This document shows, one piece after another, positions 1-39,452 of a stretch of 39,452 nt of DNA. Each line of letters opens with the position of its first letter. Position 1 is the stretch's first letter. The position numbers and the translations under genes were made by a program. Source of the DNA: a virus (lineage: Duplodnaviria > Heunggongvirae > Uroviricota > Caudoviricetes). A model generated the notes under the pieces. It was not told the origin of the DNA. It did no database searches and was given only the letters and a program-made list of their open reading frames with translations. The stretch spans positions 1 to 39,452 of IMG/VR virus record IMGVR_UViG_3300021438_000001; one strand, 5' to 3'.

Positions 1-117
1 GTAGGCGCAATGGATGTGCGTCATCTGCTCCCTAATCATCTGCCAGTCGTTTTTCCAGTCTCCGAGGGCAACTTCATTGAGGCGCTGGTGAAGTTCGACA
101 TCTGCTTCAGCATGTAA
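1..117 (+). CDS. 3' end of a tail completion/terminator-like protein (partial, runs off the left edge)
   Basis: Open frame VGAMDVRHLLPNHLPVVFPVSEGNFIEALVKFDICFSM*. Its TAA overlaps the ATG of the next gene (TAATG). Product is inferred from position in the head-tail joining region. Confidence 0.5.
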   Translation, partial: VGAMDVRHLLPNHLPVVFPVSEGNFIEALVKFDICFSM

Positions 118-587
118 TGGCAATTACGGTCGAAGGCATTGATGAGCTGAAATACCTGCTCCAACAGAGCGGGGATAAAGCAGTTCGCGGCGTTTTGAAC
201 CAGATGCGCCAGGAAGCAAAAGACATTCAAGAGCTGGCGATTAAGATGGCTCCACTCGACCACGGCAACTTGGAAGAGGCAATAAAGGTTCGAGACAACG
301 CCGGCGGCCGGACTTCTTTGGGTCAATTCGCACGAAAAACCGTCGAGGTCTATGTAGACACCGAAATGGAAATCCCCGAGCGTCCAGGCAAATTCATCTC
401 CGACTACGCTTGGGAGATGCACCAACACCTGACTCCATACGGTTTTCTGCGCCTGGGTAAGAAATCCCAAGCGAAACAGCACGGTCAGGAAGAGATTGTC
501 GGCGGTGGTTTCTTGGAGCGCGCCGTGGATAAAGTGAGCGACCGGATGATGGACCGTTTGATTGCCGTGGCAAAGTCAGTCCTGTAG
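117..587 (+). CDS. HK97 gp10-like tail-component (neck) protein
   Basis: 156 aa. N-terminal ITVEGIDEL and APLDHGNLEEAI resemble the gp10 pattern (APVDTGxLxxSI); C-terminal GGGFLERAV. Lies before the tail tube gene. Confidence 0.75.
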   Translation: MAITVEGIDELKYLLQQSGDKAVRGVLNQMRQEAKDIQELAIKMAPLDHGNLEEAIKVRDNAGGRTSLGQFARKTVEVYVDTEMEIPERPGKFISDYAWEMHQHLTPYGFLRLGKKSQAKQHGQEEIVGGGFLERAVDKVSDRMMDRLIAVAKSVL

Positions 588-590
588 TAC

Positions 591-619
591 TGGACTTTTC
601 AATCATTTTGTGATATAGT
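591..619 (+). promoter_or_regulatory. sigma70-like promoter for the tail tube gene
   Basis: TGGACT (591-596), 17 bp, then TG-n-TATAGT (extended -10; hexamer 614-619). Confidence 0.5.
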
Positions 620-635
620 CGCCGCTACGCGAGTA

Positions 636-649
636 AGTCACGCCTGATT
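636..649. promoter_or_regulatory. palindromic operator (AGTCA-N4-TGACT family)
   Basis: AGTCA CGCC TGATT (1 mismatch), within the longer inverted repeat GAGTAAGTCA…TGATTTACTC (631-654). Confidence 0.75.
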
Positions 650-680
650 TACTCAATACCCCTTTGCAAAGGAGCTTTGA

Positions 681-1559
681 ATGGCATCTAGTACAAAAAA
701 CGTGAAACTTGGCGTCTGCCAAGTGTTCTTCGACGGCGTTGATCTGGGCTACACCCAGGGCGGCGTTGAAGTGCAAGTGAAAACTGACACCCATAAAGTG
801 AACGTCGATCAGTTCGGTAAGACCACGATCAACGAATACATCATGGGCCGTGACGTGATGGCGAAGGTTCCCCTCGCTGAAACCACGCTCGAAAACATGG
901 TCGCAATCATGCCTGGCGCTACTCTGACGACTGTCGGCGGTGCTGTGGCCTCTGGCTCGATCACTGTGGCTACCAACCCGTCTACCAACGACACGATCGT
1001 GGTGAACGGCAAGACCATCACTTTCAAGACCCAAGCTGCTATGGCTGACGAAGTGACCATCGGCGCAAACGCTGCTGGCACCGCCGCCAACCTCGCTGCC
1101 GCTCTCAACGCTTCGACTGACCCTGCTGTCGCCGCCGCTACTTACGCCGTTGCTGGCGCTGTGGTGTCTGTGACTTACGGCTCTGCTCTGATCGGTGGCG
1201 GCAATGGCGTGAAGGGCGTGGAAGGCAATGCTTTCGCTCTCGGCGCTGGCACTGCTGGTTCGAAAGTCACTCTGTCTGGCGCAACTCTGTCTGGCGGCTC
1301 TGAACCCACCAGCAAGTTCGTGACCGTGACTAACGGCGTGGGCACCGACCTCTTGGCAATCGCTAAAGAGCTGCGTCTCCACCCAGTTGGCAAGGGCGCT
1401 GATGACAAGTCTGAAGACTTCTTCATCCCGCTGGCCGCTACGTCTGGTGCGCTCCAGTTTGCTTACAAGCTGGAAAACGAGCGTATCTACAACGTGGAGT
1501 TCAACGGCTATCCTGACTCTGCTCATGGCGGTCGTCTGTTCGCAGTCGGCGGTTATTAA
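681..1559 (+). CDS. major tail tube protein with an inserted Ala/Gly-rich surface domain
   Basis: 292 aa. N-terminal KLGVCQVFFDGVDLGYTQGGVEV and C-terminal FAYKLENERIYNVEFNGYPD are typical siphophage tube segments. Position upstream of the chaperones and tape measure; SD AAGGAG. Confidence 0.85.
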   Translation: MASSTKNVKLGVCQVFFDGVDLGYTQGGVEVQVKTDTHKVNVDQFGKTTINEYIMGRDVMAKVPLAETTLENMVAIMPGATLTTVGGAVASGSITVATNPSTNDTIVVNGKTITFKTQAAMADEVTIGANAAGTAANLAAALNASTDPAVAAATYAVAGAVVSVTYGSALIGGGNGVKGVEGNAFALGAGTAGSKVTLSGATLSGGSEPTSKFVTVTNGVGTDLLAIAKELRLHPVGKGADDKSEDFFIPLAATSGALQFAYKLENERIYNVEFNGYPDSAHGGRLFAVGGY

Positions 1560-1572
1560 GCCTACAAAAGTC

Positions 1573-1586
1573 TGTCACAACTGACA
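1573..1586. promoter_or_regulatory. palindromic operator variant
   Basis: TGTCA CAAC TGACA inside a perfect 11-bp inverted repeat (1567-1577 / 1582-1592); TAAAAT follows at 1596-1601. Confidence 0.55.
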
Positions 1587-1602
1587 GACTTTGTGTAAAA
1601 TG

Positions 1603-1628
1603 AAGCCTCGCCTCGTGCGGGGCTTTTT
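1603..1628 (+). terminator. Rho-independent terminator
   Basis: Stem AAGCCTCGC / GCGGGGCTT (one G-U pair), 5-nt loop, T-run; lies downstream of the tube gene. Confidence 0.7.
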
Positions 1629-1655
1629 CATTTGCAACAAAAAAAGGAGTAACGA

Positions 1656-1997
1656 ATGACCAAGATGCTTAACCTGAACCAACTGAGTGCCAAAGAAACT
1701 CGTGAGGTTCAGATTGGAGAACAGGTTTTCAAAATCAAGGAAATGTCTGTTGAGGACTTCGTTGAAACGACCCGTGTCGCTGAGGAGATGGAAAAAGAAG
1801 CAAGCTACGCAAAACAGATTCAAGCAACTGTGGGTCTGATCAAGCGAGCCATTCCTGAAATCAGCGACGAAGTGCTGATGGGCCTGTCTCTTGACCAACT
1901 GCGCGGCCTGACCGCTTTCATTCGCGGTGTGGATGCAGACACGATCATCAAAGCTGGCGAAGAGCAAAAAGCTGAGGACGCTGCGGGAAACGTGTAA
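1656..1997 (+). CDS. tail assembly chaperone (lambda G-like)
   Basis: 113 aa, between the tube and tape measure genes; SD AAGGAG; ends in the slippery heptamer G GGA AAC. Confidence 0.8.
   Translation: MTKMLNLNQLSAKETREVQIGEQVFKIKEMSVEDFVETTRVAEEMEKEASYAKQIQATVGLIKRAIPEISDEVLMGLSLDQLRGLTAFIRGVDADTIIKAGEEQKAEDAAGNV
1985..1991 (+). other. -1 programmed ribosomal frameshift site (G GGA AAC)
   Basis: X XXY YYZ heptamer in the correct phase. The -1 frame reads RVKGLPEREIDFGF… and continues to the stop at 2323. Confidence 0.8.
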
Positions 1998-2323
1998 AGG
2001 GCTTGCCAGAGCGGGAGATCGACTTCGGTTTCCTGTTTTGTCGAGTCAGTCATTTCTACTCCATGTCCTATTGGGACGTGATGAGAATGCCGATCAAGAC
2101 GTTCTGGATGATGAGTGAGAACGTGCGGCGCATTCAGGCTGAGAACGATATGCGTAGCGTGTCGGTCGCAGTGAACTCGCAAAGCTCGGAAGGGTTGCAG
2201 GAGTTCCACGAAAAGCTCGTGCTGGAAGTGGGAGACGTGGCGAAAGAACCAGTGGTTCCGGATGCTGTGCGTGACGAGGAGGGGTTCAATGAACTGAGGA
2301 TGCTGGCTGCGGCCATGATGTGA
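1991..2323 (+). CDS. tail assembly chaperone T segment (made as a G-T fusion, about 222 aa)
   Basis: In frame with the -1 shift. Contains FYSMSYWDVMRMPIKTFWMM, the typical gpT/GT helical pattern. The ORF track starts it at TTG 2003. Confidence 0.75.
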   Translation, partial: RVKGLPEREIDFGFLFCRVSHFYSMSYWDVMRMPIKTFWMMSENVRRIQAENDMRSVSVAVNSQSSEGLQEFHEKLVLEVGDVAKEPVVPDAVRDEEGFNELRMLAAAMM

Positions 2324-2342
2324 ACGGAAGAAGGGACTGAGA

Positions 2343-5300
2343 ATGATTGGCGGTGAAATCAAGGTCGTAATGACCCTGGACGACAACGACTTTTCGATCA
2401 AGACGACGAAAAATGGTCAGTTGCTGTCCGACCTGCGTCGGAACATCGAAACGACGAACGACACTGTTCGCTCGATGGAAAGCCGCTTCAAATCTCTCGG
2501 TGGCAACTTCCGTGACACCATCTTCACTCTCTCGTTGCTGCGCTTTGCGTTTGCCGACCTCAACGATGTGTTCCTTGCATTTCCAAAGGCAGTGATCAAG
2601 ACATCCGGCGAGATCGAGCGCCTGACCAAGCTGATGCAGGGTCTTAGCTCGGAGTCGGACGAACTCAAGCGCAAAGCAGAAGCCGCAGCAAACGTCCGCT
2701 TCGTGTTCAACTTGGCTCAGAACGCACCGTTCGAAGTCAAGGCTCTGACTGACGCATTCGTCAAGCTCAAGACCGCCGGCCTGGACCCCACAGACGGCAA
2801 GCTTCAAGCTCTGACCAACTCCATTGCGAAGTTCGGCGGCACCACTGACGTGATGCACCGCGCCTCTATTGCCATTCAACAGATGGCTGGTAAGGGCGTG
2901 ATCTCGATGGAAGAACTGCGTCAGCAGTTGGGTGAAGCTATGCCAAACGCCATGTCCCTCATGGCGCAAGGTCTGGGTCTGTCCATCGCTGATCTGAGCA
3001 AGAAAGTCGGCAAGGGCGTTGTGGACGCTCAACAGGGCCTGACCAAGATGCTCTTCCAAGCCGAAATGCAGAACGCCGGCTACGCGAAGGACATGATGGA
3101 CACTTGGACTGGTCAGATCGAAAAGTTGAAGACCAAGTGGGAGATGTTCAAGGTTGAGGTCGGCAAGTCTGGCGGTTTCGAGAACGCTCGTGCGGAGCTG
3201 AAGAAGATTCTCGACGCCTTCGACACCAAGGCTGCGGAGTCCTGGGCTAACAAGCTCGGCAACATCATCGCCCAACTGATCGAACTGTTCGGCAAGGCGG
3301 CAAAGTTCATCGCCGAGTACGCCGACGAGATCGGCGCAGCAGTGACGGCAATGCTGGTTACAAAGTTCGCGTCTCTGATCGCTCCGTTCCGTACCGGCAT
3401 GGACGGCATGATGGCGGCGTTCATGGAGGCTCGCGCAGCCTCGCGTGATCAACTCATTCAAGAGCAAGAAGACGCCAAGCGTCTGAGCGCAATCAAGGCT
3501 AACGAGCTTCGCGCTCGTGTGGCCTCCAACGAACAAGCAATCGTCTCGCTGAACAAGGCGAAAGCGGAACAGCACCTTGCGAACGTCAAGGAGCTTGAGA
3601 GCGAGATTCAACACAGCCAAAGCCTCATCGCGCTGCACCGCACTCGTTACGACGAGATGGCAGCACTGCAAGAGCAGTTCCTGATGCAGACGATGGCGAA
3701 AGAGGTTGAAGCCGAAGCCATGATGCGTCAGAAGAAGGCCGGCACTGCCGCTCTTGCTCGTGAGATGCAGGCAGAGGCAGACCGCTTCCGCAACAACGCC
3801 AACGTGGTCGGCAGCGCCGCTGCTACCCATGAGGCTGAGATCGAAGCTATCCAAAAGAGCATCACAGCCAAGCAACAGGCTATCGACGTTCAAAAGCGTT
3901 ACGCCCGCGAAGTCGATACCTCCACATTCACTATCCACGGTCAAAACGCCGCTCTGCTCAAACAGGCTGAAGCTGCCGAGATCGCTGCGATGGCTCAGAA
4001 CCGCGTTGCTGCGTCGGCTGGTTTGATGAATGGCGTCATGGGTGCGCTTGGCTTCGGTATCCGCGCCGTGTGGGAGTCCATCAAGGGCTTCACTATGTCG
4101 GTTGTGGCGATGGGTGTGCAGTTCGCCGCCGTGACCTTCGCTGTGGAAGCAGTGATCGGCATCTGGAACAAGATCGGTGAAGCTGCCCGCAAGTCTGCTG
4201 AACGTGTGCGTGACGCGCACAAAGCGATTGAAGACCTCAAGCGCGGTATCGCTGACGACGCCAGCGTGACAAAGATTGAAGCTGACCTTGCTATCAAACA
4301 GGCTCGCTTGACGACGCTTCTGATGCAAGGCGGTACTGACCGCGAGATCGAGTTCGACGGACAGAAGCGCAAGCGTAGCGAGTGGATTGCAACGCTGCGT
4401 AAAGAAGTGGGCGAAATGGAGACGCAGCTCTCCACCGCCAAGCAAGTCGCGCAACGCAACAACGTGGCGCGTCTGATCGACGGCATCAAAGCCGAAGTCG
4501 AGAACGTCAAGGATGACGTTGGCTCTGCTTTCCGTCAGCGTTACCTGCAAATCACTCAGGCCGAGAACGAGGCAATGCAACAGGCTGGCAATGACCAGAA
4601 GAAGCAGGCCGAAGTCATCAAGAAATACAACGCCGAGCGTGACCGCATCAACCGCGAGCAGATCGAGAGCGAGAAGTCGGCGATCACACGCCTGATGAGC
4701 GCCAAGCAAGAGACTCTGGAGCAAGCTCGCAAGGGTCAGCTCAAGATGACCGACGACGAGCGTAAGGCTCTCGAAATGGGCATCGTTGAGATGGACAAGA
4801 TGCGCCGCGACCTCGACGCGAAGTATCAGGCTGGCAAGATCGGCTTCACTCAGACGCTCGGCAACACAAAGGGCGAGAAGCGTGACCGTGACCCGCTCGC
4901 AGAACTGCTGCTGGCTCAAGAGGGCCAACTTGCCGCTGCTCGCGTGAAGCTGGAAGCGACTATTCAAGGTGTGCGTGACGTTGACACGTTGCGCCAAGAA
5001 GTCGCTCTGGAAATGCTCGGCAAGATCGCAAAAGGCGACTTTGGCCGCACAATCCACGACGAAAACGGCAAAGTCTCGCACATCCCGATTGCCAACAAAG
5101 CTCAGGCTGGCAAGTACGTCGCCGAACTTGAGGAATACCTCAAGAAAGGCAACACGGACATCGACGCCTTCATCAACAATCTGCAAGGTCTGGACGCGAA
5201 GGCTAAAGAAGCCATCAAGACCGTCATCCAACAAGCCGCTGAGATCAAAAATCTCGGTCAGGAGCAGAAGGTTGTCGAGGACATGCGCACCAAGGCGGCT

Positions 5301-6794
5301 GCCGCCAACGTCGAGCTGAATGCTTCGATGGAGCGCCTGGCTCAAGACGGCTACGCAAAGGTCGATACCGCAATCCTCACGCTCCAGAAAAACCTCGACA
5401 AAGAGGAGGCCAAGTACACCTCTGTCACGCAAAAGCTGGAAGCATACAAACGCGCTCGCATGGACTTGATGGCTTCGACCATCCAGACCTCTTCGAACAA
5501 CTGGCTGCTGGACGAGTCGGAAAAGCTGCGTAAGGCGCAAGACACCGCCTTCAACTTCAACGCCACCAAAGAGCAACAGGCTCAACGTCTGCACGACCGC
5601 GAGATGGATCGCATCAATGCCGAGTTCAACCTCCGCATGAAGGTGCTGAACGACGAGTACAACGCCTCCAAGAAGACCAAGGAAGACGAAGACAAGTTCA
5701 ACGCCGCACAATTGGCAGCGACAAACGCTCGTGCTAAAGCGGTTGAGCGCGTCTCCCTCGAAACTCAGAACGGCAGCAAGACCGAGCTGGAGCAACTGGC
5801 TGCCAACTGGAAAAAGACGACTGATCAGATCAATCATCTGACCGCAAGTTGGGCATCCACCTTCATCGACAACCTGGCTGCCGCCACAACTGGCGGTCAA
5901 GCTCAGTGGCGCAAGATGCTGGCTGACATGGCGATGCAGGTCTACAAAGTGTTCCTGCAAAAGCAGTTCGCTGACCCGCTGGCAGAAGCCCTGGGCAGCA
6001 TCGGCAAGCGTCTGATCACTCGCATCGAAAACCCTGTCGGCAAAGCTGTCGATAGCGCCGCTGAGAGCGCCGCCGGCAACGCCGTGAGCGAGTCCATGAA
6101 GAACCTGAAGTCCGCAACCAACGAAGCGGGCCAGGCAATCAACGACTTGAGCGACAACTCTCTCGTGCGTTGGGCACAACAGCTCTGGCAAGGCATCAAG
6201 AACATGCTGTTCGGCGAGACTGTGGAACAGACCAAGAACGCCACGACTGTGACTACAACCACGGCTCTCGGCTCTCTGACCGCTGCCGCTAGTGCTGCCG
6301 CGACAGCTTTGGCTGCCGTTGCGGTGTCTGGTGGCGTCAAGAGCTTCGGCAGCTTCGGCGGTGGCGCTGGTGGTACGCCCGTCAATGGCGACGCCGGCAT
6401 CAGCTCGATTCCGATGGACGTTGCAGCCAGCGGCGGCATCTCTGGCCCAAGCAGCCTTGTGCCGATCATGGGCAAGGGAATGCTGTCGATGAAGGCGTAT
6501 GCGAAGGGTGGCATCGCCAACTCTCCGCAAATCTCCCTGTTTGGCGAAGCTGGCCCAGAAGCCTACGTTCCGCTGCCAGATGGCCGCACCATCCCCGTGA
6601 CCATGAAGGGCACAAAGGGAGGTGGCGACACCAACGTCACGATCAGCATCGTGGTGCAGGGTGACGGCAACGGCAAGGTGACTGCTTCGGGCGACAACCC
6701 TGAGAGCTGGAAAGAGATGGCAAACAAGGTTCGTGACGTGGTGCGCGGCGAGCTGGTCAACCAACAACGTCCTGGCGGCTTGTTGGCTAAGTAA
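2343..6794 (+). CDS. tail tape measure protein
   Basis: 1483 aa, Ala/Lys/Glu-rich and helical. N-terminal tape-measure domain (AQNAPFEV…AIQQMAGKGVISMEELRQQLGEAMP) and lambda H-like C-terminus (YAKGG…GEAGPEAYVPLPDGR). At about 0.15 nm per residue this implies a tail of roughly 220 nm. Confidence 0.95.
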   Translation: MIGGEIKVVMTLDDNDFSIKTTKNGQLLSDLRRNIETTNDTVRSMESRFKSLGGNFRDTIFTLSLLRFAFADLNDVFLAFPKAVIKTSGEIERLTKLMQGLSSESDELKRKAEAAANVRFVFNLAQNAPFEVKALTDAFVKLKTAGLDPTDGKLQALTNSIAKFGGTTDVMHRASIAIQQMAGKGVISMEELRQQLGEAMPNAMSLMAQGLGLSIADLSKKVGKGVVDAQQGLTKMLFQAEMQNAGYAKDMMDTWTGQIEKLKTKWEMFKVEVGKSGGFENARAELKKILDAFDTKAAESWANKLGNIIAQLIELFGKAAKFIAEYADEIGAAVTAMLVTKFASLIAPFRTGMDGMMAAFMEARAASRDQLIQEQEDAKRLSAIKANELRARVASNEQAIVSLNKAKAEQHLANVKELESEIQHSQSLIALHRTRYDEMAALQEQFLMQTMAKEVEAEAMMRQKKAGTAALAREMQAEADRFRNNANVVGSAAATHEAEIEAIQKSITAKQQAIDVQKRYAREVDTSTFTIHGQNAALLKQAEAAEIAAMAQNRVAASAGLMNGVMGALGFGIRAVWESIKGFTMSVVAMGVQFAAVTFAVEAVIGIWNKIGEAARKSAERVRDAHKAIEDLKRGIADDASVTKIEADLAIKQARLTTLLMQGGTDREIEFDGQKRKRSEWIATLRKEVGEMETQLSTAKQVAQRNNVARLIDGIKAEVENVKDDVGSAFRQRYLQITQAENEAMQQAGNDQKKQAEVIKKYNAERDRINREQIESEKSAITRLMSAKQETLEQARKGQLKMTDDERKALEMGIVEMDKMRRDLDAKYQAGKIGFTQTLGNTKGEKRDRDPLAELLLAQEGQLAAARVKLEATIQGVRDVDTLRQEVALEMLGKIAKGDFGRTIHDENGKVSHIPIANKAQAGKYVAELEEYLKKGNTDIDAFINNLQGLDAKAKEAIKTVIQQAAEIKNLGQEQKVVEDMRTKAAAANVELNASMERLAQDGYAKVDTAILTLQKNLDKEEAKYTSVTQKLEAYKRARMDLMASTIQTSSNNWLLDESEKLRKAQDTAFNFNATKEQQAQRLHDREMDRINAEFNLRMKVLNDEYNASKKTKEDEDKFNAAQLAATNARAKAVERVSLETQNGSKTELEQLAANWKKTTDQINHLTASWASTFIDNLAAATTGGQAQWRKMLADMAMQVYKVFLQKQFADPLAEALGSIGKRLITRIENPVGKAVDSAAESAAGNAVSESMKNLKSATNEAGQAINDLSDNSLVRWAQQLWQGIKNMLFGETVEQTKNATTVTTTTALGSLTAAASAAATALAAVAVSGGVKSFGSFGGGAGGTPVNGDAGISSIPMDVAASGGISGPSSLVPIMGKGMLSMKAYAKGGIANSPQISLFGEAGPEAYVPLPDGRTIPVTMKGTKGGGDTNVTISIVVQGDGNGKVTASGDNPESWKEMANKVRDVVRGELVNQQRPGGLLAK

Positions 6795-6809
6795 CCGATG
6801 ACTTATAAT
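6790..6809 (+). promoter_or_regulatory. operator plus -10 box upstream of minor tail M
   Basis: AGTAA CCGA TGACT (6790-6803, 1 mismatch) immediately followed by TATAAT (6804-6809). Confidence 0.7.
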
Positions 6810-6816
6810 TCCAGCC

Positions 6817-7152
6817 ATGACTAAACCCGTTTTCACTTGGAACCCAGATGTCGGCTCGCAGCAAGACGTGAAGCCAAACGTGAACGTCACCAAGTTCGGC
6901 GACGGTTACGAGCTTCGCGTGGCTGCTGGCATCAACAACAAGCCCCAATCGTGGAGCCTGAAGTTCGAGCGCAACTACGACATCTGCAACGCCGTTGTCG
7001 CCTTTCTGAAGGCGCGTGGCGGGGTCGAGTCGTTCACATGGACAAATCCGCTTGGCGAGACAGGCACCTTCGTGTGTCGCTCGTACAAGACGCAGCAGAA
7101 CGTGGGAACGATGGAAGTGACCGCAACCTTCGAACAGGTCTTTGAATACTGA
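6817..7152 (+). CDS. minor tail protein M (distal tail)
   Basis: 111 aa. FTWNPD…KFGDGYELRVAAGINN…FLKARGGVESFTWTNP…ATFEQVF is the lambda gpM pattern. Confidence 0.9.
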   Translation: MTKPVFTWNPDVGSQQDVKPNVNVTKFGDGYELRVAAGINNKPQSWSLKFERNYDICNAVVAFLKARGGVESFTWTNPLGETGTFVCRSYKTQQNVGTMEVTATFEQVFEY

Positions 7153-7856
7153 TGAGCATCGCAGCAGAACTCCAATCGCTGTCGCCATCGGCACTGATCG
7201 AGCTGTACGTGCTTGACCTGAGCGGCCTGCCTAACGGTACGCCGCTGTACTTCCATGCCGGCACGAATGAGCTGCAACAGCCGGTCGTCTGGCAGGGTCA
7301 AGAGTACATGCCGCTGCCCATCGAAGCAGAGGGGTTCGAGCTGTCCACCAAGGGTGCGCTTCCTCGCCCCAAGGTGCGCGTTGCCAACATCAACGGCATG
7401 TTCTCGGCAGAGATCAGCAATTACGACGACTTGATTGGCTGCAAGGTCATCCGAAAGCGCACGTTCGCTCGGTACTTGGACGCAGTGAATTTCCCAGGCG
7501 GCGTCAATCCAGAGGCAGACCCAAACCAGCACCTCATTGATGACGTGTGGTTCGTGGAGCGAAAGCTGACGGAGAACCGCTACATCGTTGAGTGGGAGCT
7601 TGCATCGGCATTCGACCTTCAGGGTGTGATGCTGCCGGCTCGTCAAGTTATTCAAAACACTTGCGCCTGGCGCTATCGCAGCGCCGAGTGCGGCTGGAAT
7701 GGCTCGTACTACGATAAGAACGACCAACCATGCGGAGCAGAGAACGACTTCTGCGCCAAGCGACTCTCGTCGTGCAAGGCGCGCTTTCAGAACATGGGGA
7801 TGCCACTGCCCTACGGTGGCTTCCCTGGATCGGTACGAAATGACTCGAACAACTGA
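7152..7856 (+). CDS. minor tail protein L (tail tip hub, Fe-S Cys cluster)
   Basis: 234 aa. LIELYVLDLS…YMPLPIEAEGFE…RKRTFARYLDAVNF; C-terminal Cys set CAWRYRSAECG…CG…DFCAKRLSSCKARF; ends LPYGGFPG. Confidence 0.9.
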   Translation: MSIAAELQSLSPSALIELYVLDLSGLPNGTPLYFHAGTNELQQPVVWQGQEYMPLPIEAEGFELSTKGALPRPKVRVANINGMFSAEISNYDDLIGCKVIRKRTFARYLDAVNFPGGVNPEADPNQHLIDDVWFVERKLTENRYIVEWELASAFDLQGVMLPARQVIQNTCAWRYRSAECGWNGSYYDKNDQPCGAENDFCAKRLSSCKARFQNMGMPLPYGGFPGSVRNDSNN

Positions 7857-8577
7857 CCTTGAAGCCATCATGCAGCAGGAAGGCATGGCGAACTACCCCA
7901 ACGAAGCCTGTGGGCTGGTGGTGGGGGTCAATGGCCGTCAGCGCATCATCATCTGCAAGAATGTCGCGGACGACCCGCGCACGAACTTCCGCATCGACCC
8001 GCACGAGTACATTGAAGCTGCCAAAATTGGCGAGGTCATCGGCGTCTGGCATACCCATGTGGACGTGCCTGCAAATCCATCTGAGCAGGACGTAGCAGGC
8101 TGCAATGCTTCGCGTCTGCCGTGGTACATCATGGCAGTGTGGAACACCCCAGAAGGGTTTGACTGTACGCCGGTCGTAACGCTTCAGCCTCACGAGATCG
8201 ACACGTCCTACGAAGGGCGCACATACCTGTTCGGCGTCAGCGACTGCTACACCCTCGTGCGTGACTACTACCGCCGCGAGTTCCGCATCGTGCTTGGCGA
8301 ATACCCTCGCGTGGAACGCTTCTGGGAGAAGGGTTTGAACTTCTTCGCTGAAGGTTACGCAGAGCAGGGCTTTGATCTGCTGATCGACCAAGAGCCGCAA
8401 GTCGGCGACCTGTTCATCATGCAAGTCGCCTCGAACATCCCCAACCACATCGCCATCTACGTTGGCGACGACAAGATTCTTCACCACTGCCAGGGCCGCC
8501 TGTCGCGCACAGACGTTTACGGCGGCATGTGGGCCAAACACACATCGCATCATTTGCGCCACAAGGAGCGAGCATGA
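7840..8577 (+). CDS. tail assembly protein K (JAB/MPN + NlpC/P60)
   Basis: Start reassigned to ATG 7840. JAB motif EACG…WHTH…PSEQD; NlpC/P60 motif DCYTLVRDYY…HIAIY…ILHH. Confidence 0.9.
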   Translation: MTRTTDLEAIMQQEGMANYPNEACGLVVGVNGRQRIIICKNVADDPRTNFRIDPHEYIEAAKIGEVIGVWHTHVDVPANPSEQDVAGCNASRLPWYIMAVWNTPEGFDCTPVVTLQPHEIDTSYEGRTYLFGVSDCYTLVRDYYRREFRIVLGEYPRVERFWEKGLNFFAEGYAEQGFDLLIDQEPQVGDLFIMQVASNIPNHIAIYVGDDKILHHCQGRLSRTDVYGGMWAKHTSHHLRHKERA

Positions 8578-9152
8578 CCATGCAAGTGATTCTCGAAGGC
8601 GCAATGGGACAAGAGTTCGGTCGCGTGTGGGACTTGGAAGCCACATCGGTTCCAGAAGCCCTTCGCATCATCGACGCAAACAAGCCTGGCGTGTTCGCCT
8701 GGATTCGTAACTCGCTCAAGAGCTTTCCATACTACAAAGTGGTGTGCGAGTACGCAGACGGTCGAAAGGAAGACCTTGACAGCGATACGCTGTGGGTTGA
8801 GCGCATGCCGCAGACGGTCTACATCGTTCCCGTGATCGAGGGTGCGAGTGCTGGCGTTCGATTCGTGATTGGCGCCGTGCTGGCGTATGTGGGCTACTCG
8901 ATGGGCTGGACCGGCATCGGCATGGTTGTCGGCAACATCGGTGTGTCGCTCATGTTGGGTTCGGTTGTTGAGGCACTGACACCAAAGTCCAGCGGTAACG
9001 ACCCCGCAGCGCGAAAAGACAAGACCTCTTACTACTTCGATGGCCCCGTGAACACTTCCGTTCAGGGTGTGCCAGTGCCCCTGATCTACGGGCAAATCCG
9101 CGCCGGCTCCCATGCGATCTCGGCTTCCCTGACTATTGACCAACTCCTGTAA
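8574..9152 (+). CDS. tail assembly protein I
   Basis: Start reassigned to ATG 8574 (ATGA overlap). ILEGAMGQEFGR…SVPEALRII, a central Gly-rich hydrophobic stretch, and SYYFDGPVNT…GVPVPLIYG. Confidence 0.9.
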   Translation: MTMQVILEGAMGQEFGRVWDLEATSVPEALRIIDANKPGVFAWIRNSLKSFPYYKVVCEYADGRKEDLDSDTLWVERMPQTVYIVPVIEGASAGVRFVIGAVLAYVGYSMGWTGIGMVVGNIGVSLMLGSVVEALTPKSSGNDPAARKDKTSYYFDGPVNTSVQGVPVPLIYGQIRAGSHAISASLTIDQLL

Positions 9153-9157
9153 CGATC

Positions 9158-12100
9158 ATGGCAGAGCAAGAAAAAACAATCGTGATCGCTGGTGCAGGCG
9201 GTGGCGGCAAAGGTGGCGGTGGCGGTGGTCGCCAAGCAGTAGAGGCAGAAGACTCGCTCCAGTCGCGGGCGATGATTTCGCTCCTCGACCTGATCGGGGA
9301 GGGCGTCATTGGCGGTTTGGTCAACGGCGGTCAGTCGATCTACCTTGACGACACCCCATTGCAAAACTCTGACGGCTCGTACAACTTCAACGGCGTGTCT
9401 TGGGACACTCGCAACGGTGAGCAGGATCAAGACGTTGTTGCGGGCTTCTCGGATGTCGAGACACCCTACAACGTCAGCGTCCAAGTTAAGAAGCTGATGC
9501 CGCACGTCATCACGGTGAATGCGCCAGCAACGGACGCCGTGCGCGTCGTTGTTTCCTTGCCTTCACTGCGTTCGCAAGATAAGACGACTGGCGACATCAA
9601 CGGCACTTCCGTCAGTTACAAGTTCAGCATCGCCATCAATGGTGGCGCGTATACCGACGTGATGGTGGATGGAGACTCCACGCTGACGATCTCGGGCAAG
9701 ACAAACTCCAAATATCAGCGCAGCCACTTGATCTACCTGCCCAAGCCTGCTGGCGCGGTCATGTGGAACATCAAGATGGAGCGCATCACAGATGACGCAC
9801 CTGACGCTTCCTTGAGCAATGAGACTTGGTTCGATTCCTACACCGAAGTGATCGACTCCAAGTTGAGCTACCCGAACTCGGCGCTCGTTGGCGTTCGCAT
9901 CGACTCCGCTCAGTTCAACCACATTCCGCAGCGTTCGTATCTGGTCAACGGCCTCTACATCCAAGTGCCGTCGAACTATGACCCTGTGACCCGCACCTAC
10001 TCTGGCGTGTGGAATGGCGGTCTGAAGGTGGCTCTGTCGAACAACCCTGCGTGGGTACTGTACGACTTGCTGACCAACACCCGCTACGGACTGGGCAATT
10101 ACTTGCAGGCGTCTCAGATCGACAAGGCGAAGCTTTACACCATCGGACGCTACTGCGACGAGCTGGTGAGCGACGGATTCAGCGGCTACGAGCCTCGCTT
10201 CGCAGTGAACACGGTCATCCAGACCCAAGCTGAAGCCTACAAGCTGATCTCCGACCTCACGTCCGCTTTCCGTGGCATGGCCTTCTGGAACGGCGGCATG
10301 GTGGGCTTCACGCAGGATAGCCCTGCATCGCCAGGCATGTTGTTCACGTCATCGAACGTGATCGACGGCATGTTCAACTACACCAGCTCCTCGCGCCGTG
10401 ATCGTCACTCTGTCGTGAACGTGACGTGGAACGACCCCACCGACAAGTTCAAACAGAAGATCGAATACGTCGAGGACGCCGACTCGGTTGCGAAGTTCGG
10501 CATTCGCAAGACAGACATTGTGGCCTTTGGCTGTACCAGCCGTGGTCAAGCGAACCGTGTGGGGCGCTGGATGCTCTATACCGAGCGCCTCGAATCGGAC
10601 ATGGTTCAATTCAAGGTCGGCCTGGACTCGGCAACGCTGCTGCCTGGCGAGATCATTCGAATCCACGACACCTACCGCGCCGGCAAGCGCATGGGCGGAC
10701 GCATTGCGGCATGTGACGCGAACTCCCTGACGCTTGACGCTCCAATTGTGCTTCAAGGCAATGGAGCAATGGTTTCGATGCGCCTCGCGGACGGCACGTT
10801 TGTGGATCGCGTCGTGCTGCAAAGCCCAGGCGAGTACTCGACTCTGACTTGGAGCGACCCGCTGACCACGCTGCCACTGACCAACTCGATGTGGATGGTG
10901 TCGGAAGCGACGCTTGAGCCGATGCTTGCTCGCGTGATCGGCATCGCACAGGACGGCACCAAGAAAGACCAGTTCCTCGTCACCGCCATCGAGCACAACG
11001 CCTCGAAGTTCGACGCCATCGAGAAGAACCTGAAGCTCGAAGAGCCAAAGACCTCGATCATTGACCCGAACGCCGTGACCATTCCGACAAACGTCGAGGT
11101 CACTGAGGCTCAGTACGAAGTCGTCCCTGGCATCATCGGTACGCGCATCACGGTTTCGTGGTTCGCCCCAATGCCGCAGTTCGAGATTCGCTGGCGTCGC
11201 ACTGGCAAATATGCGACCTCTTGGCAAACGATCACGACCACCAGCATGTCGGTGGACTTCGAGAACGTCCGCAAATCGCCGCACGAGTTCCAAGTTCGTG
11301 CGGTGAACAACTTCGGTCGCAAGTCCGACATGGTGGAGAAGTTCTACACCCCAGTCGGCAAGACGACAGCGCCTGGCGATGTTCGCAACTTCGTTGTGAC
11401 GCGCCGCACATCCGATCTTCTGCTGACTTGGGACGCCGTTGCCGACATCGACATCTCCGGCTATGAAGTGCGCGTGGGTAACTCTTGGGACGACTCCCAA
11501 CTGATCATCACGAACTTCAAGGGTACGATGATCACGCACGACCAAGATGCGGCCGGCGTGTACTTCTACCACGTCCGTTCAATTGACTCCTACGGTCAGT
11601 ACTCGGACAACGTGACGACATTCCGTCTGGTGCTTGACCCGCCAGCTCCTGTGTCGCAATTTGACTGCATCCAGTCGGCAAACCGCCTTGAGTTCCGCTG
11701 GAAGCCAAATAGCGAAGTGAACATCGTCGCTTACGAAATCCGCGAGGGTACTGAGTGGGCTACGAGCTTGCTCATCACTCAAACAATGTCCACGACCTAC
11801 ACGATGCCATCTGGCACTACGGGGTCGCGTACATTCTGGATCAAGGCTATCGCTTCGCCTGGTATCTACGCCGACGAAGCCGTCTTCGTGAACTCGGACG
11901 TGGTGAAGCCGCAGAACTCCAACGTGGTCTACGATGTAGACAAGCACTTGGAAGGTTTCCCTGGCGTCACGCATGGCGTTATTAACTACGACGACGCTTT
12001 GCAGATGGAGCCGGACTACTCTCGCGCCGAGTACCTGTTCGACGTGACGTTGCCGTATCGCCTTCGCGCTCAGAACACGATCTTTGCAGCCATCGCATCC

Positions 12101-12712
12101 GTCAGCCAGGCAACGCTCGACTGGGCGCATGCCAACTTCTCTTGGGATTCGTCTGACGGCGGCAAACCCTGGGCACCAACTGGCAACAGCACATCCATCG
12201 CCGCACAGTTCCAGATCGCTACGGACGTGGGTCTGCTGACTACTGACGTGGACGGCTGGCGTCTGAACGGGGCGCTGACGAGCGTGACAGGCATCCTCCC
12301 CACCATTTCCAAGAAGGTCACGTATGGGGAAGGGCGCTACGGCCAAGGTGTATTTGTCTCCGATCTGACCCAAGTCGGCTGGACGGTCGCAATCCCTGAC
12401 CAGTTCAGTAAGACATTCTGGATTCAACCCAAGCAGGTTACTGACGCGATCTACATCACCCTGAATGGCAGCTCCGGTCGCTTGAAAGTCGGTTACAGCC
12501 TGCGCGAAGCCGCCTTCTACCTTGAAGACGACAATGGACGCCGCAACGTGGTTCCGTTCCTTGTGTCGGTGGATGAGCGCATTTGCGTCGGTATCAGCCA
12601 AAGCGGACTGACTCGCGGACTGTTTATTGCCAGCATGGATGGCGAACAATCAGGGGCAGACGAGCAGCCTTATACGCCGGTTGGAGCGTTTACCGCCCTG
12701 ACTTTGTATTAA
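9158..12712 (+). CDS. central tail tip / host-specificity protein J (FnIII domains, C-terminal LamG/ConA-like domain)
   Basis: 1184 aa. gpJ motifs DLIGEGVIGGL, YPNSALVG, SNNPAWVLYDLLTN.RYGLG, GCTSRGQANRVGRW; FnIII-like repeats; C-terminus GRYGQG…TFWIQP. Confidence 0.9.
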   Translation: MAEQEKTIVIAGAGGGGKGGGGGGRQAVEAEDSLQSRAMISLLDLIGEGVIGGLVNGGQSIYLDDTPLQNSDGSYNFNGVSWDTRNGEQDQDVVAGFSDVETPYNVSVQVKKLMPHVITVNAPATDAVRVVVSLPSLRSQDKTTGDINGTSVSYKFSIAINGGAYTDVMVDGDSTLTISGKTNSKYQRSHLIYLPKPAGAVMWNIKMERITDDAPDASLSNETWFDSYTEVIDSKLSYPNSALVGVRIDSAQFNHIPQRSYLVNGLYIQVPSNYDPVTRTYSGVWNGGLKVALSNNPAWVLYDLLTNTRYGLGNYLQASQIDKAKLYTIGRYCDELVSDGFSGYEPRFAVNTVIQTQAEAYKLISDLTSAFRGMAFWNGGMVGFTQDSPASPGMLFTSSNVIDGMFNYTSSSRRDRHSVVNVTWNDPTDKFKQKIEYVEDADSVAKFGIRKTDIVAFGCTSRGQANRVGRWMLYTERLESDMVQFKVGLDSATLLPGEIIRIHDTYRAGKRMGGRIAACDANSLTLDAPIVLQGNGAMVSMRLADGTFVDRVVLQSPGEYSTLTWSDPLTTLPLTNSMWMVSEATLEPMLARVIGIAQDGTKKDQFLVTAIEHNASKFDAIEKNLKLEEPKTSIIDPNAVTIPTNVEVTEAQYEVVPGIIGTRITVSWFAPMPQFEIRWRRTGKYATSWQTITTTSMSVDFENVRKSPHEFQVRAVNNFGRKSDMVEKFYTPVGKTTAPGDVRNFVVTRRTSDLLLTWDAVADIDISGYEVRVGNSWDDSQLIITNFKGTMITHDQDAAGVYFYHVRSIDSYGQYSDNVTTFRLVLDPPAPVSQFDCIQSANRLEFRWKPNSEVNIVAYEIREGTEWATSLLITQTMSTTYTMPSGTTGSRTFWIKAIASPGIYADEAVFVNSDVVKPQNSNVVYDVDKHLEGFPGVTHGVINYDDALQMEPDYSRAEYLFDVTLPYRLRAQNTIFAAIASVSQATLDWAHANFSWDSSDGGKPWAPTGNSTSIAAQFQIATDVGLLTTDVDGWRLNGALTSVTGILPTISKKVTYGEGRYGQGVFVSDLTQVGWTVAIPDQFSKTFWIQPKQVTDAIYITLNGSSGRLKVGYSLREAAFYLEDDNGRRNVVPFLVSVDERICVGISQSGLTRGLFIASMDGEQSGADEQPYTPVGAFTALTLY

Positions 12713-12714
12713 AC

Positions 12715-12743
12715 TTGCCAATCAGTCACAACTGACCTACAAT
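12715..12743 (+). promoter_or_regulatory. sigma70 promoter with operator in the spacer
   Basis: TTGCCA (12715-20), 17 bp, TACAAT (12738-43). The spacer contains AGTCA CAAC TGACC (12724-37). Confidence 0.8.
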
Positions 12744-12774
12744 TCCCCCAACCTTAATTAAGGAGTTTTCTCTC

Positions 12775-13224
12775 ATGCAACTCAAAGACACGCTGAAACT
12801 GCACGGCTCGCTGACCCTGATGCTTACTAAAGCAAACGGCGAAGTGGAAGTGACCCAGAAGGACAACATCATCGTTGATGTTGGCTTCGACTTCATCGCC
12901 GACGCAATTGGCAAAGCTGCAAGCCGCCCCGCCTGCATGGGCTACACGGCTGTCGGTACAGGTACGGCTGCTGCCGCCTCGTCTCAGACTACCCTTGGTA
13001 CTGAAGTGTCGCGCCTGGCTTCGACCTACGCTCACACATCCGGCACCAAAACCTTCACCTTCACCACAACCTTCGCCGCTGGCGTTGCGACTGGCGCTCT
13101 GACTGAAGCTGGCGTGTTCAACGCTGCATCGGCCGGCATCATGATCGACCGTGTGGTGTTCCCTGTGGTGAACAAAGGCGCTGACGACACGCTGACTACC
13201 GTCTTCACGTTCACTCTGTCCTAA
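12775..13224 (+). CDS. virion structural protein, probable fibre anchor/collar
   Basis: 149 aa, Thr/Ala/Gly-rich. Motifs AVGTG…TTLGTE…LTEAGVFN…RVVFPVVNK resemble fibre N-terminal attachment domains. SD AAGGAG. Confidence 0.55.
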   Translation: MQLKDTLKLHGSLTLMLTKANGEVEVTQKDNIIVDVGFDFIADAIGKAASRPACMGYTAVGTGTAAAASSQTTLGTEVSRLASTYAHTSGTKTFTFTTTFAAGVATGALTEAGVFNAASAGIMIDRVVFPVVNKGADDTLTTVFTFTLS

Positions 13225-13226
13225 TC

Positions 13227-13240
13227 AGTCACTGCTGAGG
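13227..13240. promoter_or_regulatory. operator variant
   Basis: AGTCA CTGC TGAGG (2 mismatches) in the 21-bp intergenic gap. Confidence 0.45.
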
Positions 13241-13245
13241 GATAG

Positions 13246-15084
13246 ATGGCCGATAGCGTAAGCATCAGTCAAGCTGCTGGTACGCCGTTGGCCTGGACTT
13301 CGGCGACCTTCGCCTGGTCTGCAATTAACGCTGGTAAGGCTTGGAATAGCCTTGCCACGCTTGCCTACACCCTTTCGGTGGGTGAAACGCTGTCTGTCGC
13401 CGACCTCGGAGCGAAACAGACGCAAAAAGCGTGGTTTGAGTCCTTCAACACGGTTGACTCCCACGTCCGTCAAGTAGGAAAGGCGCTCGCAGAAAGCGTC
13501 ACAACGAGCGATACCCTGCGCTTCGACAACTTCAAAGGGTTGTTTGAGAGCGTTAGCTTCCTCGAAGTGATGGGGAAGGGTGTCGCAAAGCCATTCTCCG
13601 AACAGTTCAGCACCACCGACGCCTACGCCCTGATGTTCACCAAAGCGGCCCTTGAAGGGCTTTCGGTGCTTGAGGCGCTTAATCGTAGCCAGACAATGCG
13701 CCTGGCCGAGACGGTCGGGGTGGGTGAGAACCTGTCCAAGACCGTTGCCAAACCGTTTTCCGAGAACGTCCAAGCGTCCGAGACGCTTCGCTTCGATGCG
13801 ACCAAAGCGGTTGGCGAAGCTGTTCAAGTTGGCGAGATCGCTGCAAAGAACGTGACGATGCCGAAAGGCGAGTCTATCGGCGTTTCTGAGTTTGCCTATC
13901 GAGACATTGGCAAAAACGCCTATGAATCGTTTGGTGTTGCGGATTACGCATTCCGAGACATCTCGATGGCGGTGTTCGAAACGCTTGGCGTTAAGGACTG
14001 CTACATCGACCACATCGCCTTCGTGATCAGCGTTCTCGAACACATTCATGTCGGCGAAGTTCTTGGCAACGACTTCACCCGACCTCTATCGGAGTCGTTC
14101 GGCATCTCTGACCACGCCGCCAGTGGTCTGGAGAAAGATTTCTTCGAAGCGATGTCCATCGGCGACGCACTTCGTAAGGCGCAGACGCTTGTCTCCAAAG
14201 AGAACGTGCAACTCGGGGAAAACCTCGCAAAGTCGGTAACGCTTCCAAAGAGCGAGTCGCTCGGCGCAACTGACGCACCAAGCAAGACAATCACCAAGGC
14301 TGCATTCGAAAGCGTTGCAGTGGGTGAGCAAGTTGCGAAGCTGGCAGACAAGATGCTGGCCGAAGCGGTGCATGTCGGTGAGAACATCCAAAAGCGTTCG
14401 ACCGTCGCCGCCTCTGAATCTCTGACAATCACAGAAACGCTCTTTGAGAAGAGCATTACTCTGGCTGTCCATGAAACCATCGGCATGATGGAGCTGTTTG
14501 GTCGCTCTGTTGGCTACCACGTCTACATCAGCGAAGGCTTTAGCACATCGGATGCGCTCAAGAAGGCGTCCAAGCTCTCCATTGCGGAATCGCTGTCTCT
14601 GTTTGACGAGTACCGTCGCCACGCGAACGCAGTGATGTCGGACATGATTGTCTCGACCGAGCCTCTGACGCTCGCCAAGTTCATGCAAGTTGTGGACGCC
14701 GGTCGCGCCCCAGGCTTTGCCCCGTTCCGAGACTTCATCCCTGGCGACTACGAGTACCAAACCGCGATTTTCCGCGCCGTTTTGAAGTCCACGACTTCTG
14801 ACCGCGCCAAGCTCAAGCAAATGAAGGTAACAGTGGATGTGCCGGACGTGTTTGATCGCGGGACCGCCGTCATCACGGCCGACCAAGCAGCTAATGGCAT
14901 TCGCATCATCTTCAGCCGCTCGTTCCACATCACCCCTGAGATCACCGTGACGCTCAAGGGCGGGACCGTTCTGGCAATTCCCAAGGTCATCAACCCCGAT
15001 GACGGCGGGTTCACCCTCGTGCTTGAAACCCCGCAAGGTCAACGAGTTGCTGGCACCGTCTCTTGGTCTTCACAGGGTTATTGA
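13246..15084 (+). CDS. long fibre protein with about 23 tandem 18-aa repeats and a tail-tip-like C-terminal domain
   Basis: 612 aa. Repeat consensus E-[ST]-h-x-h-x-[DE]-x-h-x-K-x-h-x-K-x-h-x from nt 13384 to 14607. C-terminal DVPDVFDRG…FSRSFHITPEITVT…GFTL…VSWSSQGY. Confidence 0.7.
   Translation: MADSVSISQAAGTPLAWTSATFAWSAINAGKAWNSLATLAYTLSVGETLSVADLGAKQTQKAWFESFNTVDSHVRQVGKALAESVTTSDTLRFDNFKGLFESVSFLEVMGKGVAKPFSEQFSTTDAYALMFTKAALEGLSVLEALNRSQTMRLAETVGVGENLSKTVAKPFSENVQASETLRFDATKAVGEAVQVGEIAAKNVTMPKGESIGVSEFAYRDIGKNAYESFGVADYAFRDISMAVFETLGVKDCYIDHIAFVISVLEHIHVGEVLGNDFTRPLSESFGISDHAASGLEKDFFEAMSIGDALRKAQTLVSKENVQLGENLAKSVTLPKSESLGATDAPSKTITKAAFESVAVGEQVAKLADKMLAEAVHVGENIQKRSTVAASESLTITETLFEKSITLAVHETIGMMELFGRSVGYHVYISEGFSTSDALKKASKLSIAESLSLFDEYRRHANAVMSDMIVSTEPLTLAKFMQVVDAGRAPGFAPFRDFIPGDYEYQTAIFRAVLKSTTSDRAKLKQMKVTVDVPDVFDRGTAVITADQAANGIRIIFSRSFHITPEITVTLKGGTVLAIPKVINPDDGGFTLVLETPQGQRVAGTVSWSSQGY
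13384..14607 (+). repeat. protein-level 18-aa tandem repeat array (54 nt period)
   Basis: Nineteen units of exactly 18 aa, three of 19-20 aa, and a truncated 23rd unit, e.g. ETVGVGENLSKTVAKPFS / ENVQASETLRFDATKAVG / ESIGVSEFAYRDIGKNAY. Confidence 0.9.
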
Positions 15085-15124
15085 AGCCCCGTGTTAGACA
15101 TCATATAATCAGTCACGAGTGAAA
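15081..15124 (+). promoter_or_regulatory. sigma70 promoter and operator for the fibre/modification operon
   Basis: TTGAAG (15081-86), 17 bp, TATAAT (15104-09); AGTCA CGAG TGAAA (15111-24) lies over the predicted start site. Confidence 0.75.
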
Positions 15125-15137
15125 GAAAGACAAGAAC

Positions 15138-16136
15138 ATGCAAAGTTATCAGGACATCCCAGATACCACAACGCTGACGGCTTCTCGCAGTCTGTTGCTG
15201 AACAACATTCTGACGGCGCTGTCGCAGTCGTCCGGCACTGCATTCCCCACGACCAACTTGGTTCTGGGCATGCCCTGCTATCGCTCCGATCTGAATAAGA
15301 GCTACATCCTCACCAACCTTACCGGCCCCGTCTGGACGTTGGAGCAGGATTACGCTCGTACCGCTGCTTATCTCGATGACAACATCGCGTCGGCAACCAA
15401 ACTTCAGACGGCTCGCACGATTAGCTTGTCAGGCGATATTTCGGGTAGCGCATCGTTTGACGGTACGGCTAACGCCGCGATCACCGCAACGCTTCCCAAT
15501 ACCGGCGTCACTGCCGGCACCTACACCGCCGCAACAATCACTGTGGATGCAAAAGGTCGTGTGACCTCGGCATCCGCAAGCACTTTGGTTTCCAGCTTTC
15601 AAGGTCGTACAGGAGCGGTGACGCTTGCATCTTCGGACGTGACTGGCGCTCTCGGCTTCACGCCGATGAACACATCTAACACGACATTCAGCTCGATCAC
15701 CATTTCCTCGACGGCCAACTACATCTATTTGGCTGACACCGACTGGGGCAATCGCTACATCCACAGCAATGGCGGTTTGTCTGGCTTTCTTGACTCTTCC
15801 GGCAACTGGTGTGAGTACAACGATAATGCCGGCAACATCTGGTCGAAGGCTTATGGTTGGCTGCACGGCTATTTCTTTAGCACGGTTGATAACTGCTCTG
15901 TCCTGCCTGGCTCCTATAGCTATTACGTGTCAACGGCAAACGCAGCCGCTTATGTTCATAACGGGAACACGGGAAATTGCTACAACGGCAATAACTGCAC
16001 AACGGTTGCGGCGAACTGCGGCGGTTTGAACGCCTACAACGGTGTGCTGATTGATAACGGCTCATCCATTGCGCTGCGCACATACCAATACAACTTCAAC
16101 TGCGCTTGCAACTGCGATTGCAATTGCTCCTGCTAA
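15138..16136 (+). CDS. tail fibre protein with a Cys/Asn-rich C-terminal peptide
   Basis: 332 aa. Fibre repeats ATKLQTARTISLSGD.SGSASFDG, TGVTAGTY…VDAKGRVT, VSSFQGRTGAVTL and RYIHSNGG.SGFL…YGWLHGYF. The last 81 aa hold 10 Cys and end NCACNCDCNCSC. Confidence 0.8.
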   Translation: MQSYQDIPDTTTLTASRSLLLNNILTALSQSSGTAFPTTNLVLGMPCYRSDLNKSYILTNLTGPVWTLEQDYARTAAYLDDNIASATKLQTARTISLSGDISGSASFDGTANAAITATLPNTGVTAGTYTAATITVDAKGRVTSASASTLVSSFQGRTGAVTLASSDVTGALGFTPMNTSNTTFSSITISSTANYIYLADTDWGNRYIHSNGGLSGFLDSSGNWCEYNDNAGNIWSKAYGWLHGYFFSTVDNCSVLPGSYSYYVSTANAAAYVHNGNTGNCYNGNNCTTVAANCGGLNAYNGVLIDNGSSIALRTYQYNFNCACNCDCNCSC

Positions 16137-16145
16137 AGAAAGATC

Positions 16146-16943
16146 ATGATGAAAGTTCTTGGAGTTAAAAACGATCACGTTTCGCCAGGGTTTCGCCCGA
16201 CAGCGAAGTTCCACTACGATCAATCCACCGAGATTCTAACCGTGGACTTTGAAATGTCCGCGACCAAGTGTGGTGCAGATGGTTTGCCCATGCCAGACAT
16301 TGAGCCGGCCATTTATAACGCATCTGCCTCAGTCAGCATGAAAGAACTTCGTGCGCGACCTGATTGGGCGGCTCATCAGACGTACTTTCTGGCGGTAACG
16401 ACCGACTTCGAATTTGCGCCAATCTTCCCTCTGTTTGTTGAAACATTGCCGTTGCGCGAAACAGCGCCAGAGTATGCAGCTCGCACGAAGGTGAACTTGG
16501 CTGTTGGCATTAACGTGCCGTTTTCCGACTCAACGGACGATGTGTTTATTACCGTGAACCTGAATGTCGACGCTACGGATGCCAATTTTGTCGTCACTGG
16601 CGATCTGACCCGCGAATGGAGCCAAGTATCAACCAGCGGCGTTGAGCGAGTCCTCAAGTTCCCAACGATTACCGCAACCGCCCCTGCGACAGTTGCGGCG
16701 GGTGGAACTGCGGAGATTCAACTTCGCGTGGAAGATTCGGCCGGCAACCTGCAAAACCGCAACACGGAAGTGTTCGTGGAGCCGGTGTTTGGCATTACCA
16801 GCGGTACGCGAGTGCAAATCATCAACGGCGTTGGAACACTTCAACTGTCTGCGCTTGGTCTGCCGGTTGGTGGCGAAGCCCGAGTCAAACTCGGATGGAA
16901 ATACTACCCAGGCGCAACGGATGTGCGAATCAAGGTGATTTAA
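16146..16943 (+). CDS. hypothetical protein with a C-terminal Ig-like (Big-1-like) domain
   Basis: 265 aa. C-terminal PATVAAGGTAEIQLRVEDSAG…TRVQIINGVGTLQL…ARVKLGWKYYPG looks like a beta-sandwich. The start may be ATG 16149. Confidence 0.55.
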   Translation: MMKVLGVKNDHVSPGFRPTAKFHYDQSTEILTVDFEMSATKCGADGLPMPDIEPAIYNASASVSMKELRARPDWAAHQTYFLAVTTDFEFAPIFPLFVETLPLRETAPEYAARTKVNLAVGINVPFSDSTDDVFITVNLNVDATDANFVVTGDLTREWSQVSTSGVERVLKFPTITATAPATVAAGGTAEIQLRVEDSAGNLQNRNTEVFVEPVFGITSGTRVQIINGVGTLQLSALGLPVGGEARVKLGWKYYPGATDVRIKVI

Positions 16944-17500
16944 TGCTCACACAGATTTTTGCGACCCCAATTTATCGGGGCGCATTGGGGATTCAGGGTC
17001 AGCAGCGTGACACGTATCGAGAACGAGCGATCTTGGCCTATGACACATACAACGCGAATGGCAAGCCGTGGTCGCGCTCGACCCGTGAATCTCTTGAGGT
17101 TTGCGACCCGATGTTTGCCCCGATCTTCCAGGCTGTGAAGCAACGCACCGAGCTGGAGTTCGGCGTCAAGGTTTCGCACATTACCGGACGAGAACTGGTT
17201 CAGAAGACGCATGACTTCGTGCCTCCGCATGTTGAGTCATCGCACCTGTCGGCGATCTATTGGATCGACTGCGACGCTCATCCAGACGGTTCTAAAGACG
17301 AGCATGACGGCTGTCTTGTTCTGAATCACCCTGCTGGTTCGTTCGGCTCTAAATGCCTGCCTGACGAACGCAGAAACTACGTTGTTGAGCCGCGACCCGA
17401 TGCGCTGCTCATTTTTCCGAGTCACATTCTCCACTTTGGGCATGTGTACCTCGGTCAGCGTCCAAGCGTAGAAATTCACTTTGAAATGGAGATTGCATAA
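16943..17500 (+). CDS. putative 2OG-Fe(II) oxygenase
   Basis: Start reassigned to ATG 16943 (TAATG overlap), 185 aa. IFATPIY, PPHVESSHLSAIYW (H-x-E), GCLVLNHP, VEPRPDALLIFPSHILH (distal His). Confidence 0.75.
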   Translation: MLTQIFATPIYRGALGIQGQQRDTYRERAILAYDTYNANGKPWSRSTRESLEVCDPMFAPIFQAVKQRTELEFGVKVSHITGRELVQKTHDFVPPHVESSHLSAIYWIDCDAHPDGSKDEHDGCLVLNHPAGSFGSKCLPDERRNYVVEPRPDALLIFPSHILHFGHVYLGQRPSVEIHFEMEIA

Positions 17501-18837
17501 TGCCCGTATTTAAGATCACTGGAATCAACGAGCGCGGAGAAAAGCGGACGTTTGAGTACAACAACTTCACCAGCGAGTTCAAGGACGCCTGGGGGAACCC
17601 GATTACGCAATTGCTTGAAGTGCAAGAGCGCGGCCTTGCTATCGTCACGAGCAAAGAAACGCCCGCTGGCAAAGCAACGCCCCGAGTTTTGAAAATCTCT
17701 CTGGGTCTGTCATGCAACTACGAGTGCGAGTATTGCAGCCAGCGTTTCGTGCCCCGTGCCGGCGAGACAAACCCAGGCGACGTTGAAGAATTCATGGGGT
17801 CGCTGGACAACTGGGTGACAAAACCGCCAGAGAAGATTGAGTTCTGGGGTGGTGAGCCGTTCGTCTACATTAAGACGCTTCGCCCACTGTCGGAAGCTCT
17901 GAAAGCGAAATACCCTGATGCCGTGATGTCCATCATCACGAACGGTTCGCTTTTGACGAAGGAGCTGAATGACTGGATCGAGAAGATGGAGTTCCAGATC
18001 GGTATTTCCCACGATGGTCCTGGGCAACACGTTCGCGGCCCAGACCCGCTTGCAGACCCCAAGACAAAAGAAGCGATCATGGACTTGTATGCGCGCCTGA
18101 TGCCCAAAAAGCGCATCAGCTTCAACGCCATGATCAACCGCCACAATATGTCGCGGGCGGCAGTACAGAAGTACTTCCAAGAACTGACTGGCGATGCAGA
18201 CCTCTACATCGGTGAGGGTTCATTCGTGGATGCCTATGACGAGGGCGGTCTTGCGAACTCGCTGAAGCCGGAAGACGTGGCGCTGTATCGCAATCGTGCA
18301 TTCGCAGAGATTCGAAGCGGCAAAGCTGACAGGTTCGGCGTCGTGGCCAATCGTATCCAGTCGTTTGTAAACTCCATTCGCACATCGCGTCCGGCAAGCT
18401 CACTGGGTCAGAAGTGCGGCATGGATCGCACCGACAACATCGCGGTTGACCTGAAGGGCAACATCCTTACCTGCCAGAACGTGAGCGCGGCTGGCATCGC
18501 TCCTAACGGTGATTCGCACAAGATCGGTCACGTCTCTGATCTGGACAATGCAAAGCTCACAACGGCAACTCACTGGTCGAAGCGCGAGGAATGTCCGAAG
18601 TGCCCCATGCTGCAAATCTGTTCTGGCTCGTGCATGTTCCTCGAAGGGCCATTGTGGGACGCTTCGTGCGACAACGCATTCTCGGACGCAGTGCCGATCT
18701 TTGCTGCTGGCATGGAGTTCTTGACTGGGTTTGCCCCTATCCGCATCGACGGGCCGCAGCGTGAAGATCGGAAAGACCTGTGGAAGACGGCGCCAGTGCC
18801 TCAGAAGCGTGTCATCCCGATCAAGGCGGCAGCGTGA
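17500..18837 (+). CDS. radical SAM / SPASM-domain protein
   Basis: 445 aa. CNYECEYC (CxxxCxxC), FWGGEP, SIITNGSLL, GISHDG, and a complete SPASM motif C-x13-G-x4-C…C-x2-C-x5-C-x3-C-x11-C. Confidence 0.92.
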   Translation: MPVFKITGINERGEKRTFEYNNFTSEFKDAWGNPITQLLEVQERGLAIVTSKETPAGKATPRVLKISLGLSCNYECEYCSQRFVPRAGETNPGDVEEFMGSLDNWVTKPPEKIEFWGGEPFVYIKTLRPLSEALKAKYPDAVMSIITNGSLLTKELNDWIEKMEFQIGISHDGPGQHVRGPDPLADPKTKEAIMDLYARLMPKKRISFNAMINRHNMSRAAVQKYFQELTGDADLYIGEGSFVDAYDEGGLANSLKPEDVALYRNRAFAEIRSGKADRFGVVANRIQSFVNSIRTSRPASSLGQKCGMDRTDNIAVDLKGNILTCQNVSAAGIAPNGDSHKIGHVSDLDNAKLTTATHWSKREECPKCPMLQICSGSCMFLEGPLWDASCDNAFSDAVPIFAAGMEFLTGFAPIRIDGPQREDRKDLWKTAPVPQKRVIPIKAAA

Positions 18838-19589
18838 AGATCATCGGCATCCCTCTCACGTCTGAGGGGGTTGCGTCAGAATTCATGCAGGCGGTTGCTG
18901 GCGACAAGATTCTGGTGAGCGCCTCGCACATCAAGCACTGGGCGCCTGAAGAGAACAATGACTTCGTGTGTGCCCAGGCTGGCTACCGATACCTGATCTC
19001 TGAAGGCTACTGTCTGCTTACCGAAGCGGAGTTCTGGCTGCTGCATCGGCACAATGATTTGCCTGCCAAGGTCATTGTCTCCGTCAACGCCTGGCTTTCA
19101 CCAAGCGGGGCGCGGCACTGGCCGTCAGAGGCGGCAACGCTCGTCATGGGGTTTCTGGATCGGCTGCAAGCGACGACAGACCGTGAGATCGGTTACATCT
19201 GCCAAGGTAGCCCAAAGCTGTATGACAGCCTGGCCGCCGAGCTGATCATGGCGCTTGATTGCGAAGTGATCGACACCCCATCGTCGGCCGATCTTGCGTA
19301 CTCGGCGATTCGGCAGCATAACCCACTTCCCAAGTACATCCTCAGTCGGTCGCATTACGACGATTTGAATGTCGGATGCGCCAATGTAATCGGCTCTTTT
19401 GGTGGGATTTACGCGCACACGCCCCATTTCTTGTCACAGATTGATAAGGCAAGTAGAATCTGGGCTGTGCGAATCGGCGATAAGAGCGAGATCGAATCGC
19501 TCGGCGTTGAGGAGCTGCGTTCTAGGATGCAGTCAAATGATGGGAGTCTGAATAGCCAGACCCTGATTATCGAAGTTCAAGAAGGATAA
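18834..19589 (+). CDS. hypothetical protein resembling class III (tetrapyrrole/borosin-like) SAM methyltransferases
   Basis: GTG start 18834 overlaps the radical SAM stop; 251 aa. IGYICQGSPKLY…EVIDTPSSADLAYSAI aligns by eye to the family's GDP/GHP…VxPGxS motif. Remote similarity, not searched. Confidence 0.45.
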   Translation: MKIIGIPLTSEGVASEFMQAVAGDKILVSASHIKHWAPEENNDFVCAQAGYRYLISEGYCLLTEAEFWLLHRHNDLPAKVIVSVNAWLSPSGARHWPSEAATLVMGFLDRLQATTDREIGYICQGSPKLYDSLAAELIMALDCEVIDTPSSADLAYSAIRQHNPLPKYILSRSHYDDLNVGCANVIGSFGGIYAHTPHFLSQIDKASRIWAVRIGDKSEIESLGVEELRSRMQSNDGSLNSQTLIIEVQEG

Positions 19590-19592
19590 ACG

Positions 19593-19847
19593 ATGGCAAA
19601 AAAACAACCTGAACCCGTGGCCGAGCCGGTATTGGAGAAAGTTCCGCATCCTCCGACTCCACAGTGGATTGTGGGCAAGTGCGATGACACAGGCGTTCGC
19701 GTCGTTCACCTCGCACAGAAGTTCTACCGCGAAGTGGAAGGGCAGATTGAGGAATGTGGGACAACTGGGGACGGTCAGCCGGATGCGAACTGGGCTAAGG
19801 TATCGGATGTGCCACAGAAAGCTCTTTCGATGCTTGGCAAGCTGTAA
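19593..19847 (+). CDS. hypothetical protein
   Basis: 84-aa ORF with SD AAGGA; last gene of the tightly packed fibre/enzyme run. Confidence 0.7.
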   Translation: MAKKQPEPVAEPVLEKVPHPPTPQWIVGKCDDTGVRVVHLAQKFYREVEGQIEECGTTGDGQPDANWAKVSDVPQKALSMLGKL

Positions 19848-19860
19848 GTCACCATTGATC
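19847..19860. promoter_or_regulatory. operator variant
   Basis: AGTCA CCAT TGATC (2 mismatches), starting on the last A of the stop codon. Confidence 0.45.
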
Positions 19861-19867
19861 TATCTCA

Positions 19868-19897
19868 GCGCCCGCCATTGTGCGGGCGTCATCATTT
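19868..19897 (+). terminator. GC-rich hairpin, possible weak terminator
   Basis: GCGCCCGC-6nt-GCGGGCGT followed only by CATCATTT. Confidence 0.35.
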
Positions 19898-19916
19898 AGT
19901 CACCCGTGACTATAAT
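19898..19916 (+). promoter_or_regulatory. perfect operator fused to a -10 box
   Basis: AGTCA CCCG TGACT (19898-911) shares its last T with TATAAT (19911-16). Confidence 0.85.
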
Positions 19917-19922
19917 TTGTGA

Positions 19923-20213
19923 ATGACGAATCTAAAAGAAATGGCCGAGGTGTTGGGCCAATTCAAACATCGTTCCTACTGGAACCGTGAGAACACCTTG
20001 GAGTTCATTGCCTTCATGACGAAAATCGCCATCATTGTGCCTGGCCTGATTTTCGGCGTGCAGTGGTGGTGGCTCTACATCATCGCGTTCTTCACGAGTC
20101 TCATCCTTGTGCTGACATCCACCGTGAAGACGCTCCCCACAATTATCGTATTCAACTTCGCATGGATGGCTATTGCGGCAACCAGCGTGACAAAACATTT
20201 CATTGGAGCCTGA
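19923..20213 (+). CDS. small membrane protein (about 3 TM segments)
   Basis: 96 aa with three hydrophobic stretches (IAIIVPGLIFGV, WWLYIIAFFTSLILVL, IIVFNFAWMAIAA). Confidence 0.7.
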   Translation: MTNLKEMAEVLGQFKHRSYWNRENTLEFIAFMTKIAIIVPGLIFGVQWWWLYIIAFFTSLILVLTSTVKTLPTIIVFNFAWMAIAATSVTKHFIGA

Positions 20214-20214
20214 C

Positions 20215-21741
20215 ATGCGCCCAGTCAAGAATGTCGTAGTCGTTGGTGGTGGGGCGGCCGGATGGCTCGCAGCGTTGGCGGCGCAGAAGGTGTTGCCGCC
20301 CAATACATCCATCACCGTGATCGAAAGCACCAAGCTCGGCATCGTGGGTGTGGGTGAGTCCACCAACTTTGCTTTCGTCCAAGTGCTTGACCACTGTGGC
20401 ATCGACCCACTGGACTTCATTCGACATACCGAAGCCACCTTCAAGATCGGCTGTCACTTCGAGAACTTCGGCAACGATGGGAAGAGCTTCTTCATTCCCG
20501 TATCGGCGTTGCCAATGGCGGACGCGAACAATTTCCTGCCGAATCACCTGTCGTATCTTCGTGACTCCGACCTGATGCACGTTCACAAGGTTGCCACAAA
20601 CCAATCCGTCAACGACTTCGGTATCGCCAAGTTCGCATTGTCGAACCATGTTCCCTTCATCCGGACAAAAGAGGGCATTCGCAGCATCGGTGGATACCAG
20701 ATGCACATCAACGCAGGACTCTCTGCGAAGTACCTTGCAAAGACTGCGCTGGAGCGCGGTATCAACCACATCGACGCGATTGTGGAGGAGGTTGTCTGTT
20801 CAGAAGATGGGCAGATCACTGGGGTTCGACTGGACGATGGGCGGCTGGTCGAGATCGACTTCGCGTTCGACTGCACCGGATTCCGTCGCCTGATTATCGG
20901 CAAACACTTCCAAACGCCCTGGGTGGACTACACCAAGTACTTGCCTGTGGACAGCGCGATGCCGTTCATTACGCAGCACAGCAACAACCCTGTGAAGCCG
21001 TACACCCACTTCCGCGCTCGTAAGTTCGGCTGGTGCTGGAGCATTCCTACTCACAGTCGCGTGGGTAACGGATACGTCTTCGACTCAAGCCTTGTGTCGG
21101 ACGAAGACGTGCAGAAGGAGTTCCGCGAAGCAATCGACCCGAACGCTGAAGCACTCAAGCCGTTGCGCTTCAAAGCAGGGCGGTTCGAGAATGTCTGGGT
21201 GAAGAACTGCATGGCTCTGGGGCTGTCTTCTGGCTTCCTCGAACCAATGGACGGCACCAGCCTGGGTATCGCCATGAGTCAGCTCTTGAACTTCATCCGT
21301 AACCCGCAACTGATCTACACGTTGGACGAAACAGAGATCGCGGAGTTCAACGGCAGGGTGGCAAGCCTGGCTGAATTTGCACTATCCAATGTCTTCATGC
21401 ACTACGTCACTGGGCGCGACGACACGGAGTTCTGGCGCCGATTCAAGGTCGAGGACGGGCCGGCAAAGTTTCAAGAGTGGGTTGCAGCCTGGAGCCGACA
21501 CACCCCACGTCAGCGTGAAGTGGATACCGGAGAAGCATACACGTATGCGCCTTCGGCTCTCATTTGCAACTACGCAGGCACTAACTTGACCAAAGAAGCC
21601 TTCGTCCGAGAAAACGCGCTTCTGCGGCTGGATGAGGTTCTGGAGCAGACAAAGGCGGCGGTCGAGCATAACGTGCAGGAGGCCATGAAACACTGCCTTA
21701 CACAGCGGGAATTTATCAACCTTATACTAAGTCACCACTGA
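20215..21741 (+). CDS. flavin-dependent tryptophan-halogenase-like protein
   Basis: Start at ATG 20215 (SD GGAG), 508 aa. VVVVGGGAAGW (FAD-binding GxGxxG), GVGEST, ATFKIG (catalytic Lys position), FDCTGF, WCWSIP (WxWxIP halogenase signature), GFLEPMDGT. Confidence 0.88.
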   Translation: MRPVKNVVVVGGGAAGWLAALAAQKVLPPNTSITVIESTKLGIVGVGESTNFAFVQVLDHCGIDPLDFIRHTEATFKIGCHFENFGNDGKSFFIPVSALPMADANNFLPNHLSYLRDSDLMHVHKVATNQSVNDFGIAKFALSNHVPFIRTKEGIRSIGGYQMHINAGLSAKYLAKTALERGINHIDAIVEEVVCSEDGQITGVRLDDGRLVEIDFAFDCTGFRRLIIGKHFQTPWVDYTKYLPVDSAMPFITQHSNNPVKPYTHFRARKFGWCWSIPTHSRVGNGYVFDSSLVSDEDVQKEFREAIDPNAEALKPLRFKAGRFENVWVKNCMALGLSSGFLEPMDGTSLGIAMSQLLNFIRNPQLIYTLDETEIAEFNGRVASLAEFALSNVFMHYVTGRDDTEFWRRFKVEDGPAKFQEWVAAWSRHTPRQREVDTGEAYTYAPSALICNYAGTNLTKEAFVRENALLRLDEVLEQTKAAVEHNVQEAMKHCLTQREFINLILSHH

Positions 21742-21772
21742 CTTGACATTGGGCGGCACCTTGGGCGACAAT
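21730..21772 (+). promoter_or_regulatory. perfect operator abutting a -35 box
   Basis: AGTCA CCAC TGACT (21730-43), which includes the halogenase stop codon, overlaps TTGACA (21743-48); weak -10 GACAAT (21767-72). Confidence 0.75.
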
Positions 21773-21807
21773 GGTCGCCTATTGTTGTTCAACCCAAGGA
21801 AAGCGTG

Positions 21808-22173
21808 ATGTCCAAAGCTGCTGAATTTATCTCCCTCATGTTCTTCGCACGGAACTTCACGCACCGCGAACACCTCCGCACGACCGTCTACGCCCGCCAT
21901 ATGGCTTTGGGCGAGTTCTACGAGGCAATCATTGAGCTGGCTGACAAGTTCACTGAAACTTTCCAAGGGCGCTACGGCATCATCGAGGACGTTTCTCTCG
22001 ACCAGCTCGACATGGAAGCTGATTCGCTCACGCTGCTCGAAAAGCAGGTGGCGTGGATCGACGCAAACCGCTATCTGATCGCTCCGGTCAAAGACACCCC
22101 CATTCAGAACATTGTTGACGAGATCGTCGGCCAATACCTGCACACCATCTACAAATATCGCACCTTGATGTAA
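21808..22173 (+). CDS. ferritin/Dps-like four-helix protein (phage DUF5856-like)
   Basis: 121 aa. HREHLRT..YARHMALGEFYE.IIELADKFTETFQGRYG…IQNIVDEI…HTIYK, with metal-ligand-type His/Glu/Asp residues. Confidence 0.7.
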   Translation: MSKAAEFISLMFFARNFTHREHLRTTVYARHMALGEFYEAIIELADKFTETFQGRYGIIEDVSLDQLDMEADSLTLLEKQVAWIDANRYLIAPVKDTPIQNIVDEIVGQYLHTIYKYRTLM

Positions 22174-22186
22174 GTCAGGCGTGAGA
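22173..22186. promoter_or_regulatory. operator variant
   Basis: AGTCA GGCG TGAGA (2 mismatches), starting on the last A of the stop codon. Confidence 0.45.
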
Positions 22187-22206
22187 TAAATAAACGGAGG
22201 AGGCAG

Positions 22207-22638
22207 ATGCCTGAACCAATTACAACAGCAACTGGCGGTATCACTTTCGTCATCGGTAAGGGCTTGTCGGCTCTTGCCGGACTGATGGGTGGTCTGAGTA
22301 TCGCTGCCCTCTGGCAACCCCAAAAACTGCGTCGTCATGGCGCGCTTGCGGCTGGCGCAATCATCGGCGGCATGTCTGTCGGTGGCGCTGTCGCGCTCGG
22401 CGGCATGCTCGCTAAGTGGCTCGGTCTGGACTACGCCGATCTCGACGTGGTTCTGGGTATCGGATTCTTGGTCGGCGCATGTTCCGTCGGCCTCATCAAC
22501 CTTTTGGCGAACTTCTTTGACAACCACGAGGGTGACGACATCCTTGAAGTTGCCCAAGAGGTGAACAAGGCGCGTCAGACGCTTACGAAGAAGGCGCCTC
22601 GACGCAAGACAACTCGGAAACAGGGAGCGACTCAATGA
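22207..22638 (+). CDS. holin-like membrane protein
   Basis: 143 aa, about 3 Gly-rich TM stretches and a basic C-terminus (KKAPRRKTTRK); first gene of the lysis cluster; SD GGAGG. Confidence 0.6.
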   Translation: MPEPITTATGGITFVIGKGLSALAGLMGGLSIAALWQPQKLRRHGALAAGAIIGGMSVGGAVALGGMLAKWLGLDYADLDVVLGIGFLVGACSVGLINLLANFFDNHEGDDILEVAQEVNKARQTLTKKAPRRKTTRKQGATQ

Positions 22639-23090
22639 CCGACACATTCATCTTCACCATCGTCCTGATTGCCGACATTGTTGGCTTGCTTGCCATCATG
22701 GGGGCGCTATTCCGTCCGCATGTGCAGATGAACTTTCCTGGCTGGCACAAGGCCGGAATGATCGTGATCGCCGTATCGCTGCTCTTTCAGGGCGCCTTCT
22801 GCGTAACTGCATTGGCGACAGGCGTGGCGCCAGCACTTTCAGCATTCCCTTGGTGGGCGCTCAAGGACATTGGTTTCGCAACCATCGGCGGTGGCTACGC
22901 ATGGCACTACTACGGCGAGTTCAAAGATCGTCGCCGCCTGGCGCAAGAGATTGCCGAATCGCTGACCGCTGTTCAGCGGGTGAAAGAGGCTGTTCCAGCT
23001 AAGAAGACACCCGTGAAGAAGGCGCCGGCCAAAAAGACCGCTGGCGCCAAGACGGTAGCGGCCAAGACACCACGCCGGAAAGCAGCATGA
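22635..23090 (+). CDS. membrane protein (holin/antiholin-like) with a Lys/Ala/Pro-rich tail
   Basis: 151 aa, 3-4 hydrophobic segments, then AKKTPVKKAPAKKTAGAKTVAAKTPRRKAA. Confidence 0.55.
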   Translation: MTDTFIFTIVLIADIVGLLAIMGALFRPHVQMNFPGWHKAGMIVIAVSLLFQGAFCVTALATGVAPALSAFPWWALKDIGFATIGGGYAWHYYGEFKDRRRLAQEIAESLTAVQRVKEAVPAKKTPVKKAPAKKTAGAKTVAAKTPRRKAA

Positions 23091-23557
23091 TCAAACTCTT
23101 CGACCCAACTCCAATTCTTGTGGAGGTTGCGGTAGTGGTGGCAGTTGTCACTGGTACGTACTTCTACGCACATCACAAAGGCTACACCGAACACGCCGAT
23201 GAGCTGAGGGTGGAGGTAGCAAAGCGCAACGAACAGGAGCGCATCAAAGAGGAGCAGCACATCGAGGCTATCGGTGCGCTGGCAACCCAACTCGCAAAGG
23301 AGAAACAAAATGCGAAAGCTGCGAATGATCAGTATCGTGCCGCTCTTCGTGCTGGCACTGAGCGCATGTACGTCAACGTGCGTCCCGTACAAGCCGGCGG
23401 AGATTCCACCCCTGTCGCCGGAGATCGGAACGAAACGCGAGCCGAACTTGACCCCACGACTGCGCAAGAGCTTGTCGGCATCACCAACGACGGCGACGAC
23501 GCCATCCGGCAATTGAACGCCTGCATTGACGCTTACAACGTCATCCGTGGTAAATAA
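23087..23557 (+). CDS. Rz: inner-membrane spanin (Rz-like)
   Basis: 156 aa. N-terminal TM, coiled coil, and LRAGTERMYVNV…AELDP…LVGITNDGDDAIRQLNACI, which is the Rz pattern. Confidence 0.85.
   Translation: MIKLFDPTPILVEVAVVVAVVTGTYFYAHHKGYTEHADELRVEVAKRNEQERIKEEQHIEAIGALATQLAKEKQNAKAANDQYRAALRAGTERMYVNVRPVQAGGDSTPVAGDRNETRAELDPTTAQELVGITNDGDDAIRQLNACIDAYNVIRGK
23310..23516 (+). CDS. Rz1: outer-membrane lipoprotein spanin (Rz1-like), embedded in Rz in the +1 frame
   Basis: SD AAGGAG at 23297-302, ATG 23310, signal peptide MRKLRMISIVPLFVLA, lipobox LSAC, Pro-rich mature part. Confidence 0.82.
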   Translation: MRKLRMISIVPLFVLALSACTSTCVPYKPAEIPPLSPEIGTKREPNLTPRLRKSLSASPTTATTPSGN

Positions 23558-23575
23558 GTCACCCGTGAATATAAT
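23557..23575 (+). promoter_or_regulatory. operator plus -10 box upstream of the endolysin
   Basis: AGTCA CCCG TGAAT (23557-70) overlapping TATAAT (23570-75). Confidence 0.75.
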
Positions 23576-23583
23576 CTAACGAC

Positions 23584-24015
23584 ATGATCAACAGTCGAAG
23601 CATTTCCGATCTACACCCTGTTGTAGCCAAAAAAGTTCAGAGCTTTATAGACGCCTGCCACGCGCAAGGCATCGACTTGCTTCTGACTAGCACGTTCCGC
23701 GACATGGAGTCTCAAGCGGCTCTGTACGCGCAAGGTCGCACCACTCCAGGGAAGATCGTCACCAATGCCAAGCCTGGGCAATCGTTCCACAACTTTCGTG
23801 TCGCAGTGGACGTTGTTCCGCTGGTGAATGGCAAACCCGTCTGGGGCACGAGCGGAGAGGACGGCAAGCTCTGGGACAAAGTGGGCGCAATCGGAGAGTC
23901 GTGTGGTCTTGAATGGGCAAAACGCTGGAAGTCATTTCCAGAACTCGCCCACTTCCAGTACACCGGCGGTCTGAAACTCGCGGACTTCCAGGCTGGCAAG
24001 ACAATAGCCACGTAA
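23584..24015 (+). CDS. endolysin, peptidase M15 family (L-Ala-D-Glu peptidase-like)
   Basis: 143 aa. TFRDMESQAALYAQGRTTPG.IVTNAKPGQSFHNFRVAVDVV…GLEW…W….E.AHFQ carries the SxH…D…H Zn ligands. Confidence 0.9.
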   Translation: MINSRSISDLHPVVAKKVQSFIDACHAQGIDLLLTSTFRDMESQAALYAQGRTTPGKIVTNAKPGQSFHNFRVAVDVVPLVNGKPVWGTSGEDGKLWDKVGAIGESCGLEWAKRWKSFPELAHFQYTGGLKLADFQAGKTIAT

Positions 24016-24030
24016 CACCAAAGGAGAAAT

Positions 24031-25353
24031 ATGGCGTCCGAAATGTCAGAGTTTATTAAGGTCTACAACGACCATGACACGTACCCAACGATGGCCGATG
24101 TAGCCGAAGCACTCGGCATTTCGATCAAGACTGTTCGCAACAAGGCGGGCATGCTTCGCAGCCTTGCCAAGACTGACGCATCGGCTCCGAAGCTGATTTC
24201 GCGCACCAGCGTGAACGACAATCCAATGTCTGAGGACTCTTCGAAGTTCATGGAGCATTGGACGCCAGAGGACTGCATCAACGAACTGCTGCGAATCGCG
24301 GAGATTGACTCCGAGAAGATCGTCACTCGGAACTACTTCCGCAACCATAGCTCCATTTCTGAGTCCACTTGGAATCGCTACTTCGGCACGTTCGAAGAGT
24401 TCAAGCGCCAGGCAGGTATCAAACTCTCGCGCCAGCAGCATGCTCATGAGCGAGCCATCGCCAAGCATGCGTCCGTCGATCACTATCGCCGCATCAACAT
24501 CGAGCGCCATGACTTCGCCGAGAAATACGTCCGCGAGAACAACAACCGCTTCAAGTCTGTCCTCGTCTGCTCAGACCTCCACGACATTGAAATCGACCTG
24601 TTCTACCTGCGCGTCCTGATCGACACGGCCAAGCGAGTGCAGCCTGATGTGATCGTCCTGGCTGGCGACATCTTTGACCTTCCAGAGTTCGGCAAGTACA
24701 GCGTTGACCCACGCGAGTGGAACGTGGTGGGGCGCATCAAGTTCGCGCACGAGAAGATTCTTCAGCCGTTGCGCGAGGCATGCCCCAACACCCAGATCGA
24801 CTTCATCGAAGGCAACCACGAGGCTCGCTTGCTTCGTCAGCTTGCGGACGCAACCCCCGCGCTTCGCGCAGTGCTGTCCGATCTGCATGGGTTCACCGTG
24901 TCTAAGCTGCTCGGTTTGGATCGCTACGAGATCAACTACGTTGCGAAGGCCGACCTCGCCGCATTCACCAAGCGCGACTTCGAACGCGAGTTGGCGTCGA
25001 ACTACAAAATCTACTTCGACACTGTTCTCATCCATCACTTCCCACATGCGCGAAACATGGGTCTGCCTGGCGTGAACGGCCACCATCATCGCCATCAGGT
25101 GTGGTCGGAGTTCAACCCGATCTACGGCGCGTATGAATGGCATCAGCTCGGGGCAGGGCATCGCCGCAGCGCAAGCTACTGCGAGGGCGAACGCTGGCAC
25201 AACGGCTTCGTGATGGTCAACGTGGATACGGAAACCAAAGCGACAAACTTCGATTACGTGAGCGTCACGGACTTCGCGGTGTCGGGTGGCAAGTTCTACT
25301 ACCGCGAGCCATCTGAGTTGGACACATCGGTGCCAAAGACGCTCACGATTTAG
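24031..25353 (+). CDS. HTH + HNH-associated-repeat + calcineurin-like metallophosphoesterase fusion
   Basis: 440 aa. N-terminal HTH (MADVAEALGISIKTVRNK); SESTWNRYFGTFEEFKRQAG repeat; phosphoesterase motifs SDLH, GDIFD, GNHE, GHHH. Confidence 0.8.
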   Translation: MASEMSEFIKVYNDHDTYPTMADVAEALGISIKTVRNKAGMLRSLAKTDASAPKLISRTSVNDNPMSEDSSKFMEHWTPEDCINELLRIAEIDSEKIVTRNYFRNHSSISESTWNRYFGTFEEFKRQAGIKLSRQQHAHERAIAKHASVDHYRRINIERHDFAEKYVRENNNRFKSVLVCSDLHDIEIDLFYLRVLIDTAKRVQPDVIVLAGDIFDLPEFGKYSVDPREWNVVGRIKFAHEKILQPLREACPNTQIDFIEGNHEARLLRQLADATPALRAVLSDLHGFTVSKLLGLDRYEINYVAKADLAAFTKRDFERELASNYKIYFDTVLIHHFPHARNMGLPGVNGHHHRHQVWSEFNPIYGAYEWHQLGAGHRRSASYCEGERWHNGFVMVNVDTETKATNFDYVSVTDFAVSGGKFYYREPSELDTSVPKTLTI

Positions 25354-25369
25354 TCGGTCTTATATGGTA

Positions 25370-25393
25370 TGTCAGTGCTGACTGAGGTATATT
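25370..25393 (+). promoter_or_regulatory. operator and possible -10 upstream of phoH
   Basis: TGTCA GTGC TGACT (25370-83, 1 mismatch); TATATT at 25388-93. Confidence 0.6.
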
Positions 25394-25428
25394 CCGAATC
25401 AGGAATTACTCTCGGAAGGCAACTACCA

Positions 25429-26202
25429 ATGGCACGAACAAAGACCCCTCCCACCAACAACAAGCGCGCCAAGCGCAATCAAAAGGGAGGGGCCTCGCTG
25501 TTTCACGGCGACCCCCAAGATCAACAGGATTTCTTCGAGCCACGCCGCATCGAGAAAGTTGATCGCTCCCCAATCGAACCCCTCAACGAGTCCCAACGTC
25601 GCTACATCGGAGCCATCAAGAGCTTCGAACTGACGTTCGCCACCGGCCCCGCTGGTACAGGCAAGACTTGGCTCTGTGGCGCACTGGCGGCCCAAGCTCT
25701 CGAAGAAGGCATCATCGACCGCATCATCGTCACCCGACCCGCAGTCGAGGCTGGCGAATCCCTGGGCTTTCTGCCTGGCGAGATTGAAGAGAAGTTTGAC
25801 CCCTACCTCCAACCCTTCCGTGACGTGCTGAACGAGCGTCTTGGCAAGAGCAAGGTCGAGTACCTGCTCAAGACCGGCCGCATCGAAGCTGCTCCACTTG
25901 CTTACATGCGCGGTCGCACCTTCAAACGCGCCTTCGTGATCTTGGATGAGGCTCAGAACACCACGCCCAACCAGATGAAGCTGTTCCTGACCCGCATCGG
26001 ACACGATTGCAAGGTCGTGGTGAACGGCGACACCCGCCAGAAAGACATTCATGGCACCTCGGGTCTGGAAGACGCTCTGAAACGCCTCACTCACATCCCA
26101 TGCGTGAAGGCAGTGCGCTTCTCTCGCTCGGACGTGGTGCGCTCCGGCTTGGTTCAAGAGATCGTTGAAGCCTACGAGGTCGATGACGGAACGGACGATT
26201 AA
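25429..26202 (+). CDS. phoH: PhoH-like ATPase
   Basis: Start reassigned to ATG 25429. Walker A GPAGTGKT; TRPAVEAGESLGFLPG; PLAYMRGRTF; ILDEAQN; RSDVVRSGLVQEIVEAY. Confidence 0.95.
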   Translation: MARTKTPPTNNKRAKRNQKGGASLFHGDPQDQQDFFEPRRIEKVDRSPIEPLNESQRRYIGAIKSFELTFATGPAGTGKTWLCGALAAQALEEGIIDRIIVTRPAVEAGESLGFLPGEIEEKFDPYLQPFRDVLNERLGKSKVEYLLKTGRIEAAPLAYMRGRTFKRAFVILDEAQNTTPNQMKLFLTRIGHDCKVVVNGDTRQKDIHGTSGLEDALKRLTHIPCVKAVRFSRSDVVRSGLVQEIVEAYEVDDGTDD

Positions 26203-26295
26203 CAACTCAGTTGGTTTTGATAATTCAAATCCACAAAAGTAATAAATCCTCTCTAATCGACGGTAAAAACTTCCTCAAATAGTTATCATTTGCTA

Positions 26296-26323
26296 TTGAC
26301 CTAAGTAAGTGGAGACTTAAAAT
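26296..26323 (+). promoter_or_regulatory. sigma70 promoter with an operator variant in the spacer
   Basis: TTGACC (26296-301), 16 bp, TAAAAT (26318-23); AGTAA GTGG AGACT at 26304-17; AT-rich upstream tract. Confidence 0.6.
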
Positions 26324-26346
26324 ATCTCCACTTGAAAGGATTCAAA

Positions 26347-26967
26347 ATGGCAGCAGTTAATGTAGAAGGTGGCGATCCAGTTGCGGGTGTTGTAATGATC
26401 AACCCTAGCACTGGAGAGCCGATTAGTAAGTTCGGCCCAGAGTCTTTGTCTCTGGAGTCGGCGCTTATGCTCTTTGCAACAAAAGAGCAAATGAATCAGG
26501 CGCTCGCTGAAGCGAGTGCTAAATCTGTTCCTGATTTTGCGCTGTACGCACCTGCGGATTATGGCGGTGCAGAAGTCTATTACTATGGTCAGCCCATCCG
26601 TCAGAAAATCGTCAAGGCGATGTCTGGCGACAGCATTGTGAGCGACGGTACGGCAATCACACTCAAAGGTGGAAAGACATACAAGCTGACAGCAGCTCTT
26701 GCATGTCTGTACCCCTGGATGGCAGGTGGTTTCGCATGGGCAGAAGAGAACAACCGTATGCAACCGATTGGCGTTATGGGCGGCACAAACGGCGCACCTT
26801 ACAACTGGAATTCGCAATCTCAAGCAATCGCCATTGTCACGCCTCAAGCAGATACGCGATACCTCCTGATGAACATGAACCCATTCTCGGAGCTGCAAAT
26901 TTGTGGCGGGTTTAACTACTGGCAGACACCTGCCGGCTCGTGGATGTCTGTGGAGGTGATGAACTAA
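26347..26967 (+). CDS. orphan fibre-tip-like protein (possible C1q/TNF-like C-terminal domain)
   Basis: 206 aa from ATG 26347 (SD AAAGGA). LFATKEQMNQALAEA resembles a fibre shaft segment; the beta-rich C-terminus includes ITLKGGKTYKLTA and QAIAIVTPQADTRYLL; it is coupled to a chaperone-like gene. Confidence 0.45.
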   Translation: MAAVNVEGGDPVAGVVMINPSTGEPISKFGPESLSLESALMLFATKEQMNQALAEASAKSVPDFALYAPADYGGAEVYYYGQPIRQKIVKAMSGDSIVSDGTAITLKGGKTYKLTAALACLYPWMAGGFAWAEENNRMQPIGVMGGTNGAPYNWNSQSQAIAIVTPQADTRYLLMNMNPFSELQICGGFNYWQTPAGSWMSVEVMN

Positions 26968-27347
26968 TGAAGTACGCATACAAAATCAACACACTTGGCA
27001 AGATCATTCGATCTGACGGCCTCGTGATCGAAGTGACAGCACAAGGCGCCCCAAGTGACGAACTGAAAGAGTTCTGGGCTTGGCAATCTGAGAAGAAGCG
27101 CGTCGGCATGATTCAGCAGTACTTGGACGACGAGGCTCGCATGGCTGAGTTTGCAGGCGGCATCGACTCCGTTGGGTCTTTCGTCAACTCTGAGGATGCT
27201 AACTACGCTCATCAAGCTCAGGCGCTCCTGGCTTGGCGTGACGATGTGTGGGCAAAGTTTGAAGAGATTCGGACGCAAGACCTGACTCTCGACCAGCTCA
27301 AGAAGCGTCTGCCAGCTCCACCACAGCTCTTTGCAACTCAGGGTTGA
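26967..27347 (+). CDS. tail fibre assembly chaperone-like protein
   Basis: Start ATG 26967 (TAATG overlap), 126 aa. IQQYLDDEAR…IDSVGSFVNS…QAQALLAWRDDVW…LTLDQLKKRLPAP is a pattern seen in fibre assembly proteins. Confidence 0.6.
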   Translation: MKYAYKINTLGKIIRSDGLVIEVTAQGAPSDELKEFWAWQSEKKRVGMIQQYLDDEARMAEFAGGIDSVGSFVNSEDANYAHQAQALLAWRDDVWAKFEEIRTQDLTLDQLKKRLPAPPQLFATQG

Positions 27348-27377
27348 ACCGCCGTGAAGCGGTAAGGTTCGGCTGAG

Positions 27378-27398
27378 TACAATCAGTCAGTAAAGACT
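27378..27398 (+). promoter_or_regulatory. -10 box plus operator
   Basis: TACAAT (27378-83), C, then AGTCA GTAA AGACT (27385-98); extended inverted repeat TCAGTCA…AGACTGA. Confidence 0.65.
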
Positions 27399-27411
27399 GA
27401 AACGAGTACGG

Positions 27412-28140
27412 ATGACGAACTACAACAAGGAACCCACGCCAGCAGACTGGCTTGGGTACTTCTACGGACATGACCTGAGCTTCCTGCATGCGGAAACGCT
27501 GGCGATCCAGCACATTCCTGCCAATCTGCTGAAAAAAGAGGCAGAGCTGATGAGGACAAAGTGGTTCGACTACCGCCGCATGCACCCAACCAAGGCGACC
27601 TTCTATCTGGCCTCGTGCTACGCGAAAGCATATGGCACGGCGATCTCGATCATGAAGGACTCGCAGATGGGTCTGTACCACAAGGGCTTCAAAGGCATGA
27701 GCTTCCTCGACACCAAAGAGAAGCTGGCCTTCTGGCGTCTGCGCCAGGGCATCGACAAGCTCGGCATCCGATACGACTTCTATCTTCGCAAGGCTATGGA
27801 CTGGTGCATTGCGAATGGCTGGCGTCAGCCGCCTCGCCCAAGCCAGCTGACTACGAACCCCGATATGGTTTCGGACATCATGCTTGCATGGGAAGAGGAG
27901 TGCGGCTCACGCATCCAGTTCTGCAAGGATCGTCGGTACAAGGTATGCAATTTCTTTGGACATAGTGACCAATTGGCTTACGAGCGATACGTGCTTGACG
28001 CCATTAAGCAACGAGCGCAACCACGGTACGCCCTGAACTCGGCGCTCTACTTGGAAGATGCAGTTCGCATTGAGGCTGCGCTTCAGGAATTTGGTGAGCG
28101 GGTAGTAGAAGAGGCGGTGTCTCTTTCACTCGCTGCATAA
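27412..28140 (+). CDS. hypothetical protein heading the replication block
   Basis: 242 aa; motif RTKWFDYRRMHP; no catalytic motif recognised. Confidence 0.75.
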   Translation: MTNYNKEPTPADWLGYFYGHDLSFLHAETLAIQHIPANLLKKEAELMRTKWFDYRRMHPTKATFYLASCYAKAYGTAISIMKDSQMGLYHKGFKGMSFLDTKEKLAFWRLRQGIDKLGIRYDFYLRKAMDWCIANGWRQPPRPSQLTTNPDMVSDIMLAWEEECGSRIQFCKDRRYKVCNFFGHSDQLAYERYVLDAIKQRAQPRYALNSALYLEDAVRIEAALQEFGERVVEEAVSLSLAA

Positions 28141-28158
28141 GTCATTCGTGACTATAAT
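28140..28158 (+). promoter_or_regulatory. perfect operator fused to a -10 box
   Basis: AGTCA TTCG TGACT (28140-53) plus TATAAT (28153-58); it begins on the last A of the upstream TAA. Confidence 0.85.
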
Positions 28159-28206
28159 CACAATTCAAGTTTTCGATTTTCAAACAACCAAAAAGGAGAG
28201 AACAAT

Positions 28207-28530
28207 ATGTTCCCATCAGACCACGCTTCCGCCCGCGATAACACCCCTCGTTTCGCCGCAAAGCGTCCCGCCGCCAAACCTCAGACTCCAAAGGGTCACG
28301 AAGCCTTCTTGAAGGCGCTCGAAGGTTCTGGCGCGTCCGTGATTGTGGAGATGGTTGACGGTTCGTCGCTCACTGGCTCTGTCAAGCATTCTGACAAGTA
28401 CACGATTTCCCTCAAGGTCGATAAGCAAGAGGGCGGCTATCAGGTCTACGTGATCTTCAAGCACGCCATCACGCTCTTTTACACGCCTGGCATCGCAGCA
28501 ACCAAAACTGAAGCCGGCACAGAAGCCTAA
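28207..28530 (+). CDS. Hfq-like Sm-fold RNA-binding protein
   Basis: 107 aa. HEAFLKALEGSGASVIVEMVDGSSLTGSVKHSDKYTISL…VIFKHAITLF parallels E. coli Hfq ([39 protein letters not shown]…MVYKHAISTV). SD AAGGAG. Confidence 0.8.
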   Translation: MFPSDHASARDNTPRFAAKRPAAKPQTPKGHEAFLKALEGSGASVIVEMVDGSSLTGSVKHSDKYTISLKVDKQEGGYQVYVIFKHAITLFYTPGIAATKTEAGTEA

Positions 28531-28535
28531 GTCAG

Positions 28536-29957
28536 ATGGTTGACGCTGCACTCACGGCAGCCGAAGACTCCGTTGCAAGCATGGTCGGCGCAGCTTTCGA
28601 AGCAAAACTCGAAGCGCCCACCGCAGAGCCGACAACTGAGTCCGACGACGTTGCCAAATTTCCCTTTGACGATCAGTTCCAGACCCGTATCGCCGCACTC
28701 GCCGTGAGCGATACAGAGTTCATGCGCCGCACATCGCATGTTCTCAAGCCTGAATTTTTCGAAGAAGTTGGTGAAGCAAGCCTTGTCAATCTGGCGCTGA
28801 ACCACTTCAAACGCTACGGCGAATCTCCTGGCAGAGCAGTTCTCAATCAGCGAATCCGCGATGAGATCGGCTCCGGCATCATCCGCAAAGATTCGGCAAA
28901 GCTCGTCGTATTGGCTGCAAAGCGCATTGGCGAGATCGGCCCTGGCGACCGCGAGTACGTCGAGGACAAGGTTGTCGAGTTCGCACGCCACCAGGCTGTG
29001 AGCCTGGCTGTGCTGAAGTCCGTCGATCTGATCGAGAAGAAGAAGTTCGACAAGATCGAAGAGGAGATCAAGGCCGCTATCCAGATCGGCATCAACGAGG
29101 ATGGCACGGCTTACGACTACTACCAAAAGATCGAAGACCGGACAAACAACCGCATCGACGCTGCTTCGGGTGCTCGTCCACCGCGAGGCATCACTACCGG
29201 CAACCTGAAGATGGACGAGATTCTGTTCCACAAGGGTTGGGGCAGACGCGAACTCGTGTCCATCATGGGTGGTGCGAAGTCCGGCAAAACGACCGCGCTG
29301 ATTGGCTTTGCGAAGGCCGCATCGCTCAAAGGCTTCAACGTCCTCTACGTCACCCTTGAGGTGTCTGCGGACATCATTGCTCAACGTCTCGACGCCTCCA
29401 TGTCGGACACGATGATCAAGGAGCTTGAGAAGCACATCCATGATGTGAAGTCGAAAGTCGAAGCTCTCGGTGCCAAAGCCGGCAAGCTGAAGATTCACGA
29501 GTACCCATCTGGCACGTTCACTCCGAACATGCTGCGCCGACTGCTCAAGCGGTATTCGGCAATGGGTCAGAAGTTCGACTTGGTGGTGGTGGATTACGCC
29601 GACATTATGGCGCCGAACTTCCGCTACAACGACCCCATCGAGAACTCCAAGAGCGTCTACGTTGACCTTCGAGCCATTGCGTTCGAAGAAGACGTGGCGA
29701 TGCTTACCGCTACACAGACAAACCGCGAGGGCTACAAGTCAACGGTGGCGAAGGCCGAACACGTTGCAGAAGACTTCAACAAGGTGCGGACGGTTGACCT
29801 GATGATCTCCATCAACGTCACCGATGAAGAACGCGCTAAAGGCGAAGCTCGACTGTACTTCGCAGCGTCTCGTAACCAAGAATCAGGCTTCACGATCTTC
29901 ATCAAGCAGGACTTGTCCAAGATGAAGTTCATGGAATCAATTCTGAGGGTCGAGTGA
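28536..29957 (+). CDS. dnaB: DnaB-like replicative helicase
   Basis: 473 aa. Walker A GGAKSGKTT, VLYVTLEVS, VVVDYADIM, ATQTNREG, AEDFNKVRTVDLMISI. Confidence 0.9.
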   Translation: MVDAALTAAEDSVASMVGAAFEAKLEAPTAEPTTESDDVAKFPFDDQFQTRIAALAVSDTEFMRRTSHVLKPEFFEEVGEASLVNLALNHFKRYGESPGRAVLNQRIRDEIGSGIIRKDSAKLVVLAAKRIGEIGPGDREYVEDKVVEFARHQAVSLAVLKSVDLIEKKKFDKIEEEIKAAIQIGINEDGTAYDYYQKIEDRTNNRIDAASGARPPRGITTGNLKMDEILFHKGWGRRELVSIMGGAKSGKTTALIGFAKAASLKGFNVLYVTLEVSADIIAQRLDASMSDTMIKELEKHIHDVKSKVEALGAKAGKLKIHEYPSGTFTPNMLRRLLKRYSAMGQKFDLVVVDYADIMAPNFRYNDPIENSKSVYVDLRAIAFEEDVAMLTATQTNREGYKSTVAKAEHVAEDFNKVRTVDLMISINVTDEERAKGEARLYFAASRNQESGFTIFIKQDLSKMKFMESILRVE

Positions 29958-30094
29958 TGCACAAGGCCGAGTTTATTAAGGCATTCGTCTTGGCTCGCGC
30001 AAGAGCCGTAGCGACAGAGCGATTCAACTACTCTCAGGCTGTTCAAGACGCAACAATCGCTTGGGCACTCATCCAGAAGGAGCTTGCGAAGTGA
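29957..30094 (+). CDS. small hypothetical protein (below the ORF-track cutoff)
   Basis: MHKAEFIKAFVLARARAVATERFNYSQAVQDATIAWALIQKELAK* (45 aa). It exactly fills the gap, with TGATG and GTGA overlaps on both sides. Confidence 0.6.
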   Translation: MHKAEFIKAFVLARARAVATERFNYSQAVQDATIAWALIQKELAK

Positions 30095-31173
30095 GCGCCG
30101 GCAACGAGGAGCTTCAAGAGGCGCTTGAGCAGATCGACATGGAGGCCTGGCTTGATCGCCAGGGCCTTGACTACAAGAAGGCTCGCGGCTCTCGCGGACT
30201 TCAACTGAACGTCAAGGAATGTCCGGTTTGCGGCAACAGCAACTGGAAGGTTTACCTGAACGCCGACAGCGGCTTGGGCAACTGCTTCGCAGGCGACTGC
30301 GAGAAGAAGTACAACCGCTGGAGCTTCATTCGTGCCGTGCTTGGCGATGTGTCCACGCGAGACGTTGTGGATCATGTCAAGCACGTTGCGGCCGAGCAGG
30401 GCTGGCGTCCTCCAAACCGCGATACCGCACCTGTGAAAATGCAGGGCGAGCTGAAGCTGCCTCAGTCGGTAGAGCTTCCTCACAACGGACGCAACGTGAA
30501 GTACTTGGAAAATCGCGGCATCGACGCCGGAATTGCAAAGTACTTTCACCTGCGCCTGTGCGTGAAGGGCGGTTTTGCGTATGAAGATCAAGGCGAGAAG
30601 CGATTCCAGAGCTACGCCCACCGCATCATCATTCCGATCTTCGATATGGACGGCAATCTCGTGAGCTTTCAAGGCCGCGATATTACCGGCGAATCACCGA
30701 AGAAGTATTTGTTCCCGCCTGGCTACGCGAGTACGGGAGCGTTTCTGTTTAACGGTCAGAACGCCATTGGTGCCGAGTCCATCGTCATCAACGAGGGCGT
30801 GTTCGACGTGGCGGCCACGAAGATCGCTTTCGATCAGGACATGCACTTGCGCAAGGTCGTGCCTGTCGGCTCGTTCGGCAAGCATTTGTCTAGTGGCGAT
30901 GATGAGAGCCAGCTCGCCAAACTCATGCGCCTCAAAGAACACGGCCTGAAGATGGTTACGTTCATGTGGGATGGTGAAGACCGCGCAATCCGCGATGCTG
31001 TGGATGCGGCGCTCGAAGTTCGCAAGATCGGACTGATCGCACGGGTTGCCATTCTTCCAAAGGACAAAGACCCTAACGAAGTGCCTGCAAGCGTTGTTCG
31101 CAATGCCTATTGGAAAGCAGAGACGGTGAACGCAGCAACAGCAGCAAAACTGAAGCTCAAGCATCAGGGGTAA
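30091..31173 (+). CDS. DNA primase (Zn ribbon + TOPRIM)
   Basis: GTG start 30091. CPVC…NCFAGDC zinc ribbon; RIIIPIFD.DGNLVSFQGR; TOPRIM motifs INEGVFD and MWDGED; KDPNE. Confidence 0.9.
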   Translation: MSAGNEELQEALEQIDMEAWLDRQGLDYKKARGSRGLQLNVKECPVCGNSNWKVYLNADSGLGNCFAGDCEKKYNRWSFIRAVLGDVSTRDVVDHVKHVAAEQGWRPPNRDTAPVKMQGELKLPQSVELPHNGRNVKYLENRGIDAGIAKYFHLRLCVKGGFAYEDQGEKRFQSYAHRIIIPIFDMDGNLVSFQGRDITGESPKKYLFPPGYASTGAFLFNGQNAIGAESIVINEGVFDVAATKIAFDQDMHLRKVVPVGSFGKHLSSGDDESQLAKLMRLKEHGLKMVTFMWDGEDRAIRDAVDAALEVRKIGLIARVAILPKDKDPNEVPASVVRNAYWKAETVNAATAAKLKLKHQG

Positions 31174-31244
31174 TTCATAGCCAGACTGGTTAGCCCGTCA
31201 TGTGAAAACTATGATTCTCGCAATTGAGAAAACAAGAGGTGTAA

Positions 31245-31694
31245 ATGACAATTCATATAGAGCCGCGATATTTAGCGCATGAGGGCGGCACAAAGTTCTA
31301 CGAGGTGATCCAGTTCTACAACGTGGATGCCAAGAAGTTCGTCGTCGCTAAACGATGGGGTGCAATGGGTAAAAGTGGTGAGGTGAAAATCGACGCATAC
31401 CCAACTCAACGTAAGGCGCAGCAAGAAGCTGAGAAAATCATTCGCTCGAAAGAGGGTAGGGGATATGCAATTGCGTCCAAGAACTCTGGGCTGCATGGAC
31501 TCTCTACCGACTCGCTCGGCAATGACGAACTTTCTCGCCAGCTTCGCAACCACTACCGAAGCGATTACGCAAACGCCATCGCAAGTGGCCTTCTGATTGA
31601 AGAAGTGGAAGCTATCTCGGTCGAGGAGGATGACGTTGTTGTGGAGGAGCCGATGCCTGAACCCGAGCGCGGTGAAGAGTGGGGTAGCTGGTGA
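31245..31694 (+). CDS. WGR-domain protein
   Basis: 149 aa. GGTKFYEV…VAKRWGAMGKSGEVK…AQQEAEKIIRSKEGRGY is the WGR fold; acidic tail ending EEWGSW. Confidence 0.8.
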   Translation: MTIHIEPRYLAHEGGTKFYEVIQFYNVDAKKFVVAKRWGAMGKSGEVKIDAYPTQRKAQQEAEKIIRSKEGRGYAIASKNSGLHGLSTDSLGNDELSRQLRNHYRSDYANAIASGLLIEEVEAISVEEDDVVVEEPMPEPERGEEWGSW

Positions 31695-31936
31695 GCCAAG
31701 ATACTAAGATTCGAGGCTTGGAGCTTACTGGCATTTGGCTCGATGAGATCGCAGGCGGTTTACTCGGCGAATCTCGGGAAGCTATCGAGATTGGGAAGAT
31801 CGCTATTCAGCAGTTGGCGAAGTATCAGGAAGCTGAAAAACTCCGCAATTCACGCGCTACACTTCTCTCAGTGCTGAATGAAGTCAAACGGCATAAAGAG
31901 TTTTTGATTGAACGCCCCGAATGGGGAACATGGTAG
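31691..31936 (+). CDS. hypothetical protein
   Basis: 81 aa, GTGA overlap with the upstream stop; ends ERPEWGTW. Confidence 0.65.
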   Translation: MSQDTKIRGLELTGIWLDEIAGGLLGESREAIEIGKIAIQQLAKYQEAEKLRNSRATLLSVLNEVKRHKEFLIERPEWGTW

Positions 31937-31944
31937 GAGTTTCT

Positions 31945-32553
31945 ATGAACGACGAAATCACAAGGGCGGTTCTCGCTCGGCAACCTGAGTACCCACCCGA
32001 GCAATCAATGGGTGGAATCAACACGCATACGGTGGCTTGCCGCGTCGCCGGCTACTCGCCTGGCTACTGCGTGTGTCTGCACAAGATCGCTGCATACGAG
32101 CGCGACAGCGAGATCAAGTCCGCGCCTCAATGTGAGCAAGCGATTCGGAACAAGGAATGCCCCGCACTGGTTATGCGCGCTGAAGAACGTGCGGCTGGTA
32201 AGGCGCTGTACTTCGTTGATCGCGCACTGCTGCGCGAGGAGATGGATAAGTTTTTCGCCACGCAAAACACGCAATTCCGTGTGACGCGCCCTACGCCGGC
32301 AAAGCCTGCAACAGTCAGTACCGGCGAGATCAAGAAAAACAATCAACCCGTGAAACCGGCAATCACTTCGACGGTAAAATCAAACACTGAAGAAGACGGT
32401 TATGCGGCAGCAATCAATGCGGCCATTCGTGAAGCGAACGTCGCACCGCCTGAGCAACCGAAGCCTGAAGCTCCGGCTAAGTCAGCACCGCCTTCAAATC
32501 AGGGTATGACCCTTTTGGAGAAGGCTCTTCTTCACCTCAACAAAACGCAATAA
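31945..32553 (+). CDS. hypothetical protein with an N-terminal Cys cluster (possible Zn-binding)
   Basis: Start ATG 31945 (SD AGGAG). C…YCVC…CEQAI…ECPA, followed by a Pro/Ala/Lys-rich low-complexity half. Confidence 0.75.
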   Translation: MNDEITRAVLARQPEYPPEQSMGGINTHTVACRVAGYSPGYCVCLHKIAAYERDSEIKSAPQCEQAIRNKECPALVMRAEERAAGKALYFVDRALLREEMDKFFATQNTQFRVTRPTPAKPATVSTGEIKKNNQPVKPAITSTVKSNTEEDGYAAAINAAIREANVAPPEQPKPEAPAKSAPPSNQGMTLLEKALLHLNKTQ

Positions 32554-32559
32554 GGAGTA

Positions 32560-32573
32560 AGTCATGAGTGAAC
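32560..32573. promoter_or_regulatory. operator variant overlapping a start codon
   Basis: AGTCA TGAG TGAAC (2 mismatches) spans ATG 32564. Confidence 0.4.
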
Positions 32574-32878
32574 AACAAGCATCGGAATCTATGTCGCCAG
32601 AGATCACCGCAATGATGCAGGCGTACATCGCCGACGCAATGGTGGAGTTTGGAAAGTTCGTTGAGGACATTACCGAGCGCGTCCCTGTCGGCGCTGTCGT
32701 TACCGCCAACCTGACTTCGTTCGTGCAAATGCTTGCAGTCGCCTCGTTCGAGAACGGTCGCACTGCCGCAGAAGCGAAAGAAGCGATGGCCGCTTCAATT
32801 CTCGGCATGCAAGAGTACGTGGACGAAATCTACGTTCGCCTGCAACAGCGCAAAGATGCGCAAGCCCAAGCCAACTAA
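32564..32878 (+). CDS. hypothetical helical protein (paralog A)
   Basis: 104 aa, SD AAGGAG; similar to the next gene. Confidence 0.75.
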   Translation: MSEQQASESMSPEITAMMQAYIADAMVEFGKFVEDITERVPVGAVVTANLTSFVQMLAVASFENGRTAAEAKEAMAASILGMQEYVDEIYVRLQQRKDAQAQAN

Positions 32879-32901
32879 ACAATCAACCCAGGAGAAATCA
32901 A

Positions 32902-33264
32902 ATGGATCAAGCTCAAGCCGCAGCCGCTGAAAAGCTGCAACAGTACCAACTCAATGACGCCCTGATGCAGATTCGCAACACGCTCGGCGGCATGGCTCAA
33001 CAAGGCATTCCTTACGAGGTTGCCACCACCGCGATGATGATCTCGATTGCCGGCGCAATGGCTACGGTCGCTGTCTACAAGGGCATCAGCCACGATGACG
33101 CCCAGAAGCAGCTTGCGGACGGTACGGACAAGATGCGTTCGTACTTGGCCAAGGTCTACACCGAGGTGGAAGCTGAGAAGGCCAAGGTCGATGCTGAGAA
33201 AGCCGACCAGCCTGACTGGATGCACCCCGAGCGTCTGCCTGGCAACGGAAGCGCAGCGCAATGA
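32902..33264 (+). CDS. hypothetical helical protein (paralog B)
   Basis: 120 aa, SD AGGAG; similar to the previous gene. Confidence 0.75.
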   Translation: MDQAQAAAAEKLQQYQLNDALMQIRNTLGGMAQQGIPYEVATTAMMISIAGAMATVAVYKGISHDDAQKQLADGTDKMRSYLAKVYTEVEAEKAKVDAEKADQPDWMHPERLPGNGSAAQ

Positions 33265-34616
33265 ACTCGCTGGAAGTCTTCAACCTGATCGAACAGGTCG
33301 CGGCGACTTCCAGCAAGAACGACAAGATCGCTCTGCTGACAGCCAACCGCGACGACGATTTGCTCAAGAAGGTTCTTGAGTACGCCTACAACCCGTTCAA
33401 GACCTACGGCATTCGCAAGCGCCCAGACACAATTGGCGAGCATGTGGGTTGTGACTTCGATGACGGAACCTTCGAGCTGCTGGACGACCTCATCACTCGC
33501 AAGGTGACAGGCACTCAGGCAATTGAGTTTCTGCGTGGCGAACTGACAGCACTCAGCAAAGAGTCCGCCGAGCTGCTGTGGCGCATCGTCACGAAAGACA
33601 TGCGCGCTGGCTTCAGCGAGTCCACCTGCAACAAGGTGTGGAAGGGCCTCATCCCCGACTTCCCTTACATGCGCTGCACTCTGCCGAAAGACGCCAAGCT
33701 GGACGAGTTCGACTGGGCGCTCGGAGTTCTCTCGCAAGAGAAAGCTGACGGCATGTTTGCCAACCTCGACCATGAGGAAGGTGGCGTGGTGCGCCTGACC
33801 AGCCGTCAAGGTTCTCCCTTCCCGATGGAAGCGTTCGAGCTTCTTGAGAAGGAAGTGAACGACCGTCTCGGCACTGGCCTGCAATACCACGGTGAGCTGC
33901 TCGTCCTGCGTGACGGTCAAGTTCTGCCTCGTGAGATCGGCAACGGCGTTCTGAACAGCGTTCTGAGTGGCGGAACCTTCGCCTCCAACGAGCGCCCCAT
34001 CTACATGATTTGGGACGCGATTCCGCTTCAGTCAGTCGTGACGAAGGGTAAGTACGAGGTGGCTTACATCAAGCGCCTGGCTGCGATCAATCGGATGCTC
34101 AAGCTGAAGGCTGGTGAGTACGTCGCCATGATCGACACCCGTGTCTATCACTCGTTGAGCGATGCCTACGGTCACTACCGTGAGCTGCTGCTCAAGGGCA
34201 AGGAAGGCACGATCATCAAGAACCCTCATGCAATCTGGAAAGACGGAACCAGCAAAGAGCAAGTGAAGCTGAAGCTGGAGTTCGAGGTGGAGCTTGAGGT
34301 GATCGGCTTCGAGGATGGCAAGGGCAAGAACGCTGACACCTTCGGCGCACTTCAATGCCAGTCGTCGTGCGGACAGCTCAAGGTGAACGTTTCCGGCTTC
34401 ACCGACGCCAAGCGTCTGGAGATTCACGAGAACCGTGATGACTGGACTGGCGGCGTCATCACTGTTCGAGCCAACTCGATCATGCGTCCGTCCGAGAGCA
34501 GTGAGTTCCACTCATTGTTCCTGCCTCGCTTCGTTGAGCGCCGTCTGGACAAGACGACCGCTGACGACATGGCCCGCATCGAAGCGCAGCAACAGGCGGC
34601 GATGGAGGCGGCGTGA
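33261..34616 (+). CDS. ATP-dependent DNA ligase
   Basis: 451 aa. Motif I QEKADG (KxDG), YHGEL, GKEGTIIK, WKDGTSKEQVKLK, motif VI SLFLPRFVERRLDK. Confidence 0.95.
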   Translation: MNSLEVFNLIEQVAATSSKNDKIALLTANRDDDLLKKVLEYAYNPFKTYGIRKRPDTIGEHVGCDFDDGTFELLDDLITRKVTGTQAIEFLRGELTALSKESAELLWRIVTKDMRAGFSESTCNKVWKGLIPDFPYMRCTLPKDAKLDEFDWALGVLSQEKADGMFANLDHEEGGVVRLTSRQGSPFPMEAFELLEKEVNDRLGTGLQYHGELLVLRDGQVLPREIGNGVLNSVLSGGTFASNERPIYMIWDAIPLQSVVTKGKYEVAYIKRLAAINRMLKLKAGEYVAMIDTRVYHSLSDAYGHYRELLLKGKEGTIIKNPHAIWKDGTSKEQVKLKLEFEVELEVIGFEDGKGKNADTFGALQCQSSCGQLKVNVSGFTDAKRLEIHENRDDWTGGVITVRANSIMRPSESSEFHSLFLPRFVERRLDKTTADDMARIEAQQQAAMEAA

Positions 34617-34843
34617 ACGACACGGAGTTCAAGCGCATTCAAGCCACCTTTCCCTGGACGGAGCGTGTGATTCCGTCAGGGTTGGGTGGTGTCGTGCAAG
34701 TGATCGACCGCAATGGAGAGGAGGTGCCGTTGTTCACGATGACGGCATTTCTGCACTTCATCACGAAGAAACTCGAACCAAAGGAGAAGCCTGATGCTCA
34801 AAGGCAGACTGACAATCAGCCGCCCGCAGGGACCAACAACTGA
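34613..34843 (+). CDS. hypothetical protein
   Basis: 76 aa, GTGA overlap with the ligase stop. Confidence 0.6.
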   Translation: MNDTEFKRIQATFPWTERVIPSGLGGVVQVIDRNGEEVPLFTMTAFLHFITKKLEPKEKPDAQRQTDNQPPAGTNN

Positions 34844-35246
34844 CGATCACCCCTACGTCAAGATCGCCGTGCGTGACGAGAACAGCCGAATCACGTTCTT
34901 GGAGATTGATGTGCTGGTGGCCGAGTTCGCTCTCGCGCTAACAGGGCTGTCAGAAGTGCCTGTGACGCTGAAGCCAACTCAGCTCGATCTGGTGGGCAAA
35001 CGCAAGCTCATGGAGCCAGCCAAGTTCCACCTCGATGCCGACTATTTGACCAAATACAACCTGTCTACCTACGGCGACCGCCCACGTCTGACGGGTCACA
35101 TGATCGCCGACCCTGAAGGCATCTTTCAGCGCGAAGGCTGGACTCTTGACCTGTATCTCGGCGCTCAATCCTCAGTTGTGCCAGACCAAAAGGGAGGCAT
35201 GCACATCAATACCCGCTACTACACTTTTGTGGAGATCGACAAATGA
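34794..35246 (+). CDS. hypothetical protein
   Basis: 150 aa, SD AAGGAG at about 34780. Confidence 0.7.
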   Translation: MLKGRLTISRPQGPTTDDHPYVKIAVRDENSRITFLEIDVLVAEFALALTGLSEVPVTLKPTQLDLVGKRKLMEPAKFHLDADYLTKYNLSTYGDRPRLTGHMIADPEGIFQREGWTLDLYLGAQSSVVPDQKGGMHINTRYYTFVEIDK

Positions 35247-35905
35247 AAACAATTCTCACTCTCACTGGCCCATCTTGCTCAGGCAAGTCAACGCTGGAGA
35301 GGATGCTCAAGACGGCCGGCTTCGAGAACGTCATCTCCACAACGACGCGACCCAAGCGAGAGGGTGAGATCGACGGCACGTCCTACTACTTCATCGACCG
35401 CGAAGCGTTCAAGGCGAACAAGGCAGGCGGCTGCTACATCGAGACAGTGGAGTTCAACGGCAACCTCTATGGCGTCAGCGCCCAGGAAGTCGAACGTGTC
35501 TTTGCCAAGAGCAAGCCTGTGGTCGTGGTCGTGGAGCCAGAAGGTCTGCGCCAGATTCGTGAGTACGCCGCGAAGAACGGTTGGCGTCACATTGCGGTGT
35601 TCATCAACAACCCGCCTGAAGTGATCGCGCAACGCTTCATGGAGCGGTTCGCTGAAGACCTCATGATGTCCATGAACTCCAAGAAGACCATCGACACCTA
35701 CGCAACCCGCCTGGGCATCATGATGGGCGAAGAATCTACGTGGGCAGATCGTGAAGCGGAGAATGCCGACGTGAACCTCATGTGGTTCAACGAGGAGAAC
35801 TCCGCGATGGTCGTGGATGAGCTGATTCGGCTCACCTACTCACCGGCGCACGCCAGTGGTAACGATGGTGGTAAAAATGCGGCGACCGTCTCGGAACCCG
35901 CATGA
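35243..35905 (+). CDS. guanylate-kinase-like NMP kinase
   Basis: 220 aa. P-loop GPSCSGKST; ISTTTRPKREGEIDGTSYYFI; YIETVEFNGNLYG. Confidence 0.88.
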   Translation: MKTILTLTGPSCSGKSTLERMLKTAGFENVISTTTRPKREGEIDGTSYYFIDREAFKANKAGGCYIETVEFNGNLYGVSAQEVERVFAKSKPVVVVVEPEGLRQIREYAAKNGWRHIAVFINNPPEVIAQRFMERFAEDLMMSMNSKKTIDTYATRLGIMMGEESTWADREAENADVNLMWFNEENSAMVVDELIRLTYSPAHASGNDGGKNAATVSEPA

Positions 35906-35920
35906 ATGCTGGATGTAAGC

Positions 35921-35938
35921 ATCCCTCCGTCTCCGCCA
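35921..35938 (+). other. att core: 18-nt 3' end of a tRNA (probably tRNA-Ser), not a full tRNA gene
   Basis: ATCCCTCCGTCTCCGCCA matches the T-stem 3' side, acceptor stem, G discriminator and CCA of a Ser tRNA (from memory, betaproteobacterial tRNA-Ser(GCT) ends GAATCCCTCCGTCTCCGCCA). No 5' half lies upstream. Confidence 0.75.
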
Positions 35939-35979
35939 GATTGAAGTTTGTCAGCTTCCACTGACTTCCACGCTGGTTC

Positions 35980-36020
35980 AAAAAGCCCCAAGAAATCAAC
36001 AACTTGGGGCTTTTTCTTTT
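35980..36020. terminator. bidirectional Rho-independent terminator
   Basis: AAAAAGCCCCAAG-10nt-CTTGGGGCTTTTT followed by CTTTT. Confidence 0.8.
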
Positions 36021-36142
36021 CCACGACCTTCCGCCAAAGTGCGCCGACCTCCACGCGCACCAGTGGTAACTGCGGGGGTAAGCGCAAGCCCTGACCCCAC
36101 TATACTTACCCGTTACCACTAGAACGGGTTTTCGTTACCACT

Positions 36143-37474
36143 ATGGCTCTGCATGACCTCTCGCAACGAGAGCTGGAAAAACGCCTCAAAGAAGCGCGTG
36201 AGAAGGGTGGCATCACAAAGATCGCCGACGGCTCCAACCTGTACCTCGTCGTGCGACCGACAGGCTCACCATCCTGGCAACTGAAGTACCAGTGGGACGG
36301 TCTTGAGAAGACCTACTCGATTGGCACCTACCCAACGGTCACGCTTTCGTCGGCTCGACAGCTCGCACAAAAGGCGAGGGAGCTGATCCAAGCCGGTCAG
36401 AACCCTGTCGAAGCTCGGCGCAAGGCGCGTGTTCCTACTGAAACTCCGAAGACGGTCGCGCAGATCATCGAGACTTGGTTGGAGATGAACAAGAGCGAGT
36501 GGGGCGAAACCCACTACGACGACTTCGTGCAAGCCAGCAATAAGAATGTTCTACCGTACATCGGTAGTCGATTGGCGCGCTCTATCACACCTGACGACAT
36601 TCGCACCGTACTGGAACGGGTTGAGAAGCGCGGCGCAAATTACATGCTGACCCGTGTGCGTTCCATGTTGCAACGCGCCTTCGAGCTTGCGGTGGATACA
36701 AGTAAGCTGGAAGTGAACCCTGTCATGCGTGTCAAGCGAGCCACATTTGCCGCGCATAAGGACGGGCATCACCCCGCTATTGTGGAGCCGGCAGCACTTA
36801 GCGTTTTGCTCAAGAAGCTGGACGAAGAAGAGTCCACGCTGCCGATCATCGCGCTCAGATTGAATGCCTTGGTATTCGTGCGTCCGCAGAACTTGCGGTT
36901 TGCCACATGGGACCAGTTCGATCTTGATGCGGCGACCTGGCTCGTGCCAGACGATCAGATGAAGATGGATCGTGCGTTCTTGGTGCCGCTTGCCAAGCAG
37001 ACCGTGGCATTGCTCAAGAACCTGCGGACGATCACAAAAGAAGGCCCCATGCTATTCCCTAGCCCAGTCAAGCTAGGTAACAGCTATGGCGATACAACCT
37101 TCATGAAGAACCTTCATCGTCTCGGGTACAAGGGTATCCACTCAACGCACGGCTTCAGAACAACGGCAAAGACGCTGTTGGAGGAAGGCGGCTTCGACAG
37201 CAAGTACACAGAGAAGCAACTGGCCCACGAAGAGCCAAACAAGGTCAAGCGAGCCTACAACCGCGCTGAATACTGGCACGAGCGCGTCAGGATGATGCAG
37301 GCTTGGGCCGACTACATTGATGCGCTGAGGACGTTGCGTCCGCAAGAGTCTGCACCGCTTCCGTGGACATGGTTCGCAGATTGGCGCGAAAAGCAATCCA
37401 CGCCTCCAGCTCGGAGCGAAGCCAGCTCGACGCTCGACCGATCTTCAACGGAGCAGGGAAATCACCCTGCTTGA
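36143..37474 (+). CDS. int: P4-family tyrosine integrase
   Basis: 443 aa. Arm-binding N-domain (KIADGSNLYLVVRPTG..SWQLKY..DG.EKTYSIGTYP.VTLSSAR); catalytic residues in VRPQNL (R), HGFR (H-x-x-R), LAH (H) and AYNR (Y). Confidence 0.95.
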   Translation: MALHDLSQRELEKRLKEAREKGGITKIADGSNLYLVVRPTGSPSWQLKYQWDGLEKTYSIGTYPTVTLSSARQLAQKARELIQAGQNPVEARRKARVPTETPKTVAQIIETWLEMNKSEWGETHYDDFVQASNKNVLPYIGSRLARSITPDDIRTVLERVEKRGANYMLTRVRSMLQRAFELAVDTSKLEVNPVMRVKRATFAAHKDGHHPAIVEPAALSVLLKKLDEEESTLPIIALRLNALVFVRPQNLRFATWDQFDLDAATWLVPDDQMKMDRAFLVPLAKQTVALLKNLRTITKEGPMLFPSPVKLGNSYGDTTFMKNLHRLGYKGIHSTHGFRTTAKTLLEEGGFDSKYTEKQLAHEEPNKVKRAYNRAEYWHERVRMMQAWADYIDALRTLRPQESAPLPWTWFADWREKQSTPPARSEASSTLDRSSTEQGNHPA

Positions 37475-37544
37475 CCATCGCGTAAATCTTCGACTTCTTT
37501 AGTCCGACCAGTCCCTCAACTTCCGAAAGCCGTAAAAGTTGCAT
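37287..37544 (-). CDS. alpA: AlpA-family excisionase / recombination directionality factor
   Basis: MQLLRLSEVEGLVGLKKSKIYAMVKQGDFPAPLKIGRASSWLRSELEAWI is the classic AlpA pattern. Alternative GTG start at 37553. Confidence 0.88.
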   Translation of the reverse strand: MQLLRLSEVEGLVGLKKSKIYAMVKQGDFPAPLKIGRASSWLRSELEAWIAFRANLRTMSTEAVQTLADATSSAHQCSRPKPASS

Positions 37545-37556
37545 ACGTAACACCTA

Positions 37557-37579
37557 AGTCATTAGTGACTAGGATTGTA
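37557..37579 (-). promoter_or_regulatory. perfect operator and -10 box for alpA
   Basis: AGTCA TTAG TGACT (37557-70); minus-strand TACAAT at 37579-74 lies 3 bp upstream. Confidence 0.8.
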
Positions 37580-37613
37580 CGTACCAAATGGCTTACAAAA
37601 TGGCGTCTGGTGC

Positions 37614-37648
37614 CATCTACCGACCGTTCATCGGTAGATGTACCTTTT
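37614..37648 (+). terminator. hairpin, possible terminator
   Basis: CATCTACCGA-7nt-TCGGTAGATG, then TACCTTTT (U-tract not directly adjacent). Confidence 0.35.
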
Positions 37649-37728
37649 GTCCAACCTAAAAATGTTTCTTGACAATAAGCTTCGCCTGTCAAAATTAAGG
37701 CGCGCACAGGGAGCGTCTATCAGCCATG

Positions 37729-38175
37729 CTACTTCGTCTCATTGTCGGTCTTGAGCGTGTTCACGAAGTCCAAGAACTTCCGGCGATCATCGTCAGTACG
37801 CAGCTTGGGGTTCACCACCTTGGCGGTACGAATCACCTCAATGAACTCAAGTTCGTTGGCGGTAATGATTGGCTGATTCGTGATGGTAGTGATTGCTTCA
37901 AGCAAGTCAGGCATGTACTCGCCGAGAACCATCTTCATGAAGAAGACAGGATCGACTTCGAGTGCCTTCGCAAAACTTCCGATCTTATTGATTGGAACTT
38001 TGGTCTTGCCTTGCTTGATCATTGTGATGACGTTGGGCTTCTCGAACCCAACCTCCTCCGCGATCTCAGTCTGTTTTTTGCCACAGAGGTTGATCTGCCA
38101 AGAGACGTACTCGGCAACGTTCTTGGGTTTGGGACTACCGGCCGGAGTGACCTTTCCTGCTTTGCTCGTAACCAT
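37729..38175 (-). CDS. XRE/Cro-CI-type HTH transcriptional regulator
   Basis: Start reassigned to ATG 38175 (SD AAGGA), 148 aa. KKQTEIAEEVGFEKPNVITMIKQGKTKVPINKIGSFAKALEVDP is an XRE-type HTH. Confidence 0.85.
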   Translation of the reverse strand: MVTSKAGKVTPAGSPKPKNVAEYVSWQINLCGKKQTEIAEEVGFEKPNVITMIKQGKTKVPINKIGSFAKALEVDPVFFMKMVLGEYMPDLLEAITTITNQPIITANELEFIEVIRTAKVVNPKLRTDDDRRKFLDFVNTLKTDNETK

Positions 38176-38238
38176 AACGGTTCCTTGAAGAGTGAAGCCC
38201 AAAGTGCGAGCTGATGGTTCAGTATAGTTCGCGGGATA

Positions 38239-38283
38239 ACTAACGACTGAGTGCAACATATAGGCAACTTGCTTGGAGCGCAA
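38239..38283 (-). promoter_or_regulatory. promoter for the HTH gene with a degenerate operator at the start site
   Basis: Minus strand TTGCGC (38283-78), 17 bp, TATGTT (38260-55); ACTCA GTCG TTAGT (38252-39) is a weak operator match. Confidence 0.45.
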
Positions 38284-38319
38284 GTCGCCTGGGGAGGGGC
38301 GTGATGCTGGTTTAAGATA

Positions 38320-38338
38320 AGCTACGAGTGACTATAAT
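38320..38338 (+). promoter_or_regulatory. operator variant fused to a -10 box
   Basis: AGCTA CGAG TGACT (38320-33) plus TATAAT (38333-38). Confidence 0.65.
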
Positions 38339-38364
38339 CTAATCGTGTCAGAAGGGAAACAACC

Positions 38365-38568
38365 GTGGACAGACTCAAGGCGCTTATGCCTAAAGGAAAG
38401 GTGAAAGAAATCACAGAACAGGCATGCGCAGACATGCTTTCGGAGATGGATGTATCGCAGTCGCTCGATCTGGGCAGCGCACTCATCCACTTAGGACAAC
38501 ATCCTGATCTTGGCGATGTCGGACTGTTTGCGACAGCTTTTGGTAGGGCAGCGTTGTTGGTGATGTGA
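38365..38568 (+). CDS. hypothetical protein
   Basis: 67 aa, GTG start with SD-like GAAGGG, downstream of TATAAT 38333. Confidence 0.55.
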   Translation: MDRLKALMPKGKVKEITEQACADMLSEMDVSQSLDLGSALIHLGQHPDLGDVGLFATAFGRAALLVM

Positions 38569-38681
38569 TTGTGTGGAAAGGAAGGGGCTGCATGCAGCCC
38601 CAACTTCACATTGGAGACGTGCAAGGCAAAGCAATCGAAGGTGTTGCTACTCCTGCATTCATTTTTTACAGTAACGCTATC

Positions 38682-38695
38682 AGTCATGAGTGACT
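38682..38695. promoter_or_regulatory. perfect operator upstream of the CobT-like gene
   Basis: AGTCA TGAG TGACT, directly before SD AAAGGAG. Confidence 0.85.
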
Positions 38696-38708
38696 AAAGG
38701 AGAAGCAA

Positions 38709-39452
38709 TTGAAGAATGATCGAGTTTTTATCCTGCGTGAATCGGTGGTCAAGATCACGCAGATGTTGTCCGGTAAGGGCATTCGCGTGACGCAGCAAGG
38801 CGTCAACGCATACGTCAAGGCTGACCATCGCGGTGTGCCGGTACTGGTGAACCTGCCGTACCTGCCTGACAACGCGACTGAGGAGCTGTGCAACGCCATT
38901 CAAGGCTTCCTCGATCACGAGGTTGCGCACATCCTGTTCACCGAGTTCAACGTCATGTCCGAAGCGATGAAGCATGGCAAGCGCACCGGCTTCCTGCTCA
39001 ACGCTCTCGAAGACCCCCGCATCGAGAAGTGCATGGCGCAACGCTTTCAGGGTTGTGCATACAACCTGTCTACTACTGGCAGGTTCTATCTGGACAAGTT
39101 CGTTCTGCCGCGCATGAAAGAAAAAGCTGCTGCCGGCGATGCGATGGGCGTCATTGAAACACTGATGGTGCCAATGATTCGCGCCATGTCTGGTCAGCAA
39201 GTCTTCCAAGACTTCATGAAAGATCACTGGTCAAAGGTGGAGCCGGTCTACGAAAAGATCAAAGACCTCGCCCCCAAGATCGAAGCCGCAACCTCTACCC
39301 GCGACTGCCTTGACCTGGCTGTCGAGATTGGTAAGCGCATGAGCGAGGGCAGCAAGGGAGGCAAAAGCGAGAGCGAAGACGAATCGGAATCGTCGTCGTC
39401 TGGTGGCGTCGGTGCGAAGGGTAAGGGTAAGTCGAAAGGCTCTAGCAAGTCG
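38709..39452 (+). CDS. CobT-like / VWA-associated protein, N-terminal part (partial, runs off the right edge; absent from the ORF track)
   Basis: TTG 38709 with SD AAAGGAG. Reads MKNDRVFILRESVVKITQMLSGKGIRVTQQG…GFLDHEVAHILFT…NALEDPRIE (HExxH plus ED.RIE), followed by a Ser/Gly/Glu/Lys low-complexity linker. Confidence 0.8.
   Translation, partial: MKNDRVFILRESVVKITQMLSGKGIRVTQQGVNAYVKADHRGVPVLVNLPYLPDNATEELCNAIQGFLDHEVAHILFTEFNVMSEAMKHGKRTGFLLNALEDPRIEKCMAQRFQGCAYNLSTTGRFYLDKFVLPRMKEKAAAGDAMGVIETLMVPMIRAMSGQQVFQDFMKDHWSKVEPVYEKIKDLAPKIEAATSTRDCLDLAVEIGKRMSEGSKGGKSESEDESESSSSGGVGAKGKGKSKGSSKS

What the first reader, a model, noticed from the sequence alone, without database searches (positions are those of the whole stretch)
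15891..16136. Fibre C-terminus looks like a core peptide: 7 of 10 Cys follow Asn, ending in six alternating Cys
Seen: the last 81 aa contain 10 Cys, 16 Asn and 8 Tyr. Asn-Cys occurs seven times and the protein ends N-C-A-C-N-C-D-C-N-C-S-C-stop (16098-16136). The other ~250 aa contain only two Cys. Established: ranthipeptide-type SPASM enzymes link Cys sulfur to the beta/gamma carbon of Asp, Glu or Asn, and alternating CxC arrays also bind soft metals as in metallothioneins. Inference: the tail is either the radical SAM substrate, or, in a trimeric fibre, an 18-thiol metal or Fe-S clamp that caps the tip.
Basis: partly seen in the sequence, partly recalled or inferred. Interest (0 to 1): 0.78.

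Follow-up and report, generated by a model that had tools for sequence, protein, structure and literature searches.

The report
Radical-SAM-matured Asn-Cys phage fibre tip
A phage tail-fibre protein ends in a ladder of asparagine-cysteine pairs that, in well over a hundred other phages, always sits just upstream of the same iron-sulfur "radical SAM" enzyme, so phages very probably modify the tip of their host-binding fibre chemically, which I found described in no paper.

Summary
The last 81 residues (15891-16136) hold 10 Cys, 16 Asn and 8 Tyr, with seven Asn-Cys pairs, and end N-C-A-C-N-C-D-C-N-C-S-C. The other 251 residues hold two Cys.

The pattern is conserved. Over 82 distinct related tails the consensus is N-C-N-C-N-C-(N/D/A)-C. 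In the tip bodies, 245 of 276 further Cys directly follow Asn.

The tail is tightly linked to the SPASM radical SAM gene at 17500-18837:
- 73 of 79 radical SAM loci have such a tail upstream on the same strand. Controls gave 1/79, 0/42 and 0/42.
- 33 of 33 tails found by DNA pattern have the enzyme downstream.
- The tip domains in front of the tail are unrelated to one another.

In some relatives a self-cleaving Hint domain follows the tail. The tail is therefore the mature C-terminus, not a discarded chaperone.

Best reading: the Asn-Cys ladder is the enzyme's substrate and is stapled by thioether-type links. The chemistry is inferred, not shown. A metal clamp is neither supported nor excluded. 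"Core peptide" fits only loosely, because I found no leader peptide and no sign that the tail is released.

This scan has reported the same system several times on other genomes. I found nothing on it in the papers I could search.

The parts
15138..16136 (+). Side tail-fibre-type protein, 332 aa. It has an N-terminal attachment domain, a fibre repeat (res 78-146), a beta-hairpin shaft module (res ~185-250) and an Asn-Cys tip.
   Evidence: ORF. PHROG tail-fibre families match res 78-146 (phrog_7389, E 1e-21). It lies downstream of the gpJ-like central fibre gene (9158-12712, phrog_31). The N-terminus is conserved in homologues. A homotrimer model passed its controls.
15690..15890 (+). Shaft module (DWGxRY..GNW..YGWLHxYFF) that carries different C-terminal tips in different proteins.
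   Evidence: this part alone matches about 60 further protein clusters. In those the module is followed by S74-chaperone-like tails or other tips without Cys. It is the high-confidence part of the AF2 model and of the trimer interface.
15891..16097 (+). Tip body with four isolated Asn-Cys pairs (N252-C253, N280-C281, N286-C287, N293-C294) and the VLxDNGSxxxLR hairpin.
   Evidence: Searches show that the NC pairs, D306 and G308 are nearly invariant; 89% of internal Cys in 82 related tips follow Asn.
16098..16136 (+). Terminal Asn-Cys ladder N-C-A-C-N-C-D-C-N-C-S-C plus the stop codon. Proposed modification site.
   Evidence: Family consensus N-C-N-C-N-C-(N/D/A)-C with 4-7 Cys; 47 of 82 tails end exactly at the last Cys. 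It is the only such motif in the 108-kb phage genome.
16146..16943 (+). 265-aa protein with a C-terminal Ig-like region. A frequent but not universal member of the cassette.
   Evidence: No Pfam, PHROG or NCBIfam family. Its C-terminal part aligns with the neighbouring genes in L003 and L005 and resembles RSP15 ORF047 by eye. Homologues occur in 37 of 116 radical SAM loci.
16895..17500 (+). 2OG-Fe(II) oxygenase. The true start is probably the Met at about 16943. Accessory tailoring enzyme.
   Evidence: phrog_81 E 1.8e-12. PF13759 E 4.7e-4, below the curated cut-off. Oxygenase-like genes were detected in at least 66 of 116 radical SAM loci, and in L001, L003 and L005.
17500..18837 (+). Radical SAM/SPASM enzyme, 445 aa. 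Proposed maturase of the Asn-Cys tip.
   Evidence: PF04055 above its cut-off. SPASM domain TIGR04085 scores 35.9 bits against a cut-off of 27. C72/C76/C79 and seven SPASM Cys are conserved in 31 homologues. AF2 pLDDT 91. Nearest folds are anSME and CteB. Co-occurrence tests.

Best explanation
The 332-aa protein is a trimeric side tail fibre (receptor-binding type) of a 108-kb siphovirus. Its C-terminal tip is built around Asn-Cys dipeptides and ends in an alternating ladder, N-C-x-C-N-C-x-C-N-C-x-C. This ladder, and probably the isolated Asn-Cys pairs too, is the substrate of the SPASM radical SAM enzyme encoded 1.4 kb downstream.

Shown: the tail-enzyme pair is one conserved, mobile module that is grafted onto many unrelated fibre tips.

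Inferred: the enzyme binds a Cys thiolate at the open site of its first auxiliary Fe-S cluster. It abstracts a hydrogen from a neighbouring Asn/Asp/Ala carbon and forms thioether links, as ranthipeptide and sactipeptide synthases do. Because Asn sits directly before nearly every Cys, the acceptor may be the adjacent Asn. The result would be a redox-insensitive, protease-resistant staple at the fibre's end, made in the reducing cytoplasm where disulfides cannot form.

The 2OG-Fe(II) oxygenase(s) would add optional tailoring, for example hydroxylation. The tail stays on the mature fibre. In relatives a Hint domain placed directly after the ladder would cut itself off and expose the same C-terminus.
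For: (1) Conservation. The NC pairs and the terminal ladder are nearly invariant in 34+ homologues. Profile over 82 unique tails: Asn at -1 in 76. The positions between Cys are almost only N, D or A (74 N; 62 N/11 D/9 A; 42 N/21 D/14 A). 245 of 276 internal Cys follow Asn.

(2) Forward association. Loci were fetched only through the enzyme (220 relatives in IMG/VR). Of these, 75 of 77 with at least 3 kb upstream have a same-strand upstream ORF ending in the ladder. Under a stricter criterion the count is 73/79, against 1/79 on the opposite strand and 0/42 and 0/42 downstream. The link holds per enzyme cluster: 40/41 at 70% identity and 12/12 at 50%.

(3) Reverse association. Loci fetched only by a DNA pattern for NCNCNCxC: 33/33 long ORFs with a terminal ladder have the enzyme downstream on the same strand, plus 1/1 Hint variant. 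Chance-frame matches give 2/30.

(4) The tip domains in front of the ladder are unrelated to one another (at least six types by eye). So the ladder, not the fold, travels with the enzyme.

(5) The enzyme belongs to the class that modifies peptides and proteins. The best NCBIfam hit is the PapB ranthipeptide maturase, aligned over the whole length (E 1e-16). The nearest solved sequence is anSME, and the nearest folds are anSME and CteB. It has seven conserved SPASM Cys and no equivalent of anSME Cys261. This suggests an open iron site on the first auxiliary cluster, as in thioether synthases (my knowledge of the CteB structure).

(6) Chemical precedent. NxxcB links Cys to an Asn beta-carbon and also accepts Ala, Gln and Asp at that position (PMC9389541). 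That is the same residue set found between the Cys here. TqqB links adjacent residues (same paper). PapB can also link a Cys to the C-terminal residue (PMC12373016).

(7) Hint variants. The Hint domain starts at the Cys right after the ladder, so a free C-terminus just after the ladder is the conserved end state.

(8) Fibre context.; the homotrimer model scored ipSAE 0.82 against a best control of 0.15 (caveats in the full report).
Against: There is no chemical evidence. No mass, structure or proteomic data exist for any member. The enzyme falls far below every curated family cut-off (61 bits against 340 for PapB). It is equally close to anSME, which oxidises Cys to formylglycine rather than cross-linking it. 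No leader peptide or canonical RRE was found. The AF2 and trimer models leave the ladder at low confidence, so its geometry and its accessibility in the folded trimer are unknown. Ralstonia phage RSP15 pairs the enzyme with a much reduced tail (..NTNCQCGN), so a long ladder is not required. Gene adjacency cannot show which residue is modified.
Confidence: 0.6

Rival explanations
1. Metal or Fe-S clamp. In the trimer the alternating Cys of three chains face the threefold axis and bind soft metals or an iron-sulfur cluster, much as the HxH motifs of the T4 gp37 tip bind iron. The thiols stay unmodified.
For: The alternating C-x-C pattern continues an alternating aromatic/polar strand pattern (positions -6, -4 and -2 are Y/T/F), which fits one face of a beta-strand. 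The protein is predicted to be a homotrimer. Metal-binding fibre tips are known (T4 gp37 and gp12, from my own knowledge).
Against: It does not explain the near-absolute co-occurrence with a SPASM radical SAM enzyme in both directions. It does not explain why Asn precedes 89% of isolated Cys. It does not explain tails with only two Cys (RSP15). The trimer model does not place the ladder at the interface with confidence.
Confidence: 0.12
2. A different radical chemistry on the same substrate. The enzyme might oxidise Cys to formylglycine as anSME does, or perform another change on the Asn-Cys units (epimerisation, methylation, desaturation) instead of forming thioethers.
For: anSME is the nearest solved sequence, aligned over the full length at E 5e-7, and the top structural hit. 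anSME also acts on whole proteins without a leader peptide or RRE.
Against: The sulfatase motif C/S-x-P/A-x-R is absent from the tail (sequence). The enzyme lacks the eighth Cys (anSME Cys261) that fully ligates auxiliary cluster I. The residues between the Cys (N, D, A) match the acceptors of a known thioether synthase.
Confidence: 0.13
3. The ladder is only a docking tag, a C-terminal 'follower'. The enzyme, or the oxygenases, modify something else: the tip body, the Ig-like protein or a host molecule.
For: The ladder is the only element shared by all the diverse partner proteins, as a recognition tag would be. The enzyme has a small conserved N-terminal beta-sheet that could bind a strand.
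Against: SPASM enzymes whose partner is Cys-rich usually act on those Cys (families listed). The Ig-like protein is present in only 37/116 loci. The number of Cys varies from 3 to 9, like a repeated reaction site.
Confidence: 0.08
4. The tail is a true RiPP core that is cut off and released as a free peptide, or it is a transient assembly chaperone absent from virions.
For: In related proteins the same shaft module is followed by S74-type autocleaving chaperone domains. Some loci have small 97-134-aa ladder proteins directly abutting the enzyme gene.
Against: No protease or transporter gene is conserved in the cassette. There is no S74 or other peptidase match. The tip body upstream of the ladder is conserved and continuous with the shaft. 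In Hint variants the piece expected to be cleaved off lies after the ladder.
Confidence: 0.04

Closest known systems
PapB/PapA (freyrasin) and other ranthipeptide systems, including NxxcB/NxxcA
   Same: A SPASM radical SAM enzyme is encoded next to a substrate with repeated Cys and Asn/Asp units. PapB is the best NCBIfam hit, aligned over the whole enzyme. The NxxcB acceptor is Asn, with Ala, Gln and Asp tolerated, the same residues found between the Cys here. PapB can also link a Cys to the C-terminal residue, and the ladder sits at the C-terminus.
   Different: The substrate is a 332-aa virion fibre protein, not a short leader-core peptide. I found no canonical RRE, protease or exporter. The spacing is N-C and C-x-C rather than C-x3-D or N-x-x-C. 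The score is far below the family cut-off (61 against 340 bits). The system is encoded by phages.
QhpD/QhpC (quinohemoprotein amine dehydrogenase maturation)
   Same: A SPASM radical SAM enzyme makes several Cys-to-Asp/Glu thioethers inside a folded protein subunit that remains part of the final assembly (my knowledge). TIGR03906 is among the hits (E 3e-12).
   Different: 46 bits against a cut-off of 453. The substrate and biological context are unrelated, and no quinone cofactor is involved.
anSME (anaerobic sulfatase-maturating enzyme)
   Same: It is the nearest solved sequence and fold. It acts on whole proteins without a leader peptide.
   Different: anSME oxidises one Cys/Ser in a C/S-x-P/A-x-R motif to formylglycine. 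That motif is absent here, and the phage enzyme lacks the equivalent of Cys261.
CteB/CteA (SCIFF thioether system)
   Same: Among the top three structural neighbours (5WHY/5WGG). It has a seven-Cys SPASM domain with an open site on auxiliary cluster I that binds the substrate Cys (my knowledge).
   Different: CteB has an N-terminal RRE and a 45-residue peptide substrate. The SCIFF model scores 25.6 bits against a cut-off of 425.
C-terminal maturation devices of phage fibres: S74 intramolecular chaperone, T4 gp37 HxH iron sites
   Same: They occupy the same place, the far C-terminal end of a trimeric fibre. Relatives of this very shaft carry S74-like tails instead of the ladder. An alternating ligand pattern in a strand recalls the HxH motifs.
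   Different: There is no sequence similarity. The ladder depends on a separate enzyme, and metal binding is untested.
Hint / bacterial intein-like autoprocessing domains
   Same: Relatives (P0002, P0007, P0035, P0057, JWF gp028) carry a Hint domain whose first Cys directly follows the ladder (Hom_end_hint E 5.9e-10).
   Different: The window's protein has no Hint domain. It stops where the Hint variants would be cleaved.

Membership tests
Radical SAM / SPASM protein- and peptide-modifying enzymes (the partner enzyme, 17500-18837) | CxxxCxxC radical SAM cluster motif | tested here: met
   CNYECEYC at residues 72-79. PF04055 scores 31.8 bits against a cut-off of 29.5. The motif is invariant in 31 homologues.
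Radical SAM / SPASM protein- and peptide-modifying enzymes (the partner enzyme, 17500-18837) | SPASM domain with the seven-Cys pattern C-x13-G-x4-C ... C-x2-C-x5-C-x3-C ... C | tested here: met
   TIGR04085 scores 35.9 bits against a cut-off of 27. C306, C325, C365, C368, C374 and C378 are invariant and C390 is >=90% conserved. Fold neighbours are anSME, CteB, ChlB, TigE, SkfB and SuiB.
Ranthipeptide / sactipeptide RiPP systems (PapB, NxxcB, CteB) | Enzyme scores above the curated cut-off of a named maturase family | tested here: not met
   PapB 61 against 340 bits; SCIFF 25.6 against 425; CcpM 43 against 500.
Ranthipeptide / sactipeptide RiPP systems (PapB, NxxcB, CteB) | Cys-rich substrate encoded next to the enzyme | tested here: met
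   73/79 forward, 33/33 reverse, with controls near zero.
Ranthipeptide / sactipeptide RiPP systems (PapB, NxxcB, CteB) | Short precursor with a leader peptide, and an RRE (PqqD-like) domain on the enzyme or a partner | tested here: not met
   The substrate is a 332-aa fibre protein. The enzyme's N-terminal extension is modelled as three beta-strands without the RRE helices. No PqqD or RRE family was hit.
Ranthipeptide / sactipeptide RiPP systems (PapB, NxxcB, CteB) | Cys sulfur to carbon thioether demonstrated chemically | not testable with these tools
   Needs mass spectrometry or NMR of co-expressed protein.
anSME (formylglycine-generating radical SAM enzyme) | Substrate motif C/S-x-P/A-x-R, and an auxiliary cluster I fully ligated by four Cys | tested here: not met
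   The motif is absent from the tail (sequence). The alignment to 4K37 shows no equivalent of anSME Cys261. TIGR03942 scores 46.7 bits against a cut-off of 349.
Peptidase S74 intramolecular chaperone (autocleaved fibre C-terminus) | Match to the S74 chaperone domain at the C-terminus | tested here: not met
   No Pfam family for the whole protein at E<=0.01. S74-like tails are seen only in other proteins that share the shaft module (by eye).
Metal-binding fibre tip / metallothionein-like Cys array | Cys side chains of three chains converge on the axis and hold a metal | tested here: inconclusive
   The trimer model passes its controls, but the ladder (residues 137-148 of the piece) is not among the confident contacts. 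In the monomer model the last four residues (145-148) are below pLDDT 50 and the ladder's 10-residue blocks average 49-64. Metal content cannot be tested here.
Phage tail fibre (trimeric receptor-binding protein) | Fibre repeat families, position in the tail module, homotrimer | tested here: met
   phrog_7389 E 1e-21 and other tail-fibre PHROGs. The gene lies downstream of the gpJ homologue. Trimer model ipSAE 0.82 against a best control of 0.15. Receptor binding itself was not tested.

The most novel reading that the evidence does not exclude
Phages carry out RiPP-type radical chemistry on their own virion. A dedicated SPASM radical SAM enzyme links each Cys to the Asn directly before it, an adjacent-residue thioether ring not yet described, or links it to a neighbouring chain. 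The fibre tip would become a covalently stapled, reduction-proof trimer cap. The enzyme plus Asn-Cys tag would be a portable module that can be grafted onto any fibre tip.
Probability: 0.35. Interest if true: 0.9.

Novelty: new variant of a known kind. Interest (0 to 1): 0.8.

Why it matters
If the reading is right, this is enzymatic cross-linking, or another radical modification, of a virus's host-recognition organelle. That would bring RiPP-like maturation to virion structural proteins. It would explain a radical SAM gene family (phrog_1802) that phage genomes annotate only as "radical SAM domain protein". It would give RiPP enzymology a new substrate logic: a C-terminal Asn-Cys tag on folded proteins, with no leader peptide. 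It would also offer a portable tag-and-enzyme pair for stapling proteins in the cytoplasm. For phage biology, it would point to a hidden factor in fibre stability and host range in freshwater and soil Betaproteobacteria phages. Two cultivable carriers, Achromobacter phage JWF and Ralstonia phage RSP15, make the idea directly testable.

Tried and rejected
- Pfam and NCBIfam gave no family for the fibre, the 265-aa protein or the 251/269-aa ORF at 18780/18834-19589. I do not count them as part of the module.
- Megablast of the cassette against plasmid and phage collections found nothing.
- Foldseek with the tip model gave no significant hit. The best were fibre structures at E 0.3. The tip part of that model has low confidence.
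- My first regular expression for the radical SAM motif was too strict and missed many loci. I replaced it with tblastn.
- An N-x-x-C spacing, as in NxxcA, was considered as the unit. It was rejected in favour of the N-C dipeptide: Asn is at -1 for 89% of internal Cys but at -3 for only 18%.
- An N-glycosylation sequon (N-x-C) was considered and rejected by eye, because the third position after Asn is Asn, not Cys.
- Seven literature searches found no paper on phage fibres paired with radical SAM enzymes. Hits in a cyanophage paper and a machine-learning paper were unrelated.
Full report
CONTEXT. The window is the first 39.5 kb of a complete 108,312-bp virus record with direct terminal repeats. 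Upstream of the finding lies a lambda-like tail module: a gpJ homologue at 9158-12712 (phrog_31, E 8e-294), then a 149-aa protein with tail-fibre PHROG matches and a 612-aa protein. The finding lies in ORF 15138..16136 (+), 332 aa.

OBSERVATION. It is exact. The last 81 residues (15891-16133) hold 10 Cys, 16 Asn and 8 Tyr, with seven Asn-Cys pairs. The protein ends N-C-A-C-N-C-D-C-N-C-S-C (16098-16133). The remaining 251 residues hold two Cys and no Asn-Cys pair. Shuffling gives P about 2.7e-4 for seven NC pairs given the composition, and about 5e-5 for six alternating Cys.

WHAT THE PROTEIN IS.
- Residues 78-146 match tail-fibre PHROGs (phrog_7389, E 1e-21). They also match fibre genes of many isolated phages.
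- Residues ~185-250 form a beta-hairpin shaft module (DWGxRY..GNW..YGWLHxYFF). In about 60 other protein clusters this module is followed by quite different C-termini. Some have the look of S74 intramolecular chaperones, and they contain no or almost no Cys.
- The Asn-Cys tip is thus one of several interchangeable ends of the same shaft.
- A three-copy model supports a homotrimer; it does not show one. The score (ipSAE) was 0.82 and the best of 3 controls was 0.15. In the tool's calibration that mark was reached by 20 of 30 proteins solved as pairs of one chain and by 1 of 23 solved as single chains. The runs agree in at least 73% of contacts, and the partner's pLDDT is at least 63. The counts hold only roughly, because my own alignment and three copies were used. 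A pass may also reflect likeness to solved trimeric fibres.
- Confident contacts cover the shaft and the VLxDNGSxxxLRTYQY hairpin, but not the ladder. The ladder is also the weakest part of the monomer model: its last four residues are below pLDDT 50, and the 10-residue blocks covering it average 49-64.

CONSERVATION.
- A search with residues 185-332 found 34 homologues. An exhaustive search found 114 cluster representatives.
- In the alignments, N252/C253, N280/C281, C294, D306, G308, N321/C322, C324, C326 and C328 are invariant or nearly so.
- Over 82 non-identical tails linked to the enzyme, the profile is (T/Y/F)-N-C-N-C-N-C-(N/D/A)-C-x-C. Asn precedes the first Cys in 76 of 82.
- The residues between Cys are almost exclusively Asn, Asp or Ala. 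Most ladders have 4-7 Cys. 47 tails end exactly at the last Cys and most of the rest 1-3 residues later, the longest 7.
- In the tip bodies outside the ladder, 245 of 276 Cys directly follow Asn (background Asn 12%). Asn at -3 is found in only 18%. The conserved unit is therefore the Asn-Cys dipeptide.

LINK TO THE RADICAL SAM ENZYME.
- Downstream lie a 265-aa protein with an Ig-like C-terminal part (16146-16943), a 2OG-Fe(II) oxygenase (about 16943-17500) and a 445-aa radical SAM/SPASM enzyme (17500-18837).
- Three homologous fibres on different phage backbones show the same order: fibre, one to three small genes including oxygenases, then the radical SAM gene.
- Forward test. Starting from the enzyme alone (220 relatives in IMG/VR, the 80 best fetched), 75 of 77 loci with enough upstream DNA have a same-strand ORF ending in the ladder. 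Under a stricter rule the count is 73/79, against 1/79 on the opposite strand and 0/42 and 0/42 downstream.
- The link is not due to a few lineages. It holds in 40 of 41 enzyme clusters at 70% identity and in 12 of 12 at 50%.
- Reverse test. Starting from a DNA pattern for N-C-N-C-N-C-x-C, all 33 ORFs of at least 90 aa with a terminal ladder and at least 3.5 kb downstream have the enzyme downstream on the same strand. So does the one Hint variant. Matches in short, chance frames give 2 of 30.
- The domains in front of the ladder are mutually unrelated, at least six types by eye. Some partners are small 97-134-aa proteins that abut the enzyme gene.
- Oxygenase-like genes accompany at least 66 of 116 loci and the Ig-like protein 37 of 116. 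The ORF at 18834-19589 is found in only 3 and the halogenase in 1.
- The core module is therefore the ladder plus the radical SAM enzyme, with the oxygenases as frequent accessories.

THE ENZYME.
- It has the CxxxCxxC motif and a seven-Cys SPASM domain, conserved in 31 homologues down to 21% identity.
- The best curated family is the PapB ranthipeptide maturase, aligned over the full length. It scores far below the cut-off (61 against 340 bits). Many other Cys-peptide maturases, anSME and QhpD follow.
- The nearest solved sequence is anSME (E 5e-7). A confident AF2 model (pLDDT 91) has anSME, CteB, ChlB, TigE, SkfB and SuiB as nearest folds.
- In the profile alignment to anSME, the phage Cys306 matches anSME Cys255, and nothing matches anSME Cys261. 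So auxiliary cluster I probably has three protein ligands and an open site, as in CteB, where the substrate Cys binds there. The structural facts about anSME and CteB are from my own knowledge, and the inference is mine.
- The N-terminal 60 residues are modelled as a small three-stranded sheet, not a winged-helix RRE.

HINT VARIANTS.
- Several homologues of about 500-700 aa continue after the ladder with a domain of about 165 aa. Examples include P0002, P0007, P0026, P0033, P0035, P0057 and gp028 of Achromobacter phage JWF.
- That domain matches Hint families (Hom_end_hint E 5.9e-10 and Vint, both above their cut-offs for P0035).
- Its first profile position is the Cys right after the ladder, as in ..NCNCS|CFPAGT.. 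in JWF.
- Hint domains cleave at exactly that junction (established knowledge). The mature protein would therefore end where the window's protein ends.
- This argues that the ladder is kept and that its free C-terminal position matters.
- In JWF the enzyme gene is two genes downstream (gp030). Ralstonia phage RSP15 pairs the enzyme (ORF045) with a "side tail fiber" ending ..NTNCQCGN.

MECHANISM.
- Shown: the ladder is conserved, it is located at the fibre's end, and it is coupled to the enzyme.
- Inferred: the enzyme forms thioether links from Cys sulfur to a carbon of neighbouring Asn/Asp/Ala.
- Precedents: NxxcB links Cys to an Asn beta-carbon and tolerates Ala, Gln and Asp as acceptors. TqqB links adjacent residues (PMC9389541). 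PapB links Cys to Asp/Glu and even to the C-terminal residue (PMC12373016).
- Because Asn sits at -1 of nearly every Cys, an adjacent-residue link is an attractive guess, but it is unproven.
- Functionally, such links would be a cytoplasm-compatible substitute for disulfides that locks the fibre's end. This fits the fact that relatives use S74 chaperones or Hint domains at the same position.
- Rivals are a metal/Fe-S clamp, anSME-like oxidation, a pure docking tag, and a released peptide or transient chaperone. They are weighed in the rival section. None explains all the data as well, but the chemistry remains open.

NOVELTY. Seven full-text searches found no paper that links phage fibres to radical SAM maturation. 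This scan's own notes show that the same system was reported several times on other genomes, with concordant readings. Those are AI notes, not independent evidence. The co-occurrence tests here were made from scratch. I file the finding as a new variant of a known kind: SPASM radical SAM maturation of Cys-rich substrates, here applied to virion fibre proteins through an Asn-Cys tag.

Noticed in passing
window 20203-21741 (+): A 512-aa flavin-dependent tryptophan halogenase (PF04820, E 6e-97) lies 0.6 kb downstream of the cassette. Only 1 of 116 related radical SAM loci has a homologue, so it is not part of the conserved module. Its role in a phage is unexplained.
   Followed up: partly
window 18780/18834-19589 (+): A 251-269-aa ORF directly after the radical SAM gene has no Pfam, PHROG or NCBIfam family. 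Homologues occur in only 3 of 116 related loci.
   Followed up: partly
L145, L149, L162/L178, L200/L201 (IMG/VR loci): Small proteins of 97-176 aa are extremely rich in Asn-Cys (for example ..NNCNCNCTYNCN..NCNCNCNCNCNC) and end 13-75 bp before the radical SAM gene. L200 has two such genes in tandem. They look more like classical RiPP precursors than fibres.
   Followed up: no
L208:2428-3300 (Ralstonia phage RSP15 ORF048): This isolated phage pairs a 51%-identical radical SAM enzyme with a 'side tail fiber' whose tail is reduced to ..VNCASGG....NTNCQCGN (three Asn-Cys pairs). It may mark the minimal substrate.
   Followed up: partly
window 17500-17690 (radical SAM residues 1-63): The conserved N-terminal extension is modelled with high confidence as a three-stranded beta-sheet without RRE helices. 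It may bind the substrate strand by beta-augmentation.
   Followed up: no
proteins P0063, P0069, P0088-P0093 and others: The same shaft module (DWGxRY..GNW..YGWL) is followed in many proteins by tails such as ..SVAYGNLVGVLIEAIKEL.., the look of S74 intramolecular chaperones. Other proteins end in ..GGWY.VGYA or ..IYKLKK. The shaft accepts interchangeable tips.
   Followed up: partly
L001:13661-16924: In one related phage or prophage contig the lysis genes are followed by ThsB-like TIR and TIR_2 genes and a type I restriction HsdR-like gene. This looks like a defence island next to the fibre module.
   Followed up: no
window 13246-15084 (+): A 612-aa protein directly upstream of the fibre has only a weak PHROG match (phrog_12240). 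It contains few or no Cys and is not linked to the ladder.
   Followed up: no
P0057 (705 aa): A homologue combines long collagen-like G-x-y repeats, the same shaft module, an Asn-Cys tip and a Hint domain in one protein.
   Followed up: no
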